From contig NW_026250405.1 in assembly GCF_024521635.1 (NCBI RefSeq), forward strand, positions 62,001-126,000: 64,000 nucleotides of DNA. Direction: 5' to 3'. A model generated the notes under the pieces. It saw only the letters and a program-made list of their open reading frames with translations. It ran no database searches and was not told where the DNA came from. Position 1 is the stretch's first letter. The number at the start of each line of letters is the position of its first letter. Positions 1-64,000 of this stretch are shown here, piece by piece. Source of the stretch: Tricharina praecox (Eukaryota). A program made the position numbers and the translations under genes.

Positions 1-1589
1 GCTAGTCTTTGTAGGTAGGTACATACGGTATCAGCTGAAGTCCAGGGAGTCCAGGGGGGATATGACTGATTGCCCGCAATCATGCCTAGAGCACCCCTTT
101 AACCCAGAAACCAACGATGTATACTACGAGCACAATCTCCGCGGCCCATGGTCAGTCCACGCGCTTATCCGCACCGAAAGTTCCAGAAGGGGCGGCAAAG
201 CCGAGTGACATGTAATGATTTCGCAGGGCGCCAATCACAACCGCGCCGCGTACCAGGTAGAGTAGAGACCGTACCCCAGCGGAGTATCGACAATATTGCG
301 TACATCGGCTACGCCACAAAACGGTTCCGCTCCGCCTCGCCTCACGTCGTGCCACTTCATGCGCAGCAACTTCAATCCATTGGTCCAGCGTCCCCCTCCT
401 TGATTCCCCTCCCCACCCCCCCGCACCTGCACCGATTTTGAGGCTGTAGAATAATTTTCGTTCTCGAAGGAACTGAACTGTGCTGCGATCGACGGCCACC
501 TACCAAGTTATGTACTAGCCCCCCCGCCCCCCCGGTCCCGCAAGACGCACTGGACGGTGAACGCCGTCCGCCCGTCACTTCCCGCGTCTTTGACGTGCAC
601 GGAAGGAAGTCATGGAAGCAGCTCCGCAGCCTCCGCTGCTGCTCCCTGATCGCCGTGGACGATTCAAACCCCTCCACCCCTCCCCCCTCGAGGTACATAC
701 ATCATACACAGCCCCCCACCGGCCCTCCTAAAAAAAGGATTGCGCACTCGCAAACGTATGTACGGGTTACGACGCATGCAACTCCGCCAACTCGACCAAG
801 TCTTGGCCTGGATGCTGGAAGCTGGTACCGTGGAAGACCGACCTATAGTTGTGAATACCGATCGTGCTTGCCTCCTTCCCATGTATGATGTATGCACGGA
901 GAGTAGTACCTACGAAAGCTAAAGCTAGTAGTATGCAGGTCCTCACCCAACGCCCTACCGTCCGTTCGGACGGACGCCGGGGCAACTGTTGAATGTTGAA
1001 ACCCTCCCTCCCTCCTAAAAAGAAACAAAAATAATTCTCCATTCGACGCCTACTTACTTCGGTATTGCGAATCGCAGTGAAGTGTGGACAAGTGAGATGT
1101 GACCGCCCCAGCGGATACGTGTAGAGTTCAGAGATGCCATACTTACCTACATATTCAGTGGCATAGACTGGGCATACCTACGGCAAACCTATGGGGCAGA
1201 CTATCGTGAAGAATATATCCACCCCTCCACCGCGAGGCTCGCCAATCAAGTACCGCCCCTCCACCCATCGACCTCAACTCCCCCTGCATCAGTCTGCATC
1301 AGTACCGTATGCAGCATGCAGCACCCTGGAGCTGTGGTGTGTATGTAAGTCGAGGCGTCCTATCCCAACCCAACGTAACCCATCCCAACCCATCCCATGG
1401 CCAAGGCCAACCCGGAGGTTATTTATGCACATTCACATGCTGCACGGAGGTATAAAACCGCCCCTGCACAGTAACGGGACAGGTTGTGGTGACGACACCT
1501 CGTACTGAATAGGATAGAATGGCCCGAGTGGAGTGGACTGGAGTGGAGTGCAGTGGATAGGATCGCTGGGCTTAAACGTGAAACGCGGC

Positions 1590-1622
1590 GGGGGGCGGGG
1601 CGGGGCGGGGCGGGGCGGGCGG
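1590..1622 (+). repeat. (GGGGC)n microsatellite, potential G-quadruplex
   Basis: gggggcggggcggggcggggcggggcgggcgg read directly. Confidence 0.8.
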
Positions 1623-2127
1623 TGCTGGAGCAGCAGTCGGAGCTTCAGGCAGCAGCTTCAAGCAGCAGCAGCGGCATAAGAGGAGGACGTCCGGTACTGG
1701 TATACAAGTCCCGTGAATCGATGACGAAGGGCTGAGGTTTCAGCACAGAATCACGGGCATGCACACCCACGCACACAGTAAGACACCAGTGACCACGACA
1801 CAACGACGACACAACGACACCACAGGTCCATAGGCAAAAAATCTAGATGAAGAACCGAAGATACCTGAAAATCGTATAGGTAGGAAGTAGGTAGAGTAGG
1901 TAGAGTAGGTATCATGAGTAGGGCGGACCAGCAAGGCCCAGTAAAACAAAAAAAAAAAACACAGAACACACAACCAAACCACGAACGCCAGACCTGAGAC
2001 AGCAATCGCCTACCAAAAACAAAAACAAAAGCCCACCACGCCCACCACGCTCACCATGCCCGCCTGCCCTCCCGTACATAGAGAATGAAAAAAATGAAAA
2101 ACACAAATCGAAAATCGGAAATCCAAA

Positions 2128-4619
2128 TCAATAAGGAGTCAATACACCACCACCGTTTTCCACCAAGTCCTGCCCCCCCCGTCCATCCGATGTTGGGCTC
2201 AAGTGATGCGACCAAATGCCGCCACCACCAGCAGCTCCTCCTCCTCCACCAGCACTGAAACCACCAACTCCACTGCCACCACCACTGCCACCCCCATTAC
2301 GACTCCTGCTCCTGCCCCCGTCCACTCCATTGCCGTGTAAATAATGCTCGATGGGGCCGCCACGGCTGACGGGCAAATCGACCGCGTACGGCGAATACGG
2401 GCTATCCGTATGCGAAGCCAGGTAATTCATCGCGAGCTGGCCGGACATGGTAGGAGCGCCGGGATGCATGACCAATCCCGCTGGCGGCCGGCCGCCGCGC
2501 GTAGTATAGGCTCGGGGGTCCTCGAAGGAGCAGTATGGCATAAGCTCTGCCTGGCTAGGGCTCAGCTCCTCGTACGGGCTAATCTGATACAGCGAGTGGT
2601 TCTGCTGCTGACTGGCCCAGCCGTCGTTGGCTCCCGTCGTGTCAATCCTCAGGTGGCCGTCATCGTACACCTCCCTCGGGACGCCGCCAGCTGAGCTCGA
2701 GCCAGCCGGCACCCCCATTGCTCCCCCACTAGAGTCGCCAGCCTGCCGGATAATCTCTCTCCAAACTGCACTTGCAGGCGTGCGGGTGTCTGCCTTGGTG
2801 AACTCCCACATCAACACTGCGGACCGTTCCTTGCCACCCACTCCCAAGCCCTGTACCGGGTACGAGAATAGTTCCTGCACCACCGTGATTCCCTTGATCG
2901 CACTCCGGAACTCACGGTCTCGGTGGCGGCCTTCGTCCTTGCCCTCGTTCGTCTCGGATCTAGACAACCCGTTGTAGAAGGCGCTCCAGAAGTCTGGCGC
3001 GAAAGGCACCTTGAGCTTGCGGCCACCTTCCATCGGGTTCTCCGTCATCGCTAGGCAGCTATGGGATAGCACCCAGACCGGTTCGAGCTTGCCAGGTGCG
3101 TAGATGCGGGTTACGCAATCCCACTGGTGTCCCTCGAAGTCGCCGTCTGGAAGTGAGACCTCAACATGCGTGCACAGCAGGCCATTCGTTGGTGCCTTGG
3201 TGGTCAGTGGGAGGATTCCAGCTTTGATGTGGAGGATGGTGCAGGCGGATCCTCGCTCGCTTGCTCTGTCGTCCGTGATGGAAGCAACTAGAGGAAACCG
3301 TGCTTGCCAGTCAGGCAACGACGAAAGTGAGATGGAAGACGCCGGTGACGAGTTTTCTGGTGAAAGGCTAGTGTATGTATGGAAAGTCCCATCAATCGCA
3401 CCGTTGGGGTTAGATTTGGTTCCAACCATGATCAGGAATGTTGAGAGGCCGAATTTTCGTGGGGAAAAGCCGAAATGGCTTCCGGAAACTGATGGCGGTG
3501 GCGACGCAAAGGCGGAGATGTTACCGCTGTTATTGAAGTAGCCCATGGAGCTATGCGAACGACCCGGTGGGATCGCCTGTGATCTGAGCGATGGAGTGGG
3601 CTCGCTGTACGCCGAGGGCGAAGCAGCTTGGGAACTCCATGACATCCTGCCCTCTTCCGGCGTCTTGCTCTTCATGGCTATGATGGATGTCAATAACCAT
3701 GGCATACCAAACAATGAGAGATGGAAGCAACCGACCCTCGGGATTACTCTTGAGCAGGTTCTTGAGCACCTGGATATGGCTGGACACCTGTTTTCTGGAG
3801 CGTTTCTTCCCCGTGAGTTTGAAGATGTAATCGGCAATTAGCTCGTTCCTTCCACTGAGCTTGCCATCCACATTCATCTTCGTTCTTCCAAGATTTGGAA
3901 TAATCCGGTCAGCTGTTCCAAGGAGCGATGCCACATGTTAGCGGCAACATCCAAATACCAGCAAGATTCGAAAAGAACTCACCCTCCATAAACGCAGCCT
4001 CGAGCTCATCGTCCCATACGCTCTCTCCCATAGAAGCATCACGCCGCTGTCGGGCACGGTACTGATGGTACGGCACCAAGTCCGCAACGGAGGCCAGGGA
4101 AGTGGAGCGTCGATCACTTCTACCTCGCTTCTGGACCGCACTGCTGCTTCTTGGTCCCAATGGAGGCGGCGGCTGCACAGATCGGTCCCTCCCGTGGTAG
4201 GTTGATGATCTAAACCCATGCTTCGTTGTCCCCTGACCGGACGAGCAGTACAGATCGTCGTTTTCGTTGTTAACCATCTCTGGGGACCGAGGTGTCATCG
4301 GGCTAGTATCTTGGGGATTTTCACGAAGAGAGGAGGTACTTTGGCGAGGAATGTGAGGCACTGGGGTGTTATTTTTGGTGTTGTTGGTGTTGTTATTGTT
4401 ATTGCTGTTGGGGTAGTGATACCGCTGATGCGAAGGTACTGAAATTGGGTGGGGTAGGAAAGCTTTGAACGGTGGTGACGGTGAGAAGCTGCTTCCTCCG
4501 GCGGACAGGTCCAGGTAGTTAGGGCTCTCGGGATACCCAGACGGAGACAAGTTGGCATTCGATGCGAACAGGGTAGACGACGACGAATGGGTCGGTATTT
4601 CAGGAGTGGCAGTCTTCAT
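2128..4619 (-). CDS. abaA: TEA/ATTS-domain transcription factor, AbaA-like
   Basis: Splicing introns 3982-3913 (GTGAGT..CTAAC..CAG) and 3735-3678 (GTCGGT..TAG) joins three ORFs into [25 protein letters not shown]...[31 protein letters not shown], the TEA domain signature; long C-terminal exon follows. Start codon uncertain. Confidence 0.85.
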
Positions 4620-7600
4620 CTGACGGTGCGCCGTGAGACAAATGTACGGAAGATCCTTTGCTGTATAGTTTGCGCGGGGCCAGTCGGAAAATTGTGGTGA
4701 GACCTAAAAATAAGGATGGGATGATAAGGTCACTGTTACTGGACGAACTGGTAGCGTATGTAGGTGTGATAGGGCTAAGGAAAGCGGGCCAGGAAATCGT
4801 CTAGAGTTGTACAGTTCTTAAAGGCAAAGAGAATAGAGGAGTCGATGTAGTCCGCCACTGGCAGCCGTTGGGGGCAGGGAACGAGTACTTTTTCTCTCTT
4901 TCGATATGTCACTTTTTGGTGTGGATGAGCCGGGGGCGGGAAGCAGTGCGCGGTGCGTGGTAGGGGGGAGGGGGGGTTTGATGCCGGATGCGTTGTCCCC
5001 AATAGCAGACGGAGTGGAATTTCCTGGGGGGAGGGGGCTATGGGGGAGGGGGTGTCTGTATGCCGATTTCGATTAGATAACGGGTTGTGTCCGCAGAGCA
5101 GACAGCGGCCGATGCGGCGTGGTAGGGCGACGAGGCTGATTCCAGTCGAGCTATGGGGAATCCAATTGAAACCGGGAACCCGAACGGTCTAGAAGATGTG
5201 GCGGAGTTGTTTGACCGGCCACGGAGCGCGGGATATCGGTATTATCGAGCAAAAATCAAAAGACAGAAAAAGAGAGAAATAGGGAAATAGAGAGAAGAGA
5301 GAGGACGGGGGACAAAATGAAGGCAGGCACGGTCTGTAAGGAAGGAATAAATTGGTGCCGGGCGTTGGAGGCAGGACGGGAGGCGAGACAGCAGTGGATG
5401 GAACAGAAAGAGCGGACAGACGAGGGTGATATATCACGAAGCTCACGTTCCAGATTGGTCGAGAGGGCAGGCAGGCGTGCGGTTCCAAACAGAGGGGAGA
5501 CGATGCGGGGAGACTCCAAAATGACACACACATACCACAGAGCAAAGCGATATACTACTCCCAAAGCACCGCTCGCCGGTCGAGCAATGATGCAAAAAGG
5601 GAATGTACCTAGGAGGTCTTGGAGGAGACCCTTTCCCTTGCTACTTTATGCACATTGACGTTTACACAACGGCCAGCTCGCTCCACTACGTGTTTCCTGC
5701 TCCCCTCCACTCTGAACGGTGGAGGATGCCGGATCGTGCATGTTAAATCGCTGACGATATTTCCTGCCGCAGTCCGAGAAGCATCGTCGGTCTGCACGCA
5801 CCTGTGGACATCGCCTACGCCGAGCGTCGGTCCGGGCCGCCGACGGGAGCGTTCTGGCGCCTGTACTCTGCATGCAGCAGACAAGTCACAACTAGTGGAC
5901 GGAGATTGCGAGGGGTTAGGAGCAGACATGCGCCTAACTTCGTGCTGGCCCCACGGTGAGAAAGCGTGCAGACGCCAGCAGCGCGCAGGAAGAAGAAGAG
6001 GAGTCTGCCTTTGTGGTCGCAGGTCGAAATCGATTCCATGGGGGGAGAGGGGGGGATTCATGCGGCGGCAGCGGTTTATCTGACGAGCGCGGTGGCCAGC
6101 CAATCAAGCGCCTAGGGTGGTAGTACAGAGATGCCCTGCTGAGTTGCCACAGCGAGGCTCGCGATTATTCACAATTTACCCGCGACATGGACGGCTGCGG
6201 AAATCCCCCGGTAGCGGATTGGCGCCGCGCAGGTACCGGCCTGAGCATGGGTACCTAAGTAAGTGCTACCCAGTAGGTGGGGAGCATCCAGGTAACTACC
6301 AAGCCCCACCTGCCGGGGGTGTTTTGTTTCCGGAGCTGGGACTCGGGAGAAGGGTTTGGAGCTTGATGCTTGGTGCTTGGTGGCGCGTTAAGCGTAACGC
6401 CACATCACACACAGCCATGGCTGGAGAGGAGAGACTCCTTGGGGTGTGGGTGGAGGGTGGGGGGTGGACACTCGAGGGTGGAGTTGGAATGGGGCTAGGC
6501 TAGGTTTCCACGGAGCGCCTATCTGCGGAGAACAAAGCAAAGACGGGCTTTGTAATGGCTCTCAGACTTCCTCCACCTCCTCCTCCTCGCTCGCCTGTGA
6601 CAAGCCCCAAACCCTGGTTCCCTTTCACGCCACCCGAACATTCAAGCAGACTAGAGTACACACCACTGCCATCGCCACCACCACCATTATCACCAGTGAC
6701 CACCACTACCACTGCTACTGCCATTGACCAGCTGCCCCTCCCTGCTGCCCCTCCCTGCTGGTTTTCATAGAGCACGCATCGGCTGTGTGCGGGCACTAAG
6801 GTACATCGGTTCACCTGATACGTTGGCGTCGAAAGCCGTGCGTCTGCGCCTTCCTCTCGTTCATGCGCATTGATAGAGTCGCGCGTCTACATACAGGCAT
6901 CAGCCACCCTCGCGCCATCTGCGACGAATCCGAGTCTGATAACCCGATAAACCCCACACTTACCCCCGCCCCTTAGCCGACCGTCTTACTACCTACATGC
7001 TCCTGTCGTTGATCCGAGCGGCCGCAACTGCGGGTAGGAACGCATTGTCACTGCCCGCTAGGTATCGATGATGCCACACCGCAGTCACTGCAAACCCCGA
7101 AATTCCTCGAATGTCCGGCGCCTGCGGCTCTTTGAGGTTAAATAGGTGCAAAGCCTCAGCGAAGGCAGATGCGAACGCAAACTCCCAGGGATCGCAGTGT
7201 TCAGATCCACTACATACAATCCCCGAAATTGCATGTCCAGTCGAGAATTCCGCCGATACTTGCCCGGGATCCTTCGATTTCAGCGGACCTTCCACGATGG
7301 AAAAGCAAAGAAAAAAACGTGTGTGTGCGAAGTGCAGATACGCATGGCGATAATATCCCGCGCACATGGTGGCGGTATCAGGATTCTGAAAGACAATCTC
7401 CTTCTTCTTCAATTTCATGGCATCATCTCGTCGTGCCTTACGAACTGACCGACCTTCGTCTGGATCCAACCCCGCCTACACGACGTCGCATGATTGCCCC
7501 CAGAGCAGTTGCTACAGCTCGAGTCGTCTCCTTGCTTCGATAAACTGTCGCATCCATCATGCCCCCGACACGATGCGGCCAGGGCCATCCTCCGACTCGG

Positions 7601-10052
7601 GTGCACAACGGAATGGATCAAAGTGCGTGGGGATATATCGTGGTTCGCGAGAGTTGTTTGTCTTGACTTAACAGGCGGTCCTTGTCGAATGATGAGACTA
7701 ATGCAACGGATTGCCCTTCCTTTCCCGGAACCAATATTAAACACGACAGTATCGAGATATGGCCTCCGATTCGAGTAGGCTTTCGCCCTTCAACCTCGTC
7801 CCAGTCAATCACAAGAACCCAAGCCAACTACGCGGGCTGTCATCGAAGCTCCCTCTCCCCAAGCCTTGGAGTCGGCCTGGTTACCGCAATGTACATCGAG
7901 ATTCGACGTACCAGTGTCCATTTGAGGCCAAGAAAGATAACCGTTACCTAGATCTGTTTATCGTGACGCCAGTAACGCCTCCCGGCACCTACCATATAGC
8001 CAATTACACAGTGTTTGTTTAAGTGAGAGGTACATGTGAAGTGCGGTACATCCGATGCCATCTCTAGATGAAACTCGCCTGCCAGTCGACGTCGGGTCAC
8101 ACGGAGGAGTCGATGCCTCCGGTCATCACCAGCACTCTCCCGTCCGATGCTGCACGGAAGAAGCCCGCGATGCGGAATCCTCCGATGGCTTCGTTTGAAA
8201 ACGGCATAAGAGGCTTTCTGCACATCATTCGGATAGCCCCAGCAGCCGGAGAATGGAACATCGTTGGAATGCTTCCAACACGATTCCGCACAGACAAAGA
8301 ATCCAGCGATGCTCCAGAAAAAAACCACAGAGATGAAGTGCACCAGCTCCCCTACCCGACCAGCGTAGGATCCAGGAGAGAGCAAGCTTGAAACACAGCA
8401 CTTTCAGCAAGCAAGCAAGGGCTGACTGTTGGAGATTATTTTTGATCCAGAATGCCGCACTTTGGAATCCGTTTCCTGCTCGCCAGCGATCTCCTGCCCT
8501 GCTATACTCTGATTGGCAGCGAATTGCACCGCCGATAGTTGTTCGTTTCCCTCGAGCTCATGGCGAGCGAGGACTGGTTTCCGGCTGCCATGTTTTCCAA
8601 CCACTTGACCACAATCGTCGTCGATCCAGTGGTTTCAAGAGTCCCGAAACGGAAAGCAGCATTTGACCTGGGGGGCTAGAACCTTCCGTCCGAACTTCTG
8701 TAGGATCCGTGTGTGAGTGTGCGAGTATTCACGGGCAGCCACGGCGGCGCCTAGGGTTGGCGCAGAATACGCAGGTACCCGTCTCTAGCTCGCGCACTGC
8801 TGATGGTGGGATGATGGTGGATCACATCATCACAAACCACCGATGGGGCATTGGGGCCACCCACCCACTCCGACCACCAGCCAATTGACTTTCTCAATTT
8901 CCACCCGAAACCAGATCGAAAATGCGGGCTATCTTGTTGCACTTGCATGGATTATGGCTCGCAAAAAGGCAGTTTTCTCTTTCTCTTTGTTGCCTATCCT
9001 ATCCCCCCCACCTCCCCCCACCTCCCCCCACCACAAAAAAGGTCGCATGGCCTTAGAGTACGCAACACAATGTGTCAAAGAAGAAGAAACGTTTTAACTA
9101 ACGGGGAAAGCAGAACCCTGGGGCCTGGGACAAAAACAAAAATTTCTGGCTTTGCACGTGCGATGGTTTTCCGGCCTCCCAACCAACCTACTGGTAAGTA
9201 GGAAGGTAGCAGGGCCTACCATCCACCGTCCCAAAATCCGGCCTTGGAAAGACCTGATCAGATCCGCGTCAGCTCGCGCGTCATGTGGAGTCGTGGAGTC
9301 GTGGGATGTTCGGGCCATTCGCACAAAGGCGGATGGATGATCTGTGCCAATCTTGTATGTACATCTAGCCTACGGCGATGTATCCGGACGGACATGCTGA
9401 GTCCACCGAGATGGGATGGGCCAACTGCAGCCCAGTCCAGCAAGGCTTCGAAGTTCGGAGTTCATGTCGCAGACATGCGCGATTTCCCTGTATATCTGTC
9501 CGTCTGTCCATCCGCCGCATCAGCACCAGCATCACAAAAACAGGGAGCCCGCCCGAATCTCGATGCATGCATGCTGGCTCTCCGCACCGCAGATCTAAAA
9601 GAAGTCTATTTTTTTCCTGCTGGAAGGAAATTGATCTGTGCGGCCCCATGAAACACCCAGACTACTTGGTTACCCCTTCCTAGATCCTGCCTTCCTTCCT
9701 TCGGACTCTGTCTTGATTGATTGATTGATCATGGGATCGGGGGACGGGGAGGGGCCAGAACAGGGATACGGCCTACGGGCCTACGGCTGGCAGGGTTTTC
9801 GTAAGATGCGAGTAACGAAGTGGTGCATGTGGTAGCACTCGGCGGCCCATGAACGAGCAACCCAGTTCCTGCTGGATGGGCTTGGCCGGGTCTTTGATAG
9901 TTACTTATCTTTCAATAGTAAGTCTCAAGAAGCGTACCTATGTTTCAGATGGGTGGACAGTGACCGATAGCAAGCGAGAATCGAGATAGATAGCTAGCAA
10001 AAGCCGTTCGCAACCCACGTCTCTACGGTTTACCTAGTAGTGTACACCGCTG

Positions 10053-10228
10053 CCCGTGCCTGCCTGTGCCTGCCTGCGCCTGCCTGCGCCTGCCTGTGCC
10101 TGCCCTGCGTCCCTGATGTCCCTGATGTCCCTGATATCCCTGGTGTCCCTGGTGTCCCTGATATCCCTAGTGTCCCTGGTGTCCCTGATGTCCCTGGCCC
10201 TGGTGACCCCGGCGTCCCTGCCGTCCCT
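10053..10228. repeat. Compound low-complexity repeat: GCCT/GCCTGC units followed by ~11 units of 9-mer GTCCCTG(A/G)T
   Basis: Tandem units visible; the repetitive ORFs in several frames here are by-products. Confidence 0.85.
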
Positions 10229-11329
10229 TGCATGCGCCAAGTTCAATCATATCATCAGACCTCTTCTTGATCAGATCAGCCCCAGATCAGGAACGACAAA
10301 CGACGAACGAACGATTGGAACGTCGAACGATGGGTTTTTGTCGGTTGCCGGATGGGGATCGGTGGGTTGGGCCCCGGACGTAGTGGAATGTAGGATCCCC
10401 CTACCTACCTTACTCGGGGGCACTGGGGCGCTGGGGGGGCCAACACTTCTTGCTTTCTGGAAGGAAGCTTCACTGATCCATGGTCCACGCTTGGCTGGAC
10501 TGCCTAGTATCTACTACCACCACCACCACCACCGTCTGTAAGTTCTACCCCTTCGCCGGCCAGCGAAGCACCGAGATCTACTTACCTACCCAATTGCCCC
10601 TAACGACAAGAACTAAGAGAACCAAGCATTCCGCAGATATGTATCCCGCTCCTATGCATCCCTTTCCAGGGTTAGTCGAGGCCCGAAATAATTATTGTTG
10701 TTAGTGTTTGCGCGGCTCAGGGCTGCAATAGCAATAGCGTCCTGGGATTTTGGCATAGGTAGATAGATGTATAACAGGCTAGTTAGTGAAGTGCATTGCT
10801 TTGCTTCTATGTATAATGTATGTAGTGCAATTATGGGAGGAAAGCACTCCGGCGCACTGGCTACAGCTTTCGGATCCAGATCCGGATCCGGGTTCTGGAC
10901 ACAGAGATCCAGATAGGAACTCCAGCCACCGATGGTTTGCTTCGAGGCATGATCATCTCAGTCTTAACTCTTGAGTCTTGATTCTTGGCCTGGAGGCTTG
11001 ACCTGGTGGGCGACGGGCGACGGGCGGCACGGACATGGCATGTCATGTACACATCATGATCATCACTGATTAGGATTCAGGCGTTGGTTACGTACATAAG
11101 GTAGCACCCTGTTTGCAGTGGACTGTGTGCAGTGTCCGACGAGACCCCGTGACAATGATCGCCATCAAACTTCAGAGACAGAAAGCAAGTGCTCACCACC
11201 GCCGCTAGCTGGTGAGAGTTTCTTCAAAAAACACTGCTGTGGCCTGATTACGCGGAATGATGGTTCTTTGCGCAGTGCTCTCCGTAGTACGTACTAACCA
11301 CTGATACCGGGCGACGGGCTTAGAGAGAA

Positions 11330-11437
11330 ATCGACTTGAATGAGTGAGCGAGAGCCCGTGAGTGGGTTCGAAACCCAACCTTTGATGTACCTACGTCGGA
11401 GACCTAGGCAGTGGGCAACCGTGCGGATGTTTTTTTG
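11330..11437 (+). other. Degenerate tRNA-Ser(TGA)-like relic (B-box/T-arm followed by a T-run)
   Basis: gacTTGAat anticodon-like loop, gcGAGAgc variable-arm-like hairpin, GTGGG-TTCGAAA-CCCA T-arm, T-run ~50 nt downstream; no intact acceptor or D stem. Confidence 0.45.
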
Positions 11438-11711
11438 TATCTGTTTTTTATGGTTCATCGGTGGTCAGTATGTATTCAGCCGGTCCTGGAACTTTTCCCG
11501 GCCCCCACTGAGCACCCGGCTGAAGACTGAAGTGCGCGGCCCGACATAGGTTTCATTTTCTGCCTACTATGTACGGTGCGGTACCCGCCAACCAGTCGTG
11601 CGGGTGCATAAAATATAGTAACAGACACACTACAATTTTGTAGATATCTAGATGGGATGGGATGGGCTGTCAAATGACGGCCTGTGACTGTGACTATGAC
11701 GCTATAAAGGC

Positions 11712-11828
11712 TCTGGGTTCAACCCGGGTGAAGGGCCTTCGGATGAAATTCAGCTCTTAGGGTTTCCAAGCCATCCGAAGGGGTGGGGATGGTTTTTGGT
11801 TTTGTATTGTTTTGACGTGACCGAGGGA
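11712..11828 (+). mobile_element. tRNA-derived SINE-like/Pol III element, copy A (5' part lost or diverged)
   Basis: Aligns over ~115 nt with the reverse complement of 58275-58382; B-box GGTTCAACCC and T-run. Confidence 0.55.
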
Positions 11829-12419
11829 CTCGGGAGCGCTAATTCTAAAGATATTACTCGGTAGTAGCTACTGTATCATGTGACATGCCCGTACGCTGCC
11901 CGATGTGGAGTCGAGATTCTATACGGTGAACTTCATCTTCATCGACAGAGAGAGAAGAGAGGAAGCAGGACGTACGGTGGGAACCCAGAGTTCCTTTGAT
12001 TTCATCACGAGCGGAGTAGAAGAATCATGGGATTCATGGCAGCAGGATCGGCCGTGATTTCGCCTAGTGTCACAGCACGGCGGTCAACAATCATGGGCGA
12101 TGATTCGTAGGGGATTATACTCCGCTGGGTACTTCGGTCATCGCCCTGTCAATGGGAACTTTAGATGTTGTTCCATCTCGAATTCCAAAGAGAGAATCAA
12201 GGCATTGTATCGGATTCCAAGCGAAATGTCTGATATTGACTGTCGAGTGATCCATAATGACCCATTCGACGCGAACCAACGCGTCTCCCCGCTAACTATA
12301 GTAGCGCAAGTCACGTCTTCCACGGTTCCACCCTTTACCGTGCACGCCCACTCACTCCCCACCACATCACACGCACTCACTCCACCCACCACCTACACCC
12401 ACGCACTCACTCCACCCCA

Positions 12420-13282
12420 ATGTCCGCCCCCATCGCCCTCACCGCCTCCCTCCCCCGCCCTGCCGTAAAGGCAAAAGCGCACAAACTCTACAACCTAATC
12501 CTCCCGATCTCCCTCTCGACGGGTCTTGTACTTCTCGGGTACAAAAAGCGCGGCTTCGGGATCGGCAAGTACAACGGTTTCGGCGGGAAAGTTGAGGCTG
12601 GGGAGACGCTAGCGGGCTCTGCAGCGCGCGAGCTGCACGAGGAGAGCGGTATCGTGTGCTCAGAGGAGCAGCTGGCGCATCATGCCGTGCTGCTGCTCGA
12701 GACTGTGGCGGAGGGTAAGGAGGCGGAGATGGAGATGGTGAAGGAGAAGGTGCTCGAGATTCATGTTTTCGTGTGTACCCAGTGGGAGGGTGAGGTGGAA
12801 GAGTGAGTATGCCGCACTGTTAAGAAGGAAGGTGGGGGCAGGGGGTTGACAAGAGCAGGACGGACGAGATGCGCCCGCAGTGGTTCGCGCCGGAGGACCT
12901 GCCGCTCGATGATATGTGGGAGGAAACACGCATCTGGATGCTCACGGCGCTGGGTATGTACCTCTCCGTTCCTGCGTCTGCCGCTGCCGCCACCGCGAAC
13001 TCGTCGTCGTGCGGGGCCGGCCCCGGTGCCTTCAATCCTCCTCCTCCGACGACGACGATGACGACGACCCACCCGGATAGGAAGTGGTTTATACACTACG
13101 TGGACTTCCATGGCGGAGTGAATGCGCAGACTGGAGAGTGGGATCCGTGGCATGGCATGGGGAAGAGTGTTTGGAAGTGGTTTGATACGCCGCTGGTGGA
13201 CTGGTCGAGGGAGGAGGTGGTGGCTTGGGTGGAGGGGGTTAGGAATGGCGGGGAAGGGAAGGCGGAGCAGGTGGAAGCCTGA
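12420..13282 (+). CDS. Nudix hydrolase, MTH1/NUDT1 (8-oxo-dGTPase)-like
   Basis: [40 protein letters not shown]udix box; intron 12803-12858 restores [10 protein letters not shown]...PLDDMW. Confidence 0.85.
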
Positions 13283-14896
13283 GTGGATTTGTTGGGGGAA
13301 GTGAGGCGAAGGGGCGATGTAGGGAATCGAAGATATCCTTTTTTGCGTCGCTGCCTGAAGATTCAACGGATGGGCCTCCGGGACCTGCGCACAACAAGTC
13401 GGGAGTCATCAAGCTGGCCGCTCTACTCGTCCAGTTCGCCGTCCAGCTCCCCGCACTCATGGGTTTGTCGGTCCGTATCGGAAACAGTCTACAGTTCGTA
13501 TAGACGGATGCCATCCGACCTTCATAGGGCATCGCAATTACTCTGGATTGATATTTTCTCGCTACGGCCGCTTCAATATCGACATCTCCGACTGCGTTAC
13601 CAGATCTGGGGACGTGTACGGTGCACGCATGAAGTAGGCACTATATCGATATATTTCCCACCGCTGGTACTGCTGCCTAAGTACGCGAGCTGGGACCGTT
13701 CGCTTGTCTCCCTGGGCCAATCCCCCGCTGCGATCTTGCGACGTTGCTGCCTATTCACGTTGCGTTCAAGGCCGCGAAGGCTGTGTTTCCGACGTGTTTC
13801 CGATGTGTCTCGACGTGTCATACATCACATCATACATAGCCTCGACGCTCGCGTAAATCCTCCACGCAGGGCCCGTGCACACTACACAGCCCTATACATC
13901 CCTATCGATAAACAACTTTAAACGGACTCCGGATGACTCCGGATCCATGCGTGGGGTAAACAGTCAGCTTGAGGGTTCCCGGCCGAGGCGCTTGAGGGAT
14001 TCGAGAGACCTGAGGAATGGTGCCATGGCGGGAGCTTCAGTAGTGGATCTCGTCCCGAGTCCCGAGTCCTCGCTAGTTACCGCCGCCATAGCAGTGGCTT
14101 CTCATGACCTCATCCGATCTGCCTAGTACCTACACCTGCAAGGGAACCCGCAAAGCCGCGGGGAAGCCAGTTAGCTGTTATGTACAAACCTTGAAGGTCT
14201 CGAGCCTCAGAAGGCTACCCCCGCGTCCACCGAGCCTCGAACTCGCACTCGAACTCATACTCGAACTCGATCTGGTGCAAATCGGCTGCTTGAAACAGTT
14301 CCTCCAGAACGGACCGGCTTAAATAACCGAATGCTGGGTCTAATCCATGATCCAATCCTTGTTTCATACCCGCATCACATCTCGCAAAGTCGCAATGGGA
14401 GGAGGAGACCCAGAGTGCCAGACCCGAGCCCACGATTTATTTTGGGAGATCTCCATTCTCTTGTGCATCCACATGCACATCCACATGCACATCCACATCC
14501 CGGCCCAACTTTTCCACCCGCGGTGGACGACCACGTCACGCATTGGATCACAACACCACAACACCACAACTTGACGGCAGAGTGTGTAGATAGATTGCCT
14601 GCAGCTGGAGTTCCGTGAACAGGTTGTGGTACTGTGGTAGCCCCATTGAGGTGAGGCCACCACTACCACTGCTACTACCATTGGTAGTGCGGAGAGATAG
14701 AGTACGTAGGTGGGTAGGTGGGTAGGTGGGTACACACTTCGCTGTTGTCCGAACAAAACCCCGTCCTCCCCTCCCCCTCCCGTCCCTCCCCCTCCCCAGG
14801 CTGTTCATTCGAGCATATCCCAATCCTCCTCCTCCTCCTCCTCTCCCCTGACCCACGCCCACCGCCCACCGCCCTCTCGCACAAGCACAACCCACA

Positions 14897-15220
14897 ATGC
14901 CGCACCCAATCTACTACCCGCCCACGCCGCCGCCCCGCTCGCCATCCTCCACACACTCCACGCACTCCACCAGCAGCAGCGTCTCACCAACCTCGCCCAC
15001 CCCAATCCACATCAACAAGACAGTTGCGATCACGGTGTCGGTATCGGTGTCGTCGCCGACCTCGGCCGGTGCACAACATGCACAGAATATGAAGACGTCG
15101 TGCTACAGCTCTGCACCCCCGCCGCCGCCCCTGGAGCCGTATCCCAAAAATGTCCGTCCCCCGACTATCGGGATGAGGTTCTATGAGGACTTTGAGCTCT
15201 ATCCGCCGCCGTCCCCGTAG
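14897..15220 (+). CDS. Possible small Pro/Ser/Thr-rich hypothetical protein (107 aa)
   Basis: Good start context (cacaATG) after a pyrimidine-rich leader and T-rich 3' flank; no recognisable domain. Confidence 0.35.
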   Translation: MPHPIYYPPTPPPRSPSSTHSTHSTSSSVSPTSPTPIHINKTVAITVSVSVSSPTSAGAQHAQNMKTSCYSSAPPPPPLEPYPKNVRPPTIGMRFYEDFELYPPPSP

Positions 15221-15437
15221 GAGGGGGGTAGGGTGCGTTTTCTTTTGTTGCGTGGGCTTGGACTGGACTGGACTGGGACTTGGGATTATGGGGGTTTCTT
15301 TTCTTTCTTTCTTTCTTGCTTGGACGTCGGATGCGGGGTGCGGTTTCACTCATGTACTTGTGTATCTATTCATTGTATTTATTTCCCTGCGATTGAGCGA
15401 ATAGCGGTATCGTCATCTACAAGACCGTCGCGCGTGC

Positions 15438-17466
15438 TCACTTCTCGCTCCTCCCGTCCTTCAGACTCTCCGCCAGCTCCCTAACCATCTGCAGCACATC
15501 ATCACCGTCCTGCGTGTCCAATCCCTTCTGTTCCGCCATGCGCTTTTTCATCTCCTGCTCCCGCTCCCTCCTCTTCCCCGCGCCGCCGCCGCCGCCGCCA
15601 AGCGGCTTCTTACTCCCCTGCAGCGCCGCCCCCCGCAGCCCGCCGAACGCCATCACGTCCGTAATCTTCTCCTGCCCGCTAAACAGCATGATGAGCCGGT
15701 CGATGCCCATGCCCCAGCCCGCCGTCGGCGGTAGTCCCCACTCCAGCGCTTCGCAGTACTTCTCGTCGAGGTCCATGACGTCCTCCTCCTCCTGCTCCGC
15801 GTCCTGCTGCTTCCCCTCCTCCTCCCCCTTCTTCACCCCCTCTGCGCCCTTCTTGACACCCCCTGCCTCCCCCGCCTGCCGTACGAGCTTCCGCCTCTGC
15901 TCCCACGGCGAATTCTCCTCCTCGTAGGCATTAACCAGCTCCCACTCCTTAACAAACAGTTCGACACGGACAGAGACGCGTCTTCCGCCCCTGACCCTTG
16001 ACTTCGCGAGCGGCGCCATGCACTCGGGATGATGAATGATCCACGTGGGGTTATAGCACAGCGGCTCGATAAACGCACTTGCAAGCTTATCGAGGATCTT
16101 CGCCGGCGAGGCGGTGGGGTTGGTGGGCACGCCATGGCGCGCCGCGAGCGCGTGCAGGTCCGCCGCGACGGCCTTATCCGCGCGCCCGTCGAGGACGGGC
16201 AGGGGTTCTCCGAGCGCGGTCTCAAGCGTGGGGATAAATTCCAGCCGCGGGAAGGACTTAGCGAAGGCGTTTGCGAGGTCGGGGTCGAGGGGGGGGAGGG
16301 AGGCGCAAGCCGCGCCCGGAGCGGTGAGTTGTCGTGTCAGTCGCTCGAGCGACGCGAGGAGCTCCTCCGTCAAAGTTATCACGTCGTCCAGACGACCGAA
16401 GCTGATGTAGAGCTCGCAGGTCGTGAACTCGGGGTTGTGGGTGGAGTCCACGCCTTCGTTGCGGAATTGCGGGCCGAGCTCGAAGACGCGGTCGAGTCCG
16501 CCGATTAGCAGGCGCTTTAGCCAGAGTTCGGGCGCGATGCGGAGGGCGAGGGGTTGGTGTGTGGAGGACGCGGTTGTTAGGAAGGGTTTGGCGATCGCGC
16601 CGCCAGCCGAGTAGGATAAGATCGGGGTTTGGACCTCGGTGAAGTCCTGCGAGGTCAGGTGCTTGCGCACCTGCTGGATGATGCGGGAGCGGAGCTTGAG
16701 GGTGTGAGCGGGCTGCGGGTGGACGAGGAGGTCGAGGTGGCGGTTCTGCTTGAGTTTTTCGGGGTTATCGAGGGAGTCCGGGAGCTGGTGGAGGCAAGGT
16801 GCGAGGAGGCGGGGGAGGGACGTGGCGTAGATGGAGAGCTCGCCGGTGTCGCTGCGGCCGGGGAAGCCGGTGATCGAGACGATGTCGCCGATGCGCAGCG
16901 AGGTGTTGCCGTCGTAGAAGTCTTCGCGCTCGCCGCCGACGCGCGCGTGGCTCGCCACGCACTGGATCTTGCGCTGGTCCCGCACAATGTCGTAGAATAT
17001 CAGCTTCGACGAGACATCGCGGTACGAGCGTATTCGGCCTTAGGCGGTAAAACCATCACAGTAGAACGTCTCAGCTTATGGCCACCGGCACATTACCCAT
17101 GCTTCTTTTATTGGCTAATGCTACGACTAATGGTACACATCCCATTAACGCACCTCGAATCGTCACCTTCTCGCTCTCAAGCTTCTCTCCGGCCTTGAGC
17201 ATCTTATCGTAGCGCTCCACGAACGTCTTGTGCCCGTACACCCGCCCGTCGACCGCGGGGTTGAGGGCGAGCAGCGGGTACTCCTCGCCGTTTCGCACCA
17301 GCAGTGCCTCGCGCCGCGAGTCGGGCTCTAGCTGTTCCCGCCGGCTGGCCTTTGGTGTTTTGACGTCGCTGTAGCATCGCTGCCGCGCGGCGAAGAGGTG
17401 CGATGATATTGGTGCTCGTAGCGGCCGCACGGCGAGGCGCCGGAGAAGTGGGCATATGGCTGACAT
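15438..17466 (-). CDS. MSK1: Mitochondrial lysyl-tRNA synthetase (class II)
   Basis: Arg-rich presequence-like N-terminus; intron 17153-17039; LRIAPELWLKRL, FRNEGVDSTHNPEFT, ALEWGLPPTAGWGMGIDRL motifs. Confidence 0.9.
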
Positions 17467-18014
17467 GATTCCTGCCGGTTGCAACCCGTCAATCAGCACG
17501 TGTCCCCCCCACCACCTTGATAAGAAGTCGCGGATGAAAGAAGCATTGTCGTCGAGGGGGATCAGAGAGAAGATTTGGCGGTTGTAGTCGTGGGCCCGGC
17601 GCTCCGGAGAGCCCGGGCCTCATACAGATATCCGATAACTGTTTCTCATCACGTCCGGATGAGAGGAGAGGAGGGGGGAGGGTGGGGGAGGCAGTTGAGC
17701 ATATATACCTGTGATGTATTAGCACTCGCAGCACCATTCACATCCCGCAATCGCTGGTCTTCTATGTGTGGTAGTGGTTCGCGGTGCGTCGAGCTGTCGT
17801 GCGTGGTGTAGAAAGAGAGTGCGAGAGCCCCTTCCCCAAAAAGAAAATTTATCGGCAGCCTATCTAATCCGCCCGCCGTCGCATCCATCCACGCCAAGCA
17901 ACCGACCACTCGCCTGCAACCCAACTCCAACGTCACCCACTCTCCGCCACCCCGCCGCCTACCCTCCACCACCCCACCGACTCTCCACCATCCTCCACCC
18001 ACACAACAGCAACC

Positions 18015-18376
18015 ATGTCCTTCCTAGGCTTCAGCGGCGCGCAGCCGTCATCGGCGCAAAAGATCGCGGCGGCAGAACAGGAGCTGGAGATGATCACCGA
18101 CATGTTCAACCGGCTGTCGAATTCGTGCACCAAGAAGTGCATTCCCACCGACTACCGCGAGGGCGAGCTCAACAAGGGCGAGAGCGTGTGTCTCGACCGG
18201 TGTGTCAGCAAGTTCTTCGAGATCAACGTCAAGGTATGCTACCTATCCGAGGGTGGGTGTGGTGGTGGGGGAGGCGGAGGCTGATGCAGCAGGATGGATA
18301 GGTCTCGGAGCAGATGCAGAATCTCCAGGCGTCGAAGGGCGGTTCCGGAGGTGGATTTGGCGGGTTCGGACAATAG
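18015..18376 (+). CDS. TIM10: Mitochondrial intermembrane-space small Tim chaperone Tim10
   Basis: [26 protein letters not shown], twin CX3C (CTKKC, CLDRC); intron 18234-18301; exon 2 VSEQMQN...GGFGQ*. Confidence 0.92.
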
Positions 18377-18810
18377 AGAGACAATGTTTTCCAATTTGAT
18401 GCGGGGGGGGATTTGCTGTGCTGTACCATTTACAACGACCGGATAGGTTCAGACATCGGGGGGAAGATTACGGATTGTCTGATTGTACATTATTACTACC
18501 ACAATGACCACCGTACAAATGGTTTATGTGCGGAGTCTATATTCGGAAACATCTAAAGAAAGGAAAGGAAAAAAAGAAAGCGAATGAACACACGAAGAGG
18601 AAATCTGCAGTCAATCCAACCGCATGTAACCCCCGCCGCTATGCTGCAGGTATGTAAAGTCGATAAAGATAAAGCATTGCGCCACCAATGCAAACAAGAA
18701 GCAAGACGCAGGAGTGGGATAAAAACCACGAACAAGAACAAGAAGAAACTCAACGCCGTCTCGATGCAGGATGCTGAAAAGAAATCACCCAGGTGCGAGC
18801 TTGCGGCCCA

Positions 18811-21489
18811 TCACCTCCCCAAAATCCACGCAAACAACCCCTTCTTCACCCTCTTTCCCTCGTCGCCATCATCGTCCCCAAGGATCTTGACCTCGGCCTC
18901 GATCTCGTGCACAAACTTTGCAAGATTGGCCACCGACTCTTCCAGGTCCAGCAATTTGCTCTGCACCACCTCCATCTCGTACTTCATCCGTGCTCCCAGA
19001 ACCTCCGCCTCCCGAATGTTCTCACGGACCTTCTCCCGTTCGGCGTCGATGCCCAAACGTCCTTCCCTCTCAGCGACACCCACAACCGTACACTTGTTCT
19101 CGACCATGGAATTGAGATGTCGCATGTTCCCATCCAGAGTGTTGAGTGAATGCTGCAGCCGCGAGATTTGTCGTCCACTCCACTCGGCGATATCGGTACC
19201 GGCCACGTGTAAGGGATCCGTAAGAAGTTCGGGATCGGGAGGAGAAAAGGGTAGGTCCCAATTTAGAACCGCTTCAGATGCAATCGAAAACGATAGCCGA
19301 CCCGAATAGAACGCTTCATGATGTCGCTTCCGGCCTTGTGAATCGCTGAATGACTTCCGGCGTGTGCAGCTCCGCGTCCTATTCCGGTCCATTGTAGACG
19401 AGACTCGTTCCGTCGGGGCGGGCTTATTAGAAGAACTTCTTGCGGTATCGCCGGCGGCAGTTGATAGCACCATCGAGGGATCCTCGTTCCACGGTCCACC
19501 GATATTAAGGAGCGATGCAGACGGGCTTGCAGTTTTGGCAGTTGCAGAACTCTCCAGCTGGTGTACCTTCGCGTCATTCATGGCCACTCTGGGGCTAGGT
19601 GGTGCAGTGCTAGCCCTTCCGTCTCCCTTAACGGAGCCCGCACTACTTGCCGGCGGAGGGAAAAGACGGCTTTGTTGGTGATGATTGATGATGGGCGAAA
19701 CGGGCGCCGACGTTTCCTCCTCGGCACACATTTCTTTCGTTTGCGATCTCTGATGGCCACGGCCTCGCACTTTGTCGGCTCCAGCACTGATGCCAGATGC
19801 GACATCCTTCATCCGACCGCTGACGGACTTGAAAACCGCCTTCCGTAGGTCAGACACTGTTGCTTCTCTCGTGGTGTCCGTCGCAGCGAAGGTGCTACCA
19901 GAACCTGTATTCATAAGGTGATGTCCCGTAGGTGTACTCAAACTAGAGACCGACGGTGTTTCGCTAGGCTCTGGAGTCCCACTCCTGAAATTCTGCAACA
20001 TTCCGGATGCGGCGGTGACCGGTTCGTCATCACCACTCAACGATCCTGTAGGTCGTCCATCTACGCTGTTCCTTCGAGAGGGCGAGGTGGAGTGTGTGCC
20101 GCCGGACGGAAACGATGCGGTCTTGCGAGGCTTCCCCTGCCAGAGAAACTTGCAGCTCTCCCCCGAGATATGGCGCACGAACCGTTCGACATCCATCGTT
20201 TCGACTGCCGTGACATCAGTCGACCCGGAACTGCCCACTGCGCGCGCAGAGAGATCTGCAACTGTCGATTTGATGGCTCTGGGAACGGCAAATATGTCGG
20301 CGCTACTAGGCCCGGACTTTGTCGTGCTATTGTGTAGGCGTTCTATTACATTGCGGTCAATGTAACCAGTCCGTTCCAAACGATGCTGGCGCTGGAAATA
20401 TGCGACTGCCTTCTCGAGTGCCGGAAGATCGAATGCATCCTTCGGCACCGGTGCTCCGTAGAGACTCAGCCTATTGCGCGCGCCCAGCAGCATTCCGAGC
20501 AATGCAGCAACCGTAGAAGGGCCCAGTGTTCCATCATTCGGTTCTGCGTTGTAGAACTCCGTACCGAACTCAGCCCACCAATCCCTAATCCCCTTCTCCG
20601 TGACATCGCAGAGCAAACCATCGGCATACATGGAGTTTTGCTTGAGCTTTCCGAATGCCATCAACGCAAGCTGGCATAATCGCACGAGCTCGACAACAGC
20701 AGTGTAGAAGTGAAGACGATCGCTCGTCCGGTATAGTTGGTGAAACTTTGTCTGACTTGCGTCGGTCGGCATCGTCAGCGTCAGCGCGCTGCGGCCCGAA
20801 CATCCCATGCGCTTCAGATCCTCGTTGACGATGAAATCAAGCCTGTGCGACTTGACGTCACCCCCGGGCACGTGTACCACCGTCAGGGCGGACGGGAAGC
20901 TTGACAGGTTCGTAACCATCATGGTCCCCAACTCCGTTTCTTTGGGACGAGCGTATAGGTTCACGGCTTCGAAGTAGATGGACAGCTTCGGCGACCATAG
21001 CTTTTCGTACTTCGGGATGCGCAGGACGGAGATGGTGATGCGGTGGGAGCTGTCGCCCGTGTAGGTGCAGATCACGAACGTAGGGTGACTACGCGAGCAG
21101 GCCCACTGTTCAACGAGGTAGATTTCGTAGCCGTAGAGCTCGCGCTGCCGATGTACGACGGATACGAAGGGATCGTCCTCAAGGTAGCGAGAGGCTGCCT
21201 ACGAACACCGTCATTAGGGAGGAAAGGGCCTCAGTTGGCGCGAGCGCCTTGGGGGGCGGGGGAGGGCCAGAGGGATAGCTACCGGGTCGCAGAACACGTA
21301 GTCCTCCGTCTCAATCGGTGCTGTAGCTCCCGAAGACGGCGGCGACAATTCCGACGCGTGCTCGCCATGGTGCGGAGGTGCCAGGATATAGGCGTGGGCG
21401 TGAACTGGGCCCGCGACGGAAGGCATGCGCGAGTGGGAAGCTGAGCTCAGGCTAGCAGTTGCGAACGAGGAGGTAACGGAAGCGGGCAT
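18811..21489 (-). CDS. Sin3-binding STB2/STB6-like protein
   Basis: Intron 21282-21199 joins YVFCDP to AASRYLEDDP...GYEIYLVEQWACSR; MVTNLSSFPS, FIVNEDLKRMGCSGRS, ADGLLCDVTE motifs; C-terminal coiled coil. Confidence 0.8.
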
Positions 21490-23289
21490 CGCCAGCCAAG
21501 CTCTGACTTCACCGGGGCAGCTGGCAAGACGGTATTCGTGTAGGCCGGAGCGTCAGCGAGATATTTCCCCCTCCTACGGTGGTAGATCGGTGAAGGTTAA
21601 AGACGAGTTTGTTTGTAGGGGGAGGGGGTTATGCTTGTCGGTGGAGAATTGTTGGATGGGGGTTGACTGGATTGGAGTTCAGTTTCTAGAATCGATCTAG
21701 CGGCCACAGAGAGTCGGCTCGTGTCGCCCGGGGTGCCACTACTACCGGTACTCTCTATATCGACGGTTAGAGTCTAGACGCGACAGACGAGAATTCCCAG
21801 CCCTACCTGGAGACAGTCTTTGCACTTTGCAAGAAAAGAAAGGCAATCAAGCGAGTGAGTGCCGAGTGGAGATGGGTGAGCAAGTATTCATCGTGTGCTT
21901 TTTGTCTCCCTTCATGGGGCTACATAGTATTTTAGGCATTAGTTAACTGTTTGCTAGCGAAGGCATATGACCGACCCATGGCCACGGCGCAGATTTGCAT
22001 GTGAAACAGTCAGACGAGGAAGAGGAAGAAGGCCAAGTGGAAGGGTTGCCTTGTGTCTTGCACTAGCTCTATCCTGTGCGCAATAGAGGCCGTGGACGCA
22101 GACATGCCATCGGTCTCGATGCTTGTGCCTGGCGGCCAACTGCACCGGTACTTCCTGCAGAAAACTACCCAGCCCGACCCCCCGAGCCCATTTTCCACCG
22201 TCCGAAGGTAGCACTTCCACCACAAACTTTGGCAACGGCGATGGCATGGAGGTCTCTGCCGCTGATACCCGATATACAATCGCCGCTATCTTCTAGGCTC
22301 TCTGGTGCACCTACAACGTTCTTCACAGCTTGTCCGGTCCGGTCCATGGAGTCGAAGGCCGAACCACGTGACGATAGCTGAGATTCGGAGTTGGTATCCT
22401 GGGTTATGCGGCCACTGAGTGTATGTATTCCGCAGGCAGTCCTGTCTTCCGGAAGGATTCAACAACCTTCTGTATACTCGTACTAACTGTTCAAATAAGG
22501 AGCACATGCCCAACGTACATCATTGTCTCGTTGCCTGTGCCACCAACACCCAAAGGTCAATCCAGCAGGAATACTCGGGAATACATGCCAATGGAAACCC
22601 CTCTCTAAACAGACCTCTACCATCACAGGGCCCACGCCAAGCCCTTCGTCAATTCGTCCCAGTCCATCATCCCCCAGAACCTTCCTCGTCTCCCTGAAAC
22701 TAGTACAACACCTTCTAGCAATTAAAACCGACCGAGTGATATTTACAGGGGTCGACACGCATCTATGGCTCGAACCCCACCTCACAACACCACGGCAATC
22801 ACATATAGTAAATTTATACTTTACTTGTACAAAATGTAAATCTGATTATTTTCGTATATCCTCCGCACGGAAGTGGTGCTCTTGCCCCGTTTGTTATTTT
22901 CAAGTATGAGGAGGACATCTCACTAAGCTAAAACCGCTCGCACACGTCCGTACCACCACAAGACCAGGCGGCCAAAGGAGAGCGGCCAAAAGAGGGCGAC
23001 CCTTCCCATGGACCACCCTTCCCCCCGCTTCGGCCCTTAACAGCTGCTCTAACTATAATTTGTTGCAACACCTCCACTTGTTATCCCCCTCTCCTCTTCC
23101 GGTAGCAACCGGCCACCTTCCTTTCCCATCCCCTTTGGCAGCTCCCCATATCCTCCTCGACTCTCCAGTCATCCACTCGCTTTCAATTGTCTACTACCCT
23201 CCTAATCTTTTTGGCTTCTTGAAAGAACCCTCCATTACTTAATTCCTCTACAGTCACCTCCATAATACTCATCATCCACTGCCGTCATC

Positions 23290-26200
23290 ATGGACGGTAG
23301 CACTACTCGCGACACGGGACAGCTCGCTCTGTCTTCAGCTGGTGATATGCTGGACCAGAACTCTTCCAGTGGCAAGAAAGTACGTCGATTGATGCAGGAC
23401 TCGGTGGACGGTGATTTATTGGGGGTTGAGAGGTTACTAACGGGCAGCACAGATCCAGACCCCGCTTGACAGGATGCAATGGATCCAAAAATTCTCCGAG
23501 ATCGATCAGACGCTCAAGTCTACTGGTCCCCCAACGATGTCGAACGCAGTCCGCATCAACGAGATGTTCGGTATTCTGAGAGGGATGTGTGAGGGTGAGC
23601 ACGTTATCGAGAGTCTTGTGCCGTTCGAAGAAGAATACCTCCGGTTGCACGAGGCATTCAAGGCAAGGGCCCGGGCTCGTGCGCACTCCCGTACTATCTC
23701 GTCTAGCACCATTGGAGAGCAGGTCATCAGTCACTTGTTGCTCGAGAAGCTCGATGACTCTCTTGCATCCCTCAGCGTTGAAGATACACCTCCGAAGATT
23801 GAAGATACACCTCCGAAGATTGAAGATACACCTCCGAAGATTCAAGATACACCTCCGAAGATTGACGAGACTCGTGCCGGTGCGGAGGCCGCACTGACAG
23901 CAAAGGCCAAACGTAGATTGCCTCCCAGTGGATTGCCCCGAATGATCCAGCCTATCGGACAGCAGACCCATCTTCTGTACAAGGTCACTATCCCCCGGCT
24001 CTACATTCCGCTTACCCAAACTGACACATCGTGTAGAAAAACCTCGACCTCTTGGACGAGGAAAACCAGTTTCGAGCCTCCAGCCCTGCTATCACTGTTA
24101 CCGGTCCACGGAGCCGTGATCAGAACGCCTCACGAGTTATCACGCCGTTCTCCTCACGTATTCCGCGTTATGGACCTTCCCCAGCGTCTGGAAGCTCTCT
24201 GGCCCCTACCGCTCACGTCGAAACATCGGACCAGCACCTGAAGCCAACAAACCCAGCTTCTGCAACTAATATCACACCACCTTTGGAGCCGGAGACAAAG
24301 TCCAGTCCTCTGCTTACTCCTAGAGTTCCCTCGCCGTTTAGAACAGGACCTGGCAAGACTACACATAAGCCTAGGGTTATCTCTAGCACGGCTCCTAGAC
24401 AGAACCGTACCGCCATGTTGCGTGCCCAAAACGTCAAGGCGGAACATACTGATATCAGCCTTGCAAGGAGGAAAGGCAAGATCGAATCCCCTGCGGTCAA
24501 AAAAGCCAAGGAAGGCGCCAATACCAACCTCGGTCCCCAGACGGCGAGAAAGAAGAAGACCGGCTTTGAAGATGACGATCCCTTTCTGGATGCACCCGGA
24601 CAGCGAAGCCCTATTCCCCCACGATTTGCCGAGGCTCTTGCCGCACAGAACGGCGTGCCCGCCGTCAACGACCCCAAGACAGGCGAGCCAAAGCCGCTTG
24701 TGCCAGAGCTACCCCAGTCGCTCAGCAAGATTAGCATCGCGAGCAGCCTTATCTCGACTCCGGGAAAATATCCGATCGGTTTCAACATCGACGAAGAGAA
24801 CGCCCATCTTTTCCAGAGGTCGATGACAGGAGACACGAATAAGACGGTTGGCACGATGAGCACTACTGATTCCTTTGCGATCGCCCAGACTGCTCAGATG
24901 CTAGAGGGTGTTCAGCGTGAGGGAGGCGCGCTTCCTGATGGAATCTCCGGGGACAGACTGGTCAAGCTCGGAAAACGTCCATCTAAGCCGAGGCCCACCT
25001 CCTTTTCCGGCAGTCCATCCAAGCCCACTGCTTTCCAACATCGCAGGAGTACTTCGGCCGATAGCAAGAGCTCCAAGCTGGGTCGCCCAGACCCGCACAA
25101 GAGGGGTAGTCTTTTACCGGTCAAGGAAATTGTGGATACTTCGGTGAAGAGTGGCAAAAAACCGGTCGTGGCTGCGCGCCCTACCACTGCGGAGATGTCT
25201 TTCATTAGAAAAGAGCAGGCTGCCCTCACCAATATACAGCTACAGCAGAAGTCCAATATTCAAAACTGGACCGGAACCCTCGATCAAGCCACGGAGACCC
25301 AGATGAAGAGTAGTAAGGGTGGACCCATTGCAGTTCCCAACGACGCCTCAGCCCGTCCGAGTGACCGTGATCAACAGAGGTTGCAGAAGCCGGTTGGATT
25401 TGAGTCCAAGTTGAAGCGCACCTCACTTCCTCGCGGAACCGCTAGCTCTGCGGCAAAGAAAACCTCGAACACTTCGACGTCCGTCAACCCTACTAAGGGT
25501 TCGATCCGCCAGAGACCTACCAATGGCGTAACGCCCGAGATAACCAATAAGGGTACTGGACACGTTAGAGTTGGCGTCAGAGTCAACAGGAGATCATCCA
25601 ATACTCCAGCCGGAAAGGCTAGGGCCTCCCCGGGATCTCGTCGACCAACCAACATGCCTATTGCGAAGCCTCCGGTTCTAGGCAATAAGAGCATTAACAT
25701 CAAGAGCCCTGTTCAGCAGACCCCTACTACTCTCAAGAGGGATGCCAACGTCACTGGTCGCGGGCTTCCGCCTGGCTTCTCTGGTCCCAGTAGGAAGGAG
25801 AACCAGGGTGCGCAAGGAAAGCTTTCTACGGCGGTTCCGAGCATCACCCCAAGGCTGGGTCAGAAGAGCAGTACCCCCAAGCTCAGTCCCGACAATACCT
25901 TCCTTAGGAATAGTCCAGGCAGCAGTATCCCCAGGCGTAGTCCCCAACCTTTGGCAGATATTTCGGGCATAGGAGCCTCCAAGAATCCGAGAGTCAATAC
26001 GACTACCAGCGCCAATCGCAAGTGGTTGGGTTTGAAGAAGGTGCCAAAGTTGGGTCCTACGACGCCCTGTACTCCCTACGAGAAGATCCCTGCCTTTTAT
26101 ACGGCCACGGACAAGGAGAATGTGGACCCCTTGAAGCACCAAATCCCCGCTTCCGCCGAGCAGGGCACCAAGTCCAAGAAGCGTCTAGGAGTCATCAATT

Positions 26201-26781
26201 GGTTCCGCGATAACCGTGCCAGCCGCCAGAGTGGAGACAACCGCAACAGTACTCAGTCTCGCCTATCTGGAAAGAGCTTCCCTAAATTTGGAAAATTCTG
26301 CGCTACAGGATCTGCCTCTGGTAGAAAGAGCCCGGAACATGGCGTCCCAGATGCTTCCAACCCGGAGTTCAACATCACCCAGGAGCAGGTGGACACACTC
26401 AAGAACCGCTTGTCAGCAAACTATCTCAGCCCCCAGAACACCGTCGGAGGTCAGTACTTCTCCAAGAATGTGCCGACGATCGACGAATCCCCCACTCGCG
26501 ACGAGAAAGAAGGAAACCCCATCAAGGTGTGCATAGAACTCATTACCTCTGCGTCAGTGGAAAAGAACCCTGTGGTCAAGGAACACCTCTTCATGTTGTC
26601 TCAGGTCATGGTCACCGCGGTCACCATGAGCAGGGATGCCCAGTGCGCCAGCCAGAAGGCGAAAGTTGCCAGCGACGAGGCGCAGTTGGCGACCGCCAAG
26701 GTCTTTGTCAAGCTTCATTCAGTCGTCGAAATGCTCCAGGACTGGAAGAAAACCGGTCACGTACCTCCGACCACCATTTAG
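23290..26781 (+). CDS. Hypothetical ~1120-aa basic Ser/Pro/Thr-rich protein with helical C-terminal segment
   Basis: Phase-0 introns 23380-23452 and 23984-24036 link three open frames, including a 909-codon ORF; function not recognised. Confidence 0.7.
23778..23864 (+). repeat. Coding 21-nt tandem repeat x4 (IEDTPPK)
   Basis: ttgaagatacacctccgaaga units. Confidence 0.9.
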
Positions 26782-28017
26782 TTGCATCCTACGGTCCTAC
26801 CAGCGACAAAAAAGGTTCATTGAACCAGGGGATGCGCTTTTTGGCATATTCCTTTTTTTCCTTCATTCTTTTCAGCTTGTCCCCTTGGGATCTCATTCAT
26901 TCTTTCCTTTCCTTCTCGTTTTCTCATTCCTTCTGATTTTCTCTTTCCCAAAAGTTTCCTCAAACGTTCCCCCAAAAGTTCTACATGCGGCAGCACATTC
27001 GTTGACAGGAGGTTAGAGTACAAAAAAAATGGCGTGTCACAAATGGAGCTGTCGCTTTCCTTTCGTAATTCATTCATTCCCCTTCCCTTACCTTCTTTTA
27101 CCATATCGTTTTCCTTTTCCTTTTTCCTTTTTCCTTTTGCTTTTACGACTACGACAACGGCGGTTACAGATATCCTCTTCTTTTACGGGCATGTAACATC
27201 ACATCACTCTTTTACGGGGGCTTGAGGTTTTGTTCTTGTGTATAGAATTGGATTGGATTGGATGGGGCTGGGTGGTGGGCACTGGGCGTTCTGTTCTGTT
27301 TTGTATGGTTTGTTTGGTTTGGTTTGGTTGGCTTTGGGCAGGCTGTACTGTAACTACATAACTTCTTACCTACATAATTAACTCTACAGAAGAAAAAAAG
27401 TGTTGTCTGAAGGTGTGATCATTGGTGTGATCATTGATGTGATGTAGTGTGCTGAGGGTAGTGGTAATAACAATTTCGGGAATCGGCATTGACCGGACTG
27501 CTATCTACTATGTTGAGTAGATATAGGGAGGGGAGCGCAGGATCACCAGACAAACGCTCGGACCGGCCTACATAAAAAACTGGGTTTTGTGTAACCCAGC
27601 TCGTGCGATGTGGGTGATGTCGAGTCAGATATTGTGCATCAATTCAAGACGCGGAGCACAACGTACCTACTTTAGTATCTACCATGGATAGTAAAGCGGT
27701 GGTAACAGCACCATAGACTCGGTAAAGGTCACAATGAACTATCTACAGGATTATATCATATTAGTAGGTAGGTGTTGACAGTGTTGCACGTGACGATGTA
27801 CGTGGAGCCGTTAGAATTCATCAAGAACAGAATAGGTAGAATCAGTAAGAGAAGCCATACGAGCCACGATAACGTGATTCAATTGACTTGCCAAAGAAAG
27901 AAAAGAAAGAAAAGAAATTGAACACGGATACAGAAAAACTCGTTAAAGCCTCCAAAGAGAGAAAAAGAAAAAACCCTTCGAACAAGACGATGACTGAGCA
28001 AAGAAGAAAGGAAAGAA

Positions 28018-31000
28018 TTAGTACTTGTACTTCTTCTTATCCTTCTTCTTCTTGTAGTCGCCGTCTTCATCCTCGTCCTCGGATCCTCCTCCTCCATACT
28101 TCTTCTCGGACTTCTCCTTGTACTTCTTGTCCTTCTTTTTGTACCCGTGCTCCTCCTCGTCCTCGCCGCCAGAGTAATCCTTCTCCTTGTACTTCTTCTC
28201 TTTCTCCTTCTTCTTGCCGCGGTCCTCGTCATCGCCCTCGTCATCCTCATCGTCGTACTTTTTCTCCTTCTTCTTCTCCTTCTTCTTGCCCCACTCCTCA
28301 TCGTCGTCTTCTCCGTCACCGTCCTCGTCCTTAAACTTCTTCTTCTTCTCCTTCTTCTCCTTCTTTTTCTTTCCGTACTCTTCGTCTTCATCCTCATCAC
28401 CATCGTCGTCGTAAGACTTCTTCTTATCTTTCTTTTCCTTTTTCTTCTTTTCGTACCCCTCATCCTCGTCTTCGTCCTCAGGCCTATACTCCCTATCACC
28501 AGACTCATACTTCTTCCCCTTCTTCCCCTTCTCCTTCTCCTTCTTCTTGTCCTTGGACTTCTTACCATCCTCCTCCTCCTCCTCCTCCTCGTCGTTCTTC
28601 TCGTCGCCACCCTTCTTCTTCTTCTTGTCTTTCTTCTTCTTGTCCTCCTTCTCACGCAACACGTTAGACGATGAACCATGGCCATAACCCGGGGAATGTG
28701 CAGAATAGGGGTGAGAGTGGGAGAGGAAGGTAGAGGGAGGAGAAGAGTATTTATGAGTAGTACCTCGTCGGCCATAGCCCCCTTCGTTCCCGCCGCCGCC
28801 GTAATCCTGCCGCTCACCGCCGTAAGAATACTCGACGTCGCGGCCCCGCCCGCCATCGCGCCCATCAGAGTACTGCTGCTGCTGCCCGTATAAGCGCTCC
28901 GGCTGCTCGTAGGAACGCTCCGGTTGCTCGTAAGATCGCTCCGGCCGCATGTAGCCATCTTGCCGTCCGCTGTCGTCGTATTCCCATGAGGGCTGGTCAC
29001 TGGGCTCGTATTCCCGTCTGCTTTCGTACCGTGTTTCTTCTTCTGGCTCGCGCCCACTTTCGCGGTAGCGTTCAGTGGTGCGTGAGTACTCGGGGGTTTC
29101 ATACGACTCACGTGTAGAGTAGGAGGAGCGCTCGTCACCACCACCGTATGACGATGTCTGTTCATAGCTGGAGTACTCCTGCCGGGAGGAGGAGTAGGAC
29201 TCTTGGTGGGAGGAGTAGGACTCTGAGCGGGATTGTCCGCCGCCGCTGCCGCCGCCACTGCCGCTCTCGCCGAGGCGCTGGCTGATTGCGCCGCCGAGAA
29301 GGCTGCCAAGCATGCCGCCGAGTCCACTGTCACCGCCCTTCTTGCCGCCGCTGAGTGCGTTCTCCAGAGCCATGCCGACAGATTCGCCGACGGCTCCACC
29401 GATGTCACCGCCTCGGTTCTTAGGCTTGCTGCGGTGGATGGGTGCACCGCATCCGTGGCCGGAGTCGTGAGCTCCCGCCTTGTGGTTCTTTCCCTGCTGA
29501 ACACCGTCGCGTGACAGATGAGCGCGCAGATCCTCCTGCTGGTGCGAATCCTTAGAGCTCCACCATTCCTCGACAACCGCGAACATCATCTGGCGTCCCT
29601 CAACACCAGGACGTCCGTCCTCGCCGTTGCGGAAAGCGGGATGGTGGAAGACACCGCCGATGATCTCGTCACAGACCTGGTTGGGGTCAATTCCTTCGTC
29701 GTCCCAGGCATTCATGAGAAGGGGAACGGCGAATTTAAGGACTGCCGAGGCGACCTTTCCGGCTGGCTCGTTGAGGAGGTTGGTGAAGTGATCCTTAGAC
29801 AGCATGGAGTGGGTGGGGTTGCTGGAGTTGTCGTCATCAAACACGATGTGCTGCTGGGCCTCCGAGGAGGCAATAACTTCACTGCTACCGGTCTTCAGCT
29901 CGTTGCTGGCTTGCTTGATGACTGGTAGGATATAAGGCGCCAACAGGCAGAAGACAAAGACAGAGACAGCTTCGGCAAGCTTCTCCATGACCATGTCCAA
30001 TCCGACGCTCTCGAGGGCTTGGTTAATGCTGCGCATCAACTCGTCGTGGAACTCAAGGAAGGGATATATGTCCTTTCCGAGCTGCTTGGCGTCCTGCGAG
30101 AGGCCAAAGGGCGAGCCGTTCTCGGTAGCCTCCTTCTGGGCATCAGACTTCTGCTTGAGCTCAGAAGTCTTGCTGTCGATGTCGTCCTTTCCGCCGATGT
30201 TGAGCTTGCTCATCAGATCGCGAATAATGGACTGCTCGTCATCGCTCTGTCCAGTCTGCTGGGCCTCGGAGATGGTGTGTTCGAGCTGTGAAATCTCGCT
30301 CTGCAATGCCTTGTCGTTGACCTCGCCCAAAACCGAGTGCAAGAAGTCGACACCACCGAAAGTACCAGTAACAAGAGGCCAGATTTCTCTGCCCTGAACG
30401 TTGACCATGGTGTTGGCACCCACGTGAGGGAAGACGTCGTACTCTCCTAGCTCGATGAGCGCGAGCTCGGTGTAATTGGAGTGGGCGCTGAAATCTGTCA
30501 CATCGTCAGCATACGTCTACGTAGGGGGGGGGGGGGGGGGGGGGGAGGATATAGATATATACCCTCAATACAATGCAGTCCGGTTCCCATCAATCGAAAA
30601 GCCTCAAAGAGGTCTTCTTCCCTACCATTCCGAGCGTACTGGCGTCCTAGCGCGATGGACCGCGAAAACAGAGACCTCAACATCTGGGCTGCAACTACAT
30701 TAGTATGTCCTCCCTCGAACCCTCCAACCCATTCGCAGCAAAAAAAAACTCACCACTAGTAACCATGTCTTCACCGTTCGAGAGCCGTCTGCCCTCGGTT
30801 GCGATGTAGTTCTTCAGTCCGGTCTCGGGATCGATAGCAAGCTCCACTTCCTCGTCAACGGGCCCGCGGAGAGCTGAGTGCATATCCCTGGCATCGTTGT
30901 TGTCGTTGTAGTCCTTGGGGTTATCGATATGCTCTTCGGGGCGGTAACATCCCAAGCGCTCAGCAGTAACCTCGAACTCGCGGGTCGCGTATCCGAAAGT

Positions 31001-31460
31001 CATAAACGACAGAACCCAGAGCTATGTACCCCACCATTAGCATCCCAACCCCACCAACCCCACCAACCCCGGACACAAGAAAGAAGAACGTACAAGAATC
31101 CGCACAGTCTCGGCCTCGACGTACTTGAGCGCACCGGTGTCGATGGCCTGAGAGTAGTCGCGCAGCCAGTTTCCGAAGTAAATTCGCTTCACGTCCATGT
31201 TGCTGAATTTGCGTCGTTGACCGCCGGCAGCGCCGGCCGCCAGGAAGAGCTGCAGAAGCGTGTCCTCGAGATCACCATGGCGCCAGTTTTGACCTGGATG
31301 AATCAGTACCAGAAAGACGAGGAGGGGTATGATGGTACGTACCCTCGATCTTGGAGATACTGGCGATGTTGCCGGCACCAAAGGCGGCAGCTGGGGTACA
31401 GTAGAGTGCTAGGCATAAAAGCAGCACAGGGAAGAGTGTAGTATGGGATGTAAGCCCCAT
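28018..31460 (-). CDS. het-c: Het-C family protein (HET-C/HCH/TinC-like) with signal peptide; two possible C-termini (stop at 28562 or 28018)
   Basis: AFGAGNIASIS, NWRHGDLED, KRIYFGNWLRDYSQAID, LGCYRPEEHIDNPKDY, GLHCIEDFSAHSNYTEL, PTHSMLSKDHF motifs over 5 exons; Gly-rich tail. Confidence 0.92.
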
Positions 31461-32350
31461 GATGAATTAAGTTGTGTTGCTTCTCTGTGTGTGTGGATGA
31501 ATCTGTCTGTGTGTGTATGGGAGTACGATGCAAAGGGAGTTGATGGTGATGAATATGGGGAGGAGAGGGATGGGAATGGAGAAGGAGATAGATGGAGATG
31601 GAGGAAAGGGGGATGGGAGCTATCTATCCTCTGCTCCACTCTACTTTTCCCAAGCACGCAGCGACTCGAGCCAGCAAGAGAGCATCTCTGCTAAGTGCTA
31701 AGTGCTTCCGTTCCCTGGCCGATTTCCCTCGACTGCGTGTAGAAGCGGGGGGCTCGCAAAGAAAGAGGGGCAATCGATCGTTGCTCTCAGATGCGCGATC
31801 CCACGTACGTCATTAGCTGCAACGCCTGTAACCACACCAACACCAAAACGTGCAGCCCGTGCATGGAAGTGGCGAATCATGATACCTAGCTTTTCCGCCT
31901 TTATGGCATCCAATTCGCTAGGTGATGGGAAGGATGGTCTCGGCTTGTTTGACGGTGTCGTTAGGAATGCTCGGATTGCTTTGCTGCCGATATTACCGTA
32001 GGCGCTGCTGACGCCTGTATCACCATGCGCGGGGTTGGTTCACCGTTCACGGAAGGCGAGCAACGGATTCGCTGCAGATATGGATATGAGTTTCATGGGA
32101 TGGATTGTGATGGATCATGGATGTAGATATGGACGCAAACATCAGGGCTCCGGGCTTTGGGCTCTTGACTCGCGGGTTCACTGAGACAAATGGCGTTGAC
32201 AGGTCATGCACACATGAAACTAAATCGCCATTTAAATGTAACTCCAACTTTATAGAGATCCATCCCGAACAAGCAAGAAGAAAACGCTACGATGCCGACC
32301 TACAGGTATCACCTCTCCACGACCCCGTCACCAGTAACACACAAGGGGAA

Positions 32351-34227
32351 CTAGCTCGGAGAAGCAGGCGGGAAGTAGTCGCCGTGAATCACGCGAACCT
32401 CATCGGGGGTGGCATCCATCTTGCGTTTCTCGTAGGCCTCCTTGCGTTGCAACGAACCCTCTGGGCCCGGGTCTTCGCCGTACGCTGGATCTCCGTCGAC
32501 TCGGTCGAGGACGATGGTGGGTGCTCTTCTGCGGCCCATGGGCCTTCCGTCGTCGCCGATCCGTATCTCGTCCGGCTGCGCGTCCATCTTTCGCTTCTCG
32601 AACGCTTCCTTCCGCTGCAGAGATCCGTCTGGGCCAGGGTCCTCACCATAGCTGGGGAGCTCGTCGACTTTGTCGATGACGATCGAGGGAGCACGCTTGC
32701 GGCCAATCGGCTTCTCAAAAGATGGGTCGTCGTCTGGAATATCGAGGGAAGTGGACAACTTGAGATTATCAAGACTCTTGAGGATATCCGGATAATATTT
32801 CCCTCCGACATCGGTGTGCGACTGTGCTTCTGGTCAGCTGGGCTAGTTCGGGAGAGTTTAAACACGGCTGTAATACCTTGACCCGGTTGGTGAGAGTAGC
32901 ATCGCCCAGCCTCTCAAACATATCACTCCTGAAAGTCATCTCGACATCGTTGCCCATAACCTGTTTCTTCAGCTTCCGCACCTCCTCCGGAACTTCCATG
33001 CTCTCGAATCGGGCGTCATAGCTGATACCTTGGAAGAAAGGAATCGAGTACCGCGGACCCTCGCCGGCAGCAGGGGAGAGTACGCGGTGGGTGGTCGAGG
33101 CAATCACACCACCGGTGATAGCTTCCAAACCTTGTCCCATAGCAACAACAAAGGTCCCGTCTATTGGTGGGCAGGAGATCCAAGCGCCTTCTGAGTTCTG
33201 AACCTGGAGATTATTGTGCGGTGGTACCTGGAGTAGGTAGGAGGAGAGCATTGAGTCTAAACTGTCAGTATTATTAAACGATTTGAGTAGTACGGATAGC
33301 TCCACCCATAAACGTGGCAATGGCGAGCTTTCCGAAAGGCAGGTATGAAAGGGGGTACCTTTGTGTGGTCCTACTATTCGGTCAAATCAGCTAATCGCTC
33401 AAAATTGAGGTTTGGGAAGTACACACCGCCTTGAGCACTCTCTCCATCCTGCTGAAGCTCCTCCATGTCCGGGTACTTGACGAGCTTCAGCTTATCTTGC
33501 CTCTTGGTTCCGCTCGCACTCTCTCCGATTCCTTCGAAGAACCGCTCGAAAGCATTCGTTGGAAGTCCGACAGCTTCGGCGATCTTAAAACTCAAGTTAG
33601 CCCCTCTCCATCGAACAATGCAGGCTCGAATATCGACATACCAACGATGTAAAGTCGGTGCTCAGCTCACCCATCTGCTCGATGTACTCTTCGATTGTCT
33701 TCCTGAACCCGGGAATGAGATCGTCTTTCGGCCATTGATTCGGTCCTCGCAACTTGCGATATCGGGGCTCGTCGTCCGAAGGGGAGGGAAGCTCGGTAGC
33801 AAGGTCTATCTGCTCACGGTAATCGGTCGCGTGCTTCGTTCTGTACGTGTACTTCAGTAATCAGGACTCGACCGGTTCACAGGCATGAGGAGGTGACGCA
33901 CATCTCGTTGCCAAGTTTCGAGTATCCCAAGAAGTGGGGAGCTGTAAAGCATCTCACCATCAGCAGCTATTTCATCACAGATGATGAAGAGATGGACGGA
34001 CAATTCTTCATCTCCAACCGCAACTTCTCCTCTGTTGGTAGGTCAAAGAACTCCTTCGTAAGACGGATTACATCCTTAACGAGCTGTGCATCGACGTCGG
34101 TGTTCTTGATGTAGAGGAATCCGACCTCGAGCAGCGCCTTCCTGAGATCCTCAAGGAAGGCGGGCTTCGTCGCGGGGTCTTTAGCGAGGGAGAGGTCGAG
34201 GATTGGGACCTCGGTGAAGGACGACAT
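32351..34227 (-). CDS. 2-oxoglutarate/Fe(II) dioxygenase (IPNS/DIOX_N family) with C-terminal duplicated motif
   Basis: VPILDLS..ALLEVGFLYIKN; the H-x-D (GPHKD) is split by a micro-exon near 33359-33374; STTHRV and RYSIPFF; last intron 32876-32823 reads in frame into ORF 32351-32758. Confidence 0.85.
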
Positions 34228-34735
34228 GGTTGATCGAGGGAGGTGATCGGGCTGGGGGAGGGAGCTATCTACGGAGTTGGTGCGGTGGTGGTGGAGAGTG
34301 GGATGATGGGATGAAATGATAACCTCGTGCTCTTGCCTCTTCTTCGTCTCTTTCTTCTTCTTAGAACTCTTCCGCTGCGGTCTGTCTCTATCTCTCGCTC
34401 GTCACGCTGTCCCTCCCCGCTTTTCTTTGTGTTGAAGCGTTCCCCGTTTCTATGCACGCCCACAGCACAGCCCCACTCCGCTGTCGGATGCTGCCAATCA
34501 TGCCGATCCCCTGAATGACAAATCGGGAAATACAAGCGACCAACGCCGACCATATCGAGAGGTGAGGGATGCTGGCTTGGCTGGCTGGCTGGCGGGAGAG
34601 AGGCGTGCGAATCCGATTGCCCCACAATTTTGCCATCATAGGTATCTACGAGCGAAAGCACCACGATTCACGGTTATGAGCAATTGGCTTGATTAGATTT
34701 CGTTGCGGAGTAACTATTAGAGCTTCCCACGTTCG

Positions 34736-36280
34736 TTACACTAACTCCACCCTTGACGAGTTCGCTAATTCCGAAGGCATGACCACCGTCGCCGGCACCG
34801 GCTGTGTTGTCGTCCGAGACCTCATCTCCATCACCGTTGGCCGAGTATCCAGCTCTTTGTCGCTGCAAGTGTCAGCCCTCTCTTTTACCTTTTGCCGCCG
34901 CAGGTTCAATGTCCTCTTCCTTTGGTAAAACACTCCCACTGCCGCAGTAGCCAGAATGATAACCGCAACGATCACACCTCCAACCACACCCCCTACATTG
35001 ATGCTCGTCTTGCCCCCCGACTTCTCCACGTCACCCAGCACAGCGACGATCTTCCGCTGCCCGTCATCCATCTTCCCAATCACCGCTGGCGCTAAACTCC
35101 AGCTCTTCCGCTCATAATCTACGAGCAGGTAGTTTTGGCTCAGATACACGCCGCCGAGAATCGGCACCACATCTCCGCTCCCATCGTCCTCGGGATCCGG
35201 CGCCACAGCAACCATGATCCTCGATGCGTTCGTAACCGTATACTTTCCCTCCTCCTGGGCGGTCCCACGTTCCTGCGACACGAGCTCATAGTGCGGGATA
35301 ACGGTTGTATGCCCATTGCTGAGCACGACCGTAAGATTCTGCATCAAATGCTCCTTACTCGGCGGATACGTCTGGTCGGTGAAGTTCGCGCCCTCGCCTG
35401 GAACATGATGCGCATGCTCTGTGATCTCCCAGAACCGCTGCGCCATCGCGCGCGTGAACGTGAACGAGTTCTGCAGCGGGTCGACACACGCGCCCACCAT
35501 CGCCGCCTGGTCCGCAAACACCGAGTGCTCGCTGCCGTTCCCCGTCGTGACGAAGATATCCTTCACAAGAACCTGTAGCGGACACGCAGACGCACGCAGA
35601 TACTCCGCGTCGACCGAGAAATTCGTCCAAGCGCCGCCGCCGCCGCCGCCGCCGTCAACGCGCGCCGCATCGTACCCGCCAATCGTCAGCGCCCCGTCCA
35701 CGCCCCTTAGCTGCGAGCGCGACCCAAAGAACAGCCCCCACACGCCACTGGGGACGACCTTCTTGCCGACTAGGCGCTGGATAAAACTTCCGTCGCGCCC
35801 CAGCGCCAGCGCGCTCTTATTATCCGAGTCACGGCGACTCCACACCTCGACCGGAAACTCGTCGATAGCGGGAACGCCCTCGAACTCAGCGCGGGCGTAC
35901 CCGCGGCTGACGCTCTCCTCGGGATCGTAGCCGTCGGTGGCAACGACACTCCAGTTCCCCGGCGGCGCGAGCCGGAAGTCCGCCGCCGACCGCGTGTCGA
36001 ACAGGCTGCCGCTGGCGCCGAGGCACCCCGTTTCCGCGGCAGTGTCGTTTCCGTTGCCGGTGCCGTAACTGCAATCGCGCGCGTTGCGGATCCGCGTGTT
36101 GGCGTATGTCGTTGTGCCGCGTAGGCCGAGGCGCTGCCCGCCCAGGAGAAGCTCGATCCCTCGGTTTATACCCACGCCGTCGGTTAGGGTGATGTTTTTC
36201 CACGGGAGGGAGACGGGGGAGGGGGAGACAGTGGATATGACGCCGAGTGGGAATAGCAGGAGGAGGAAGGGGTGGACCAT
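34736..36280 (-). CDS. Secreted/type-I membrane pepsin-like (A1 aspartic peptidase fold) protein, probably non-catalytic
   Basis: Signal peptide, GALTIGGYDAARV, PILGGVYLSQNYLLVDYE, TM helix then basic RKR; no DTG/DSG motif. Confidence 0.75.
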   Translation of the reverse strand: MVHPFLLLLFPLGVISTVSPSPVSLPWKNITLTDGVGINRGIELLLGGQRLGLRGTTTYANTRIRNARDCSYGTGNGNDTAAETGCLGASGSLFDTRSAADFRLAPPGNWSVVATDGYDPEESVSRGYARAEFEGVPAIDEFPVEVWSRRDSDNKSALALGRDGSFIQRLVGKKVVPSGVWGLFFGSRSQLRGVDGALTIGGYDAARVDGGGGGGGAWTNFSVDAEYLRASACPLQVLVKDIFVTTGNGSEHSVFADQAAMVGACVDPLQNSFTFTRAMAQRFWEITEHAHHVPGEGANFTDQTYPPSKEHLMQNLTVVLSNGHTTVIPHYELVSQERGTAQEEGKYTVTNASRIMVAVAPDPEDDGSGDVVPILGGVYLSQNYLLVDYERKSWSLAPAVIGKMDDGQRKIVAVLGDVEKSGGKTSINVGGVVGGVIVAVIILATAAVGVFYQRKRTLNLRRQKVKERADTCSDKELDTRPTVMEMRSRTTTQPVPATVVMPSELANSSRVELV

Positions 36281-37203
36281 CGTGGAGGCGCGGGAATCGG
36301 TTGCGAGTGATACATCTTTGCGAACTTTTCCTTGGATGCAGCGCTGGACGGTGATACTGCGGATTTATACCGTTCCTGCGCTCCCCTTTTCCGCCCTTCC
36401 ATCCTCCTTCCCTCGTTCCATCCTTCCCTCGTTCCTACCCCCACCGTATTTTATCATACATAGTGAGGTTGACTCACTGACCTAGCTTCCTCCCCAAGTT
36501 CCCGGACTCTGCAGATTGCAGATGGGTGTTTTAGGGCTGTTGAATTTTAAGCGGACATAGATATTCCACATACTACATGGTGTCACTGGAAGTGGTACCT
36601 GATTTGCTGAAGAAGCGAATTCGCGGGTTAAAGGTTTAGCCAAATAGTTATGAGCATGTATGTAGTTCTGATGCATGCGCAACTTTCGCTTGCACATACG
36701 GCGCACACAGCCCCCGGAGGGCCGGGGCACCGCCACTGCGCACTCTATATACCGTACTCGAGCACACATACATACAAATACTATATATTAAAGCCTGTAG
36801 GCTGTCCCTTGAATCTTCCTCATAACCGAGAGGTCACGCCCAATTGCATGGAGCGGTGGGACACGTGGTGGGTGTTTGCAAGGTCGGCGTCGGCGAGAAG
36901 ATAAGCACTGGTGGGTTTTAAAGTACCTCAGTTCGATTCAAGGGAGAGGACATATGTAGAGTAATCTACTGTATGCACCCCAAGCAAGCCGGGGCAAACG
37001 CTTGACTACTCGCTCGCTCTGTGCGCTCATTACATCGTGTGTATCATACTCTAGTCGAGTCCGGCTTTGCTTCAAACACCCCTCTATCCATGATCCATCC
37101 CGGATATGTACCGTAGCTGTTCCAATATTCCATGCCCTCCTGCCACTTCCCCACTGCACTCGTCCCCGGCAAAGTCCAACCAAGAGCCCAAGACATGTAA
37201 GCA

Positions 37204-38894
37204 TCAATTCTCCGGTTTCCGCCCATAAGCGACATAGCTGTACCCCAGCCCGTCAGCTCTCGCCAAGTTCCAACCATAGTTATCCACAACCTCCCCGGCA
37301 ATCCAGTGGGCCAACTCACAAACGGTTGTAGATATGATTATTCCGGTCCTTGGCTACGTCCGTCGCCAGACGAACGCGCCTTTCGGCCTCTGCGGGATCC
37401 ATCTTCAGGATTCGAGTGAATGCGGCGAGCGAGTAGGCTTGCAGTCCTACTTCCAACTATGGGGGTGTGAGAATCGAGTGGGGGCTAAAGCTGGGGAGTG
37501 GCTGGGGCTGGGAAAGAAAGGTAGGTACCATCATCAATGTCATTGCACCGAGCTGCTTGAGCCTTTCCGCCATGTCATGTAAGCATCTACTCGGACGGAA
37601 CGGTGGAAAGGGGTGGGTGGATGTATTATGTATTGGACTATACATACTTCTTATCCTTCGGCCACGGCCCCAGCGGCTGCTTGTAACACACCTCGGTGAC
37701 ATCCACGAACCCCGCCTGTTCCAGCCGCTCCTTGAGCACGCCGGGCTGCGGAAACGTCCGGCCGATCTGTGACATTGCGTCGACGATCATGTCGAAGGAG
37801 GCGCGCAGAGGATTGTCTTCCGGGATGTGGCCGTCCGCTGAGTAACCTGCGGTCAATGTGCTCGCGGTTAGTGGGTGCGTGCTCTGCGTAGGAGGAAGTA
37901 CTGGGACGAACAGGTGCAGCCGAGCTCGGCGGTCTCGATGTAGCCGCCGGGTGTCAGACACCTGTGGTGGCGGTAGCTGGTCGTCAGCGGAGTTTTTGTG
38001 ATTGGTGGAGAAGTGGTGGGAGGACGAACCGATATGCCTCTGCCAGCACCGTGGACCAGCTGGATATACTCGCGGTAATGTTGCGCAGGTGTATGAAGCC
38101 GAATGTTTCCTGACAGGCCGTGAGTAAGTTGGAGATGTAGGAATAGATGGTGTATGTATGTAGGTACTGCATACCGAATCGTACGTCCACTCTTGTTCTG
38201 CATCGTCTACCATGAATCGACTGGCGGGTATGGTGAGCAAGACTCCTACAGCGGGGGAGCATGCAGGTTTGGCAACTTACCAGTTCGGCGGAACCCTAGT
38301 TTTCAGACGCTGTTAACATGGCCGTTTGATATTTACATCCGGATTCAAGACCGCAAGCTCACCAGACAGGTTGAATTGGCCTGCGTACACCATCAGCATC
38401 CCCCAGTCAGTCGTATGGGTTTTCGGGTATCTTACGTAAGATCCATTCCAATGACCTCCGCATCTTCATAAGTGTCCGCCATATCAATCGCCCAAATCCC
38501 GGTTCCAGTTCCGACATCCAATATTCTCCCCGGCTTGTTTCCAATCGGCGCGTTGTGCAGCCGTCCGTCCATCATGTTGAGGAATATCTGGTGGTGGAGG
38601 TCCAAGCGGTCTTGCTCGATCTACTAAGACGACAGACGGGGCTGTTAGCAGCGAAGTCGGCGGTTGGAAGGGGGGGGGGAGAGTGCTGGCCTGCCTCGTC
38701 GGTAGGGAGAAGATTTTTGTCTTCCCCATAGTAGGTGTGGTAGCGGCGGCCTGGCCGTGGAGAACAGGTCAGGTCAATCGAAGAACCTCAGCTCGGCCCG
38801 GCAATACGCGCGGCCGCGAAGGTATGGATCACTATGTACCGTTCTCGAATATGTGCTCGTTGATCGAGTCCGTCAAGCTCTCAGTTTGGCACAT
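37204..38894 (-). CDS. SAM-dependent methyltransferase (LaeA/TAM-like family), multi-intron
   Basis: SINEHIFENG|RRYH, EQDRLDLHH, RILDVGTGTGIWAIDMAD, PIQPVW|VPPNC, GPWPKDK, YVAYGRKPEN*; start uncertain. Confidence 0.85.
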
Positions 38895-39801
38895 GTAGTA
38901 GTAGTCACTATCCTCCAACTGCCCAGTAGCCACGGCAAATCGGTCAGCTCCCTACTCATCATCACCACTGACCAGCGCAAAGATGGGAGGGCAAACGCTG
39001 GTATCGATCTCAATTTCCGAAGTCATCTTAATAAAGCTCGCGATAGCTGTTGCGCGCGCGCGGTGCAGTGGGAGTGGCGCGAGGCGAAGCTCCTTTATAC
39101 TTTTGCTATCTGACAGGTCGATTCCGAGCGAAGGTGGAATTCTTCATGCAGGAGAGGACGGCCGTTTGCTACGATACTCAGTGAAGCTCTTGCGCGTGGG
39201 GGCCGTATGCGGGGGGTGACCCGGTAAAATGTAGACTTCGTATCGTGAGGTGGCTACCGATTCGTTGTAGGGAGGGACAGCCAACAAGATGCTCGTGTGT
39301 AGTTCGCGCTGGATCCCTGATGACAGCAACGTCGGGGCAAGGAGTGGGATCGTCACGTACTCCGGTAAAGGTGGCTTCAGAGCTGCAGTAATGTTACGTC
39401 ATAGCCTATTTGACAATATCGGTGCTCCCTGCCAGACAATTCCACTTCACTACTCCATGATAGTTTCGAGGACGACTCAAGGAATCGATCGTGAACTCAT
39501 TTTAGACGCGCTTGACAGCCGCGCTATCTCTAACAATGTCTTACTTTAGTGCCGAGCTCGCACATTTTAGGCGTCACAATCGTGCTAGTACACTCTGCGC
39601 CACATTCAGCAGTATGTACCAGCTGTGCATTAGCCACATACATGTATGTATTGCGCTACATACGTTTGGCCCTTCGACTTCTTCATTTTCAATACAGTAT
39701 TTATTTGTCTGTATCCCAAAATTACGTGTAATCTATAGAAAAGAAAACAGCTTTGCGTGCTCTTCATATTATGTACTCTTGATAATCTAGCAGCCACTGC
39801 A

Positions 39802-41469
39802 CTACTCTGCCGGCTTCCGCCCGTATGCAACATAGCTTCACCGCGTCAGTTATCAGACTTTACTGGCGGAAGGGCTCGGAGAACGTACTACATGCTGTGG
39901 GTATGGATGCTCAGATCTTTAGCAACCTCCTTTGCTTCATGGATGATCTTTGATGCCTCTCCAGGATCCATCTTGAGGATGCGTGTGTACGGTGCGATCC
40001 CATAGGCTTCGATTCCCGTGTCCAACTGCCTTGCAAGTGTAGTTTTAGTAGAGACAATTGACCGTGGGTAAGAGAAGGGTGCTTGCATACCATCACCAAA
40101 GCCATTGCGCCGATTTGCTTCATCCTATTCAGATGCGAGGTTAGATATCATCCAATCTTGTCCCCGGTATGTGCAATCTCCCAGACCTTTTATCCTTCGG
40201 CCAAGGTCCATACGGCTGTTTGTAGGAGAACTCCTTCACATCGGCGAACCCTGCCGCTTCTAGTCTTCCCTGGAGCGTACCAGCCACGGGAAACGTACGA
40301 CCAAGTGTTTCCAACGTGTCTATGGTCAAATCAAACGATTTCTTGAGCGGATTTTCTTCCGTCATTGTGCCATCATCGCTGAAGACTTTGTGGCTTGGTC
40401 AGATGGTAGCATTTTACGGCTTGGTGAAGAGACCTACGTCGGCCTCCCAACTCGCCGATTTCCACATAACCTCCCGGCTTAGTTGCCCTGACTCAACTCA
40501 GCATTACCCTCGATCGCCGGGAAAGTGGAGCAGGCTAATACCGATATATCTCACTCATCATTCTCGGCCAGTCTGATATACTGGCTGCAAGATTCCGGAC
40601 ATGGATGAAATCGAAGCTCTCCTGAAACATATCAGAAGCAGCACGCGTACGGCAGTTGCCACGTAGACAGGATTAGTACCGCCCGATATGTCCACTCGAG
40701 CTCTGCATCGTCGACTTCGAAGCGGCTTTTATGAATCAGCTTCGTTCACGAATCACGATGTGGGCTTCGGCGATCTACCAATTGGGTGGAACCCTATACA
40801 ACCAAAGTCAAAGGTCTACGCAATGCCATTACTCCCCGGATCGTGTGTTTTCACTGCGTACCATTTCGGCTGAATGGGGCTGTTACATACGATCGTCAGC
40901 AATTCGTCACAGCAGTATGGACGTAGTGACTCGTCTTCTAGCGCCTTACCTCAAATCCGTCCCAATGACTTTCGCGTTGGGGTATGTGTCGGCCATATCA
41001 ACCGCCCAGATGCCAGTGCCTGTTCCAATGTCAAGAATCCGCTGTTTGCCGGAGTCAATTGGAGCTGCATGAAGCTTCCCGTCCATCATCGATAAGAACA
41101 CTTCGTGGTGGAGGTCAAGCCTGAAAAGCTACGTGAGATACTGTGATGATCCTCGTGCCATGTCAGGACGGAGACTACATACCGGTCCTGTTCGGCCTGT
41201 ACCCGGGATGTCAGCAAGGGGACCGACTTTTAATCTCGGGAGTGGGGGCCTCGTACCTCGTCCACTGGTAACATATTCTTGTCATATCCGTAGTATGTGT
41301 GATAGCGACGACCTGCCTCGATAATCTCGTCAGCTTTTCCTATTCAATTGCCGCCGCCAAAGACCCCGCCATCACCATTCTCGAATATGGTCTCATTGAT
41401 AGAAGCCCTAAGGCTCTGCGTGCTAGTGACGTATCCGTCTGACGACCAATCGTTGACCTCCATCTCCAT
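39802..41469 (-). CDS. SAM-dependent methyltransferase (LaeA/TAM-like family), tandem paralog
   Basis: SINETIFENG|RRYH, RILDIGTGTGIWAVDMAD, FDFIHVRNL, PGGYVEIGE, GPWPKDK, YVAYGRKPAE*; several 14-18 nt micro-exons. Confidence 0.85.
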
Positions 41470-42588
41470 CTGTCGTCGAAAGAAGCATCAGTGGAGTTAG
41501 CCTGCGCCCTAAACGATCGCGCGTTGTGTCTATACTACCATATCGTCTACCTCGATTAATCCCTGCGAAGCCATGTTTGTGCAGTGTGGGGTGCTGTTCC
41601 AGGCCGGTATAGTGCGATTCAAGGGAGCTTGTTGGAAGGATCAACGCGTAGTTACGCTTGAGCGGCGAGTCCCTTATATGTGCCCCGTAGTCCGCCCATA
41701 TGTTTCCCGCACACGGTACTTTAACCATGCGTAGATACTGCACTGTCAGCTATGGCTTGCATCCCAGTCGCTAAACATCCGCGTTGATTGGTGGTGTCTG
41801 CAGAAGAATATCGTAACCCTTGCTGCAGTCGGGATGAAAGCATGATGTGGTGGATACCTACCCCGCGATGTGGATCTGCGTTTGCTGCTTGGGTCGTACG
41901 CACTGGGATATGAGGTAAATGGCCTCGGGAACTCAAGGGAGAACTCGAGCTCGAGCTCGAGAGACTCCGGATAGCTCCCAGTTTCACAGTTCGAACGGGC
42001 CCTTACTACCGTTGCTAGGCGCGGCATAAGCGGAGCTGCTGCTAAGCGCGGATCCAAAAAATTCATCGAAATCTCGAGGCCCCCTGGCAGGAGATATTGG
42101 GCTGTACATCTAGATATGGACCGATATAGTCACTTAGACATGTAGCTCACATACTAATTATCCAGGTACAAGATATCTTGAACTTAATCAAACAGTGTCT
42201 TTTACAGCTCTTACGACGGGACGGGAGAGATAGCGCTTGATGATAGACATGTCGTCACAAGGAGGCGTAGACTCCAGAGTGCCCAGCACAGCGAACCGCA
42301 GTGAAAAACGACTTTTCAGATGCCTACAAAAATCACCCGGGGAGACGAAGACCGGGGCTGACAGGTGTATGAAGCTCTCACCAGTTCTTTTTATATAGTG
42401 TAGATCTGGTCGAGGGTTTTGGCATGCCTGGTCACTTTTGAGGTCATCTACGGCGTATACTACCCTGTGCCTACCGGTACCGCATATGGTGAGCGGCATA
42501 ACAGTTCGCCGACTCTGTGACTCAGTTATATGTCGACCATTCCAGCATGATGCCCAACAGTCGGCCTCCGTCTCATTCTGCAGCAACC

Positions 42589-44161
42589 ATGTCTTCCTCT
42601 CTTTCCAAAGCAACAATACTAATAACTGGTGCTGGCATCGCCGGACCAACCCTCGGCCTCCAAATCCTGGCCCACCCTCTCCTCGCTGCTGGCTTTCACC
42701 CGCTCCTCCTCGACCGCCTACCGCTTCCTCCCGCACCATCAGCGTTCGAAACCGGCGCTCCGCCCTACGCTTCCGGCGCTTCGCCCTACGCTTCCGGCGC
42801 TTCGCCCTACGCTTCCGGCGCAGGCGTAGTTCTCTCTAGCAACGACTTACACTCCCTATACGCCCTTGGCCTGAAGGGTGACTTCAACACGATTTCCGAA
42901 GAGGGAATGACAATGGACATCTGGCGCGCAGATAGCAAGAACCCCGCCAGACCGGGCAGGTACCTCAACCGACTGGCGTCCCCATGCTGGGCGAAAGATG
43001 TGGATTCTGGGCTTAGAACTGTTGAGAGGGCGAAGCTGCAGAGCTTACTGGTGCACAAGTACATTAGCAAAGGCGGGGAAACTAGGTGGAATGCGAATGT
43101 TGTGGGTGTGCAACAGACTTCGTCCGGCGTTGATGTGCTTCTGGAAGGGGGAGAGAAGGTGGCGGGAGATCTGGTGGTGGGTGCTGATGGGGTCTGGAGT
43201 TCCATCCGGAGGGCGTTGCTGAATGGGGATGATGAAAGGTGGAAGCCGGAGTATCAGGGGTCGACGGCATTGCTGGGAATCGTGTCGAGGCCCGACGTGA
43301 AGAATTATGAGCAATTGGCCGGAAAGGGTCGTATTGTGTATATCGATGGGGGGTTTTGCGGCACATAAGCGCTTCCGAACGGCAGGCAATACTTCCAGGC
43401 ATCTGCGACTACGCCTGAAGGGCCCGCATCGAGTACGAGACGGTACAGCTAGAGGGTTATAAAGCACAGTTTTCCACCGGGGGTTATTCGGCGGAGTCGT
43501 CGTGGGAGGTTTTGCGGAAGTATGAAAACGTTTGGCATCCCACATATGGCACGTTCGGGAATGTATTCAAAGCTGCCGAGCGGATGGGCAGAGTGGTTTT
43601 CTGGCAGCGCATCTGGAGGGAAAACGAGATTCAGGGCCGTAATATGGTCCTCGTTGGCGATGCGGCGAGATGTATGGCGCATGGTCAAGGTGAGATTTCT
43701 GGCCTGGCCACGGGGTGTCCTCCTGGTATTGACGAGGTCTCAGGTGCGAACTTCTCAATCGAAGATGTTACAGTTCTTGCCGATGCCTTGCTCAACAACT
43801 CCGCAACAATCGACCCAAGCACAAATCAGAAATCATTCGAAAACGCTCTGAAGGAGTATGCATCACAATGCGTTCCGAGATCCAGAAAGGTAGCAATGCA
43901 ATGCTATTGGAGCAATATGATCAGCCAGGGGGACAAGTGGTGGTCTGGGTGGCTAAGAGACTTCCTTACACGAAAGGTCAAATGGACACCGATAATCGAG
44001 AGTATTGTTCTCCCTAGATCTGTTGACGGGGCTTAAAAGCTGACCGTGACAGGCTAACAAAAGCTGGAGGGAAAGTCCCAAGTCAGGATTGGCTTTTTGG
44101 AGCGAGGTTCAATATCAGGCTAAGGAAAGAGGGAGAAGGGCCACCGAAGATGTTTGTTTAG
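42589..44161 (+). pseudogene. FAD-dependent monooxygenase (salicylate hydroxylase-like), disrupted
   Basis: ITGAGIAG, VVGADGVWS, LVGDAAR..GQ|GANFSIED motifs; in-frame TAA at 43366-43368 and a frame change around 43400-43450. Confidence 0.7.
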
Positions 44162-44759
44162 GACCAAGGACAATAATGATGCGATCCCCCGAACTTCTGC
44201 TGCCGTCGTATGAGAAAGTTGAAGCAGCCCACTGGGTGCTCCTTCATTAACCTCAAAATTAGAGTCATAAATTGTATTTCAACCCAAAAAAACTCGGTTA
44301 TGTCCATCAATTGCTTGCCACTACCTCGACCTCCCGAACGCGGTCATCAACGAAGTTGCTTTGCCGGCATTCGGGATCGAAGCCATTATGATATTCCTTA
44401 TCGCAGGATGTTCGGCAAGATCCGAAATGCAGGGCCCAACTGTAAAATAGCACACGTGACACAGCCTAATTTTGCTTCACTCTGCTAGTGCCCATGCGTC
44501 ACCAGCAATAATTCTTCGAATACAGATCGAATCGGTTCCTCACAGGCTTCTACGCCCTCTCCATGAGCCTATTCCCTTCCTTCCGCACAACCGTGATAAA
44601 AACATAAAATTCTGCTCAAAATGGCCCCCACGTACCCCACACCCGGGTAACGGGCACCCTAAACAGCCCACTTTTCAGAGCTCTCTCGTCCTTATCCCAA
44701 CCAACTCCATCCTTCCGTCTCTTCTTGATTTGCCTCGTACTGTCTTCATTCTCGCCGCA

Positions 44760-46128
44760 ATGCCTCCCAAGAAAGCCCTCGTTGAAGCCGCCAATGTCAT
44801 CCGCTTCGGGCGGATGAAGAACCACCTGAAGATGGGAGTGGTTGGACTGCCCAACGTCGGAAAATCCAGTCTTTTCAACCTCCTCACCTCGCAGGCCGCT
44901 GCCGCGGAAAACTACCCTTTCTGCACAATTGAGCCGAATGAGTAATTGAACCTCCTCTCCGCGCCGCTTCAATCCGGCTAGTGCTAACGCGTATCCCACA
45001 GGGCGCGGTGTCCCGGTATGTCTCACCAGCAGCAAGCAAGCCATGTCCGACCCCGCACTGATTGATCCACAATAGTCCCCGACGCCCGGTACGACTACTT
45101 GACACAGATCTGGAACCCTCCGTCCAAGTACCCCGCGTACCTCAGCATCACCGACATCGCCGGGCTGATCAAGGGCGCGTCCGAGGGCGCCGGTCTCGGC
45201 AACGCTTTCCTCTCGCACATCCAGGCCGTTGACGGAATCTACCACGTAGTGCGCGCCTTCGAGAACGACGACGTAGTGCACGTCGACGATTCCGTGGACC
45301 CCGTGCGCGACCTCAGCACCATCAACAGCGAGCTGTGCAAGAAGGATCTCGAGATCGTGGGCAAGGGGATTGAGACCGAGGCGATTAATGTCCGCAAGGC
45401 GCAGGGCAAGGCGAACCCCCTGTTCGCCGAGTGCGCGGCAAAGATGCGCGATCTCCTCGAGAAGTCCACCCCGATCCGCGATGGAAAGTGGAGCGCCGCT
45501 GAGGTCGAGATGATCAACGAGAAGTTCGCGCTGATCACCACGAAACCGATGATCTACCTCGTCAACCTCTCGAAGACCGACTACATCCGCAAGAAGAACA
45601 AGTGGCTGGCGAAGATCTCGAAATGGGTGCAGGAGAACGGCGGTGGCTCGCTTATCCCCATCTCCGTCGAGTTCGAGCAGGCGCTGTGGGAAAAGCGCGA
45701 GGACCCTGCGGCCGTCGAGGAGTTCCTGACTAGTGCGGGGGTGCAGAGTGTCCTGCCGAAGGTTATCACCCAGGGTTTCACGCAGCTCGGCCTGATCTAC
45801 TACTTCACCGCCGGTGATAAGGAGGTCCGCTGCTGGACTATCCGTGACGGAACGCTCGCGCCGCAGGCGGCCGGCGTTATCCACGGTGACTTCGAGCGCG
45901 GATTTATCAAGGCCGAGGTGGTGGCGTACGAAGACTTCAAGACCCTCAGCGCGGGAAAGAAGGGAATGACCGAGGTCAAGGCGGCTGGAAAGTACAGACA
46001 GGAGGGAAGGACATATGTGGTCAATGACGGAGGTATATTTTCCACCTCTCACGTTTTGGTGCAGGAACTAACCACAAATAGATATCATTCATTTCCAGTT
46101 CAATGTCACGGCGCAGAAGAAGAAGTAG
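44760..46128 (+). CDS. OLA1: Obg-like ATPase 1 (YchF family)
   Basis: [64 protein letters not shown]; 14-nt micro-exon 45002-45015; last exon DIIHFQFNV. Confidence 0.95.
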
Positions 46129-47149
46129 ATTGTTTATCAGTGCTTCGAATGATGGGTACGAGTAAAAATGGGCGATTGGAATGTATCTAGATACCTCAAA
46201 ATAGACATGATACCAGTGGGAGTGGCGAAATACTCACTACTTCCGTAACGATCACAACGTATCCTCTGAAACGAACCTCCATCACTTTACGTGACGAGCT
46301 TAGTGATCTTAATTCCCTTTCCCTACTGCTTTTGGTCCATGTCCCAGCAGTACGGGGTGAACCATAGCAACCATGCCTCTGTGGTGGGGCCTGCTGTGCT
46401 ATCTATATCTAGGCCTCACGAGTCACATTACTGGTCTTCTGGAACCAAACGGCATCGGTATCAAAAACATCTTCCAAACTCATTATTTATCCGAAAACCA
46501 ACCAAAACCAACCAGAAATGCAAAACACTTCCCCATATCCGTCCAATCTGTGTCAATGTGGCATCTTTCGGAATCAGCTATATAACAGGAAAAATGATGG
46601 CAAGTAGTCGCCTTGAACTTGCTGATGGTGAGAACCTTGTGCTAAAGGCGGGAATCTTGTGTCCCCCCTCCGCCCTCCCCCGTCCCCTCCCCTCCGCCAC
46701 ACCCTCCCCTCCCCTCCCCTCCACCACCACCACCAGGTCAACTACGACACTTCCATCTGCATCCAAAATAATGAGCCAACACATCACTCGAAACAACTCC
46801 CGCTCATCCCTCTTGCGAGATGGCCGTGAAGGGCCATGATCTCCTTTATTCGTTGGTATTCTTTCAGCTGTGGTCAGGATGCAAGATTCGGCGGGCCGTT
46901 TAACGTATTATTAAGCGTGCTATCAAACCCCTCAGTGGACCGGCACTGTCCTCGATAATACTGCCCTGATCCAGCGCCTGGACTTTGGGTTTCGGGGACC
47001 GATTGGATCGATGGTAGGCCATATGGTCCCGGCAAACAGCCACCATTGATCCAATCTGTCACCGAAGCCCAAAGTCTAGGCGCTGAATTTGACGGTTATC
47101 GTTCGGGTAGGTACGTTCAACCAATACCGGGGGATGTTCGGATACCCGA

Positions 47150-47710
47150 GGAAGGGTGTGACGCCCCAGAACTAACAGTAGTATGCGTCAGATCCAGATG
47201 GGTGGTGTTACCAACCGTAGGCTCAAGCGAGTGACCGCGAATGATGTTTTGGAGGTATGTTGTGAGGGACTGTACGCCAGACCACAAAATTGAAAGCCAG
47301 AGACAGGTGTGACGCAGCAAAACATTCCAAGTGGGTGACGTTACCAGCCCTTGATGAAAGTGGAACATCCAGAGTCCAGCCATCCGAGGAAGATGTGCAT
47401 GACCGGGCGTAGTCAAAGCTGATACGACGTAAAATGAGGGTAAACAGGCGGTTTCCACCAGCGTGAACTGCAGGAACGTCGAGGAAGGGAGTGACGCCCC
47501 AGAACGATCCAAATGGGTGACGTTACCAGTCCGTCAAGAAAGTTGAACATCCGGATCCTGGCCTTCCGAGGGCAGTGTGAATCACTGAGCGTAGTCAAAG
47601 CTGATCTGATGAAAGGATGAAGATTCCAAGAAGGTCGAGCATCTGGATCCCGGCCTTCCGAGGGCAGTGTGAATCACCGAGCGTAGTCAAAGCTGTTCTG
47701 ATGAATGGAT
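47150..47710. repeat. Degenerate ~150-185 nt direct repeats (3 copies plus a ~60-nt re-duplication)
   Basis: gtgacgc..gggtgacgttacca..gaacatcc..ccgagg..gcgtagtcaaagctg recurs near 47156, 47308 and 47490; 47553-47612 is nearly identical to 47646-47705. Confidence 0.75.
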
Positions 47711-48049
47711 GAGATTCAGCATGCGTCTTGAAAGGAGGAGGATGACGACGATGGAGGTTGAACAGTCATGACAAGTTATGGGGCAAGATTGTGAAGAGGG
47801 CAGTATAGCTGATGATAGTATCATACCAGAACCCACAACTCTCTGTGTTTTCCGCACCCCGCACCACAAGGGACCATTATAGTCCAAGCATTCCAAGGTA
47901 TTTGTGTGCGGGGCCGGAGGCGACAGCGGCTATGAAAACGTAGGACTCGTAATCCTATGGCCGGGCGAGCATGTAACCTAGAGGGTGTTGCCGGATCGTT
48001 TTCTAGGACGAGGTGAAGGAAACCAATTCAGCCACTGCCATGATCGAGA

Positions 48050-48620
48050 GAGGGGAGGAGTATGATGATGAGGATGACGGGGATGAGGACGAGGACGAGG
48101 ACGAGGACGAGGATAAGGAGAATGAGGAGGATGAGGAGAATAAGGAGGATGACGGTGAGGACGACGACGAGGAGGAGGATGTCAACTTACTATTCCGCTA
48201 CATGCGAGCTATTTGTCGTAAAAGAAAAGTGGAGTCTTCATATCAGTGGCCATCCAAGGGCTAAAACTGGTACGATGAAAGGAAAGGTGGAGGAGGAGTG
48301 GGAGGGATAGAAGTCTAAGAGGAAGAAGTATAAGGGGTAGATATCTGAGCAGGAAGAGGAAGAGGACGAGGATGAGGAGTGGGAGGAATGGACATCTGAG
48401 GAGAAGGAGTGGGTGGGATAGATGTCTGAGAAGGAGGAGGAAGAGGATGAGGAGGAAGGGAATGAGGAGGGGGAGAAGGACGAGGAGGACGAGGAGGACG
48501 AGACCGAGCAGGATGTGAGAGTACTGTTCCGCTACATGTGAGCTATTTGTCGTGAGAGAAAAGTGAAGTCTTCATATCATTGACCATCCGAGGTCTAAAA
48601 CTGGTACGATGAAAGGAAGC
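48050..48620 (+). repeat. Direct duplication: GAG/GAT-rich tract plus ~95-nt unique segment, two copies
   Basis: 48188-48284 and 48522-48618 (ttccgctacatg.gagctatttgtcgt...ctaaaactggtacgatgaaaggaa). Confidence 0.8.
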
Positions 48621-49619
48621 AAGAAGGAAAGTGAAGAGAGAGGGTAGAGAAGGAAAGAGAAGAGAAGAGCGAGAGAGAGAAAGAAATAGCCTCCGCAAAT
48701 TAGGCCTGTGCCTAATTCCCAACATGGTTCACAGCACAAGAGGGCGTGTAATGTTGTTGTGGCCAAATCCACCAAATCAGTCATATTGTTGCCATTTCAG
48801 CTGGATGAAGTCTATTTGGTTATCCATCCGAAGGTTTCTATTCAAGCATGAAGGCCCCTTTCAAGATCTCGAAAATGGTGATGTTTGTAGGTTGGTTTTG
48901 GTTGTTCATACGAGCTCACTCGGTATACAGTTTTTGTGTAGTTTCATCCTGTGACGACTTGGACAGTCCCCATACGGGAGCCGGAAGAAAGGGAGGCGGA
49001 TATGAGGCGAGGGGAGAAGAATACTCCGAGGTTGAGAAGCCTGGATCACTCCCGCTGTTCCTCCCCACACCTTCTTTCGTGGAATATCCTGATGGAAAGG
49101 CAGGAGGCGAGGTGGGGTACGTAGTAGGGGGCGCAACCTGGTTCTTTTTCTTAATATTGTTTCCTTGGTACTTTGTACGATTATCGCTAGGATAGGGCGG
49201 GCCGGTGGGTAGGGGAAGCCACATCGGGCCGCTCGATGAAAGTCGGCAATCAATGATTAAATAAAAATAAAAAACTTGAACAGACTCTGGCGTATTCCAT
49301 GATCTTGATACATGGTCGAATGCATTCTGATTTCACGAACAAAATTTACCATAATCATCTAGATACATGGCTGGATTCTAGGTAGTCAAAATGAAGTCAA
49401 AATGAAACTAGCTTCAAACGATCGATCTTACCGTATCACAGGCAACTTGCTGAATCTTCCCTCGACCCATCCCGCAGAATCTTTTGTCTTTTCCTTCCAA
49501 CACACCAGTTTACTCTTCCTCTCTCTACCACCATCTCATACCCTTCCTTTTACGGCGGTACTGCCCTTCCCTTTACAGCGGTACCGCCCCTTACGACTAT
49601 CATCACTATCTCTTTCGAC

Positions 49620-51044
49620 ATGTCGTCTCAGACCCCACCGCGCCCGCACATCAGCAGTGGGCTTCTGGACTCGATCAAACACCTCCCGCCACTGATCTCT
49701 CTCACTGACGAACATTTCCCTCGTTGGTCGCTTGAGCTGAAGCAGATCCTGAAGGTTGTGGGCCTGTGGCAGTATGTTATCGGCAAAACCAGCGACAATC
49801 GTCTTAGCGTTGTCGTTTGGCCTTTTGACAACATCGTGGACGAGATTCGCTGCAAGCGGCTTCAAGCAAGTGGACTCATTCTGATGGCGATGAAGCCTGA
49901 ATTGAGAAAACATTTCACAAACGAAAGATACGACGACCCTACCGAGCTGTGGACGTCGCTCAAGAGTCTCAACGTGGACGTCATGAAGCTCTACAAGATA
50001 CCGCCGCAGATTGCGATACCAGTACCGGTCCGAGCCACTCCCGCCGAGGTACAGGGGCACCTCGCTGTGGCCGCTCAGCGTTTTGAAGTAGATCACTGGA
50101 ATGCTATGGCCCCTACTGCAGCCCCCCCGACGGTTGTGGCTCTCACGAATCAAGCACCCCCGAGCCGTCCTTGCTGGAGCGTAGGATCCGTTGAACCTAC
50201 TCTGAAACCTGTATGGATCGACCCGTCACCGAAAAACACTCCGTCTCCTGCTTGGAACTCGCCTAGTGCAAATCCGAGCTCGCTGGGGATCCCTGCGTGG
50301 GATCAGGGACGCAGTTCCCCCGCAGTTGAGCCTGTGTGGGACAACGTCTCTCCAGTCAGACCGGCTGTGTCTGGTTCGCCCGCCGCCAAGCCCGCCTGGG
50401 ACTGCAACTCCCCCGCCAAACCGAGCTCCCCCTTTGCCTCACCTGTCTGGGGCTCCATCCACGGATCTATCAATGCGGGCTCTATACATGTTTACAACTC
50501 GCCCGCCACCAAGCCCGCCTGGGAATCCAGCTCCGCCGTCAAACCGAGCTCTCACCCTGCCTCACCTGCCTGGGGTTCCATTCGCGGATCTAGCAATGCG
50601 GGCTCCGTACATGCTTGTAACTCGCCCGCCTGGGACACCAGCTCCCACGCCAAACCGAGCTCCCCCTTTGCCTCACCTGCCTGCTCCATTCGCGGATCTG
50701 ACAATGCGGGCTCTGTACATGCTTGTAACTCGCCCTCCACCAAGCCCGCCTGGGACACCAGCTCCACCGCCAAACCGAGCTCCCCCTTTGCCCCACCTGC
50801 CTGGGGTTCTATTCGCGGATCTAGCAATGCTGGCTCTGTACATGCTTGGAACTCGCCTGCCGCAACCAACAACTCTCCCTCCATTCGTGGTGCCTGGGAC
50901 AATGCCGTGATCTCTCCCGTTCGCTTCAGAAATGGCAGTTATTGCGATGGAAACGCCGGAGAGGCTGGAAAAGATGCGGTTGGAGCTGATGGAGGCGAAG
51001 CTGACAAGTGGGATGCTAACAAGTATCGGGTCGACTCATGGTAA
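49620..51044 (+). CDS. Intronless 474-aa ORF: Ty1/copia Gag-like (DUF4219/UBN2-type) N-terminus plus ~40-aa tandem repeats
   Basis: LTDEHFPRWSLELKQILKVVGLWQYVIG and QASGLILMAM..DDPTELWTSLK resemble the copia Gag N-terminal pattern; four repeats at 50376-50860. Confidence 0.6.
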   Translation: MSSQTPPRPHISSGLLDSIKHLPPLISLTDEHFPRWSLELKQILKVVGLWQYVIGKTSDNRLSVVVWPFDNIVDEIRCKRLQASGLILMAMKPELRKHFTNERYDDPTELWTSLKSLNVDVMKLYKIPPQIAIPVPVRATPAEVQGHLAVAAQRFEVDHWNAMAPTAAPPTVVALTNQAPPSRPCWSVGSVEPTLKPVWIDPSPKNTPSPAWNSPSANPSSLGIPAWDQGRSSPAVEPVWDNVSPVRPAVSGSPAAKPAWDCNSPAKPSSPFASPVWGSIHGSINAGSIHVYNSPATKPAWESSSAVKPSSHPASPAWGSIRGSSNAGSVHACNSPAWDTSSHAKPSSPFASPACSIRGSDNAGSVHACNSPSTKPAWDTSSTAKPSSPFAPPAWGSIRGSSNAGSVHAWNSPAATNNSPSIRGAWDNAVISPVRFRNGSYCDGNAGEAGKDAVGADGGEADKWDANKYRVDSW

Positions 51045-51648
51045 TGATTAATCGACGTTTCGGATGCTACCGTAAGCAACTCCCAGTCCACGGTGACATA
51101 GTTCCAATGTTGATTGAAGTTCATCACAGGCCTTTTGCTACAGTATCATCGCACATCGACAGTGATTCCTTTGTTTGGATAGAGCTGGATGTGCCATGGT
51201 CTTCTTCAATAGGTGCATCATTAGTTAACGTTCGTTTTACAATCACCAGTCAGTCGTCAACGATCATAGCAAGCTTTTTCTCCTATTTCCTAATCAGGGC
51301 ATAATCCGTATATTAAGCGCGGAACATGTCTTTAGTTCTCGAAACACAATTTCCAATATCCGTCATCAGCCACAGCTATTTCTGCATTCTGAAATCCGCT
51401 TAGTGAACCAATCGCTGCAGTGGTTGCATTAGAGATGAGAGTTGGTGGTTACACACGCAAACCATGGAACGCAAGCGACCTTCCTGTAATTAACCCACAA
51501 GGGACAAACTCGTCAAACTAGCGGCCCGTATCTGTACATGGGATATATAGTGGTAGGCTGAGAGACCTATGTATATAAGTAGAGGCGGTACCCCTCTCCT
51601 CTCTTGCGTTCATACGTTCTATCATCCAGTCAGCAACTATCGTTCACC

Positions 51649-52595
51649 ATGAATTCGAAGCTCCTTCTCGCTTTCGTCTTCGCAGCCGTGGCGGCAGCAG
51701 CACCACAAACAACTGCCGTCCCTACTGATGTTCCAGCGTGCAATGTGAGTTTCCCTAGATTAACCTACAATCTAGATTCAACGGATCGATCACGACCACT
51801 AACGAACGACAATTCAGTATGCGTGCATTGATATTGTGGCGTCAGTGACGTCCTGCAGCCTGACCGACGTCAAGTGTCTCTGCGCTGACCTCGAGGGCAA
51901 CCGGCTCGCATGGCAGTGTCTCCTCGGGGTGTGCACCACAGCAGACTTGGCCAGTTCGTTGCCCGCCGCCGGTGCATAGATATAATCACGGTTCCTGACT
52001 TAATCTTCCTCCAGAAACACTGAAGCTCAACGACGACTACTGTGCCGCCAACGGCTACGTATACTCCGACGCGGCGATCGCATACATCACCGGCAGCGCC
52101 TCCTCCGCCGCCTCGCTCCCGACCAGCAGCAGCACTGGCACGGTCACTCGAGCGACCTCCACTGGCAGTAGCGGCGGCAGCAGCGGGATCTCCACCGGCG
52201 CAATCGTCGGCATCGCGATCGGCGCGGCGGTGATCGTAATTGCGATCGCAATCGGCGCGTTCCTTGTCATGCGACGCCGCCGCCGCCGTCCCACAGCCGT
52301 CGTCGTCGCACGTCCTCCGAACGCGAACGCACAGTACCCGTCGAAACCGGGAATGGTCCAGCAACAGGTGCAGCAGAATCCTATGTACCAGGGCGCACAA
52401 CAACAAAACACGCCTATGTACCAGGGCACACAGCAACAACAAAACCCAGCACAGTTCTACACACCGACAACGTCGCCGCCACCACAGCAGCAGAATTACA
52501 CTCCTGCGCCGGTGTACGAGCTGGATCCTGGCGCCGCAACGACAGGGTCGCACGAGGTGGCTGGCGACAGCCAGTGGCAAAAAGGGAAGAAATAA
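51649..52595 (+). CDS. CFEM-domain type-I membrane protein with Gln/Pro-rich cytoplasmic tail
   Basis: Signal peptide; introns 51745-51817 and 51954-52014 give C-x3-C-x9-C-x6-C-x-C-x11-C-x4-C-x15-C; Ser/Thr stalk, GAIVGIAIG TM, RRRRRR, PVYEL motif. Confidence 0.8.
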
Positions 52596-53576
52596 GGGGG
52601 ATCACAAATAACGGGAGGAAGCAAGGGGATCAGGGGGGAAGGGGAAGGAAGTAGGAGGAGAAATCACCACACGTATGCATGCATAGGTATGATGGGACGA
52701 GCATTTGAGGTATCTACGATATTCGGACTGGACTGCGGGAAAGCTGGACTGGACTGGGCGGTGCCAACCAGCTGGCAGAATGTACACGAAACGGCGGCGT
52801 TGGTGCTGTATAATTCATCATGAACTATTAATCAGAGAAAGAATTTATGCAGGAGTAACAAGGTTTAATTCACTTCACTTCACTTCGCTTTTCGGCCGGC
52901 TACCTACTCTACTCTGCGGTACGTCTTGGTTCGCCTTCACCGGAAGTCCACGGATCTTGGAGTTAACTAACCCCCACGCGCAGCGTGCATATGCTATATT
53001 TACTCACACCATATGTACACATGGAGCTCGTAAATTAAGTACTACACAGCCATCCAGCCATCCAGCCATCCAGCCACCATGCGCACGGCAGAATACTGCT
53101 GCACTTTTGATTCATCCCTTTCAGTGTCTGAGTATGTAGAGTAGCGAAACTGCCCCCGCCCCCTCCCCTGATGCAGGCTGTGAGGACAGGGCATGCACAG
53201 GGGGGTTTGGCAAGCCTGTAAGCCGGAAGGGCGCATGGAGAAACGTTAAAAACTTAAAGTGCGAATGTGCGAATGGAACTTGGAAGAACTTGTATTATTT
53301 TTTCGTTGCTCTTATGTATGACTTGTCCTGCGCGGCGCGGATCTGAGAGATGAAATGCGAACCAGCGAAACATCGAACCATCATCGTCCCGCTAACTCAG
53401 CTGCTGTCTTGTCTCCAACTCCAAAGTTCAAATACAGTACTGGGTACCTCAAATGCTCGTCAACGATATGCACCTGCTGATTTCTCCTCTTACTTCTGCT
53501 TCTTCCCCCGCCTTGGTCCTTGCCTCCCCCTACATAATAATCTCTTCCTCTTGTCTCTTATTCCCCCCCCCCCCCC

Positions 53577-54602
53577 CTATTTCTTCCCCTGTTCCCACGC
53601 ATTATCACCAGCCCCCGTCGGCGTAACACCCGAGCCCATCTCATACACCGGCGAATTAGCGTACGTCTGCTGGTGCTGCTGCTGCGGCGGTAGCGGGGAC
53701 ATCTGCTGCTGCGGCGGCCCCATGTGCTGTTGCTGCTGTAGGGGCACTGCCACCGCCTGTGTATGCTGCGGCGGCATCTGCATCTGCGGTGGCATCTGAT
53801 GCTGCTGATACACCGGGTCCTGCTGCTGCGGCACCTGTTGCACCTGCTGGAGCATCGCCGGTTTCGCGGGCCCGGGGTACTGCGGGTTTGCGTGCGCAGG
53901 ACCGGAGGCGGAGGCGGCAGCGCCAGTTGCGGGGCGCCGGCGCCGCAGCACAAGGAACGCCCCGATCGCGAAAGCGACGATTATCACCGCGGCGGTGAGA
54001 GCGATGCCGATTATTGCGCCGGTGGAAATGCCCCCGCTGCCCGAGGATGATGGTGATGATGGTGTTGCGGCAGTGTTGGAAGTGGCGGTGGCGGTGGGCA
54101 GTGCGCTGGTCCGAGTGAGACCGCCGGTGATGTAGGCTACGGCCGAGTCCGTTATTGCCTGGCCTTTTAGATTGCAGAAGGCTATGTCGATATTCAGGGC
54201 CTCTAAAGTTCACGTCACGTCAGAAGCTGTAGTTTCTGTATCTCCATCTGCATCGGCAGGAGGTACGCAGCGGCGGAGGCAGGGCGGAGGGTGACGAACT
54301 GTTGAAGTCCGCTGTGCTGCAGGCGTTGGCGATGCACTGGTAGGTAAAGCGGAGGGCCTCGAGATCAGCGCACTGGCACTTGATGTCGTTTATGCCGCAG
54401 GCCGTCACTGACATCATTGTGTTGATGCATGCGTACTGTCCAGGCGCCGTTGAGTTGTCAATCATCGCGATTCGCCATAGGTGGATCTGGTGGAACTCAC
54501 GGCGCACCCCGGAAAGTCCGTAGCGGCTGTTGTGGCCTGTGGCACTGCCACTGCCACGGCTGCGAAGACGAAGACGAACGCGAGAAGGAACTCCGGATTC
54601 AT
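53577..54602 (-). CDS. CFEM-domain type-I membrane protein, inverted paralog of 51649-52595
   Basis: MNPEFLLAFVF.., PGCA|YACINTMMSVTACGINDIKCQCADLE..QCIANAC, same two intron positions, ISTGAIIGIA TM, PVYEM. Confidence 0.8.
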
Positions 54603-55557
54603 GATCACGAGCTTCGATGGGTCGTTACTCGATGGTTGATGAAGCGGTTGACTGCAGGTGACGGGGGGCCAGGGGGTACAGCATCCTCTTATAGAGTACG
54701 AGCGGGGTGTCTGCCAGCCTGCTGTCACCGAGTCGAGCAGCTGCTTCAGCTGGTGCGGCTGATGGTTTGACTGACTCCTCGTTCCTGCAGGCGATACTTA
54801 GTGCGGATGCGATGGTTGTGGCTTTTCTTTTTGCAAATCGCATCGAGGCTCACTCGGGTGATGGCACATGCATGCGATGATTAAATAAAAATGAAGGATT
54901 ATGGAGAAGTTGAGGTTCTATTCAACTTCGAAGAGTCATCGAATATACGTTCAGTGCCACCCGATCCGGCTAGCCCCCTCCTCCGGTCTTATCTGATTCC
55001 CTATCTATCCTACATATCGCTCCTCATGGTGGTGACAGACAACAGGCAGTCTCGCGTCATGTACCCTTTTCCAAGATCCCTCATTGCTCCGCTAACGCTC
55101 CACGATAACTGATTGTTTCCCAGCCATGAACCCCGACAACTACTCTATTCTTTTGACACGTGATTTACTTATTCCAAGCCAGCACTCGGTATTGGCTAGG
55201 AGTCAGCGGGACTTGGAAAGGGGCTGGATCAGGCGCCCCTAGAATGAATGGGAAAGTGCGGACCGAGGACAGACAATTGGACTGCACGTTCGATTAGCGA
55301 GAGCGAATAATCACTGCTACCCGCCATTGAGATGATTGATCCGGTCACTCGAGAGCAGCATGTTTGAAAGACACGTCAACGAGCACTACGCTTCACGCTT
55401 TACTTTCGCACGCACGACCACAATTCACGGGCCTTCCATTCTTGGTGATTTCATTCATGGAACTTTCGAAAGCTACTGTACAGGTTGCGGGTATCAAACC
55501 AACAACCAAAGACCCAATAAGAACAACAAAATATTCCTGACAGACGATTTGATTTCA

Positions 55558-56316
55558 TTACTTTTTCTCCTCGGTCCTCGATCCACCGCCAAGGCCCGCA
55601 AGCAGGCCGCTCAGCCCGCTGCTTCCTCCGCTACCTCCGCCGAGACCACTCTGCCCACTCAGCCCGCCGAGGCCACCGCTTCCACTACTTCCGCCGAGAC
55701 CGCTCAGCCCGCCCAGGCCGCCAGTTCCTCCACTTCCTCCCCCGACGCCGCTCAAGCCGCCTAAACCTCCGGTCCCTCCACTACCACTGCTGAGACCACT
55801 CAGCCCACCGAGGCCGCCGCTTCCAGTACTTCCGCCGAGGCCACTTAGGCCGCCCAGACCCCCGGTTCCTCCACTACCACTGCCGAGGCCACTCAGTCCG
55901 CCCAGGCCACCGGTTCCTCCATTCCCTCCGCCGAGGCCGCTCAGCCCGCCCAAGCCGCTGTTCCCTCCACCCAGTCCGCCGAGGCCACCAAGCCCACCAG
56001 TGCTACCAGCAGCACCAGAGATAGCCGGCGGTAAAGTCGCCGGAGGAGTGTCAGGAGTAGCCGGGGTGCCCGAAGTGGTTGGAGGAATCATCGGAGCCGT
56101 AGTACTAGTAGCTGCTACGGCTGCAGGATCAGTTAGCCACATTCATATGAAAGACGCCAGATGGATGGGTATCGCCTGCGGAGGGGGGATGCCCGAAGAG
56201 CATCCGGGGGGAGCAGGTGTAGTACCGGTTCCGTGATCGTGCTGCGGGGCCGCAATCGGGATGGCCACGGTGAGGCCGAAAAGGAACGCCGTGGCGAAGA
56301 GGTGCGAGAGCTGCAT
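55558..56316 (-). CDS. Secreted Gly/Leu/Ser-repeat protein
   Basis: Signal peptide MQLSHLFATAFLFGLTVA; intron ~56225-56121 (GTACTA..GCTAAC..CAG) joins to ~9 GGLGGLSGLG-type repeats; TATA-like tatataa ~150 nt upstream. Confidence 0.75.
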
Positions 56317-58274
56317 CGTGAAGGGTGTGAAGATGTACTGTCTGAATGGAAGATGCAACCAGGCGCAGAAGTGAATGGATGGATGGGGGGGGCTGTGAAG
56401 GACTGGGCGGATGTGCTGATGATGGAGAAAGAATATGCTCAGTCGAGGGGAGTGAGAAGGTGTTATATACGGATTTCTGCCCAGTGTATAGGTGCTGGGC
56501 TTCGGAATTTGATTCTGGTTCTTATCCACAGATTGGACCGGCTAACTGATCGGCTTCAGGTTTACCACTTCCTTCCCTTCAGCCTCCAGCTCCAGCTCCA
56601 TAGCGATGGATGTTGGTGGCCGAAGCTCGGTATCGGTGCGGAGCACATCACCAATCCCGCCATGGTGTTGCGGGATGATTAATATCACCTTGCAATTAAC
56701 TCACATGCGCTCTACACCCAGCACCAGTCTTTGCAAACAATACCTACGATCGCCAACCTTTATTTAATTAGGCATAAATCCGAAACCCGGCAAATCGGTT
56801 CGGAAACCTTCACTCATCGTGTGATGCATCATGATCGCCTCGCCTTAATTTTCCCCACCCTAATTTTCCCCAGCTTAACGGGAACAACCGAGGCATGGCC
56901 AGAAAGCTTGGTTATCTACGCGAGAGGTTAAGTGGATCACCTAACTGCTAGTAGTTATGCAATCAATGTTTAACTGTCCCCGGTGGTTGTAACTAGTATC
57001 CCGTGACTTGGCGCCGAGGGCGTGAGTGATGAGCTTGAACACACCGCGGCTGGACGAGGCCGAAACGTTACATGTTGATTCCGTCCGAGCTCGGCGGCGG
57101 CAACGGACACGGCATGAGAACAAGCTCGGCTTAGTTCCGACAGTCCTATTCCACACAGCAGGAGCGAGCGCCGAGCGGCCGGCTACGGCCTACGGGGCTA
57201 CGGACTTCGGCTTTTGACGTTTCGGATTTGTGCCCATTCTCCATTACCCAGAGTCCAGTCGATCGTATGTAGTATTTTAGCTCAATTCCGTGCACAACCT
57301 CCGGTACAATACACAACATTTGCGAAACGCCAAGTGTCGAGCGCTTTCGCACTTTATAGCCGATCACGTGAGACATCCGTAAATTAGGTACCATCTTTTT
57401 ACGACATATCATGGTTTATCTTTCAGCCAAGTTAGCTCACACAAAACAGAGACGGGTCGGCTTCATGTCGACCTATTGCCCCGGCACCTGTCTAGTATTA
57501 CTTTGGTAACACTGAATGGTGCACTTGGCTTTTGCAAACTCCGCGGTTCGATTTGTAACGCGGATTTGTTCTTTTTCACTTTTGCCGCGACGGTGATAAG
57601 TCTGGTCATGTAATGTGGGCTTAGGCGTAATTCTTTGTTAGTTATGTGCTGCGATAGTCGTTCTCGCTGGTAGCTGGCCATCGAAATATCACCGGCCTGG
57701 GTGGCTGGAATCTGGGTTGGTGGAAGCCAGATGTCACAGGTTGAAGAGTAAATACCTCGAGATTATGTATGCCCACTCAAGATATTTCGACCGCTGCTGC
57801 CAAGTACATATGTTGAAACTTGAAGTTTGACAGACACCGCAGCATAAAAGTTAAATCCGAAACGCCATAGATATCCCTGGATCCTCGATTCCTCGGTCCC
57901 GAGCTCCACGTTATCGGAGAGTCGGTCGGAGTTACTCTACGGACGGGTTATCGTCCATCGCATTGTGGAGTAAGGGGACGAGCGAGTCAATAAAACTACA
58001 GCGTGGCGGAAATAGTTTCCCCGGTGGTTGAAGACCTAGATCCTGGGTCATTTGCAAGTTTAGTTAGCACAGAGTACGGCTGATTTGTACTCTTAATTCA
58101 GGCTTCTGCATGTAAATCGGCTTCTTTTCATCATATGATAGCATACAATTTGCAAAATTTATTTGGGCGAAGCTAGGTCAGTAGGCGTTTGGTAGTAATT
58201 GGATTCTCGCCTCCACAGCCGGCCGGCAGCGTATGGTGTGTCACGTGATGCAACCGAGTGATATCTCACTAGTG

Positions 58275-58437
58275 CTCCCTTCGTCACGCCAAAAACAGAA
58301 ACAAAAACCATCCCCACCCCGTCGGGAGGCTTAAAACCCCAAGAGCTGATTCTGAAGGTCCTTCACCCGGGTTGAACCCAGAAAATTCTCACCTCCCCTC
58401 GCCGATTGCATAGCCTTGACCCCTAGACCATGCAGGG
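58275..58437 (-). mobile_element. tRNA-derived SINE-like/Pol III element, copy B (with tRNA-like head)
   Basis: Minus strand reads CCCTGCA-TGGTCTAGGGG (A-box)...CTGGGTTCAACCCGG (B-box)-GTGAAGGA, a ~50-nt body and TTTTT; the body is shared with 11712-11828. Confidence 0.6.
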
Positions 58438-58571
58438 GGTTTTTCCGTGACAGAAGAAGCATTCCGCAGCCTATAAACTGGTGATGACGACGACGCCGAC
58501 GGGCAACAGACAAGATGCCACCACTATGGTGCTCTGCGCACTGACCGTCATCGTAATCAAAGAGCATATTC

Positions 58572-60888
58572 CTAACTCAGACTAACAACCACATAATCCC
58601 CCTTCTCCGCCAGCACATCCCACTCCAGCTCCTCTCTCCTCTTTTCTCCTGGCTCGATTCTAACCCTCCACTCGATCTGACCGCCTTCCCTCAACATACA
58701 GCTGCCATTTACCCCCTCCCAGAACCCTGCGAAGCTCTTCGGTTTCTTGATGGTCAGTTCCATCCTCACCGGCATCCCTTCCCGATCTATAATCGAGATT
58801 TGATCTCGAACAATGAGCTCGACAGTCTGTGAACGACGATTCTTGACTTCCCAGGCGCGTGCGTACGTGATTGTTTCATCTTTTGAAAATAAGCCCTTGA
58901 CTTCACTCTTTCTACTTGGAGTATCGTAAAAGACATCTAGCGTTTCGTCGACACCGAGTGGTACGCTGATTGTGCCTGCATCATCTGGCTGAGGGATAAC
59001 AATGCGGCCGACAAACGCGCCGTCGACATTGAGTCCAGCATTGCAATTCTTGGGTAGTACTGGGGCGTCGATGGGGAGCTTGAAGGCTGCTGTAAGGTAG
59101 GCTGCTAACCGCAGCTTAGGGATAGCCGTGTACAGAAGCCCCATATCTTCGAGTGCAGTTTCGGCTACGAGGAAGTGGAGTGGCGTGGAAGACGAGGATA
59201 TAGTCTTCAGGCCGGGAAGGGCGAATGTAGTGGTGATTCCGTAGGTCTCTGAGACGGATGTAGCCATCGACATTTTCTCGCCAGGTTGATAGGGTAGTGC
59301 TGGAGCGACGGTCTCGGGTGTGTTGGCGTAGCGGTCGCCAATGGAGGCGGCTGGGGGTGGCTGAGTAGAACCGAATAATGAGCCGGCGGTAGGAGGAGTG
59401 GCGGAATGCTGCTGACCAAATGCGGGCGCTCCACCACCAAACAGATCACCACCACTTGATGCGGGCGCTCCACCTCCAAACAGGCCACCACTTGTAGGGG
59501 CCGTTCCACCTCCAAACAGGCCACCACTTGTTGGGGCCGTTCCACCACCAAACAGACCACCACTTGTTGGGGCCGTTCCACCAAAACCACTTGTTGCCGG
59601 CTTCTGGCCAAACGCATTTCTAACCCCAGGCCCAGATGGAAGGATACCAAAAGCTGGTTGCATAAAAGCTGGCTGCTCGGGTACGTGCTTCGACTGACGA
59701 TGCGCCCACTCGCTCCGGGAATACTGGTCGGTTTCGTGGTGGTAGGAAGTTCCAAGGCCAATTTTCCACTGCGAGAGCTGGGGGATGTGTTCGGAAAACA
59801 GTGAGTATTTAGTCCGCACGGTCGATAGCGTCACCTTGGCGTCTCTCCATGTCTCTCCAGAGTTGTTGAATGTTGCTGCACGGAAGCTGAGCGTACCGGT
59901 CCGGGCAATGGTGTCGATACGGAGGTCATGCCTGGACTCCCATCTGGCGTTCGAAATCACATAGGAAACCCTCAAGCTGGGTCCGGTGGCGTCTTTCGGG
60001 CCAGCATCATCGCCCAGGTGCTCCAGCTTTCCAGTGTTGACCTTTACCTCGACCGATGGCGCATCCAGTGGTAGATTTTCCGCTTCCACAGTAACTCTGA
60101 GACGATAGTAGGGATATAGTATGTTCTCGGTCTTCTTGGATCCAGATGGAACCTCCTGCCTGGCGTGTTTCATTTTTTGTTGCTTCTGAAGACGTTTCTG
60201 AAGCTTGGTTTTCTTCTTTTCCAGCTTTTTCGTCTTCAATGGAATCTCCCTAGCTTGCTTCCGCACCAGTTCATGCAGGACTCCCGTCTCTTCTCTGGTA
60301 TTGGCATATGTTTGGAGGAATTTGACGACATCGTCCAGCTTTGTTGGCTCCACCTTGATACCCTCGGTCTGAGGAACAGGTTCAACAATTCTGCGTCCGT
60401 ACAGCTCCAGAGCCACGAGTTTCTTGAGTGAGGTTTGTAGCTTCCAGTCAAGGGCTTCCCGGTCATCGTCCAACTTTGCATACTCCTCATCAATGGCCCG
60501 TATAGCTCTATGGTCTTCCGAATCGGTGTCTGAATCGGTGTCCGCGTCCGCGTCAGTATCCTCTGACGGAGTTTCTGCGGGGGGGGCGGAAGAAACGAGC
60601 TCGATGCTCCTGTCGGTAATCGTCGCTCTAATTCCATGGCCTTCAACATGGAAAGACGGCCCCTGAGCATTCCCCGAGAAGTGGTTGATCGTGTATTCGT
60701 TGAGTCCGGGCTGATCGAGTTTCGTCTTGTAAGTAGCTGTTTCGCTTTTGGAGAGGATTCAGAGGGGAGCTTACCTTTACGACTACTCCAGCGATGTCAC
60801 GGACGATGGCCGCAGAGGATGAGTACACCATCACACTGCGAGTTTTTCCGCCGAGGATAGATAATTGTTGCTTGTGTATAGTGGCCAT
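58572..60888 (-). CDS. DUF4140/DUF4139 (mucoidy inhibitor MuiA-like) protein with GGLFG repeat insert
   Basis: TRSVMVYSSSAAIVRDI; intron 60774-60711; LRVSYVISNARW, NNSGETWRDAKVTLST, AIPKLRLAAYLTA, VPLGVDE, LIVRDQI motifs. Confidence 0.8.
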
Positions 60889-61799
60889 GGGTGGGAGAGT
60901 ATTGGTAGAGAATGGGAGAGTATTGGCAGAGAATGGAAGAGAGATGGTAGATGCAGGGGTAGAAGGGAGTTCGAGAATCGCTGCGGCAATGTAGCTCTTA
61001 TCAACCCTCCAATGCGTGACACAGGCCGTGTTGAGTCACGTACACATAGACTGACGAACACTGAAGCCATGAACCTTCAGAAGATGAGGCGCAGCTTCTG
61101 CACTTCGCCTAACTCTCGGAAACTGTGGGGGTTCGGTCGCCTAACGGTGTTCGTTTTTGGCCATCTCGGAAGTGGGGACCGGAAACAGCACCAATCCCAG
61201 AACTATTATTGGTCTGCCTATCCCGTTCGAGTTAGCCATAATAGAGCTCCCTCGCCCATTCGAAGTTTACTCACTTCTTCGCTATCAGTATTTCCTTACC
61301 GCGAATTCCGCAGAAGCTTACGGTCACCAGGCTCCAAGGCTCCGACTCCAGTTACTGCTCTGCTCTCAGTCTTACTAACTCACTGCTTGAGAGAAACCGA
61401 TCGGCTTCGATCGCGCAGCCTCCTTGCTCAGACGTCTTACTCGCATAGCCATTGATACAGAAATCAACCATACTCCACGCGAGATGTGCGATGCTATTCT
61501 AGAGTAGAGCTGCTTGATTTGTCTCCTATGAATTCCTCACCCGCTGTTCGACGGTCCTCTCAGAGTCAGTCTAGTTACCCCCCAATGTCGAATGACATCA
61601 GCGGATCACGTGGTACAAGTTACCCGGTCTTACTCGCCACCTGCATTAACTAGCTCGCCCTAGCTCTCCTGCGTCGTCGTCGTGTGCATGTCCCGATTGA
61701 TCGATCCTTATCGAACAAGCCAACGAACCAACCAGACCCAGCCCCTCTCTCGAACAGAACTTCAGTCCCCACCTTGCCGTTAATCTTATCATCATCGCA

Positions 61800-62975
61800 A
61801 TGGTTCGACAGCGGGCGCCCTCCGGTGCCTCCACATCCTCTTCCCATTCCGCAGATGCCGATCAAGTACCGTCCCTCGTGCCTTCGGTTCCCGAGCCCGC
61901 CCAGCTGATTAGCAGTCCGGACCGCAGGAGCTCGGCTCCATGTACGACTACCTCGCAAAGATAATACTTCTCGGTCCGTCAGGCTGTGGAAAGTACTTGG
62001 CCCCTACCTTCAGCATGTCAAGCTGAACTCTGAGCCCTACCCAGAAGCTGGAAACGAGGAACTCAACGCCCGCTGACGTTTCTTTCTCGGATCACTCTCT
62101 AGATCCTGTCTTCTCCACCGCTTTGTGCGCAGCGAATGTCCGTACCAAACACCCACCTCGCCCCGCTTCTTCAGGATTCCCGGCGCTAACTTGCGTCGCA
62201 CCGGAAAACAGGGCGCATCCTCTCCTCGCAAACGATCGGCGTCGAATTCTCGTCAAAGATAATCAAAGTCGGCACCGGTGCACGACGAAAGCGGGTCAAG
62301 CTTCAGCTATGGGACACCGCGGGACAAGAGCGCTTCCGTTCCGTGACGCGCAGCTACTACCGGGGCGCTGCGGGAGCCCTCCTAATCTACGACATCACCT
62401 CGCACCCATCCTTCACTTCTCTGCCCACTTTCCTTTCCGACGCACGCGCCCTCGCAAGCCCGAATCTCACGCTCATACTCGTCGGGAATAAATGCGACTT
62501 ATCGGTGCCGCCGACTTCGCGGCGACCACCGCCAAGTAGTTCCGGTGGCAGCTCGCTCAGCACTACGCCGACACGATTCGCAGATGATACCTCGCGCGCG
62601 TGGGAAAGCGAGCTCGAGGACGACGAGGAGGAGGATGAGGCACCGGCAAGGGCCGTGTCCGCTCAGGAGGCGGCGCGGTGGGCTAGTCTCAGTGGTATTC
62701 CCGTCAGTATGGAGACTTCGGCGCTCAATGGTGATAATGTGGATGAGGTGTTTGCGAGGATCGCGCGGATGATTGTCACCAAGATTGAACTCGGTGAGGT
62801 CGATCCGGATGATCCGAGCAGTGGCATACAGTACGGTGACTCTGGCGGTTGGATTGAGGCTAGTAGTGCGAGCAGCAGACGCCCGGGCACCGGGAGTGGA
62901 TGGAAGAGTGGGTTGAGGGAATGGGAGAGTGTGTTCAGGAGGGATGCGGCGAGGAGGGGTGGTGGATGCTGCTGA
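61800..62975 (+). CDS. RAB4: Rab4-like (Ypt4) small GTPase
   Basis: [80 protein letters not shown]-terminal CC; three introns. Confidence 0.88.
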
Positions 62976-63669
62976 TGTTACGACGATGGTGGTAATAGAG
63001 TACAGTACCTGGGGGACATTATTTGAGCGGCTGTTTTGATGCAATGTTTATCCTCTTTTATCATGCTTATTTATACTTGCTTTCATAGACATGTTGTGCT
63101 GGTTTTTCTAGCCTGCTTTCAAGTTTCTTTTGATTTAGGACCCGAGCTGTGGGGGTCATCGGTTGCTGTGGAGTTGTCGAAGCTGGAGTGAGGGAGTTTG
63201 TTTCTGGTTGGGCTTGTACTGGCGGGAATGCGCCGCAGAGAGAGACGGAGGATTTAATCGTAATAGATTATGATTGAAGATCTGCCTTTGCTCGGGTACC
63301 TATGCCGAGTGACGGTGTGTGGACAAACTGCCCCAGCACTTTACGTTCAACACGTGGTTTCTGCCGCTCTTTTCATTCCAGCTGCATTTGGAATACCACC
63401 TGGCAAGCAGGGCCATACCCGTCCCCACCCAATACCCGGCCGCTGGAGGCTGGAGGCTGGAACAGGAAGCGATGCATGTGCTGTACTACTGTACAAAGGA
63501 GCTATGCATCCGGCGGATCAAATGTAGCACCGGGTCGGTATGTACACGGATTGTTGCAGACTTACAGCAAAGCGGGCGACGGTGATCATTGATATTCACG
63601 AGTACCTACAGGTATGTAGTGCAGGGAGAATGCCCAGAAAACTTCGTGAGCGGGTTACGGGTAGGTAGG

Positions 63670-63966
63670 TCAAATCCCGATTATAGATCTGGAGTGAGGA
63701 TGAAACTGACCATCAAGAAACCGAAGAGCTTCGCGGGGTTCTGGGAGGGGGTAAATGGCGGCTGCATGTTGAGGGAAGACGGTCAGGTCGAGTGGAGGGT
63801 TGGAATCGAGCCAGGAGAAAAGAGGAGAGAGGAGCTGGAGTGGGATGTGCTGGCGGAGAAGGGGGATTATGTGGTTGTTAGTCTGAGTTAGGAATATGCT
63901 CTTTGATTACAATGACGGTCAGTGCGCAGAACACCATAGTGGTGGCATCTTGTTTGTTGCCCGTCG
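63670..63966 (+). pseudogene. Inverted duplicate of the 3' end and 3' flank of the DUF4139 gene
   Basis: Near-identical to the reverse complement of 58497-58803 (LTIKKPKSFAGFWEG...YVVVSLS*). Confidence 0.9.
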
Positions 63967-64000
63967 ACTCTTCACCGCCACTCACCGTCGGATCCGCAAC

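Follow-up and report, generated by a model that had tools for sequence, protein, structure and literature searches.

Two optional coding introns in the last exon of a Het-C/TinC-family gene of Tricharina praecox and the alternative C-termini that they probably encode

In the 64,000-nt window of Tricharina praecox DNA analysed here, the last exon of a Het-C/TinC-family gene probably holds two optional coding introns within the part encoding the protein's tail, the downstream one of which (intron B) would toggle the product between a 1062-aa form with a lysine/aspartate/glutamate-rich (K/D/E) tail and an 842-aa form ended by tryptophan. An optional, frame-switching intron with two overlapping C-termini had been proposed in the initial annotation of the window, and this proposal was borne out in that both the spliced and the unspliced form were found in RNA contigs, with further support from relatives; the other intron (intron A), situated 293 nt upstream, was absent from that annotation.

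In the proposed mechanism, the last exon would encode a long disordered C-terminal tail with introns A and B lying wholly inside the coding sequence. When B is kept, the ribosome would read through it and continue for 248 codons to TAA 28020-28018, giving the K/D/E-rich form, while upon removal of B the frame would shift by 2 and end after 28 codons at TAA 28564-28562, giving a predicted product that ends in ...GGGGGGGW. Both tails, the spliced one of 28 residues and the retained extension open to 28018, agreed with those given earlier. Removal of A alone would shift the frame by 1, and removal of both introns would bring the main frame back. Weak splice sites (donor GTACTA, acceptor AAG) may leave the removal of B incomplete and possibly tunable, and we infer that both predicted proteins may be made and may both matter.

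Results

Structure of the gene and its product

The features of the gene, all on the minus strand, are as follows.

31460..28018, minus: Het-C/TinC-family gene, ATG 31460-31458, TAA 28020-28018
31439..31371, minus: hydrophobic N-terminal stretch, residues 8-30, Kyte-Doolittle peak 2.08
31342..31294, minus: ordinary intron 1, 49 nt, GTACGT..CAG; crossed by X1, X2 and X4 contigs
31093..31022, minus: ordinary intron 2, 72 nt, GTACGT..TAG; crossed by X1, X2, X3 and X4 contigs
30753..30689, minus: ordinary intron 3, 65 nt, GTGAGT..CAG; crossed by X1 and X2 contigs
30562..30495, minus: ordinary intron 4, 68 nt, GTATAT..CAG; contains 22 consecutive C
29111..29057, minus: optional coding intron A, 55 nt (3n+1), GTGAGT..AAG
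28763..28648, minus: optional coding intron B, 116 nt (3n+2), GTACTA..AAG; open in the main frame
28667..28663, minus: CTAAC branch-point consensus of intron B, 15 nt upstream of the acceptor, read from the sequence
28647..28562, minus: stretch read in two frames, 86 nt; start of the K/D/E tail in the main frame, short tail in the B-spliced frame
28561..28021, minus: K/D/E-rich tail, main frame only; translated when neither or both of A and B are spliced out

With both optional introns kept, this gene model yields a product of 1062 aa. The assignment to the Het-C family made in the initial annotation was confirmed by a match of the last exon to Pfam Het-C PF07217 (E 3.3e-122; 409 bits against a cut-off of 21), which covered profile positions 220-560 of 561, the rest being supplied by the upstream exons as represented in the public protein P0001, and by 100% identity to P0001, named a partial Het-C-domain protein of Tricharina praecox. 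This public model is flagged partial and ends upstream of intron B, and its intron 3 sites differ from those seen in the RNA contigs. Residues 8-30 look like a putative signal peptide. The 486-residue tail matched no Pfam family at E up to 1, and a dilysine ER-retrieval motif at the ...KKKYKY end was considered and rejected, as position -3 is Y.

Sequence signals of intron B

The donor of intron B is G|GTACTA (GT at 28763-28762) and its acceptor AAG ends at 28648 (AG at 28649-28648), with an alternative GAG ending at 28651; together with the CTAAC branch, these GT..AG ends are those of a spliceosomal intron, and the donor, branch, both acceptors and 116-nt length all coincide with the positions first annotated. 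The pyrimidine content was 67% within the intron (76% over its first 80 nt) versus 17% in the exon downstream. No stop occurs in the main frame of intron B, whereas 3 of the 4 ordinary introns of the same gene contain an in-frame stop. Some of the splicing of B could be noise, given how weak its donor (GTACTA) and acceptor (AAG) are.

Neither the motif pattern nor the open alternative frames were accepted as evidence for the intron. A scan of the last exon for GTR..CTRAY..AG returned 2 candidates, as compared with 8.9 +/- 4.9 in 200 codon-shuffled versions, and hence no excess over the shuffles, while the alternative frames are open because the region is T-poor. It is the presence of the exact junction in RNA contigs that raised intron B above chance.

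Spliced and unspliced intron B in RNA

The RNA evidence consists of assembled contigs only, from which isoform ratios, conditions and A-B linkage are not reliably readable. The earlier suggestion that the junction 28763/28648 be sought in RNA proved fruitful: the joint 28764|28647, corresponding to the exact removal of intron B, was present in contigs of two runs (X1 and X4) from two studies. In the cDNA run X1, one contig of 2568 nt (record 4) crosses all four ordinary introns and ends at 28763 with a 27-letter overhang whose sole match is 28620-28646, and in X4 record 17 carries 147 letters above the B junction followed by a 52-letter overhang, of which the 30 printed letters match only 28617-28646.

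The unspliced form was likewise found in X1, where record 3 (173 nt, 0 mismatches) spans 28653-28792 unbroken and extends for 33 letters more. This is the length that the unspliced branch of an assembly graph should have, with about 29 letters flanking the 116-nt intron at either end. Against a threshold of 31 letters for a bridging contig, the X1 overhang (27) is slightly short, as are the stretches of 29 and about 28 letters that flank B in the unspliced contig, and these contigs are silent on the cytoplasmic or polyadenylated state of the RNA; robust bridging was provided only by X4 for B and by X3 for A, both of which are soil RNA runs from one study. The contig depths in X1 were 1375 for the unspliced B contig and 4800 for the long spliced contig, although contig depth is no basis for ranking parts of a gene, and rare variants are lost from contigs. 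The depth over introns 1-4 in X1 and X2 was fully explained by spliced contigs (intron 4, for example, was removed in X1 record 4 and X2 record 9, 30494 -> 30563), and general DNA contamination does not account for the intron B sequence in X1. X2, with its erratic depths and many contigs with adapter ends, was uninformative on the state of B, and X3 and X4 cover the gene in part, their gaps carrying no information.

Intron A and the possibility of paired removal

The peptide conserved best in the whole tail, ETPEYSRTTERY (29100-29065), is encoded within intron A, which lacks a CTRAY branch, the nearest match being CTGAA. The joint 29056|29112 left by its removal was found in X3, with sides of 176 and 177 letters, and in X2 with one side of 29 letters. 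Intron A is kept in X1 record 4, so the kept and spliced forms of A come from different runs; in the same contig B is spliced, although one contig is not strict proof of linkage. Removal of A alone would lead to a 1090-aa arginine-rich reading past the normal stop. Owing to the T-poor composition of the region, no stop interrupts the A-spliced frame between 29588 and 27881 (568 codons).

The two lengths sum to a multiple of three (55+116=171=3x57), so that removal of both introns restores the main frame and gives a predicted product of 1005 aa in which the 97 residues between the introns are read in another frame. It could thus be supposed that A and B are removed together as a frame-compensating pair and that the main alternative product is this 1005-aa protein, with the K/D/E tail kept. 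Such co-removal would fit with the intermediate frame, which is open in the window and in the three related metagenome loci described below (L001, L002 and L003), and with the occurrence of both junctions in soil RNA of one study (A in X3, B in X4). The sum of 3n is, however, automatic if the main frame must stay open, no contig joins both junctions, the X1 contig has B spliced with A kept, and removal of A would delete the best-conserved peptide of the tail. Between the introns, furthermore, pN/pS was 0.76-1.24 in the A-spliced frame versus 0.61-0.64 in the main frame, so the A-spliced frame displayed no selection of its own. Paired removal as the main alternative was thus judged quite improbable.

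Conservation of the tail in relatives

Three proteins of close relatives (P0002, P0003 and P0004; 79, 76 and 69% identical) run as single open frames through A, B and the K/D/E tail, and the tail's blocks, end and stop position are conserved in all of them. Among the family hits, the K/D/E tail was found only in the closest relatives of T. praecox. A metagenome scan with the alignment A1 gave 80 loci, only L001, L002 and L003 being close; a scan with a single-protein query gave zero relatives, and none of the 80 loci corresponded to P0004, P0005 or P0006. A search for shorter proteins with residues 440-600, directed at spliced or unspliced ORF pieces, gave 0 hits among 142 candidates.

In L001, L002 and L003, intron A is 55 nt long with its donor and acceptor kept, and intron B is 89 or 92 nt long with GT, a branch CTGAC that fits CTRAY, and an acceptor GAGAAG. 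All three distinct sequences retain the branch, the acceptor and the donor GT of B, the last of these at a Gly codon with four-fold degeneracy. Part of the conservation seen in the splice signals and in the 3n+2 length nevertheless follows from that of the main-frame peptide. It had been suggested to examine whether orthologs keep both frames open together with the 3n+2 intron length; the open retained frame, the splice signals and the length were indeed kept, whereas in L001 the spliced frame has lost its stop (GGT>GGC) and the tail is 21 codons longer, so that the short tail in its exact form is not strictly conserved.

Selection on the main frame

If B were an ordinary constitutive intron, the 842-aa form would be the true product, the unspliced contig would stem from RNA that is unprocessed or detained in the nucleus, and the K/D/E "tail" would be an untranslated stretch that is open since it is purine-rich. 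The T-poor composition does keep frames open, as the 568 codons of the A-spliced frame illustrate, the spliced tail resembles the usual end of the family, and P0001 stops upstream of B. Nonetheless, in comparisons with two related species the K/D/E tail gave pN 0.09-0.14 and pS 0.44-0.64 in the main frame (pN/pS about 0.21), as opposed to pN/pS of 0.8-2.1 in the other two frames, pointing to purifying selection on the tail as coding sequence in these species. Every indel is a multiple of 3 in length, one that separates L002 from L003 among them, and the differences within B were distributed over codon positions as 5/2/13 and 7/4/14, that is, with a third-position bias. The B-spliced frame contains 18 more stops downstream of 28564, and P0002, P0003 and P0004 retain the blocks of the main-frame tail and the place of its stop. 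In view of these results, constitutive removal of B appeared extremely unlikely.

The doubly read stretch and the tryptophan-ended tail

Main-frame third positions are the first positions of the B-spliced frame. Within the 86-nt overlap, synonymous variation was seen in 1 of 19 amino-acid-invariant columns versus 36 of 95 in the downstream tail (Fisher p=0.006), and for K/E/D codons alone in 0/17 versus 27/78 (p=0.0024); within intron A, the figures were 2/15 columns versus 34/77 upstream. These tests employ three sequences and 15-19 columns of low-complexity sequence with uncertain alignment, and it is to these three sequences only that the excess conservation of the overlap, the mark of a dual-coding region, refers.

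Aligned locally to the Sphaerosporella protein P0005, the spliced-frame tail matched best at residues 756-769 of 770 (9/14 identical, E 0.008). A terminal W was found in 9 of 120 family hits, although W accounts for 0.37% of the final 150 residues of these proteins. The ...GGGGGGGW end thus looks like the ancestral C-terminus of the Het-C family, as judged from these similarities. The predicted 3' untranslated stretch of the B-spliced mRNA exceeds 540 nt and might expose the mRNA to decay.

These data also bear on whether B and A are merely leaky, weak cryptic sites, with the 1062-aa form alone being functional and the frame-shifted mRNAs degraded or harmlessly truncated. The weakness of the donor GTACTA, the acceptors AAG at A and B versus CAG or TAG in the four ordinary introns, the conservation of the main frame across both introns, the loss of the alternative stop in L001 and the implausible product of A removal alone are all consistent with leakage. 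On the other hand, the long cDNA contig of X1 is B-spliced and that form turns up again in soil RNA of an unrelated run, the donor GT at a degenerate Gly position is kept with the branch and acceptor in three distinct sequences, the overlap is depleted of the synonymous change seen downstream, and the spliced tail resembles the Sphaerosporella C-terminus and the recurrent terminal W of the family. Leaky splicing was therefore regarded as an unlikely, though the most credible, alternative to two optional coding introns with B toggling the C-terminus.

Discussion

Little is understood of what Het-C/TinC proteins, which are widespread in fungi, do in the cell. Tails with lysine blocks often confer a nuclear or nucleolar location. 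Going beyond the two optional introns themselves, we tentatively suggest that the tail may be a conserved, regulated toggle, in which the W-ended form would be ancestral and the 245-residue K/D/E form lineage-specific, the two differing in location or partners; intron A might then serve as a second, compensating switch, up to four C-terminal variants might arise, and the 86-nt overlap might be truly dual-coding and selected in both frames. If true, a conserved switch between two very different tails would offer a concrete handle on the role of Het-C/TinC proteins, since a single silent mutation of the donor, or removal of exactly the intron from the gene, would lock the gene into one isoform or the other. 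The locus would also be a clean fungal example of coding introns with a short dual-coding stretch, structures that gene-prediction pipelines mishandle, as exemplified by P0001 with its partial status, its stop before B and its other intron 3.

Comparison with known systems

Het-C/TinC proteins have been implicated in non-self recognition in Neurospora, and in Aspergillus they have been connected with the NIMA kinase and with nuclear-envelope fission (PMC1325252). The T. praecox protein shares with Neurospora HET-C and Aspergillus TinC, as described there, the PF07217 domain and an N-terminal signal-like stretch, and with HET-C a divergent Gly-rich C-terminal region (PMC1325252). These functions are known from Neurospora and Aspergillus, and the T. 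praecox gene is likened to theirs by family membership alone; alternative splicing is not mentioned in the available part of that description (PMC1325252). A literature search joining het-c, intron retention and heterokaryon incompatibility gave no match. Exitron-type alternative C-termini are already known as a kind, and no report was found for the Het-C family.

Exitrons are introns inside protein-coding exons and have been described in Arabidopsis and human. By this definition, introns A and B resemble exitrons in lying within a coding exon, flanked at either end by coding sequence, in having canonical GT..AG ends and zero in-frame stops, and in evolving as coding sequence. The non-3n length of B, as in described exitrons, would shift the frame and alter the C-terminus, and contigs of the cDNA run X1 suggest that B may be both removed and kept in mature mRNA. 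Unlike the cases in Arabidopsis and human, the present one is fungal, and no title on a fungal exitron was found among the matches listed for exitrons and fungi. It further differs from described exitrons in that two occur in one disordered tail with compensating lengths and in that the B-spliced frame seems to restore an ancestral end.

In Ustilago and other fungi, alternative 3' splicing reportedly produces alternative C-termini with cryptic peroxisomal targeting. At SKI7/HBS1, alternative 3' splicing gives two fungal proteins with different C-termini (PMC3597508). In contrast to these cases, both T. praecox tails are of low complexity, the switch is a frame shift within a doubly read region, and neither tail has a known targeting signal or a known function of its own. 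Insofar as the sources describe them, the present gene resembles these cases in that one fungal gene specifies two C-termini by optional splicing, in an arrangement conserved across species.

Structure of the Het-C gene

In the gene model built from sequence, leaving the last exon of the Het-C gene unspliced gives a product of 1062 aa; this exon contains two optional introns, A and B.

31460, minus strand: start ATG (model)
31342-31294, 31093-31022, 30753-30689 and 30562-30495, minus strand: four short ordinary introns (model)
30494 to TAA 28020-28018, minus strand: last exon (model)
29111-29057, minus strand: intron A, GTGAGT..AAG, 55 nt, 3n+1 (RNA joint)
28763-28762, minus strand: GT of the B donor G/GTACTA (sequence)
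28667-28663, minus strand: B branch CTAAC (sequence)
28648 (AAG) and 28651 (GAG), minus strand: ends of the B acceptors (sequence)

The last exon matched Pfam Het-C (PF07217) with an E value of 3.3e-122, and the tail behind the domain matched no Pfam family. The best match among 5.8 billion proteins, P0001, named as a partial Het-C-domain protein of Tricharina praecox (Pezizomycetes), was 100% identical, and its 800-aa model ends nine codons ahead of the B donor. Across intron 3 (window 30689-30790) P0001 reads ...RLSNVAAQMLR; contigs of the RNA/cDNA runs X1 and X2 join 30754 to 30688, giving ...RLSNGEDMVTSAQMLR, and the deposited intron 3 seems either to use wrong splice sites or to reflect a further alternative event. 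On its coding strand, intron 4 carries 22 consecutive C (window 30520-30545), a homopolymer prone to length error or variation. The Het-C domain contains a second strongly hydrophobic stretch (window 30167-30226, model residues 409-432), with a Kyte-Doolittle value of 2.1 across 19 residues. It may be a membrane segment, and this would place the entire variable tail on a single side of the membrane.

Sequence signals of intron B

The initial annotation had read B as an optional intron whose removal switches the frame between two overlapping C-termini, and re-reading of the window sequence confirmed all its coordinates. The 116-nt length is 3n+2 and the main frame, in which A and B are kept, has no stop inside B; splicing yields a tail of 28 residues ending at TAA 28564-28562, and the retained extension reaches 28018. 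Pyrimidines make up 67% of the B body (76% of its first 80 nt) versus 17% of the downstream exon. The motif pattern was rejected as evidence for B, since a GTR..CTRAY..AG scan gave fewer candidates in the real exon (2) than in 200 codon-shuffled versions (8.9 +/- 4.9). Open alternative frames, expected in T-poor DNA, were also rejected as evidence; the A-removed frame is open for 568 codons. Stops are frequent in the B-removed frame, and its 28-codon run is thus short and defined.

Splicing and retention in RNA

The RNA evidence consisted of assembled contigs in every run (X1-X4). Although X1 was labelled RNA only by guess, its record 4 (2568 nt) spans the joins of all four ordinary introns, which identifies the run as cDNA. 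This contig stops at 28763 and proceeds with 27 letters that depart from the adjoining intron, and record 17 of X4, a soil RNA run of a different study, extends 147 letters above 28763 and has an overhang of 52 letters. The printed overhangs were placed uniquely in the window at 28620-28646 (X1) and 28617-28646 (X4), and because bases 28647 and 28763 are the identical letter, the junction is 28764/28647, exactly as predicted for the GT..AG intron that uses the AAG acceptor. The repeat at 28512-28652 was masked in joint detection, hence the absence of this junction from the automatic joint list.

Record 3 of X1 (173 nt) is continuous on 28653-28792 without mismatch, plus 33 letters; its length corresponds to the 116-nt B flanked by about 29 letters at either end, the form expected of the unspliced branch in an assembly-graph bubble. 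Spliced and unspliced B therefore occur in one cDNA run, with flanks and overhang of 27-29 letters, slightly short of the 31-letter bridging threshold; the splice is bridged robustly by X4. The contig depths in X1 (unspliced 1375, long contig 4800) are not usable as isoform ratios. Record 16 of X4 (window 27924-28095), which spans the main stop codon together with the 3' flank, has substitutions at 28001 and 28037, and AAG is inserted behind 28000; it stems from a slightly different strain and shows that transcripts run through the whole K/D/E tail.

A second coding intron, A, compensates for B and adds to the initial reading; it sits within the best-conserved tail peptide (ETPEYSRTTERY). The joint 29056/29112 in RNA contigs skips 55 nt with GT..AG ends; A was spliced in X3 (record 11, sides of 176 and 177 letters, no mismatch) and X2 (side of 29), and kept in X1, where record 4 is continuous through the stretch. 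Two GT..AG introns inside coding sequence are each removed in RNA, and B is also kept. Since 55+116=171, removal of both restores the frame; the A and B junctions were joined in no single contig of X1-X4.

Table. Conceivable products, from translation
A kept, B kept: 1062 aa; K/D/E tail
A kept, B spliced: 842 aa; short tail, W end
A spliced, B kept: 1090 aa; arginine-rich reading past the normal stop
Both spliced: 1005 aa; frame restored, 97 residues in another frame

Conservation and selection

The family matches P0002, P0003 and P0004, last-exon ORF calls of environmental assemblies with 79, 76 and 69% identity to the gene (best BLAST segment), are each a single open frame through A, B and the K/D/E tail, and have conserved blocks and a conserved end in common. 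DNA of two close relatives came from a second metagenome scan; one is locus L001, the other the near-identical pair L002/L003. All three loci have a 55-nt A with its GTGAGT and AAG retained. B, which measures 89 nt in L001 against 92 nt in L002/L003, retains GTAC, the GAGAAG acceptor and a branch reading CTGAC; all indels in the comparison are multiples of three. With B removed, L002/L003 keep nearly the same short tail with a GGGGW end; in L001 GGT>GGC abolishes the alternative stop, the tail being 21 codons longer and ending ...VWG. The K/D/E tails of L002 and L003 differ by one whole codon (820 vs 821 aa), an in-frame length polymorphism consistent with this tail being coding.

Table. Nei-Gojobori proportions from codon alignments of the window, L001 and L002 (L003 excluded as a near-duplicate of L002)
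Het-C domain: pN 0.05; pS 0.34-0.43
Tail up to A: pN 0.07-0.11; pS 0.35-0.37
Inside A: pN 0.02-0.07; pS 0.08-0.16
Between A and B: pN 0.15-0.24; pS 0.26-0.37; differences near-even over codon positions
Inside B: pN 0.14-0.19; pS 0.36-0.58; codon-position counts 5/2/13 and 7/4/14
86-nt overlap (28647-28562, read in two frames): pN about 0.06; pS 0-0.09
K/D/E tail: pN 0.09-0.14; pS 0.44-0.64

In the K/D/E tail, pN/pS was about 0.21 in the main frame against 0.8-2.1 in the two other frames, so the tail is coding sequence. The B interior likewise evolves as coding sequence, a substitution pattern from which translation of the retained form would follow. The A-spliced frame between A and B (ratio 0.76-1.24) showed no selection of its own. 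Synonymous variation, counted over gap-free columns with a degenerate amino acid common to all three sequences, affected 1/19 columns in the overlap versus 36/95 in the K/D/E tail (Fisher p 0.006), or 0/17 versus 27/78 for K/E/D codons only (p 0.0024); inside A it affected 2/15, versus 34/77 in the tail upstream (p 0.04). As main-frame third positions are first positions of the B-spliced frame, frozen synonymous sites are expected under second-frame selection, and the pattern, drawn from small numbers in low-complexity sequence, is suggestive of such selection on the overlap. These alignments show purifying selection on the retained reading and unusual conservation of the overlap.

The short tail and the family C-terminus

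The spliced-frame tail (P0121) had its best local match in P0005, the homologue from Sphaerosporella brunnea, at the extreme C-terminal end (residues 756-769/770, 9/14 identical, E 0.008 for one comparison); P0005 ends ...EERRGGW, and the more distant P0006 ends ...GRRW. Among the 120 family matches listed (best 120 of 1844), nine have a terminal W and nine more a W within the last five residues, W making up 0.37% of the last 150 residues (binomial probability 1e-9, relatedness ignored); a similar K/D/E tail was found there in P0002, P0003 and P0004 only. We infer that the W-terminus is the original family end; the main frame would have been extended into the K/D/E extension in the Tricharina lineage, leaving B removal as the sole present route to the old end.

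Many Dothideomycete Het-C matches (P0044, P0047, P0053, P0058, P0059, P0074, P0084 and P0093) stop at or read past a shared ...YY.KEKK, beyond which the residues of these ORF calls resemble translated intron (YV...), a hint that the disordered Het-C tail of that class has a further intron.

Discussion

The RNA junction, the unspliced contig and the coding-type conservation support B as an intron that is optionally removed and switches the frame between two C-termini. Both proteins are probably made, and the weak sites (donor GTACTA, acceptor AAG) may render splicing incomplete and possibly tunable. Exitrons, described in plants and animals, are the closest concept to A and B. Judged by title, none of the matches listed for exitron and fungi literature was a fungal exitron case, and no literature was found linking het-c, intron retention and heterokaryon incompatibility. 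Background on HET-C and TinC is given in PMC1325252. The closest fungal parallels are the conserved SKI7/HBS1 event and alternative 3' splicing that alters targeting at the C-terminus.
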